From the IMG/VR virus record IMGVR_UViG_2740892233_000010: 5,244 bases of DNA, one strand, 5' to 3'. The translations under genes and the position numbers were made by a program. Below are positions 1 through 5,244 of this stretch, in pieces. The notes below the pieces were generated by a model. It saw nothing but the letters and a program-made list of their open reading frames with translations, was not told the DNA's origin and made no database searches. Source of the DNA: a virus. Taxonomy: Duplodnaviria; Heunggongvirae; Uroviricota; Caudoviricetes. Positions within the stretch are counted from its first letter, which is position 1. Every line of letters starts with the position of its first letter.

Positions 1-704
1 TGCCCCACGGTTCCGTACTGCCCCTTTGACAGGTCCGCTTTCGGATGGTTAAGGCGGCTCATGTCCTGCACATCATGCAGACAATGGTCCGCCGGAATGA
101 TGTCGTTATATTTGCATGCTGCACCGCCCGGTGTCACCGTACTGCGGCGCGCCAGCTGCTTAATACGCGGGTCCGGACGGTCATATGTCTCCGGCAGCGG
201 AAGGCCTTCACCATATGCCATGCTGTTTGNNNNNNNNNNACAGGCGACACCGCCCGGTGTCACCGTACTGCGACGCGCCAGCTGCTTAATGCGCGGGTCC
301 GGACGGTCATATGTCTCCGGCAGCGGAAGGCCTTCACCATATGCCATGCTGTTTGACTGCCCCGCCAGAACCACAACAAAGTAATACTCCGGGTCTCTGG
401 TGGCGCTGATTACTGTGCCTTCTCCATCCGACGGCTTCACCAACACAGGTGTGGTGACATCACCTTCCGCCGCAATGGCCTGCATCAGAGTATAAGGCGT
501 GATGGCCACCGGGCTGCCAAATGGCTGCCACCCCTCCTTCAGTTTTTGTGTCAGCTTTTCCGCAAGGTCTGACGGCGACGCCGCCCTGACAACATCATAA
601 TGTTTAATCGNNNNNNNNNNGCCCTCTTTCAGTTTGTGTGTCAGCTTTTCCGCAAGGTCTGACGGCGACGCCGCCCTGACAACATCATAATGTTTAATCG
701 ACAT
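1..704 (-). CDS. nanS-p: Prophage sialate O-acetylesterase NanS-p-like (N-terminal DUF1737-type region plus SGNH/SASA esterase), 5' part; gene continues beyond window start
   Basis: Minus-strand ATG at 704-702 with GGGAG about 8 nt upstream. Manual translation: MSIKHYDVVRAASPSDLAEKLT(H/Q)KLKEGWQPFGSPVAITPYTLMQAIAAEGDVTTPVLVKPSDGEGTVISATRDPEYYFVVVLAGQSNSMAYGEGLPLPETYDRPDPRIKQLARRSTVTPGG..CKYNDIIPADHCLHDVQDMSRLNHPKADLSKGQYGTVG, open to position 1. The GQSN motif and N-terminal region match my recollection of NanS-p. The frame is interrupted by 10-N runs at 230-239 and 611-620 with duplicated flanks. Confidence 0.8.
   Translation of the reverse strand, partial: MSIKHYDVVRAASPSDLAEKLTHKLKEGXXXXIKHYDVVRAASPSDLAEKLTQKLKEGWQPFGSPVAITPYTLMQAIAAEGDVTTPVLVKPSDGEGTVISATRDPEYYFVVVLAGQSNSMAYGEGLPLPETYDRPDPRIKQLARRSTVTPGGVACXXXXNSMAYGEGLPLPETYDRPDPRIKQLARRSTVTPGGAACKYNDIIPADHCLHDVQDMSRLNHPKADLSKGQYGTVG
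122..356. repeat. Near-identical tandem duplication flanking a 10-N run (230-239); probable unmerged assembly overlap
   Basis: About 108 nt at 122-229 recur at 249-356 with 2 substitutions (synonymous cgt/cgc in the nanS-p frame). Copy edges next to the gap diverge (GGAAC vs GGVAC at protein level). Confidence 0.9.
532..700. repeat. Near-identical tandem duplication flanking a 10-N run (611-620)
   Basis: About 80 nt at 532-610 recur at 621-700 with about 3 substitutions near one edge, giving TQKLKEG vs THKLKEG in the nanS-p N-terminus. Confidence 0.9.
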
Positions 705-790
705 CGAATTTCTCCCGTGTACAGGAACAGAGTTAAAAAGCCGGAACCGGAATCAAATTACAGGATGGCCATCTGCCAGTGGCTGGTCGT

Positions 791-817
791 AAAAAAAAGG
801 CCACGCCATGCGCAGCC
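791..817 (-). terminator. Putative intrinsic terminator (minus strand)
   Basis: Minus-strand RNA GGCUGCGC-AUG-GCGUGGCC (8-bp stem with two G-U pairs; plus coordinates 799-817) followed by a U8 tract (A-run 791-798 on plus strand). Confidence 0.45.
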
Positions 818-922
818 GGAAATAAAGGGATAACGATGATAGTTTGAGAAAAACANNNNNNNNNNGGCCACGCCATGCGCAGCCGGAAATAAAGGGATAA
901 CGATGATAGTTTGAGAAAAACA
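799..922. repeat. Identical 57-nt tandem duplication flanking a 10-N run (856-865)
   Basis: 799-855 and 866-922 are identical by eye (ggccacgccatgcgcagccggaaataaagggataacgatgatagtttgagaaaaaca). Confidence 0.9.
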
Positions 923-1004
923 GAAACAACACTTTTGTGGCAAAGCATGGTGCCGGGTGCCTCCCGGTGAATTCAGTATCAGCACCTGAATNNNNNNNNN
1001 NATT

Positions 1005-1029
1005 GCCCGAACCCATTCGGGCATTTTTT
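1005..1029 (+). terminator. Intrinsic terminator (plus strand)
   Basis: Perfect hairpin GCCCGAA-CCCA-TTCGGGC (1005-1022) followed by ATTTTTT (1023-1029). Confidence 0.6.
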
Positions 1030-1035
1030 ACCCAT

Positions 1036-1059
1036 AAAAAAGCCCCTCCGGAGAGGGGC
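1036..1059 (-). terminator. Intrinsic terminator (minus strand), back-to-back with the plus-strand one
   Basis: Hairpin GCCCCTC-CGGA-GAGGGGC (1042-1059); on the minus strand it is followed by U6 (A-run 1036-1041 on plus strand). Confidence 0.6.
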
Positions 1060-1140
1060 ATGTTTGCATGCACATTCTTTTTCTTGCATGGTGCCGGGTG
1101 CCTCCCGGTGAATTCAGTATCAGCACCTGAATCCGCGATT

Positions 1141-1326
1141 ATCACATATACCTGGTTGCTGATTGCCCCTCCGCACAGGGGGATTCACCATGCAGTAGTA
1201 TTTTTAATAAACAGTAAACAAAAAAATCNNNNNNNNNNTCCCATATACCTGGTTGCTGATCGCCCCTCCGCACAGGGGGATTCACCATGCAGTAGTATTT
1301 TTAATAAACAGTAAACAAAAAAATCA
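1141..1326. repeat. Near-identical tandem duplication flanking a 10-N run (1229-1238)
   Basis: About 88 nt at 1141-1228 recur at 1239-1326 with a few substitutions (atcacatatacc vs tcccatatacc; gattgcccc vs gatcgcccc). Intergenic. Confidence 0.9.
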
Positions 1327-1490
1327 AGCATTATGCAGGCTGTTTCTTTTTATCACCGGCCACAGCAATACCACAATGCCGCAGACCAGCACCCCATCCG
1401 CCAGCACCGACATGATTCTGCTGGTGAAATCCACCATCACCACCAGAAACAGCAGGAGTGCAGCCACAGCCAGGCGCAGTTTTACCGTCA
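1324..1490 (-). CDS. Putative small membrane protein (about 55 aa, two predicted hydrophobic helices), possibly translationally coupled to the TerB-like gene
   Basis: GTG at 1490-1488 overlaps the TerB-like stop (GTGA) with GGAG 8 nt upstream; stop TGA at 1326-1324. Manual translation: (M)TVKLRLAVAALLLFLVVMVDFTSRIMSVLADGVLVCGIVVLLWPVIKRNSLHNA. Codon third positions look E. coli-like (ctg, gtg). Below the length cut-off of the supplied ORF track; no homolog recalled. Confidence 0.3.
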
Positions 1491-2098
1491 CTGGTGATTC
1501 TCCAGACGAAGACCCAGAACACCGGCAATCTCTTCCAGCACCTTGCGCTCTTCCGGCTCAATTTCGCCGTCTGCCTCCGCAATGGCCACCGCCACATCCA
1601 GCACATCTTCCGCTTCACGCGTATCGTGTTTCACATCCTCGATCTCACGTAACGCCGCACGACGACCAATTTTAAAGTTCGTATCCAGCTGACCGATAAT
1701 GGTTGCGCTAATCGCATTAATTTCTGACGTAAACGCGGACAGCGCAGGCTGATTACGCAGTACCTGTTCGATCTTCGCTTTCTAGGAAGCCTCACATTCA
1801 CCATCTGCANNNNNNNNNNAATCTCGCGTAACGCGGCACGACGACCAATTTTAAAATTGGTATCCAGCTGACCGATAATAGTTGCGCTAATCGCATTAAT
1901 TTCCGAGGTAAACGCAGACAACGCAGGCTGATTACGTAAGACCTGTTCGATCTTCGCTTTCTCGGATGCCTCGCATTCACCATCTGCATAGGCCACCAGG
2001 TATGCAGCGTTAATCACCGCCTGTGCCAGATCGCGTTTCTCAAACTTTTTAATTTCCGCTGCCGCTCTGCGGGTTTTCTTTTTGAAGATTCCAAACAT
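1487..2098 (-). CDS. TerB-family (tellurite-resistance TerB-like) protein, about 143 aa once the artefactual duplication is removed
   Basis: ATG at 2098-2096 with AGGAA 7 nt upstream; stop TGA at 1489-1487. Protein: MFGIFKKKTRRAAAEIKKFEKRDLAQAVINAAYLVAYADGECEASEKAKIEQVLRNQPALSAFTSEINAISATIIGQLDTNFKIGRRAALREIEDVKHDTREAEDVLDVAVAIAEADGEIEPEERKVLEEIAGVLGLRLENHQ. The two acidic ADG/SDG-containing helical repeats match the TerB pattern as I recall it. The literal span includes a duplicated 169-nt segment plus 10 N (1641-1819), which shifts the frame. Confidence 0.85.
1641..1988. repeat. Diverged tandem duplication (169 nt x2) flanking a 10-N run (1810-1819) inside the TerB-like gene
   Basis: 1641-1809 vs 1820-1988 differ at about 12 positions. 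Translated in the TerB frame all differences are synonymous except one: the left copy has TAG (plus 1782-1784, ctagga) where the right copy encodes Glu (ctcgga). Confidence 0.9.
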
Positions 2099-2230
2099 CG
2101 TGACGTTCCTTTGGGTGGGTGAGCCAACGCCCGGGAGCGATCTGCCCACAGAGAAAGTCACACTGACCACTCCGTAAGCTCACCCCCGAAAGGCTCTGTG
2201 GTTGATATGCGCCGGGCGTGGCGCAGATAC

Positions 2231-2254
2231 AAAAAAGGCCCGCCGAAGCGAGCC
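2231..2254 (-). terminator. Intrinsic terminator downstream of the tRNA cluster (minus strand)
   Basis: Minus-strand RNA GGCUCGC-UUCG-GCGGGCC (7-bp stem with one G-U pair, UUCG tetraloop; plus 2237-2254) followed by U6 (A-run 2231-2236), 14 nt after the tRNA-Arg(UCU) 3' end. Confidence 0.65.
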
Positions 2255-2267
2255 TGGAAAATAAGTG

Positions 2268-2344
2268 TGGCGCGTTGTAGTGGAGTCGAACCACTGACCG
2301 ATTGCTTAGAAGGCAATTGCTCTGTCCGACTGAGCTAACAACGC
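2268..2344 (-). tRNA. argO: tRNA-Arg (anticodon UCU)
   Basis: Manual cloverleaf: GCGTTGT-TA-GCTC(D)-GAGC, anticodon stem ATTGC/GCAAT, loop CTTCTAA (anticodon TCT), T-arm with GGTTCGACTCC, acceptor 3' ACAACGC, discriminator G, CCA encoded. 77 nt. Symbol assigned from position in the ileZ-argN-argO trio. Confidence 0.85.
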
Positions 2345-2357
2345 ATGATGCTGATAA

Positions 2358-2434
2358 TGGACCGCCATCGGGGACTTGAACCCCGCGCAGCCAGCTTCGA
2401 AGGCTGGCGCTCTGTCCCGATGAGCTAATGGCGG
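2358..2434 (-). tRNA. argN: tRNA-Arg (anticodon UCG)
   Basis: Manual cloverleaf: acceptor CCGCCAT/ATGGCGG (C1-G72), D-stem GCTC/GAGC, anticodon stem CCAGC/GCTGG, loop CTTCGAA (anticodon TCG), T-arm CGGGG-TTCAAGT-CCCCG, discriminator T, CCA encoded. 77 nt. Isotype read from the anticodon only. Confidence 0.8.
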
Positions 2435-2443
2435 TATGTGATA

Positions 2444-2519
2444 TGGTGGCCCTTGCTGGATTTGAACCAGCGACCTGGCGATTATGAGTCGCTCGCTCTC
2501 ACCACTGAGCTAAAGGGCC
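2444..2519 (-). tRNA. ileZ: tRNA-Ile2 (anticodon CAU, lysidine type; formally could be tRNA-Met)
   Basis: GGCCCTTTAGCTCAGTGGTGAGAGCGAGCGACTCATAATCGCCAGGTCGCTGGTTCAAATCCAGCAAGGGCCACCA, 76 nt. Perfect acceptor stem GGCCCTT/AAGGGCC, anticodon loop CTCATAA. Very close to E. coli ileX as I recall it. Confidence 0.85.
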
Positions 2520-2547
2520 GAGCCAAAAAATAATAATCAGATGAAAA

Positions 2548-3261
2548 TCAATAATCAAGCCCTTGCCTGGATACATATCTGTCTGGCGGGAAGCCATAAT
2601 AGCGGTGAAATACAGAAATAAAGTAGGACCTGCTTGAATAACCGCATTTTTCTGCTATAGCCTGTCCATATCCATGCCGGGAACATAACATATTTACAGC
2701 AACACGCATCCGCTCTTCCAGCAACAAGCGACTGAACATGCCCCCTTCATTTTTCAGTTTTGTCTTTAACAAACTCTCACTCATATGCAACTGTAGAGCA
2801 ATCGCACCAAGCGTCCAGCTTGCTGATATATCTGTCTGAATTATCGCCCTGACTTTGGCACTTATGCTGGATAAACATCCACTTAAAAACAATGACATCC
2901 GTTCATCTGTTTCAAACAGAGACAGGCAGGCCATCATAAGAAACATATCCGTGGCCTCTCCGGAAAATCCCTGGCTGGTAATTAAAGCCGCAGCCAACGC
3001 AGGATTGTTGGGTTCCAGCAACAGGTAAAGCGGAATGTCAGTCAGACGAGTCCTCGTCAGCTTATGCTGACTTTCCAGATATTGACTTACGACGGATTCG
3101 CTTATATCGACAATTTTAACTTTGCCATAATGCATAAGGAAAAGCTCCCTGATGCATTTGGTGGCCAGAACGACTGAGCCTGGCTTAAGTGACAACGTAT
3201 CCTTTTCAAGAAAAATATTAATTGGGGAGCAAACCATGATAACTGAACAGACAACAGCCAT
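2548..3261 (-). CDS. AraC/XylS-family transcriptional regulator (AppY/GadX-like), prophage-borne
   Basis: 237-aa ORF from ATG 3261 to TGA 2548-2550. C-terminal double HTH (WTLGAIALQLHMSESLLKTKLKNEGGMFSRLLLEERMRVAVNMLCSRHGYGQAIAEKCGYSSRSYFISVFHRYYGFPPDRYV). N-terminus MAVVCSV resembles AppY (MDYVCSV). Gene is visibly AT-rich and uses rare codons (manual count 5 ATA, 5 AGG, 1 AGA). Exact identity (PatE/Psr-like?) not resolved. Confidence 0.88.
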   Translation of the reverse strand: MAVVCSVIMVCSPINIFLEKDTLSLKPGSVVLATKCIRELFLMHYGKVKIVDISESVVSQYLESQHKLTRTRLTDIPLYLLLEPNNPALAAALITSQGFSGEATDMFLMMACLSLFETDERMSLFLSGCLSSISAKVRAIIQTDISASWTLGAIALQLHMSESLLKTKLKNEGGMFSRLLLEERMRVAVNMLCSRHGYGQAIAEKCGYSSRSYFISVFHRYYGFPPDRYVSRQGLDY

Positions 3262-3296
3262 TATAATTTTACTTTCATTAGCAATTGGTTAGCTCA

Positions 3297-3327
3297 ATTA
3301 TAGCCCCAAAAGGTAAATTATCATCAA
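3297..3327 (-). promoter_or_regulatory. Candidate sigma70 promoter for the AraC-family gene
   Basis: Minus-strand consensus -10 TATAAT (plus 3297-3302) with a TTGATG -35-like hexamer (plus 3322-3327), 19-bp spacer, about 35 nt upstream of ATG 3261, in an AT-rich leader. Spacer is longer than optimal. Confidence 0.3.
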
Positions 3328-3381
3328 CACATAAGCAAAGGACTGACAGGTGTCGCCCCCCCACCAGCCGCCCATTCACCA

Positions 3382-3409
3382 CAAATAAAAAGCCTTCAGG
3401 ACTGAAGGC
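3382..3409 (-). terminator. Intrinsic terminator overlapping the stop of the small upstream ORF (minus strand)
   Basis: Hairpin GCCTTCA-GGAC-TGAAGGC (3392-3409) followed on the minus strand by UUUUUAUUUG (plus A-run 3382-3390). The stop TGA (3398-3396) lies in the stem. Confidence 0.55.
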
Positions 3410-3593
3410 GTCTGTAACAACCGCACTGATAGTCTGCCAGACCCGCCATAACAAGCTGGGTCAGTATTAACTGGCAGCGTTCGCGTGAAAGGTAAGTATT
3501 CTGCGCAACCTCCCCGACTGTCGCCGGTTCGGTAACGCTTAATTCATTAAACACCACTCTGGCGGTTTCGGTCATATCCTGCTGTTTCAGCAT
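3396..3593 (-). CDS. Small putative winged-helix DNA-binding protein (PapI/FaeA-like), about 65 aa
   Basis: ATG at 3593 with AGGGA 7 nt upstream. MLKQQDMTETARVVFNELSVTEPATVGEVAQNTYLSRERCQLILTQLVMAGLADYQCGCYRRLQS. The layout (leader, TVGEVAQ...SRERCQLILTQLVMAGL helix pair) resembles PapI (…[30 protein letters not shown]…) as recalled. The longer ORF-track start at 3716 is a GTG inside the terminator U-tract and was not used. Confidence 0.5.
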   Translation of the reverse strand: MLKQQDMTETARVVFNELSVTEPATVGEVAQNTYLSRERCQLILTQLVMAGLADYQCGCYRRLQS

Positions 3594-3716
3594 GTCTTTT
3601 TCCCTTTTTCGGTTAACGTGACACACCAATAACTCTTGTCGAAAAAGCCAGCAAGCTGAAAGAACGGTATTAATAACCACCAGCGAATTTATTGCGCTGC
3701 TGTATATTACGGACAC

Positions 3717-3737
3717 AAAAAAACCACCTTCCGGTGG
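3717..3737 (-). terminator. Strong intrinsic terminator about 100 nt downstream of Q (tR'-like)
   Basis: Minus-strand RNA CCACC-GGAA-GGUGG (plus 3724-3737) followed directly by U7 (A-run 3717-3723). Confidence 0.7.
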
Positions 3738-3834
3738 CTTCCTTGTGCGAAAAAACTTGCATTTCGCCTCGCGATACAGCTTTGCGAAGCTTACAGGAAT
3801 TCAAGCTGTTTCTGCGTAAAAAAGCAAGCTTTTT
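3738..3834 (-). promoter_or_regulatory. Candidate Q-dependent late promoter (pR'-like) and qut region
   Basis: Positional inference only: the interval between the Q stop (3835) and the tR'-like terminator is where pR' and the qut site sit in lambdoid phages. Only weak hexamers visible (e.g. TTGCTT ... TTGAAT); not pinned down. Confidence 0.25.
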
Positions 3835-4377
3835 TTATCGAAATGAATCGTGCATAGGTACATAAAGCATGTGTTCAGCCACGGCTAACCAACCTGCAAT
3901 ACGTTTCTCACATGTGCTGAAACACCATTCCGGGTGAGTACGATTTAAACATTCTGCCATTTTTCTCTTACTCATTCCCCGTCCTTCGTACCTTTGCCGG
4001 AGAATATTGATTAGCCCGGGATATTCCCCAAGCACCTCACTGATAACGCGATCAATAATCAACGCCTCTGTGTCTGTACAATGTGACAACCAGCTCTTCT
4101 GCTTCCCTCTGGTCATATCCCGAAAAAATGCCTCAAGTTCCGGTTTTTCCAGCCCGGATTTCTTCATGCTGCGTAAAACCTCATTAACTGCTGTTTTCGT
4201 CAGCTTTTTCGAAACCAGTAACCGGTTAAACATATTTCCGGATTTACCCCCACCGATATACGACCACCGCCCCCACATCCGTAATTTCCCCTGGATCCAG
4301 ACTGCTTCCAGCGTGTTCAGGCGTAAATGTTCGCCGCTTTTGCCTGTAATTTCCGGATATATCATATTTACGCTCAC
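3835..4377 (-). CDS. Late-gene antitermination protein Q homolog (QuuD/933W-Q type)
   Basis: 180-aa ORF just downstream of rusA, overlapping its stop (GTGA at 4374-4377; alternative ATG at 4365). N-terminal WGRW motif and C-terminal region (ALIIDRVISEVLGEYPGLINILRQRYEGRGMSKRKMAECLNRTHPEW) line up with recalled DLP12 QuuD/933W Q (ERWGAWA...AMIICGCMARL...). Followed by a short leader and strong terminator. Confidence 0.7.
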   Translation of the reverse strand: MSVNMIYPEITGKSGEHLRLNTLEAVWIQGKLRMWGRWSYIGGGKSGNMFNRLLVSKKLTKTAVNEVLRSMKKSGLEKPELEAFFRDMTRGKQKSWLSHCTDTEALIIDRVISEVLGEYPGLINILRQRYEGRGMSKRKMAECLNRTHPEWCFSTCEKRIAGWLAVAEHMLYVPMHDSFR

Positions 4378-4733
4378 TCACTCTCAATTTTGTAAATCTT
4401 CACACCCAGCCGTCCACCAGATACTGGCTGACCGCGCACAATATTGATTTCATCAAACTGCTCGTCATCAATGAGCACTTCCGCATGCGTCAGCGCATCC
4501 AGCGGTGCTTTCAGAATGTTGTCCAGGTCACGGCGGCGCTTATCCGGTGGCTCTGCAATCACCTTTATCGCCAGCCTTCCGGACAGGCTTAATTTCAGCC
4601 GCTGCTGGCGAACAATAAGCGCCACAGCCCGGCGATAACGCTTTCCCTCCTCCGAGATAAAATATGTGCTGCCACGGCGTCGCCAGTAAGTGTTCACCGT
4701 CGGCGGGTAAGGTAAAACCAAATCTATGAGCAT
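4374..4733 (-). CDS. rusA: Holliday-junction resolvase RusA
   Basis: ATG at 4733 with strong SD (AAGAGGTGA) 5 nt upstream. MLIDLVLPYPPTVNTYWRRRGS...EGKRYRR...PPDKRRRDLDNILKAPLDALTHAEVLIDDEQ...GGRLGVKI shares the PDRRRRDLDN, DALT, DD.Q and GGRL blocks with E. coli RusA. Confidence 0.9.
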   Translation of the reverse strand: MLIDLVLPYPPTVNTYWRRRGSTYFISEEGKRYRRAVALIVRQQRLKLSLSGRLAIKVIAEPPDKRRRDLDNILKAPLDALTHAEVLIDDEQFDEINIVRGQPVSGGRLGVKIYKIESE

Positions 4734-4745
4734 CAGTCACCTCTT

Positions 4746-5201
4746 TTACCCAAGCACGCCAGTTGCAAAGGCGTGATCAAGAAAACGAAAAATTAAATCA
4801 ACCTGAGAACCATGCTTTTCTTCGAACGCCAGCGGATCCGCATGAAGCTCGTTGTGATGCTCCCGACACAGCGGTAGCGTGAAAATATCGTGAGATTTTG
4901 TCCCCATTCCCCCCTGACCATGACCAATCAGGTGATGCGGATCGTCAGCAGGCTTACCACAACACGCACACGGCTGTGTCTTCACCCAGTGCGTGTATTT
5001 CTCGTTAACCCAGCGGCGACGTTTAGGTCGTTTCATGAAAGATTCCGGAGACTCAGGATCAACGGCAATGCTGACCACCGTCTTTTCCTGTGGCGGTTTT
5101 TGCTGGTGAGCGTGAGGCAGCGGCGCAAGATTTTTTGTGCGCTGCTTCAGTATGCTGGTGGCGGTCTGCTCTCCCGGTACGATGTCGCTTTCACGGTACA
5201 T
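4746..5201 (-). CDS. DUF1364/YbcO-like nin-region protein (Cys/His-rich, putative nuclease); start uncertain
   Basis: C-terminal 96 aa (from ATG 5036: MKRPKRRRWVNEKYTHWVKTQPCACCGKPADDPHHLIGHGQGGMGTKSHDIFTLPLCREHHNELH...) parallel DLP12 YbcO in length and Cys/His spacing. The frame stays open upstream to the window edge; ATG 5201 overlaps an upstream-frame stop, so the start may be 5036, 5201, or outside the window. Stop TAA at 4748-4746, 12 nt before the rusA start. Confidence 0.7.
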   Translation of the reverse strand: MYRESDIVPGEQTATSILKQRTKNLAPLPHAHQQKPPQEKTVVSIAVDPESPESFMKRPKRRRWVNEKYTHWVKTQPCACCGKPADDPHHLIGHGQGGMGTKSHDIFTLPLCREHHNELHADPLAFEEKHGSQVDLIFRFLDHAFATGVLG

Positions 5202-5244
5202 TGAGCGGATTTTTTCCGCACGCAACCCCAGCGAACGACGTAAT
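5191..5244 (-). CDS. 3' end of an unidentified upstream nin-region ORF (partial)
   Basis: A second minus-strand frame is open from the window edge and ends ...ITSFAGVACGKNPLNVP-TGA at 5193-5191, overlapping ATG 5201 of the next gene. Only 17 codons visible; no homolog recognised. Confidence 0.25.
   Translation of the reverse strand: MTSFAGVACGKNPLNVP

Follow-up and report, generated by a model that had tools for sequence, protein, structure and literature searches.

A tciA-tciB accessory cassette at the stx2AB junction of an EHEC-type lambdoid prophage

The tciA and tciB genes and their assembly

The 5,244-nucleotide (nt) stretch of viral DNA analysed here (the window) carries on its minus strand a phage accessory ("moron") cassette, tciA-tciB. 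The two genes encode a TerB-like protein of 143 amino acids (TciA) and a tiny two-helix membrane peptide (TciB), and this cargo pair is almost certainly the tciA-tciB pair of phage P1. The elements of the pair are listed here, with L005 and L004 denoting an intact and a decayed reference copy, respectively.

1324..1491, minus strand: tciB (DUF3927), 55 amino acids, predicted two-helix membrane hairpin; its GTG start shares GTGA with the tciA stop (Pfam, PHROG, hydropathy)
1488..1809, minus strand: tciA codons 38-143 and TGA stop, from the decayed paralogous copy (100% identity to L004)
1500..1503, minus strand: tciB Shine-Dalgarno sequence GGAG, 8 nt upstream of the GTG, within the 3' end of tciA
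1782-1784, minus strand: premature TAG at tciA codon 46, an invariant Glu (sequence and family alignment)
1810..1819, no strand: N10 scaffold gap inside tciA; its flanks, 1642-1809 and 1821-1988, are mutual duplicates with 15 mismatches
1820..2098, minus strand: tciA (TerB family) codons 1-93, intact allele, with ATG at 2098-2096 (translation, 100% identity to L005, Pfam TerB)
2106..2111, minus strand: tciA Shine-Dalgarno sequence AAGGAA, 7-8 nt before the ATG, read from the sequence

TciA is a cytoplasmic, all-helical protein of the TerB family. It matches the Pfam TerB profile (PF05099) over residues 26-138 with 60.4 bits (cut-off, 24.4; E = 2.6e-16) and aligns over its full length with the solved TerB of Klebsiella (2JXU; residues 14-137 of the query with 20-144 of the chain; E = 4.4e-8, 36.7 bits). 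The AlphaFold model (pLDDT of 89.4) consists of helices throughout, and a Foldseek search with it returned chains of 2H5N (PG1108) as the best matches, with a probability of 1.00 and TM scores of 0.55-0.63 at an E value of only 0.025. We take 2H5N, deposited as a protein of unknown function, to be a TerB family member. An alignment of 25 homologues contains two acidic (A)DG...E motifs, the first with D39 and G40 nearly invariant and E46 invariant, the second with D117, G118, and E124 all invariant. A search of NCBIfam found no specific family for TciA and only sub-threshold matches to DjlA and YmfL; the sub-threshold matches of its TerB-like region include DjlA (NF006948; E = 9e-7) and DUF533 (E = 3e-5). 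A marginal Pfam match to the zf-HC2 zinc finger at residues 33-51 (22.7 bits; cut-off, 22.2) shares residues with the first ADGECE motif and was rejected as spurious.

The tciB ORF starts within the end of tciA, at the junction CTGGAGAATCACCAGTGACGG, where the tciA TGA (1490-1488) and the tciB GTG (1491-1489) overlap in the four nucleotides GTGA. The preliminary description of this DNA had noted this overlap and the GGAG ahead of it, and both are read at 1491-1488 and 1503-1500; by these signals, tciB is predicted to be translationally coupled to tciA. TciB matches DUF3927 (PF13064) with 62.3 bits (cut-off, 25; E = 4.3e-17), and the PHROG matches are PHROG 632 and PHROG 1470 "TciB-like" (TciB against PHROG 1470, E = 4e-30). 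Its hydropathy profile peaks twice, at about residues 5-23 and 26-47, on either side of DFTSR, and the motif DFTS...LADG...WP..K is kept across seven phage lineages. An exhaustive search of 1.84 billion representative proteins with the DUF3927 profile yielded 109 clusters, nearly all of 50-65 amino acids, and no genuine TerB-DUF3927 domain fusion, the few long matches being frameshift or assembly chimaeras. For P0152, in which a natural frameshift fuses TciA to TciB, AlphaFold with an unpaired alignment models the TciB part as one long helix (pLDDT of 47-72) and shows no confident TciA-TciB contact. Both ORFs lie on the minus strand at the coordinates first given for them, with Pfam scores (60.4 and 62.3 bits) far beyond chance. 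The TerB-like nature then proposed for the larger protein agrees with Pfam, the 2JXU alignment, and AlphaFold/Foldseek, and the small ORF has the conservation (seven lineages, 109 clusters) and the hydropathy of a conserved, coupled membrane peptide.

The span 1324-2098, presented earlier as the extent of the pair, does hold both ORFs but is not contiguous gene sequence, being interrupted by an N gap and a duplicate. Runs of N10 link the seven pieces of the window, a scaffold in which the ends of the pieces overlap imperfectly and the overlapping pieces come from a pair of paralogous prophages. Identity is 100% between the piece 1239-1809 and the decayed paralogous copy L004, which is 5'-truncated and has an internal stop (RefSeq labels its tciA a pseudogene with internal stop), and likewise between the piece 1820-5244 and L005, the intact locus carried by E. 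coli O26 RM10386. The window's tciA is a chimaera of an intact and a decayed copy, the latter supplying the 3' two-thirds with E46*. The 168-nt duplicates 1642-1809 and 1821-1988 differ by 14 synonymous changes and one TAG at codon 46. Removal of 179 artefactual bases restores the 143-amino-acid TciA, and the true length of the pair is 596 nt, not 775 nt.

The stx2AB junction and the prophage backbone

The pair is a late-region cassette of an EHEC-type lambdoid prophage and stands at the junction that is occupied by stx2AB in Stx2 phages. The features that define this slot are listed below.

1..704, minus strand: 5' part of nanS-p (SASA-family esterase), with ATG at 704-702; scaffold joins interrupt the gene
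1030..1219, minus strand: STnc100-family small RNA (sRNA) region (Rfam RF02076, 147.8 bits), the left-hand border of the slot, backbone and not cargo
1310..2219, minus strand: tciAB cassette, approximate extent, counting the 179 artefactual bases; neither the Stx2 phage nor the empty-slot phage has this sequence
2230..2255, minus strand: intrinsic terminator after argO, AGGCTCGC-TTCG-GCGGGCCT plus T6, the right-hand border of the slot, in a block conserved with Min27 and PhiR49_2
2268..2519, minus strand: tRNA trio ileZ (CAT), argN (TCG), and argO (TCT) (ARAGORN, Rfam, RefSeq annotation)
about 3720-3745: tR'-like terminator after the Q-like gene
3835..4377, minus strand: Q-like antiterminator gene (DUF1133/Phage_antitermQ)

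The bounds of the cassette were taken from blastn comparisons of L005 with Min27 and PhiR49_2 (L005 6669-7400) and mapped onto the window. The cassette of L005 (∼0.73 kb) stands where Min27 has stx2AB, between flanks that are 91-95% identical, and the empty-slot phage PhiR49_2 has 46 bp between the same flanks. The STnc100 region occupies the same position in all of them, following stx2B in Min27 and tciB in L005, and is likewise present in the empty-slot phage. The preliminary description had placed stxAB in this slot in Stx-converting phages; for the Stx2 phages, this is confirmed by the flanks, which align with those of Min27 as far as the argO terminator and, on the other side, the STnc100 region, and by the 46 bp of PhiR49_2. 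The TerB-like gene is accessory and not core. The backbone order given there (Q-like gene, tRNA trio, cargo, nanS-p) is also found. A 65-amino-acid ORF and an AraC-family gene, both unlisted in that description, lie between Q and the tRNAs. An Rfam match to AgvB at 965-1029 on the plus strand scores 35.8, below the gathering score of 56.

Like the stx2AB moron of Min27, the cassette consists of two genes, is inserted at that same point between the argO terminator and STnc100-nanS-p, and would be expected to undergo Q-dependent late transcription; unlike it, it encodes unrelated proteins and measures 0.73 kb versus 1.37 kb for stxAB. Lying exactly at the stx2 junction and sharing the terminator and sRNA flanks, tciAB sets the bounds of the recombination module by which Shiga toxin genes are gained and lost. 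In the lambdoid phage JLK-2012 (NC_049942), where the names tciA and tciB are annotated in the same slot as in the window, the order is Q, tRNAs, tciA, tciB, yjhS/nanS-p, S, R, and Rz, and TciA is 97% identical, whereas the tRNA set is Asn, Thr, and Gly. TciB of JLK-2012 is only 70% identical, and the pair is therefore mosaic around the junction. Both proteins of Escherichia phage Evi are identical to those of L005, which differ from the TciA of the window at the last residue only (L versus Q).

In P1, a TerB-family protein of ∼142 amino acids is likewise followed directly by a DUF3927 peptide of ∼54 amino acids, one base belonging to both stop and start (TGATG), and there too the pair adjoins tRNA genes and is non-essential accessory cargo. 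The identity is only 43% for TciA and 50% for TciB, however, and the P1 pair is located between the C1-controlled Pban promoter/operator and ban, whereas the pair described here lies in a probably Q-dependent late region. P1 also has tciC, encoding a 35-amino-acid single-helix peptide; no such ORF is in the window's list, and there is no tciC equivalent here because the STnc100 region of the reference locus starts 5 nt after the tciB stop.

Prior records, distribution, and selection

The tciA-tciB pair is real, conserved, and accessory rather than core, and EHEC prophages carry it very commonly. The earlier proposal of an undescribed system does not hold: public records already give the names of the pair (in P1 and JLK-2012), its Pfam and PHROG families, and its location in lambdoid prophages, and the exact TciA and TciB proteins are both present in databases. 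The P1 record (GenBank AF234173) assigns the tciA and tciB functions "by homology" only. A literature search for TciA/TciB function found no experiment; it returned annotation-level mentions, a P1 transcriptome mention, and the non-essentiality call of a P1 CRISPRi study, which scored tciA, tciB, and tciC as non-essential. As a discovery, tciAB matters little, being among the commonest cargo items of EHEC prophages: among 5,426 complete E. coli genomes, about 760 to 780 are carriers. Genomes with any tciB have a median of six copies of it, and in EHEC genomes the pair is multi-copy.

The tciB gene directly follows tciA in P1, JLK-2012, Evi, Klebsiella phage 1 LV-2017, Erwinia phage ChrisDB, FSL SP-076, and Pollock, and the stop and start overlap or abut in all seven lineages compared. 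Virulent N4-like phages and jumbo Erwinia phages also carry the coupled pair. No TciB was detectable beside the TciA homologues of Pseudomonas phage AF and Vibrio phage K481; in phage 434, a TciB-like ORF stands without TciA. Comparing the O26 locus with P1, FSL SP-076, and Pollock, TciB retains 50-57% identity, and the identity of TciA falls to 32-43%. The dN/dS values between the O26 locus and JLK-2012 are 0.04 for tciA and 0.31 for tciB, and purifying selection on the family is strong.

That selection bears on the idea that the pair is decaying baggage in this genome, the copy that supplies most of 1324-2098 being a pseudogene. The TAG at tciA codon 46 fits such decay, as do the 5' truncation and "internal stop" mark of the matching reference copy and the 3,930 places with tciB versus 2,772 with the 5' part of tciA in E. 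coli genomes. Set against this, every reference genome that is 100% identical to the window piece has an intact tciA in the other copy, the one in linkage with the tRNA trio, and with the strong selection on the family this makes decay of the pair as a whole improbable.

Expression and proposed function

A promoter scan of the coding strand between the terminator and the tciA ATG found none; it used the sigma-70 consensus only, which a weak or non-canonical promoter would escape. By eye, one weak candidate (TTGTAT-19 nt-TATCAA) can be picked out upstream of tciA. The cassette is preceded by at least three terminators. With no promoter-like site and with terminators ahead, tciAB would therefore be transcribed, like stx2, by Q-modified RNA polymerase only, and its position makes expression late, in lytic growth, fairly probable. 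Upon prophage induction, the Q-modified polymerase would read through the terminators and transcribe tciAB. Since coupled tciAB is also found in P1, jumbo Erwinia phages, and virulent N4-like phages, its role probably belongs to the lytic cycle.

Database names suggest instead that tciAB is expressed in lysogens, making the host resistant to tellurite, colicins, or both. TciA is indeed homologous to TerB, and the copy number is high in EHEC genomes. Lysogenic conversion of this kind is nevertheless unlikely, because tciAB is carried by virulent phages, which are never lysogenic, has a terminator directly upstream and no promoter-like site found by the scan, and lacks terC, terD, and terE. Neither terC nor terD is next to tciA in the window or the complete reference locus. 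Recent work cited in PMC12054061 makes TerC-TerD the smallest functional unit conferring tellurium resistance in E. coli, and a TerC-TerB complex has been reported (Turkovicova 2016, as cited in PMC11003894 and PMC12054061); terC also contributes to phage resistance in Klebsiella (PMC12054061). Compared with TerB-TerC of terZABCDEF (tellurite resistance, phage inhibition, colicin resistance), tciAB has the TerB fold, the two acidic ADG...E motifs, and the pairing of a soluble TerB protein with an integral membrane partner. A role in tellurite resistance is not expected, because TerD, TerE, TerZ, and TerA are missing and the partner is a 55-amino-acid hairpin, not the polytopic TerC. The pair thus probably gives no tellurite resistance, and the automatic "tellurite resistance" label is probably misleading.

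For late-expressed tciAB, we propose that TciB would recruit or partner TciA at the inner membrane and that the resulting complex would guard the infected cell's envelope or membrane potential, possibly by excluding superinfecting phages or pore-forming colicins or by resisting membrane-directed abortive defence. By analogy with TerB, which pairs with the membrane protein TerC, and with the TerB-like region of membrane-anchored DjlA, the chances that the two proteins form a membrane complex are about even. DjlA and DUF533 proteins are anchored in the inner membrane, and we take DUF533 to be YebE; such anchoring is the arrangement proposed for TciA plus TciB. The TerB-like helical matches to DjlA and DUF533 are weak, both below family cut-offs, and tciAB differs in that its membrane part is a separate coupled gene and the J domain is absent. 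A function in envelope protection or exclusion, suggested by analogy and distribution, is possible and tentative, and late expression would come rather late for superinfection exclusion in lambdoid phages. Taken as a whole, a late-expressed, membrane-associated TerB module protecting the envelope of the infected cell is the best explanation, one that may equally hold or fail.

The preliminary description had likened the pair to an abortive-infection or exclusion module. In a RexAB-like form acting in the lysogen, TciA would sense infection and TciB would depolarize the membrane, an idea in keeping with the pairing of a soluble protein and a small membrane-bound one and with the association of the ter locus with phage inhibition. 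Such a system is very unlikely here: tciAB is promoterless in a late operon, it occurs in virulent N4-like and jumbo phages, to which suicide of the infected cell is harmful, and the PADLOC-DB models gave no significant match (best for TciA, PDC-S48, E = 0.0034, 14.5 bits; nothing for TciB).

The full-length homology of TciA to TerB, the presence of tciAB in many unrelated phages, virulent ones included, and the part of terC in phage resistance would also fit a counter-defence decoy. TciA would then mimic host TerB and poison TerB-TerC, neutralizing ter-mediated phage inhibition, and TciB would aid membrane targeting. We give this little credence, since TciA matches TerB 2JXU only weakly (36.7 bits, E = 4e-8) and P1 and N4-like phages keep tciAB though growing on K-12, which is not known to carry a ter operon. 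The location in the late operon, a few genes ahead of the holin and lysozyme genes, and the small two-helix membrane protein TciB could further point to a regulator of lysis timing or membrane potential that modulates holin triggering. This is highly improbable, given that tciAB is not beside lysis genes in P1, N4-like, and jumbo phages and that Pfam and PHROG gave no similarity to holin or antiholin families.

The pair is very small and conserved over many phage groups and could give a simple experimental entry to the role of TerB-family proteins at the membrane. In an extended and doubtful form of the envelope-protection proposal, TciA-TciB would be a minimal, self-contained two-protein Ter machinery used lytically by many unrelated phages, with TciB as the membrane effector and TciA as its TerB-fold regulator, blocking superinfection or membrane-directed host defence. 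If so, tciAB would offer a tractable system for studying how ter phage inhibition and colicin resistance work. Reading TciB as the effector is based on its being more conserved than TciA across distant phages and being kept where tciA has decayed.

Reading frames of tciA and tciB

The tciA frame, on the minus strand, opens with an ATG at 2098 and is interrupted by a run of N at 1810-1819. This gap is flanked by two alleles of one 168-base stretch (1642-1809 and 1821-1988) with 15 differences, of which 14 are synonymous and 1 creates, in the left-hand allele, a TAG at codon 46 in place of the invariant Glu46. With 179 artefactual bases taken out, the frame encodes a 143-amino-acid TerB-like protein (TciA). 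The frame closes with a TGA (1490-1488) that overlaps the GTG (1491-1489) opening tciB, a 55-amino-acid ORF ending at 1324, and a GGAG lies 8 nt before this GTG, so that the GTGA overlap (1491-1488) and Shine-Dalgarno sequence of the preliminary description were read as described. That description took 1324-2098 as one pair; the two ORFs are real, but a scaffold join cuts tciA in two, and part of the gene is represented by a pseudogene allele.

Both ORFs are well beyond what chance would give: TciA scored 60.4 bits against Pfam TerB (PF05099; cut-off, 24.4) and TciB 62.3 bits against DUF3927 (PF13064; cut-off, 25), which, together with hydropathy, upholds the reading as a TerB-like protein coupled to a small membrane ORF. 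TciA aligned over its full length to the solved Klebsiella TerB 2JXU (E value of 4e-8), its AlphaFold model was all-helical (pLDDT 89) with 2H5N, presumably a TerB-family structure, as the top structural match, and two acidic ADG...E motifs were kept across an alignment of 25 homologues. The TerB-like region also weakly matched DjlA and DUF533, proteins that are membrane anchored. TciB has hydrophobic segments at about residues 5 to 23 and 26 to 47, with DFTSR between them, and both termini carry basic residues, as those of a membrane hairpin would.

The window is not a continuous natural sequence; it is built from seven pieces with runs of 10 N between them, as read from the sequence:

230-239, 611-620, 856-865, 992-1001, 1229-1238 and 1810-1819: N10 runs

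Neighbouring piece ends overlap by 47 to 168 bases, with mismatches. Pieces 240-610, 866-991 and 1820-5244 were 100% identical to the intact tciAB locus of E. coli O26 RM10386 (L005), and pieces 1-229, 621-855 and 1239-1809 were 100% identical to a decayed paralogous prophage locus of strain 03_3013 (L004), the pieces thus alternating between the two loci; the 84-nt left end (1002-1085) of piece 1002-1228 branches away from its neighbour piece. The window thus traces a path through the collapsed repeat graph of an enterohemorrhagic E. coli (EHEC)-type genome with several near-identical lambdoid prophages, and any feature within 1-1820 is duplicated or chimeric.

These scaffold artefacts arise because the copy number of tciAB in genomes is high. 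The tciAB piece was covered to at least 80% in 781 of 5,426 complete E. coli genomes, and 839 genomes together had 3,930 places matching tciB alone (a carrying genome had a median of six copies and at most ten), with O157:H7, O26 and O103 strains among the matches listed. The 5' part of tciA occurred in 2,772 places, tciB being about 1.4 times as frequent. At least some copies are decayed: in L004 (6086-6612, corresponding to 1239-1809 of the window), tciA lacks its first ∼17 codons and carries E46*, with a tciB that matches the intact copy at 100% identity. Together with the counts, this is a hint that tciB is retained, or merely survives, where tciA is lost.

The cargo slot shared with stx2AB

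The gene order is DUF968, RusA, a Q-like antiterminator (DUF1133/Phage_antitermQ), a 65-amino-acid ORF, an AraC-family regulator, ileZ-argN-argO, tciAB and nanS-p. The order of Q, tRNA trio, cargo and nanS-p proposed previously was borne out, but the 65-amino-acid ORF and the AraC-family gene had been skipped. The features that bear on the slot are as follows.

1030-1219, minus strand: STnc100-family sRNA (RF02076), Rfam 148 bits (208 bits in Min27)
L005 6507-6679, L006 3427-3632 and L007 4763-4962: STnc100 (Rfam) in the tciAB, stx2AB and empty-slot phages
2230-2255: terminator between argO and tciA, within the block common to Stx2 phages
2530-2558, minus strand: promoter-like site TTGATT-17-TATTAT, just upstream of ileZ
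2548-3261, minus strand: AraC-family helix-turn-helix regulator gene, low in GC (0.44), located after the Q-like gene and before the tRNA trio
3396-3593, minus strand: 65-amino-acid ORF, then a terminator, between the Q-like gene and the tRNA trio

The slot was mapped by aligning L005 with the Stx2 phage Min27 and with phage PhiR49_2. All three share the tRNA trio and the strong terminator that follows argO on one side and an STnc100-family sRNA region followed by nanS-p on the other; the interval enclosed measures 732 bp in L005 (tciAB), 1,369 bp in Min27 (stx2A-stx2B) and just 46 bp in PhiR49_2. Since the flanks are common and the cargo differs, tciAB is a discrete cassette at the junction that stx2AB occupies in Min27, as the earlier placement in the stxAB slot had supposed, and it is accessory rather than core. 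STnc100 directly follows the cargo in all three phages, beginning 5 nt past the tciB stop in L005, and marks a fixed boundary on the left of the slot; the anti-sRNA AsxR adjoins it in Min27. A sub-threshold Rfam match to AgvB was seen at 965-1029 (plus strand).

The region of the AraC-family gene and the 65-amino-acid ORF is a second cargo insertion, the former having its own promoter-like site (ATGATA-16-TATAAT, at about 3297-3324). The site upstream of ileZ and the terminator at 2230-2255 suggest that the three tRNA genes may be transcribed as a unit of their own, with insulation from the cargo.

Relatives of the pair

The pair is the tciA-tciB moron, already known and widespread, so the earlier suggestion of an undescribed cargo system did not hold: the names originate from bacteriophage P1, and PHROGs lists TciA as phrog_632 ("tellurite resistance") and TciB as phrog_1470 ([quoted passage not shown]). 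Lambdoid phage JLK-2012 has the same arrangement, annotated Q, tRNAs, tciA, tciB, yjhS (nanS-p), S, R and Rz, and both proteins of phage Evi are identical to those of L005. In public collections, the exact TciA sequence was found on 114 contigs and the exact TciB on 966; one source labels TciB "TciB/TerA-like protein." The remaining value of the pair would lie in its being a common, compact phage module with a function only proposed so far.

A profile built from TciB homologues placed TciB directly downstream of tciA in seven phages, confirming conservation of the small ORF: P1, JLK-2012, Evi, Klebsiella phage 1 LV-2017 (unannotated in its record), the Erwinia jumbo phage ChrisDB and the virulent N4-like phages FSL SP-076 and Pollock. 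None was found in Pseudomonas phage AF or Vibrio phage K481. In every TciB-positive phage compared, the stop codon of tciA and the start codon of tciB share bases or are adjacent (GTGA, TGATG, TAAATG) or sit 3 nt apart. TciB, with the motif LLFLVV-DFTS-MS-LADGVLV-WP--K, is better conserved than TciA against more distant phages (57% versus 32% identity between O26 and Pollock; 50% versus 43% for P1). Against JLK-2012, TciA is 97% and TciB 70% identical (dN/dS of 0.04 and 0.31, respectively), so the pair is mosaic.

An exhaustive TciB profile search of 1.84 billion representative proteins returned only 109 clusters, nearly all of 50 to 65 amino acids, and no true TciB-TerB fusion among them; a few longer matches were rejected as frameshift or assembly chimaeras. 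The rare entries P0152 (197 amino acids) and P0213 (170 amino acids), one of them named "zinc-finger family protein," join TciA and TciB through frameshifts near the GTGA junction and probably stem from errors of sequencing or assembly, or from pseudogenes, and not from genuine fusions. Phage 434 (L014 2112-3344) carries, in its Q-to-esterase slot, a TciB-like ORF with a TTG start and a divergent N terminus, without tciA, between an unrelated 247-amino-acid polytopic membrane protein and a 62-amino-acid membrane ORF; it is probably a remnant of recombination inside tciB.

tRNA genes lie within ∼200 nt to 1 kb of tciAB in 5 of 10 inspected tciA-bearing loci (P1, JLK-2012, Evi, L005 and ChrisDB), in at least four sets (Asn/Thr/Ile; Asn/Thr/Gly; Ile/Arg/Arg; Trp/Cys...Tyr/Gln/Ile/Met), Evi having a variant of the Ile/Arg/Arg trio read by ARAGORN as Met/Lys/Arg. 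This proximity could simply mirror shared accessory hot-spots.

Proposed function and expression timing

A literature search found no functional test of tciA or tciB, the genes being mentioned at annotation level and in a transcriptome; in a P1 CRISPRi study, tciA, tciB and tciC were nonessential. According to two papers, TerB acts in a complex whose integral membrane partner is TerC (PMC11003894, PMC12054061), and terC contributes to phage resistance (PMC12054061). We tentatively propose that TciB would hold or receive TciA at the inner membrane, and that the complex would protect the envelope or membrane potential of the infected cell, a reading that is possible rather than probable. When a naturally occurring frameshift fusion was modelled with AlphaFold, no contact between TciA and TciB was predicted with confidence. 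As terC and terD are missing, a role in tellurite resistance is unlikely. The ter cluster has been linked to phage inhibition and colicin resistance; a rival explanation is that TciA is a TerB decoy against a host ter defence. Another is a RexAB-like abortive-infection module, and PADLOC returned nothing significant for either protein. Control of lysis timing and lysogenic conversion are the remaining rivals to envelope protection.

Expression of stx2 depends on Q-mediated readthrough after induction. Given the terminator between argO and tciA, the lack of a sigma-70-like site in the 120 nt upstream of the tciA ATG and the further terminators after Q and after the 65-amino-acid ORF, tciAB holds the same regulatory position as stx2. 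The tci genes of P1 are flanked by ban and by the C1-repressed Pban promoter, and lysogeny is absent from the life cycles of N4-like and jumbo phages. The stx2-like position, the P1 location and the occurrence in N4-like and jumbo phages together argue that the pair serves lytic growth, the timing of expression being deduced from position.

Follow-up and report, generated by a model that had tools for sequence, protein, structure and literature searches.

The 55-codon frame that overlaps a TerB-like gene in a lambdoid prophage sequence is tciB, a DUF3927 family gene for a probable membrane protein

Does a 55-codon open frame that starts within the stop codon of a TerB-like gene in a tailed-phage sequence encode a protein and, if so, what might that protein do? 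The frame lies in a stretch of 5,244 nucleotides (IMG/VR record IMGVR_UViG_2740892233_000010), the whole of which is referred to here as the window. A sequence-only reading of the window had placed an unlisted small hydrophobic ORF at 1324-1490 and proposed for it a small membrane protein, holin-like or a toxin peptide, of a kind that is often missed in annotation. The ORF is there, on the minus strand, but its start had been set one base short. It is unlisted only in the first-stage ORF track, from which it is missing because its 55 aa fall under the 60-aa cut-off; RefSeq lists it as WP_000216636.1. The frame and its immediate surroundings are as follows.

1324-1491, minus strand: tciB (DUF3927 family) coding sequence, with GTG at 1491-1489 and TGA at 1326-1324 (from the ORF list, HMMs, RefSeq and dN/dS)
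1500-1503, minus strand: Shine-Dalgarno-like GGAG, 8 nt before the GTG of tciB (direct reading of the sequence)
1488-1809, minus strand: 3' part of a TerB-like gene (tciA homologue), contiguous with tciB, with its stop TGA at 1490-1488 (from translation)
1820-2098, minus strand: 5' part of an intact TerB-like gene from another allele, on the next tile, with ATG at 2098-2096; 91.7% identical to L001, a contiguous locus of the same kind

The tciB ORF is 168 nt long including its TGA, and its 55-aa product in the window is MTVKLRLAVAALLLFLVVMVDFTSRIMSVLADGVLVCGIVVLLWPVIKRNSLHNA. The GTG of tciB and the TGA of the TerB-like gene share TG, so that start and stop are read together as GTGA. This overlap, the suitably spaced GGAG (1503-1500), the G/C-rich third codon positions and the two hydrophobic stretches had all been pointed out from the sequence, and all four stand: GC at codon positions 1/2/3 is 0.61/0.34/0.68 (0.50 for the window), and the protein is very hydrophobic (GRAVY 1.43). 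The basic C-terminus that was also remarked on is a property of the window copy (K48, R49, H53). K48 is its sole residue conserved across the family, and some homologues have acidic tails (KEQNE). Among relatives the Shine-Dalgarno-like motifs are weaker (CTGGAA/CTGGAT) and the stop/start overlap with TerB is retained; in many of them the start is ATG, not GTG.

The identity of the gene as tciB is close to certain. Pfam PF13064 (DUF3927) matches residues 3-51 of the 55 with 62.3 bits and E=4.3e-17, which, at a curated cut-off of 25 bits, places TciB in DUF3927; PHROG phrog_1470, named "TciB-like", matches over the full length with E=4e-30. A 100% identical stretch corresponding to window DNA 1240-1800 is annotated in RefSeq E. 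coli genomes, with tciB as WP_000216636.1, named "DUF3927 family protein". What characterizes the family, namely ~50-60 aa, two hydrophobic segments and a D-F-T...D-G...W-P core, is all present in the 55-aa ORF, as is overlap or abutment with an upstream TerB-family gene (here by GTGA, the contiguous TerB allele having an internal TAG). Homologues labelled TciB are found by tblastn in P1, P7, SJ46, 434, 2B8 and several N4-like phages. The surmise that such genes are often missed in annotation does not apply here, tciB having been included in RefSeq/PGAP, in Pfam (as DUF3927), in PHROGs (as TciB-like) and in the 2004 annotation of P1. Thus the ORF is an ordinary, previously catalogued gene and, as a gene call, nothing new. 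(The label "tellurite/colicin resistance/inhibition of cell division" given to tci genes derives solely from homology of TciA.)

The family belongs to phages and prophages of Enterobacterales and is widespread. A 561-nt query comprising the 3' end of TerB and tciB is matched in 2683 of 5426 complete E. coli genomes, at up to 14 places in a single genome. A large protein database holds 224 TciB clusters at 90% identity, and among the 120 listed the named ones are all from E. coli. Profile search of 1.84 billion representatives yields 120 TciB clusters at E<=1e-3, 28 of them at E<=1e-10, and nearly all matches are stand-alone proteins of 50-65 aa. Longer matches (P0129, P0169, P0185) were considered as natural TerB-TciB fusions and set aside as frameshift or assembly chimeras, in which, for example, the C-terminus of TerB continues into the TciB frame; domain fusion is not indicated. 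TciB has no match in NCBIfam or PADLOC, nothing significant in a sequence search of the PDB, and no match at E<=1 to a holin or toxin HMM of Pfam, NCBIfam or PHROGs.

With 63 ORFs of at least 30 aa in the window, length by itself does not prove that 55 codons are a gene; what is decisive is the family HMM matches together with a comparative test. The set for substitution analysis consists of 22 divergent copies: 16 of the 18 species-representative Enterobacterales loci (the other two, L098 and L104, being decayed) plus P1, 434, Fostie, Pollock, SP-076 and the window. Its genera include Pseudescherichia, Franconibacter, Rosenbergiella, Enterobacter, Buttiauxella, Pantoea and Citrobacter. In these copies the TciB frame contains no stop, as against 3-106 stops in each of the remaining five frames, and median pS is 0.65, median pN 0.26 and median dN/dS ~0.24. 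Synonymous divergence is thus near saturation while the frame remains open. The synonymous-biased conservation that the sequence-only reading had proposed to look for is accordingly found in these copies, and the in-frame stops in related prophages that it had named as evidence to the contrary are not. A further 80 IMG/VR loci are 96-100% identical; they were excluded from the substitution analysis for that reason and used for frame-integrity counts only, the 55-aa ORF being retained in 75 of the 76 in which a TciB start could be located. All of 33 diverse members have D21 and nearly all have S28 and D32; K4, W44-P45 and K48 are common. A few copies have decayed (L098 lacks a start, L104 is truncated and L076 has lost its start), as is expected of prophage remnants. 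These copies and the shortness of the ORF are what might be adduced for the view that it is open by chance or survives as a relic without translation. Set against the HMM matches, the outcome of the 22-copy test, which refutes it, and the conservation of start position and motif across Enterobacterales and unrelated phage backbones, that explanation has a negligible probability. Judged by its pattern of substitution, tciB is a true gene on which purifying selection acts.

The upstream gene is a member of the TerB family. The reconstructed 143-aa TerB-like protein matches Pfam TerB (PF05099, E=2.6e-16), phrog_632 (E=4e-69) and the TerB structure PDB 2JXU (E=4e-8). Matches of TciA to DjlA (NF006948, E=9e-7) and DUF533 (E=3e-5) are below the curated cut-offs, and its PADLOC match to PDC-S48 is marginal (E=0.0034). 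The N-terminus of phage TerB-like proteins is conserved as a hydrophobic and polybasic segment, MFG-x-F/L-KKK, with a net charge of +3 to +7 over the first 18 aa (window 2044-2098, minus strand, and homologues). The segment is present whether or not the protein is accompanied by TciB, and its sequence is suggestive of peripheral membrane binding. Two ADG...E motifs complete an architecture that does not differ between TerB proteins with TciB and those lacking it, and a search of TciB-less TerB proteins for a compensating membrane segment found none.

The particular TerB-like allele that adjoins tciB in the window is interrupted by an in-frame TAG (1784-1782, minus strand) at codon 45, and RefSeq, on identical DNA, records an internal stop and calls the gene a "tellurite resistance TerB family protein" pseudogene. 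With this allele tciB can no longer be coupled to translation of full-length TerB and would rely on its own GGAG. The same codon-45 stop is found in 24 of the 76 near-identical IMG/VR loci, with tciB intact; counting all TerB-frame stops, an intact tciB stands beside a broken TerB frame in 25 of the 76, which implies that TciB may work without TciA.

That the window holds parts of two TerB-like alleles reflects its construction. It is a tiled scaffold with 10-N spacers at 230-239, 611-620, 856-865, 992-1001, 1229-1238 and 1810-1819. Successive tiles overlap by ~50-110 nt at 97-100% identity (~88-92% for the TerB tiles), and every tile can be placed on a single uninterrupted stretch of NZ_CP074958 (L001 5932-7279). 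The scaffold seems to join several near-identical prophage copies end to end without merging them.

Over longer evolutionary distances the two genes keep close company. The TerB-like ORF ends -8 to 0 nt from the start of tciB at 21 of 25 divergent loci, and the tciA-tciB adjacency is found in lambdoid, P1-like and N4-like (Schitoviridae; Pollock, SP-076) phages and, outside the 25 loci, in Erwinia jumbo phage ChrisDB and Pantoea phage LIET2. TerB-like genes occur in 130 phage records, Vibrio and Pseudomonas phages included, and in the four Vibrio/Pseudomonas phages inspected no TciB-like ORF follows the TerB-like gene. TciB without TerB is rare, being seen in phages 434 and 2B8, where it lies beside a 247-aa membrane protein. 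The relationship is thus asymmetric, TciB almost never being found without TerB, which fits an accessory role of TciB. (In phage 434, L003 2112-3344, the 247-aa protein is a multi-pass membrane protein encoded upstream of tciB and a 62-aa membrane protein is encoded downstream; tciB sits in the slot between Q and esterase there too.)

The genomic setting indicates when the pair is likely to be transcribed. The minus-strand order is DUF968, RusA, Q-family antiterminator, a 106-aa ORF, an AraC-family regulator, three tRNAs and a terminator-like hairpin, followed by the TerB-like gene, tciB, STnc100 sRNA and a DUF1737/SASA sialate esterase. The features that matter most for the argument are these.

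3835-4377, minus strand: Q-family antiterminator (DUF1133/Phage_antitermQ; PF06576 E=1e-110, PF06530 E=1.4e-8), which sets the late-operon context
2268-2519, minus strand: three tRNA genes, anticodons CAT, TCG and TCT (ARAGORN and Rfam), upstream of the TerB-like gene
2236-2255, minus strand: intrinsic-terminator-like hairpin and T-run, between the tRNAs and the TerB-like gene
1030-1219, minus strand: STnc100 sRNA, downstream of tciB (Rfam RF02076, full length, 147.8 bits; gathering threshold 47)
1042-1059, minus strand: terminator of STnc100, within the sRNA gene at its end

No sigma-70-like site is found on the minus strand between the hairpin (2255-2236) and the TerB start, so that tciAB are probably transcribed by Q-modified read-through from the late promoter. 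A Q gene upstream and holin/endolysin genes downstream flank the pair at no fewer than 13 of the 18 genomic loci: in lambdoid prophages tciA-tciB is a moron between Q, which tRNAs may or may not accompany, and the lysis cassette. L001 encodes its class II holin and its lysozyme separately, ~3 kb downstream of tciB, with the esterase, DUF1378 and DUF826 genes in between.

The immediate downstream neighbor is STnc100, whose match in L001 starts ~7 nt past the tciB stop. The sRNA might derive from the 3' UTR of the tciAB transcript or be expressed from a promoter of its own within tciB. It follows tciB at some loci only and is to be regarded as a neighbor, not a partner. In Stx2 phages STnc100 lies 75 nt downstream of stx2AB (PMC12370729), and the STnc100-related PasD is the immediate upstream neighbor of the esterase (bioRxiv 10.64898/2026.05.13.724894); with the same neighbors here, the TerB-TciB pair fills the stx slot. 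In the Rfam scan of the window STnc100, on the same strand, is the only match near tciB, and there are no known antisense RNA families. A partial second copy of STnc100 is present in the window at 866-991 and 1239-1316; the L001-type copy differs at its 3' end, where the terminator at 1059-1042 is missing. An ATG ORF at 1331..1185 that overlaps the tciB stop was considered as a third, tciC-like gene and discarded: it has no similarity to P1 TciC, it coincides with the sRNA, and its frame hinges on a variable poly-T tract.

TciB is probably inserted in the membrane, and to this extent the proposal of a small membrane protein holds: the gene is a genuine coding gene, and its product is very hydrophobic and predicted to be membrane-inserted. 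How it would be inserted depends on the method. Hydrophobicity analysis yields two segments, at ~5-20 and 26/33-47, both near the insertion threshold (predicted insertion energies of about -1.7 to +1 kcal/mol); a single central span is predicted to be unfavorable (~+7 kcal/mol). There is K/R at either end, and by the positive-inside rule these basic residues favor a hairpin with both termini in the cytoplasm and DFTSR at the periplasmic turn. We infer that TciB would adopt this N-in/C-in topology, placing D21-F-T-S...D32-G at or near the periplasmic side. AlphaFold2, on the other hand, models TciB as a single continuous helix (residues 3-53, pLDDT 88, pTM 0.47) lacking the hairpin turn, and the two topology models disagree. 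On the continuous helix D21, R25, S28 and D32 share one face, at 180-240 degrees. (The annotation of P7 has a predicted signal peptide for TciB.) In the hairpin model the cytoplasmic parts of TciB amount to ~6 N-terminal and 8 C-terminal residues, which are its least conserved portions; such short tails offer scant surface to a cytoplasmic TerB domain, and this counts against TciB as a partner of TciA.

P1 provides the best-known counterpart. Its TciB (YP_006541.1) is, like that of the window, a stand-alone protein of ~54 aa with the motif K4...D21-F-T-S...D32-G...W-P...K48, encoded directly downstream of, and overlapping, a TerB homologue (tciA), with tRNAs nearby. The two proteins are only ~50% identical. 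The order in P1 is tciA (the TerB homologue), tciB (54 aa) and tciC (35 aa, with one hydrophobic segment), with overlapping stops and starts, whereas the window has no tciC, STnc100 following instead. The P1 genes belong to the C1-repressed ban operon, whereas the window pair is in a Q-dependent late region. In P1vir infection tciB is transcribed (PMC8201110). A CRISPRi screen of P1 published in 2023 found tciA, tciB and tciC to be non-essential, with no fitness effect (PMC10695390), and tciABC have been lost in about half of one P1-like subgroup (PMC9603915).

Cellular TerB domains supply the other comparison. In the TerB-TerC part of terZABCDE a soluble TerB protein is combined with an integral inner-membrane partner, and the gene upstream of tciB is likewise of the TerB family. 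(A TerB-TerC interaction was reported by Turkovicova 2016, as cited in PMC11003894.) TerC is large and multi-pass, however, TciB has no Pfam match to TerC at E<=1, and other ter genes are absent, so that TciA-TciB would resemble TerB-TerC by functional analogy, not by homology. In DjlA (N-terminal region) and YebE/DUF533 an anchor in the same polypeptide keeps a TerB-like domain at the inner membrane on its cytoplasmic side; any anchor of TciA would instead be a separate 55-aa protein.

The reading that we prefer (with a probability of about 0.6) is that tciB encodes an inner-membrane accessory partner of the TerB-like TciA, in a phage module that is dispensable and serves during lytic growth. 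Translation of tciB would be coupled to that of tciA, aided in the window copy by the GGAG of its own. TciB would insert in the inner membrane, both of its basic ends facing the cytoplasm, and act at the membrane beside soluble TciA, as a counterpart, encoded in trans, of the membrane tether or partner of cellular TerB domains (TerC, or the anchors of DjlA and YebE). The module would be dispensable for plaque formation; its most likely effect would be on the physiology of envelope or ions, or on competition through exclusion of phages or colicins, and not on lysis. In favor of this reading are the recurring overlap with tciA, the polybasic N-terminus of TciA, the matches of TciA to DjlA and DUF533 and the reported TerB-TerC interaction; against it are the lack of natural TerB-TciB fusions and of a compensating membrane segment in TerB proteins without TciB, the continuous AlphaFold2 helix, and the occurrence of TciB without an intact TerB gene. 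For the partner mechanism as such the odds are roughly even.

Several of the same observations can be read in other ways. TciB might be a membrane effector in its own right with no need of TciA, conferring for example superinfection exclusion or colicin resistance by altering an inner-membrane uptake or injection route, so that its linkage to tciA would reflect co-regulation only. Phage 434, whose TciB lacks TerB and lies beside another membrane protein, is in keeping with this, as are the intact tciB genes next to TerB-frame stops, the well-spaced GGAG of the window allele, the location of the conserved TciB motif in the membrane/periplasmic part and not in the cytoplasmic tails, and the moron position, which is typical for exclusion genes. 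But the broken-TerB copies are near-identical recent alleles, which say little about long-term independence, and a TerB stop/start overlap that recurs across unrelated backbones is hard to explain by co-regulation alone. Moreover, exclusion genes normally act in lysogens, and late-operon or C1-repressed locations imply little expression there; nor does PADLOC provide a match for TciB. An independent effector is accordingly a doubtful reading. A membrane-damaging peptide akin to type I toxins or viroporins, which TciA would regulate or neutralize, would account for a small, very hydrophobic, prophage-borne protein, and the residues that share one face of the AF2 helix could line an oligomeric pore. 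It is improbable in view of the lack of a match at E<=1 to Hok, Ldr, TisB, Ibs or other toxin families, of a known antisense RNA family (STnc100 is downstream on the same strand) and of a fitness effect in the P1 CRISPRi screen. That many genomes retain an intact tciB next to a broken tciA, and that phage 434 has tciB with no TerB gene, argues weakly against strong toxicity.

Of the roles suggested from sequence inspection, that of a holin (or of a pinholin or antiholin timing lysis) fares even worse than that of a toxin, and we consider it highly improbable. Class II holins and pinholins such as S21 and 933W S are, like TciB, small proteins with two hydrophobic segments encoded in lambdoid late operons, and in lambdoid prophages tciB is transcribed with the late operon upstream of the lysis cassette. 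TciB differs from them, however, in having no holin HMM match and no dual-start motif, and in not being encoded next to an endolysin: each lambdoid locus has its own annotated holin by the endolysin, with other genes between holin and tciB. In P1, N4-like and Erwinia jumbo phages the neighbors of the pair are early, replication or tRNA genes and not lysis genes, and the P1 gene is non-essential. A bolder version of the partnership, which must be rated as a long shot, is that TciB oligomers form a cation-conducting or metal-binding membrane assembly on which TciA (which we take to be a metal-binding TerB-fold protein) docks as cytoplasmic sensor or regulator. D21, R25, S28 and D32, on one face of the modeled helix, could then form a polar core. 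If true, this two-gene 'Ter' module would retune envelope or ion homeostasis, or exclude rival phages or colicins, in lytic growth, and would be a minimal functional analogue of TerB-TerC in the late-operon slot of Shiga toxin.

The value of the short ORF is therefore as a pointer to the TerB-like/TciB pair, a widespread and conserved cargo module. Lambdoid prophages carry it where Stx phages have Shiga toxin, and it turns up again in P1-like, N4-like and jumbo phages. An understanding of how a TerB domain acts in company with a 55-residue membrane partner would help to account for tellurite resistance, colicin resistance and the inhibition of phages, Ter phenotypes that have long gone unexplained.

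Some further features of the neighborhood may be recorded. tRNA genes beside tciA-tciB recur on unrelated backbones: tRNA-Ile(CAT) lies just after tciC in P1 (L002 2716-2791), tRNA-Trp and tRNA-Cys are just upstream of the pair in ChrisDB (L107 286-754), and one tRNA is downstream of the pair in each of two Enterobacter prophages (L094 3325-3398, L095 3369-3442). The AraC-family regulator (HTH_AraC, HTH_18; 2548-3261, minus strand), which lies between Q and the tRNAs, has a lower GC content (0.45 at third positions) and a promoter-like site upstream at 3324-3297, which give it the appearance of an independent moron served by a promoter of its own. The 106-aa ORF after the Q gene (3396-3716, minus strand) has no Pfam match. 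Just upstream of it, at 3717-3737 on the minus strand, a hairpin, CCACCGGAAGGTGG, is followed by a T-run and may be the tR' terminator that is read through by Q.

What the first reader, a model, noticed from the sequence alone, without database searches (positions are those of the whole stretch)
1641..1988. Two alleles of the same TerB segment in tandem, differing only by synonymous changes plus one amber codon
The 169-nt copies either side of the N run differ at about 12 positions. In the TerB frame all are synonymous third-position changes except a single TAG replacing a Glu codon in the left copy. That pattern indicates two naturally diverged copies (paralogous prophages or mixed strains) collapsed into one scaffold, not random error. 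The literal sequence is therefore chimeric and one allele may be a truncated (about 47 aa) variant.
Basis: seen in the sequence. Interest (0 to 1): 0.55.

Follow-up and report, generated by a model that had tools for sequence, protein, structure and literature searches.

The report
Scaffold join of two prophage TerB alleles
The apparent tandem repeat is an assembly artefact: two contigs from different prophages of one pathogenic E. coli strain were placed end to end around a 10-N spacer, one carrying an intact TerB-family gene and the other a common, already annotated pseudogene copy with an amber stop.

Summary
Copies 1641-1809 and 1820-1988 flank an N10 run and differ at 16 positions, not about 12. 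In the minus-strand TerB frame, 15 differences are synonymous (13 third-position, 2 first-position Leu) and one turns GAG into TAG at codon 46.

All six N10 runs in the window are flanked by duplicated sequence. The seven pieces between them alternate between different prophages.

In one finished chromosome (E. coli 03_3013), the left piece is 100% identical to a prophage at 1.237 Mb. There the gene is annotated "TerB family, internal stop". The right piece is 100% identical to a prophage at 3.614 Mb with the intact 143-aa gene. None of 129 related loci has two TerB copies.

The TAG allele is real and common, with an exact 65-mer in about 577 finished E. coli records. It is a decaying pseudogene: 67 of 70 TAG alleles carry a second 5' lesion, against 14 of 56 intact alleles. 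In its best-matching finished loci (its own 5' end is not in the window) this allele lacks the start codon, so the proposed 47-aa product is not supported.

This is an ordinary artefact of low interest.

The parts
1641..1809 (-). Left copy. It is the end of contig piece 6 (1239-1809) and covers TerB codons 37-93 of the pseudogene ('A') allele.
   Evidence: 100% identical to L001 (NZ_CP074958.1, 1.237 Mb), where the gene is annotated 'TerB family protein, internal stop'.
1782..1784 (-). Amber codon TAG ('cta' on the + strand) at TerB codon 46.
   Evidence: The same TAG is present in 7 finished loci annotated 'internal stop'. The exact 65-mer around it occurs in about 577 finished E. coli records.
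1810..1819 (.). N10 spacer joining two contigs.
   Evidence: It is one of six identical-length N runs, all flanked by duplicated sequence.
1820..1988 (-). Right copy. It is the start of contig piece 7 (1820-5244) and covers TerB codons 37-93 of the intact ('B') allele, with GAG at 1961-1963.
   Evidence: 100% identical over 3425 nt to L130 (NZ_CP074958.1, 3.614 Mb) and L003. The gene there is WP_000466957.1, 143 aa.
1989..2098 (-). 5' end of the intact TerB allele (codons 1-36, ATG at 2096-2098).
   Evidence: Translation. The annotated CDS in L003/L130 is 432 bp.
1488..1640 (-). TerB 3' end (codons 94-143 plus TGA), carried only on the A-type piece. It differs from the B allele at only one base here, the penultimate codon (CAG in the window, CTG in L003).
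   Evidence: Alignment. Joining 1820-2098 to 1488-1640 gives exactly 432 bp, which Pfam scores as TerB PF05099 at 60.4 bits against a cut-off of 24.4.
1324..1491 (-). DUF3927 gene. Its GTG start overlaps the TerB TGA stop (GTGA).
   Evidence: Pfam PF13064, E=4e-17. Annotated as intact in all finished loci examined.
114..355 (.). Junction 1: a 116-nt overlap (114-229 / 240-355, 6 mismatches) around N 230-239. The left piece is A type and the right piece is B type.
531..700 (.). Junction 2: an 80-nt overlap (531-610 / 621-700, 3 mismatches) around N 611-620. The left piece is B type and the right piece is A type.
799..922 (.). Junction 3: a 57-nt identical overlap (799-855 / 866-922) around N 856-865.
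945..1132 (.). Junction 4: the 47-nt stretch 945-991 is repeated at 1086-1132. Piece 5 (1002-1228) comes from a third prophage type and begins with 84 nt absent from A and B.
   Evidence: Piece 5 is 100% identical to RM10386 at 1.94 Mb.
1142..1325 (.). Junction 5: an 87-nt overlap (1142-1228 / 1239-1325, 2 mismatches) around N 1229-1238.
2268..2519 (-). tRNA cluster of the B-type prophage: Arg(TCT), Arg(TCG), and a CAT-anticodon tRNA annotated as Ile. It lies just upstream of the intact TerB and is absent from the A-type locus.
   Evidence: ARAGORN and the PGAP annotation of L003/L130. L001/L002 have no tRNAs here.

Best explanation
The 'tandem alleles' are a scaffolding artefact.

The source is a draft genome of an enterohaemorrhagic-type E. 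coli (O26/O103/O111-like) that carries many near-identical lambdoid prophages. Short-read assembly broke the late region of these prophages (nanS-p esterase, DUF3927, TerB) into small contigs, each ending where the paralogous copies start to differ.

Those contigs were then laid on one locus, most likely by ordering against a reference. They were concatenated with fixed N10 spacers, and overlapping ends were not merged because they are not identical.

At 1810-1819 the end of a contig from prophage A meets the start of a contig from prophage B. Prophage A carries a TerB pseudogene with an amber codon. Prophage B carries an intact TerB downstream of an Ile/Arg/Arg tRNA cluster. Codons 37-93 therefore appear twice.

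Both alleles are real natural sequences. The 15 synonymous differences reflect divergence under purifying selection before the A copy was inactivated. The TAG allele is a widespread, decaying pseudogene of a dispensable accessory gene of the P1 TciA / TerB family.

Shown: the duplication at all six N runs, the origin of the pieces in separate prophages of one finished genome, the absence of any true tandem copy, and the pseudogene status. Inferred: the exact assembler and scaffolder behaviour.
For: - All six N10 runs are flanked by duplicated sequence.
- The pieces alternate A, B, A, shared, third type, A, B when compared with two or three prophages of finished genomes.
- In the single finished chromosome NZ_CP074958.1, piece 6 is 100% identical at 1,237,208-1,237,778 and piece 7 is 100% identical at 3,614,188-3,617,612. 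RM10386 shows the same arrangement with one mismatch.
- On the B-type locus the pieces tile with overlaps of exactly the observed lengths. For example, piece 6 maps to L130 2099-2669 and piece 7 to 2501-5925, which overlap by 169 nt.
- Merging the overlap restores exactly the 432-bp annotated gene.
- None of 129 related loci has two TerB copies or the literal junction, and none has N10 runs.
- In 3 of 5 junctions the first base of the right-hand piece is itself a paralog-discriminating mismatch. This is as expected if contigs break where repeat copies diverge.
- The TAG allele is annotated 'internal stop' by PGAP in 7 finished loci.
- TAG alleles carry a second 5' lesion in 67/70 cases against 14/56 for GAG alleles (Fisher 9e-18).
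- Private variants have a higher nonsynonymous to synonymous ratio in TAG alleles, 6:8 against 11:45 (p=0.088).
Against: - No reads or assembly metadata are available, so the scaffolding procedure is inferred rather than seen.
- The source strain itself is not identified. The argument rests on finished relatives that are 100% identical to the pieces.
- Piece 5 was not located in the same genome (03_3013) as the other pieces, only in RM10386 and other genomes.
- The selection test among TAG alleles is weak (p=0.088), and the loci are not phylogenetically independent.
Confidence: 0.93

Rival explanations
1. A real partial tandem duplication of TerB codons 37-93 exists in the source genome, and the N10 marks a small unsequenced gap.
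For: The literal sequence shows two in-register copies 179 nt apart. The gap size is formally unknown.
Against: - 0 of 129 related loci, including 10 from finished genomes, have a second copy or the junction.
- The two copies are 9.5% diverged, and each is 100% identical to a different prophage allele in one finished genome.
- The same duplicated structure recurs at all six N runs. Six independent tandem duplications, each centred on a gap, is not credible.
Confidence: 0.02
2. The two alleles come from two different strains in a mixed or contaminated sample, rather than from paralogous prophages of one strain.
For: Both alleles occur widely in different E. coli lineages, so a mixture could also supply them. 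This cannot be excluded without reads.
Against: Single finished chromosomes carry both alleles at 100% identity in separate prophages (03_3013; RM10386). Such genomes have 8-12 copies of this region. A mixture is therefore unnecessary.
Confidence: 0.04
3. The differences, including the TAG, are sequencing or consensus errors in one copy of a single true sequence.
For: None beyond the presence of a stop codon in an otherwise conserved gene.
Against: - 15 of 16 differences are synonymous (P=3.8e-9 by chance).
- Both haplotypes, including the TAG, are reproduced exactly in many independently finished genomes.
Confidence: 0.005

Closest known systems
Unmerged overlapping contig ends in reference-ordered draft scaffolds of multi-prophage EHEC genomes (collapsed or fragmented repeat assembly)
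   Same: Fixed-length N spacers are present. The suffix of one contig repeats as the prefix of the next. Flanks map to different paralogous prophages in finished genomes, and finished relatives have 8-12 copies of the region per genome.
   Different: Nothing differs in kind. The only notable point is that the overlap preserves two natural alleles rather than identical sequence. The software that produced it is unknown.
TerB family (Pfam PF05099), specifically the lambdoid-prophage 'tellurite resistance TerB family protein' WP_000466957.1
   Same: The merged intact allele is identical to WP_000466957.1 as annotated in L003/L130. It scores 60.4 bits on PF05099 against a cut-off of 24.4.
   Different: The left-hand allele has an internal TAG. 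In the finished loci that match it, it also lacks the start codon, so it is a pseudogene and not a functional family member.
[quoted passage not shown]
   Same: Full-length homology at 42% identity over residues 1-142, E=1e-23. Related prophage genes are annotated tciA/tciB in phage JLK-2012. P1 tciA scored as non-essential in a genome-wide CRISPRi screen (PMC10695390), which fits the idea that inactivation is tolerated.
   Different: The genomic context differs: here it is the lambdoid late region between the Q/tRNA cluster and DUF3927/nanS-p, not the P1 tciABC cluster. No functional data exist for the lambdoid copy.

Membership tests
Scaffold-join artefact (overlapping contigs around an N spacer) | The duplication abuts an N run of conventional fixed length, and the same structure recurs at the other N runs. 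| tested here: met
   Six N10 runs. Five have suffix-prefix overlaps of 57-169 nt at 90.5-100% identity. The sixth has a 47-nt repeat offset by 84 nt of piece-specific sequence.
Scaffold-join artefact (overlapping contigs around an N spacer) | The two flanks derive from different genomic places in finished genomes. | tested here: met
   Piece 6 is 100% identical at 1.237 Mb and piece 7 is 100% identical at 3.614 Mb of NZ_CP074958.1.
Scaffold-join artefact (overlapping contigs around an N spacer) | Removing the overlap restores the structure seen in finished genomes. | tested here: met
   1820-2098 plus 1488-1640 equals 432 bp, the length of the annotated TerB CDS.
Scaffold-join artefact (overlapping contigs around an N spacer) | No reads span the junction in the source data. 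| not testable with these tools
   Raw reads and assembly metadata are not available.
True tandem segmental duplication | Both copies are contiguous on one molecule in at least some related genomes. | tested here: not met
   129 of 129 related loci have exactly one copy of the 26-mer and one BLAST match to TerB. No locus has the literal junction.
TerB family (PF05099) | Profile match above Pfam's gathering score. | tested here: met
   The intact merged allele scores 60.4 bits against 24.4, E=2.6e-16, over residues 26-138.
TerB family (PF05099) | An uninterrupted reading frame with a start codon, as required for the left allele to be a functional member. | tested here: not met
   TAG at codon 46. 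In the matching finished loci L001/L002 the 5' end is replaced, with an in-frame stop upstream and no usable in-frame start codon for the domain (the only one is GTG at codon 35). PGAP flags it 'internal stop'.
Phage P1 TciA-like proteins | Full-length sequence homology to P1 TciA. | tested here: met
   tblastn gives 42.3% identity over residues 1-142, E=1e-23, to AF234172.1 tciA.
Phage P1 TciA-like proteins | A phenotype of tellurite or colicin resistance, or of cell-division inhibition. | not testable with these tools
   This needs experiments. The name itself is by homology only.
Functional gene with a read-through or recoded amber codon | An intact start, and purifying selection maintained on the sequence downstream of the stop in stop-bearing alleles. 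| tested here: not met
   67 of 70 TAG alleles have a second 5' lesion, against 14 of 56 GAG alleles. The private N:S ratio is 6:8 in TAG alleles against 11:45 in GAG alleles (p=0.088). No suppressor tRNA is present: the anticodons are TCT, TCG and CAT.

The most novel reading that the evidence does not exclude
The amber TerB allele may be more than a passive wreck. It could have spread among co-resident lambdoid prophages of many E. coli lineages because losing this TciA/TerB-family accessory gene is advantageous, or because gene conversion between prophages propagates it. It is found in about 10% of finished genomes, on at least three different Q/antiterminator backbones. The downstream, translationally overlapped DUF3927 gene is always kept intact. 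My data show the wide distribution and the retention of DUF3927. They do not separate selection from hitch-hiking.
Probability: 0.07. Interest if true: 0.35.

Novelty: not a real feature. Interest (0 to 1): 0.08.

Why it matters
The value here is mainly data hygiene.

- Read literally, this window contains a TerB gene with an internal duplication and a stop codon, plus five other false duplications, including two inside the 5' end of the nanS-p esterase gene. Gene callers, pseudogene counts or repeat scans run on it would report things that do not exist.
- Simply deleting the duplicated stretch would still leave a chimera of prophages A, B and a third type.
- The biological content is already annotated in RefSeq: an intact TerB/TciA-family gene in one prophage and a widespread amber pseudogene copy in another.

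Tried and rejected
1. Real tandem duplication. I looked for a second TerB copy or the literal junction, allowing 0-30 nt of spacer, in 129 related loci. None was found.

2. Functional amber allele (read-through, restart or suppressor tRNA).
- The window's tRNAs have anticodons TCT, TCG and CAT, so none is a suppressor.
- The longest ORF after the TAG is 48 aa starting at a GTG, and it lacks most of the TerB domain.
- TAG alleles are strongly enriched for second lesions.
- The N:S comparison of private variants points to relaxed constraint but is only p=0.088. It is suggestive, not conclusive.

3. A second lesion specific to TAG alleles in the 'full-length' form. The +1 A-run shift after the ATG also occurs in 13 of 56 GAG alleles. 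On its own it is therefore not proof of decay. I pooled it with the 5' replacement only for the enrichment test.

4. Similar N10 junctions in the 129 related loci, as a clue to the source pipeline. There were none, only single Ns.

5. The phage collection. Only 4 phage records hold the gene at the DNA level, and none has the TAG allele at high identity. This gave the tciA name but no further insight.

6. Literature search on tciA and prophage. It gave the P1 naming and non-essentiality, and nothing on the lambdoid amber allele.

Full report
**Observation**

The window holds six runs of exactly ten Ns: 230-239, 611-620, 856-865, 992-1001, 1229-1238 and 1810-1819. The reported feature sits at the last one. 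Positions 1641-1809 and 1820-1988 are in-register 169-nt copies with 153 identities, so there are 16 differences rather than the "about 12" reported.

On the minus strand both copies read as TerB codons 37-93. The 16 differences fall in 15 codons:
- 13 are synonymous third-position changes.
- 2 are synonymous first-position Leu changes.
- 1 is GAG to TAG at codon 46 (left 1782-1784, right 1961-1963).

Only 23% of possible single-base changes in this stretch are synonymous. The chance of at least 15 of 16 being synonymous is 3.8e-9.

**The junction is one of a series**

Every N10 run is flanked by duplicated sequence:
- Five are suffix-prefix overlaps of 116, 80, 57, 87 and 169 nt.
- At the sixth (992-1001), the 47 nt before the gap recur 84 nt into the next piece.

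I compared the seven pieces between N runs with prophage loci from finished genomes. They alternate in origin:

| Piece | Coordinates | Best match |
|---|---|---|
| 1 | 1-229 | type A, 100% |
| 2 | 240-610 | type B, 100% |
| 3 | 621-855 | type A, 100% |
| 4 | 866-991 | identical in A and B |
| 5 | 1002-1228 | a third prophage type (100% at 1.94 Mb of RM10386) |
| 6 | 1239-1809 | type A, 100% |
| 7 | 1820-5244 | type B, 100% over 3425 nt |

On the B-type locus the pieces tile with overlaps of exactly the observed lengths. For example, piece 6 maps to L130 2099-2669 and piece 7 to 2501-5925, an overlap of 169 nt.

**Both alleles live in one genome, in different prophages**

In the finished chromosome of E. 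coli 03_3013 (NZ_CP074958.1):
- Piece 6 is 100% identical at 1,237,208-1,237,778.
- Piece 7 is 100% identical at 3,614,188-3,617,612.
- These two places are 2.4 Mb apart.

O26 strain RM10386 shows the same arrangement with a single mismatch in piece 6. Such genomes hold 8-12 copies of this region.

The two contexts differ upstream of TerB:
- The B locus has the Ile/Arg/Arg tRNA cluster, an AraC-family gene, a DUF1133 Q-like gene, RusA and DUF968. This matches window 2268-5244.
- The A locus has two hypothetical genes and a different Q antiterminator, and no tRNAs.

Homology between A and B stops at about TerB codon 17. Joining 1820-2098 to 1488-1640 gives exactly the 432-bp CDS annotated as WP_000466957.1.

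**No true tandem duplication anywhere**

A scan of IMG/VR for the 26-mer around codon 46 (allowing G or T) returned 120 loci. With nine loci from finished genomes this gave 129 loci (a tenth finished locus, L130, was fetched later). Each has exactly one copy of the 26-mer and one BLAST match to TerB. None has the literal junction, and none has N10 runs.

**How the artefact arose (inferred)**

Contig ends coincide with positions that distinguish the paralogs:
- In 3 of 5 suffix-prefix junctions, the first base of the right-hand piece (240, 621, 1820) is itself a mismatch to the left copy.
- Piece 6 stops one base before the polymorphic Y37/C37 site.
- The 153 nt to the left of 1641 are almost identical among copies, differing from the B allele only at the penultimate codon.

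This is what a graph-based short-read assembly of many near-identical prophages would produce. The contigs were then placed on one locus, probably by reference ordering, and joined with fixed N10 spacers. Non-identical overlaps were not merged. The software is unknown, so this step is an inference.

**What the amber allele is**

It is a real and common pseudogene.
- PGAP annotates it "tellurite resistance TerB family protein, internal stop" in seven finished loci. These come from O26, O157:H7, O55:H7 and O111:H8 strains, from strain 03_3013 (serotype not given in the record), and from dog and echidna isolates.
- The exact 65-mer containing the TAG is present in about 577 finished records.

Among the 129 loci, 72 carry TAG and 57 carry GAG. 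TAG alleles almost always have a second lesion at the 5' end:
- About 38 have the first ~17 codons replaced by unrelated sequence with an in-frame stop, and the only in-frame start before the TAG is GTG at codon 35.
- 29 have a +1 shift in the A-run just after the ATG.
- Only 3 of 70 keep an in-frame ATG.
- Second lesions are present in 67/70 TAG alleles against 14/56 GAG alleles (Fisher 9e-18). The caveat is that the loci share ancestry and are not independent.

Variants private to the TAG group are 6 nonsynonymous to 8 synonymous, against 11 to 45 in the GAG group. This suggests relaxed constraint, but at p=0.088 it is not decisive.

Piece 6 stops at codon 37, so its own 5' end is not in the window. 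Its best matches (L001/L002) are of the 5'-replaced type. The TAG is at codon 46, but there is no in-frame start that would give such a peptide: the only one before the TAG, GTG at codon 35, would give about 11 aa.

**Comparison with known families**

- The intact protein is a TerB-family protein: PF05099 at 60.4 bits against a cut-off of 24.4.
- It is 42% identical over its full length to phage P1 TciA.
- Near relatives are annotated tciA/tciB in phage JLK-2012.
- P1 tciA scored as non-essential in a genome-wide CRISPRi screen (PMC10695390). That fits an accessory gene whose loss is tolerated.
- The function of the lambdoid copy is not known from these data.

**Verdict**

Its main interpretation is supported: two paralogous prophage alleles were collapsed into a chimeric scaffold. 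Mixed strains are not required, because single finished chromosomes carry both alleles. The tandem arrangement is not a real genomic feature, and the two alleles are already annotated in RefSeq. Interest is low.

The most novel reading still open is that the amber allele has spread by selection or by inter-prophage gene conversion while the overlapping DUF3927 gene is retained. I rate this at about 7% probability and modest interest.

Noticed in passing
window 230-239, 611-620, 856-865, 992-1001, 1229-1238 (with flanks 114-355, 531-700, 799-922, 945-1132, 1142-1325): Five more N10 junctions have the same duplicated-flank structure. Two lie inside the 5' end of the nanS-p (SASA esterase) gene, so that gene is also falsely duplicated and chimeric in the literal sequence.
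   Followed up: yes
window 240, 621, 1820: In 3 of 5 suffix-prefix junctions the very first base of the right-hand piece is a mismatch to the left copy. The contigs begin exactly on a paralog-discriminating base, which gives a clue to how the assembler broke the repeats.
   Followed up: partly
L004 1640-1680, L007, L008 (equivalent to window ~2070-2098): The A-run just after the TerB ATG is A6 or A7 in different loci. A7 puts the ATG out of frame, and PGAP then uses a TTG one base later. A7 occurs in 13 of 56 intact (GAG) alleles as well as 29 of 70 TAG alleles, including finished genomes. It could be a slippage-prone tract or an alternative start, and it remains unexplained.
   Followed up: partly
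window 1324-1491 (minus strand): The DUF3927 gene starts with a GTG that overlaps the TerB stop (GTGA). It remains intact and annotated in all seven finished loci where TerB is a pseudogene.
   Followed up: partly
window 1491-1493 (penultimate TerB codon, minus strand): Piece 6 has CAG (Gln) where most alleles have CTG (Leu). Only three finished genomes (03_3013, OkiPb01691, OkiPb01707) share this base, which may mark the lineage of the source strain.
   Followed up: partly
window 2444-2519 (minus strand): ARAGORN calls this CAT-anticodon tRNA Met. PGAP annotates the identical gene in L003/L130 as tRNA-Ile, which from general knowledge would be an ileZ-type tRNA read as Ile after lysidine modification.
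   Followed up: no
window 2548-3261 (minus strand): A 237-aa AraC-family HTH protein (PF00165/PF12833) is encoded between the Q-like DUF1133 gene and the tRNA cluster of the B-type prophage. From memory it resembles the prophage-encoded AraC-like regulators of EHEC (the PatE/Psr class). This was not tested.
   Followed up: no
window 1002-1085: Piece 5 begins with 84 nt absent from the A and B loci. This stretch includes a GC-rich hairpin next to A/T runs (aaaaaagcccctccggagaggggcatg), which looks like a terminator and is specific to the third prophage type.
   Followed up: no

Follow-up and report, generated by a model that had tools for sequence, protein, structure and literature searches.

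Two genes for putative DNA-binding proteins lie side by side in the late leader of a lambdoid prophage. Do they form one regulatory module, or are they unrelated neighbors? An original prediction had treated them as a single AT-rich insertion between tR' and the phage tRNAs, in which an AraC-family regulator was paired with a small PapI/FaeA-like protein. Both open reading frames (ORFs) are real, and so is their placement, with a tR'-like hairpin (3752-3713) on one side and three tRNA genes (2268-2519) on the other. The joint reading that we consider very probable is that a psrB allele, in a cassette with its own candidate promoter, stands next to an unrelated backbone gene of the phrog_331 family. 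The features of the window (the whole stretch of 5,244 nucleotides analyzed) that bear on this are as follows.

3835-4365, minus strand: gene for a Q-like late antiterminator (DUF1133/Phage_antitermQ), with the start taken from RefSeq for O26 11368
3713-3752, minus strand: tR'-like terminator between Q and the small ORF, a strong hairpin with core CCACC-GGAA-GGTGG (3737-3724) and then U7
3396-3593, minus strand: ORF for a small helix-turn-helix protein of 65 aa, phrog_331 (PHROG match, homologues, AF2 model)
3383-3409, minus strand: intrinsic terminator of the 65-aa ORF, GCCUUCA-GUCC-UGAAGGC followed by UUUUUAUUUG, overlapping the stop codon
2524-3359, minus strand: variable slot of 836 bp, filled by the psr (AraC) cassette (gene and promoter region; bounds from BLASTN against phages L007 and L008)
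3297-3324, minus strand: putative sigma-70 promoter for the AraC gene, ATGATA-16-TATAAT (10 of 12 positions as in the consensus)
2548-3261, minus strand: psrB-type AraC/XylS-family regulator gene, 237 aa (WP_000301785.1)
2530-2558, minus strand: promoter-like site TTGATT-17-TATTAT overlapping the 3' end of the AraC gene, its -10 ending 10 nt before tRNA-Ile
2268-2519, minus strand: tRNA cluster ileZ (CAT, Ile), argN (TCG, Arg), and argO (TCT, Arg) (ARAGORN, Rfam tRNA, Sakai gene names)
2236-2255, minus strand: first strong terminator 3' of the AraC gene, behind the third tRNA (stem of 8 pairs, 6 being GC, with a T-run)

The Q-like gene, a landmark for the start of the late leader, matched DUF1133 (E = 1e-110) and Phage_antitermQ (E = 1.4e-8) in Pfam and phrog_753, "anti-termination protein Q-like" (E = 4e-74). 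The hairpin behind it is very stable (minimum free energy, -23.9 kcal/mol; z, -5.3), and none of 200 shuffled sequences was as stable. We found no convincing pR' promoter between the Q stop codon and this first terminator, and no known Rfam families within 2520-3834.

The AraC-family gene and its relation to psrB

The 237-aa ORF has the C-terminal double helix-turn-helix DNA-binding domain (HTH_AraC/HTH_18) that defines the AraC/XylS family, as had been predicted. In Pfam, HTH_AraC matched in two stretches (E = 2.4e-13; 50.3 bits against a cut-off of 26.6) and HTH_18 matched residues 155-230 (39.8 bits against 33.6). The YdeO model aligned with the protein from end to end (E = 4e-31), yet the protein fell below every NCBIfam equivalog cut-off, and its cluster names were generic only, with no "Psr" label.

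PsrA and PsrB are "prophage-encoded secretion regulators" of enterohemorrhagic E. coli (EHEC) O157:H7 (Tree et al. 2011; Yang et al. 2015, as summarized in PMC10877973 and PMC8565820). In the summaries given by these two reviews, psrB is z2104 in OI-57/CP-933O, and PsrA and PsrB are 90% identical to each other. The window protein was identical at 234 of 237 residues (98.7%) to the AraC protein of EDL933 prophage CP-933O (OI-57; NZ_CP008957.1). We equated this EDL933 gene with z2104, and its product with PsrB, by genome position and by the 90% identity figure. The prophage ends with three NleG genes next to ydfJ and is therefore OI-57/CP-933O, where the reviews place psrB. A second O157 allele was 90.7% identical to the window protein (215/237 residues), which equals the published PsrA/PsrB figure and therefore argues for membership in Psr. 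The window protein thus has close identity to EDL933 PsrA and PsrB, with the z2104 equation being position based. Judged by its sequence, the window gene is an allele of psrB and a near-exact copy of an already studied prophage regulator.

The second O157 allele is found in CP-933M/Sp4 of the current EDL933 and Sakai assemblies. The published location of psrA is z1789 in OI-50/CP-933N of EDL933, or Sp6 of Sakai (review summaries in PMC10877973 and PMC8565820). At that location there was no AraC gene but only 127 bp of leader homology. Because the published site and the current assemblies disagree, the naming of the two alleles carries some uncertainty.

The genomic context is also that of psrB. 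Window positions 1820-5244 matched a lambdoid prophage in E. coli O26:H11 11368 at 100% identity, and for positions 2400-3900 at least 25 complete genomes, including named O26, O103, and O45 strains, had a 100% match. The order DUF968, RusA, DUF1133-type Q, 65-aa ORF, AraC, tRNAs, TerB, DUF3927, NanS-p and, farther on, PerC/Pch was the same in O26, EDL933, and F8092B. Thus, the PsrB prophage shares with the window the Q-type DUF1133 gene, the 65-aa ORF, the ileZ/arg tRNAs, TerB, DUF3927, and NanS-p as flanks, together with the association with Pch (PerC family). The AraC gene occurred at 1,444 places in 830 of 5,426 complete E. coli genomes, and all but one of these places (1,443) were chromosomal. 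The psr genes are described as found only on prophages with effector loci and Pch-family regulators, and the prophages examined agree with this through genes that lie outside the window: the O26 prophage with the window sequence has a PerC-family gene, the EDL933 and F8092B prophages have PerC and three NleG effectors, and in Sakai Sp4, pchA is next to the other psr allele.

The original prediction had placed the gene with those AraC-like prophage regulators through which acid resistance and virulence are rewired. Identification as a psrB allele supports this. The same prediction had presented the pairing with a PapI-like protein as matching no described system. That claim fell, since the AraC gene is not new (its product has 98.7% identity with the OI-57 regulator of EDL933 and the gene order is the same, so that it is essentially a copy in the same neighborhood) and the pairing is not specific.

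There are differences from O157 PsrB. The window allele has the substitutions A103V, H196Y, and I202V. Two of these fall in the DNA-binding half, and therefore we can only assume that its target specificity is that of O157 PsrB. In addition, its host prophage is of non-O157 EHEC (O26, O103, and O45 type) and has three tRNAs rather than two. PatE (z0321, OI-8/CP-933H), YdeO, GadX, and AppY share the family and overall architecture of the window protein but are far more distant from it than PsrB is. The CP-933H AraC protein, which is PatE by position, was 37% identical over 235 aa. PatE also sits at a prophage end, whereas the window gene is in the late leader.

The cassette and its signals

BLASTN homology between the window and the related phages L007 and L008 was restricted to 3360-3725 and 2337-2523. 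In these phages a DNA methyltransferase gene occupies the slot between, 2524-3359. Because homology stops at 3360 and restarts at 2523, with the methyltransferase between, the comparison supports the AraC gene as a discrete cassette that would have been acquired separately. The tRNA cluster is the downstream boundary of the slot. GC content was 44.0% for the AraC gene and 41.0% for the spacer upstream of it, compared with 49.8% for the whole window; the neighbors had 46.0% (Q-like gene), 52.8% (rusA), and 50.1% (TerB). Therefore, the AT-richness and separate acquisition that had been predicted for the two genes together apply to the AraC cassette. They do not apply to the 65-aa ORF, which has 51.5% GC, belongs to the backbone, and is about 3.5 times as common.

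Slot 2524-3359 has the properties of a moron, in that its content is present, absent, or replaced between homologous phages and deviates in base composition. Other lambdoid morons between Q and lysis (stx, the AraC-like genes of 1H12/ev099, and the Dam-type methyltransferase of Stx phages) are likewise discrete cassettes between backbone genes. The psr cassette resembles them in varying among related phages, in its lower GC content, and in having its own promoter-like site. The classic definition of a moron also includes its own terminator, and in this the window differs, with none found after the AraC gene.

The predicted promoter with a TATAAT box was recovered. It lies 36 nt upstream of the AraC ATG (3324-3297), and its -10 element is identical in four alleles and TATACT in a homologue with 69% identity. 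Promoter-like sites in the region were about as numerous as chance predicts (3 observed, 2.8 expected), and so the promoter call is based on position and conservation.

Each of the two genes had been predicted to have its own intrinsic terminator. This was correct for the 65-aa ORF (3383-3409) but not for the AraC gene. The stretch at the AraC 3' end (2520-2580) was no better than shuffled sequences (z, +0.93), its sole scan match was a 5-bp stem without a T-run, and there was no convincing terminator before tRNA-Ile. The first strong terminator, 2255-2236 (-15.6 kcal/mol; z, -3.4), is behind the tRNAs.

The site at 2530-2558 probably serves as promoter for the tRNA cluster. In L007, which carries the methyltransferase, tRNA-Ile is likewise preceded by a TATTAT, which ends 9 nt before it. 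We considered the psr promoter as the only source of tRNA expression, but this is weakened by the TATTAT conserved 9 to 10 nt before tRNA-Ile with both types of cargo.

The 65-aa ORF and its neighbor

The 65-aa ORF matched phrog_331, a function-unknown family, with residues 1-64 on profile positions 35-98 (E = 8.3e-37; 126 bits). It occurred at 5,124 places in 2,798 of 5,426 E. coli genomes. There were 293 homologues with 77 to 98% identity in Escherichia, Salmonella, Klebsiella, Citrobacter, and Buttiauxella, and more distant ones (44 to 51%) in cdtI, mEp460, and phages of Morganella and Providencia. The family alignment has 24 invariant columns. Gene callers differ on the start, giving forms of 63 to 106 aa. 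However, conservation begins sharply at ATG 3593, which has a Shine-Dalgarno-like AAGGGA 8 nt upstream, and the N-terminal extensions are unrelated. A 106-aa extended frame (GTG 3716) was rejected, the extension not being conserved across genera. The terminator hairpin (3409-3392; 7 pairs, 4 of them GC; centroid, -10.5 kcal/mol) is conserved in psr alleles and in methyltransferase-carrying phages. The ORF lies within the conserved backbone segment 3360-3725. By these comparisons it is a real gene of the conserved phage backbone, outside the AraC cassette.

About half of all complete E. coli genomes have the gene directly after Q and a tR'-like terminator, as do phages from several genera of enterobacteria. 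A cargo slot (psr, Dam-type methyltransferase, tRNAs, or stx) always follows just downstream of the gene.

The product is usually annotated as "hypothetical protein" and in some NCBI copies as "TrmB family." We found no Pfam match above the curated threshold and none in NCBIfam. TrmB (PF01978) scored 17.8 bits, under its cut-off of 25.6. Among 22 phrog_331 members, the best TrmB match had an E value of 3.3e-4, and DprA_WH was better at 6.8e-6. As far as these profiles tell, the TrmB match is a generic winged-helix-like signal only. A literature search by old locus tags returned nothing relevant on this ORF.

The small protein had been predicted to be PapI/FaeA-like. It does resemble PapI, FaeA, and PefI in size (65 versus about 70 to 77 aa) and in its helix-turn-helix core, and PefI (2jt1) superposed on the AF2 model at 1.8 Å over 51 columns (TM, 0.65/0.60). 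However, FaeA/PapI (PF04703) did not match the window protein at an E value of ≤0.1 or any of the 22 family members at ≤1, and neither PapI nor PefI appeared at ≤10 in a profile search of PDB sequences. The model (pLDDT, 86.5; pTM, 0.72) has four helices and ends in the fourth, not in a beta wing. Foldseek gave no PDB match at an E value of ≤0.001, and PefI came only ninth (E = 1.2), behind IclR-type and Z-alpha domains. MarR and ArsR domains also score as well or better, and thus the model appears to resemble many generic winged-helix domains equally well. Unlike PapI, FaeA, and PefI, the gene is in a phage late leader rather than a fimbrial operon, and there were no fimbrial genes within 9 kb on either side in O26 11368. 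The PF04703 and PDB profile searches led us to reject the PapI/FaeA family, the structural likeness being generic. What stood of the predicted fold is a small protein that we read as three-helix and HTH/winged-helix-like.

The two genes might still be a dedicated module, in which a co-regulator of PapI type acts on, or together with, the AraC protein, both having been acquired together as AT-rich cargo. They are adjacent and co-oriented in every close allele inspected (O26, EDL933/F8092B, Rafaela_II/Sakai Sp4, and STEC409), with the 65-aa ORF the immediate upstream neighbor in all four, and PapI-family PefI is among the structural neighbors of the model. However, the homology with methyltransferase-carrying phages takes in the 65-aa ORF and its terminator and stops before the AraC cassette. 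The GC contents differ, and an intrinsic terminator separates the genes. The 65-aa ORF is far more widespread than psr (5,124 versus 1,444 places), and of the 57 phage records that contain it, only one has a close Psr. In O157, an intact psr allele has a frameshifted copy of it next door. Conversely, distant AraC homologues (69% nucleotide identity; L007/L008) do not have it as their immediate neighbor, and AraC morons of lambda-like phages with 39% amino acid identity, such as that of phage 1H12, do not have it adjacent. No phrog_331 member of the 22 searched matches the FaeA/PapI family. The distribution of the 65-aa ORF relative to psr therefore largely refutes a two-gene module, which we regard as very unlikely. 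The 65-aa protein is most probably not a dedicated Psr partner.

Proposed expression and role of the psrB allele

In the summaries given by two reviews, PsrA and PsrB bind AT-rich promoters and activate gadE, yhiF, and hdeA, which increases glutamate-dependent acid resistance, and they lower LEE type III secretion indirectly, through GadE/YhiF (PMC10877973, PMC8565820). PatE and PsrB share one hdeA promoter segment as a target (reviews PMC10877973 and PMC8565820).

Would the window allele do the same? Many EHEC prophages are defective, and the AraC gene might be a decaying, nonfunctional remnant in a cryptic prophage, with no regulatory role in the strain. The three substitutions relative to O157 PsrB could be read in this way, as could the little effect on O157 secretion that reviews give for deletion of psrB only (PMC10877973, PMC8565820). 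However, in the same summaries, PsrB supplied in trans represses secretion, and the protein binds at the promoters of hdeA and gadE and improves survival in acid (PMC10877973, PMC8565820). Furthermore, 793 genomes have the ORF intact and at full length, the complete genomes noted above (at least 25) share it at 100% identity, and the promoter-like -10 element is conserved. A remnant is highly unlikely.

It is extremely unlikely that the 65-aa ORF is a chance frame in structured, noncoding late-leader RNA between two terminators, since its "hypothetical" annotation, missing curated match, and discordant start calls are outweighed by its conservation as a protein across genera from ATG 3593, its Shine-Dalgarno-like motif, its distant homologues, and its confident model.

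With a psrB allele in its own cassette and an unrelated phrog_331 gene before it, expression may proceed as follows. The cassette brings a predicted sigma-70-type promoter of its own, which would allow Q-independent expression in the lysogen. Because the cassette has no terminator, psr transcripts probably run into ileZ-argN-argO and would stop at the terminator behind the cluster. Upon induction, going by lambdoid late-operon biology, Q-modified RNA polymerase from pR' would also pass the two upstream terminators and psr. With any cargo, the 65-aa gene is flanked by the tR'-like terminator and by its own, and most likely it is expressed from the late transcript only. If the published activities of PsrA and PsrB extend to the window allele, it would raise gadE, yhiF, and hdeA expression and acid resistance and lower LEE type III secretion.

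The phrog_331 protein could be an unrecognized late-leader regulator that binds DNA or RNA polymerase and adjusts how far transcription reads through into the cargo or toxin region. We consider this improbable. If true, such tuning would include Stx2 in phages with contiguous psr, tRNAs, and stx2.

The exact bounds of the cassette are modestly useful: an 836-bp unit with a candidate promoter and no terminator alternates with a methyltransferase. That Psr proteins link prophage carriage in EHEC to acid survival and to type III secretion control has been published before, for O157:H7. To this the window adds the same regulator gene, almost unchanged, in the corresponding prophage of non-O157 EHEC.

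Identity of the AraC-family gene

Both ORFs of the original prediction, one encoding 65 amino acids and one encoding an AraC-family protein, are present, and the window is arranged as follows.

Features of the window in minus-strand order
First in order, minus strand, truncated DUF968 gene
4374-4733, minus strand, rusA
3835-4365, minus strand, Q-like antiterminator gene, DUF1133 type
3396-3593, minus strand, small ORF, 65 aa
2548-3261, minus strand, AraC-family ORF, 237 aa
2268-2519, minus strand, three tRNAs (Ile-CAT, Arg-TCG, Arg-TCT)
After the tRNAs, minus strand, TerB-family gene, then DUF3927 gene

Across 1820-5244, the window shows 100% identity with a lambdoid prophage of E. coli O26:H11 strain 11368. 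The 1.5 kb surrounding the AraC gene and small ORF was found at 100% identity in at least 25 complete genomes, including named O26, O103, and O45 strains. Left of 1820, overlapping contig pieces are chained by ten-N runs (230-239, 611-620, 856-865, 992-1001, 1229-1238, and 1810-1819, in the left third), and both genes lie wholly in the clean part. In the coordinates of O26 11368, adjacent pieces share ~50 to 170 bp, with a divergence of a few percent, like paralogous prophage alleles. The result is artificial duplication of sequence and a broken TerB ORF (1488-2098). The window also has a full-length match to the STnc100 sRNA family (RF02076; 147.8 bits, E 7e-34) plus one partial copy, and a subthreshold match to AgvB (anti-GcvB; 35.8 bits against a cutoff of 56). 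Together these matches lie at 1030-1219 (-), 953-1025 (-), and 965-1029 (+). In L007 (5999-7368) and L008, two STEC prophage loci, the ~190-bp STnc100-match unit occurs in at least five copies with ~260- to 270-bp spacing, within a 1.9-kb stretch that precedes nanS-p and has no annotation.

The AraC ORF has the double helix-turn-helix of its family, above Pfam thresholds, and its alignment to the YdeO model spans the full length. A BLASTN search of 5426 complete E. coli genomes located the gene at 1444 places in 830 of them, almost always chromosomal. O157:H7 strains have two copies, with 99.3% and 94.4% nucleotide identity to the window gene. The 99.3% copy in EDL933 (NZ_CP008957.1; 1,905,274-1,905,987) lies in the order DUF968, RusA, DUF1133, 65-aa ORF, AraC, tRNA-Ile, tRNA-Arg, TerB, DUF3927, NanS-p, with PerC and then tail genes, three NleG effectors, and ydfJ further along. 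This prophage is CP-933O/OI-57, in which two reviews place psrB (z2104) (PMC10877973, PMC8565820). PsrA and PsrB, two AraC/XylS regulators sharing 90% identity, occur exclusively on prophages that also bear effector loci and Pch regulators (PMC10877973, PMC8565820).

The window protein matched the OI-57 copy at 234 of 237 residues (differences A103V, H196Y, and I202V). Against the second O157 allele, 215 of 237 residues were identical. Identity between the two O157 alleles is 90.7%, in line with the published PsrA/PsrB figure. Identity was 37% to the AraC gene at the CP-933H end, which by position is PatE. Because of the OI-57 location of the matching copy, the gene order, the 234/237 match, and the ~90% identity between alleles, we identify the window gene as a PsrB-type psr allele. 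The original prediction had viewed it as part of an undescribed system, but it is an already characterized regulator in its known gene neighborhood, an outcome that the prediction itself had named as its refutation. Psr directly activates gadE and hdeA, increases GadE and YhiF, raises acid resistance, and indirectly represses LEE type III secretion (PMC10877973, PMC8565820). Given the near-identity, this function would carry over to the window allele.

The reviews place psrA at z1789 in OI-50/CP-933N (PMC10877973, PMC8565820). No AraC gene follows Q in that prophage in the current EDL933 (1625000-1674999) and Sakai (Sp6) assemblies. The 90.7% allele is located instead in CP-933M/Sp4, beside pchA (EDL933 1266008-1266721; Sakai ECs_1087). 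The explanation is either a chimeric original assembly at this point or an outdated island assignment in the literature.

The small ORF and its relationship to psr

The small ORF protein matched phrog_331 (function unknown; E 8e-37) and has 293 homologues in a large protein collection, including ones at 77 to 90% identity in Salmonella, Klebsiella, Citrobacter, Buttiauxella, and Scandinavium. Conservation in the family is strong: 24 alignment columns do not vary, among them ERCQLILTQLV-AG and two cysteines. Conservation begins exactly at ATG 3593, and the N-terminal extensions proposed by some gene callers are unrelated between genera. Therefore, the 65-aa reading is the real gene.

This protein had been described as PapI/FaeA-like, but the likeness is generic. 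Even with the cutoff relaxed to E≤1, none of 22 family members matched the Pfam model for FaeA/PapI. The AlphaFold model (pLDDT 86.5) has a three-helix HTH core and a fourth C-terminal helix but no beta wing. Foldseek found no PDB match better than E 0.39; the neighbors were generic winged-helix DNA-binding domains (IclR-type PcaR, Z-alpha of ADAR1, MarR, ArsR, and IscR), with PapI-family PefI ranked just ninth. The family's weak Pfam matches (DprA_WH, TrmB, and MarR_2) all fell short of threshold in the window protein, and a profile search of PDB sequences returned nothing significant. "PapI-like" here means no more than "small HTH protein." The remaining uncharacterized part is the phrog_331 protein, which is conserved and widespread and shows no sign here of an unusual role.

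The proposed novel pairing also dissolved when related phages were compared. The small ORF and its terminator occur at 5124 places in 2798 of the 5426 genomes, versus 1444 for the AraC gene. Among 57 phage records with the small ORF (Stx2a, Stx2c, and Stx2d phages, phiP27, SfV [orf47], cdtI, mEp460, and Klebsiella, Morganella, and Providencia phages), only phiSTEC1575-Stx2k has a close Psr. AraC morons of 39% identity that lie between Q and holin in lambda-like phages lack the small ORF neighbor, and beside the second O157 psr allele the small ORF is frameshifted and psr intact. The two genes also have a terminator between them and unlike GC contents. Judged by distribution, they are not a pair. 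The small ORF adjoins psr in all close psr alleles examined because the cassette landed in a slot directly behind this backbone gene. The frameshifted copies beside Sp4-type psr in O157:H7 lie at 11667-11863 of the Rafaela_II locus, labeled a "TrmB family" pseudogene by RefSeq, and at 3667-3906 of the Sakai Sp4 locus, read as a different 240-bp ORF.

Boundaries and transcription of the psr cassette

In L007 and L008, the place of the AraC gene, with the small ORF on one side and the tRNAs on the other, is taken by a DNA methyltransferase. BLASTN matched the window to these loci at 3360-3725, which covers the small ORF with its terminator and the leader as far as the first terminator, and at 2337-2523 (tRNAs), with no match between the two segments. 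Therefore, the psr cassette is an 836-bp unit, 2524-3359. Besides the ORF, it includes the promoter-like site, and its end is no more than 25 nt from the stop codon. Either this cassette or the methyltransferase (L007 2338-3396, L008 1924-2982) occupies the slot that runs from the small-ORF terminator to tRNA-Ile. Farther downstream, both loci also carry a psr-like gene of 69% identity, preceded by a methyltransferase 3' fragment and a TolA-like gene. Because this gene lies elsewhere and its homology to the window begins ~70 bp upstream of the ATG, the sequence comparison indicates that psr is a mobile promoter-plus-gene unit. The psr-like gene occupies the position held by stx in Stx phages.

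The predicted AT richness holds for the AraC gene, at 44.0% GC, and for the spacer upstream of it, at 41.0%, but not for the small ORF (51.5%), which exceeds the window mean (49.8%). Promoter-like sites in the region are no more numerous than expected by chance (3 against 2.8). The candidate AraC promoter, ATGATA-16-TATAAT at 3324-3297, nevertheless has a -10 that is identical across four alleles, with TATACT at the same position in the 69%-identical homologue.

The small ORF ends inside a canonical hairpin and U-run (3409-3392). Between Q and the small ORF, a much stronger hairpin with U7 (3752-3713; -23.9 kcal/mol, z -5.3) fits the tR' proposed originally. Its A-rich 5' arm pairs with the U-tract (CACAAGGAAGCCACC/GGUGGUUUUUUUGUG) in a 16-bp stem, and it would resemble a terminator on either strand. 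The terminator assigned to the AraC gene itself was not found: the 28 nt from stop codon to tRNA-Ile plus the gene 3' end folded no better than shuffles (z +0.93). The first good terminator downstream is at 2255-2236, after the third tRNA (z -3.4).

A promoter-like TTGATT-17-TATTAT (2530-2558, minus strand) overlaps the last AraC codons, and its -10 ends 10 nt ahead of the first base of tRNA-Ile. L007 has TTGCAG-17-TATTAT (3397-3432), ending 9 nt ahead of its tRNA-Ile. The tRNA cluster probably has its own promoter, with read-through from psr likely in addition. These sites suggest a conserved tRNA-cluster promoter, partly supplied by whichever cargo is present.

AraC genes in other phages

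AraC-family genes 37 to 39% identical to Psr recur between Q and holin in phage 1H12 (40556-46703) and ~15 other lambda-like phages, beside other cargo such as a Blc lipocalin and a YbgA-like gene. Therefore, late-leader AraC morons are a recurrent theme beyond EHEC. In an Stx2e/i/l/k-type prophage (STEC409; L009 5001-7324) and in phiSTEC1575-Stx2k (OQ243220.1 16748-17458), ileZ-argN-argO and stx2AB come immediately after a 92%-identical psr. Transcription from a psr with a constitutive promoter and no terminator could in principle extend toward the toxin genes.
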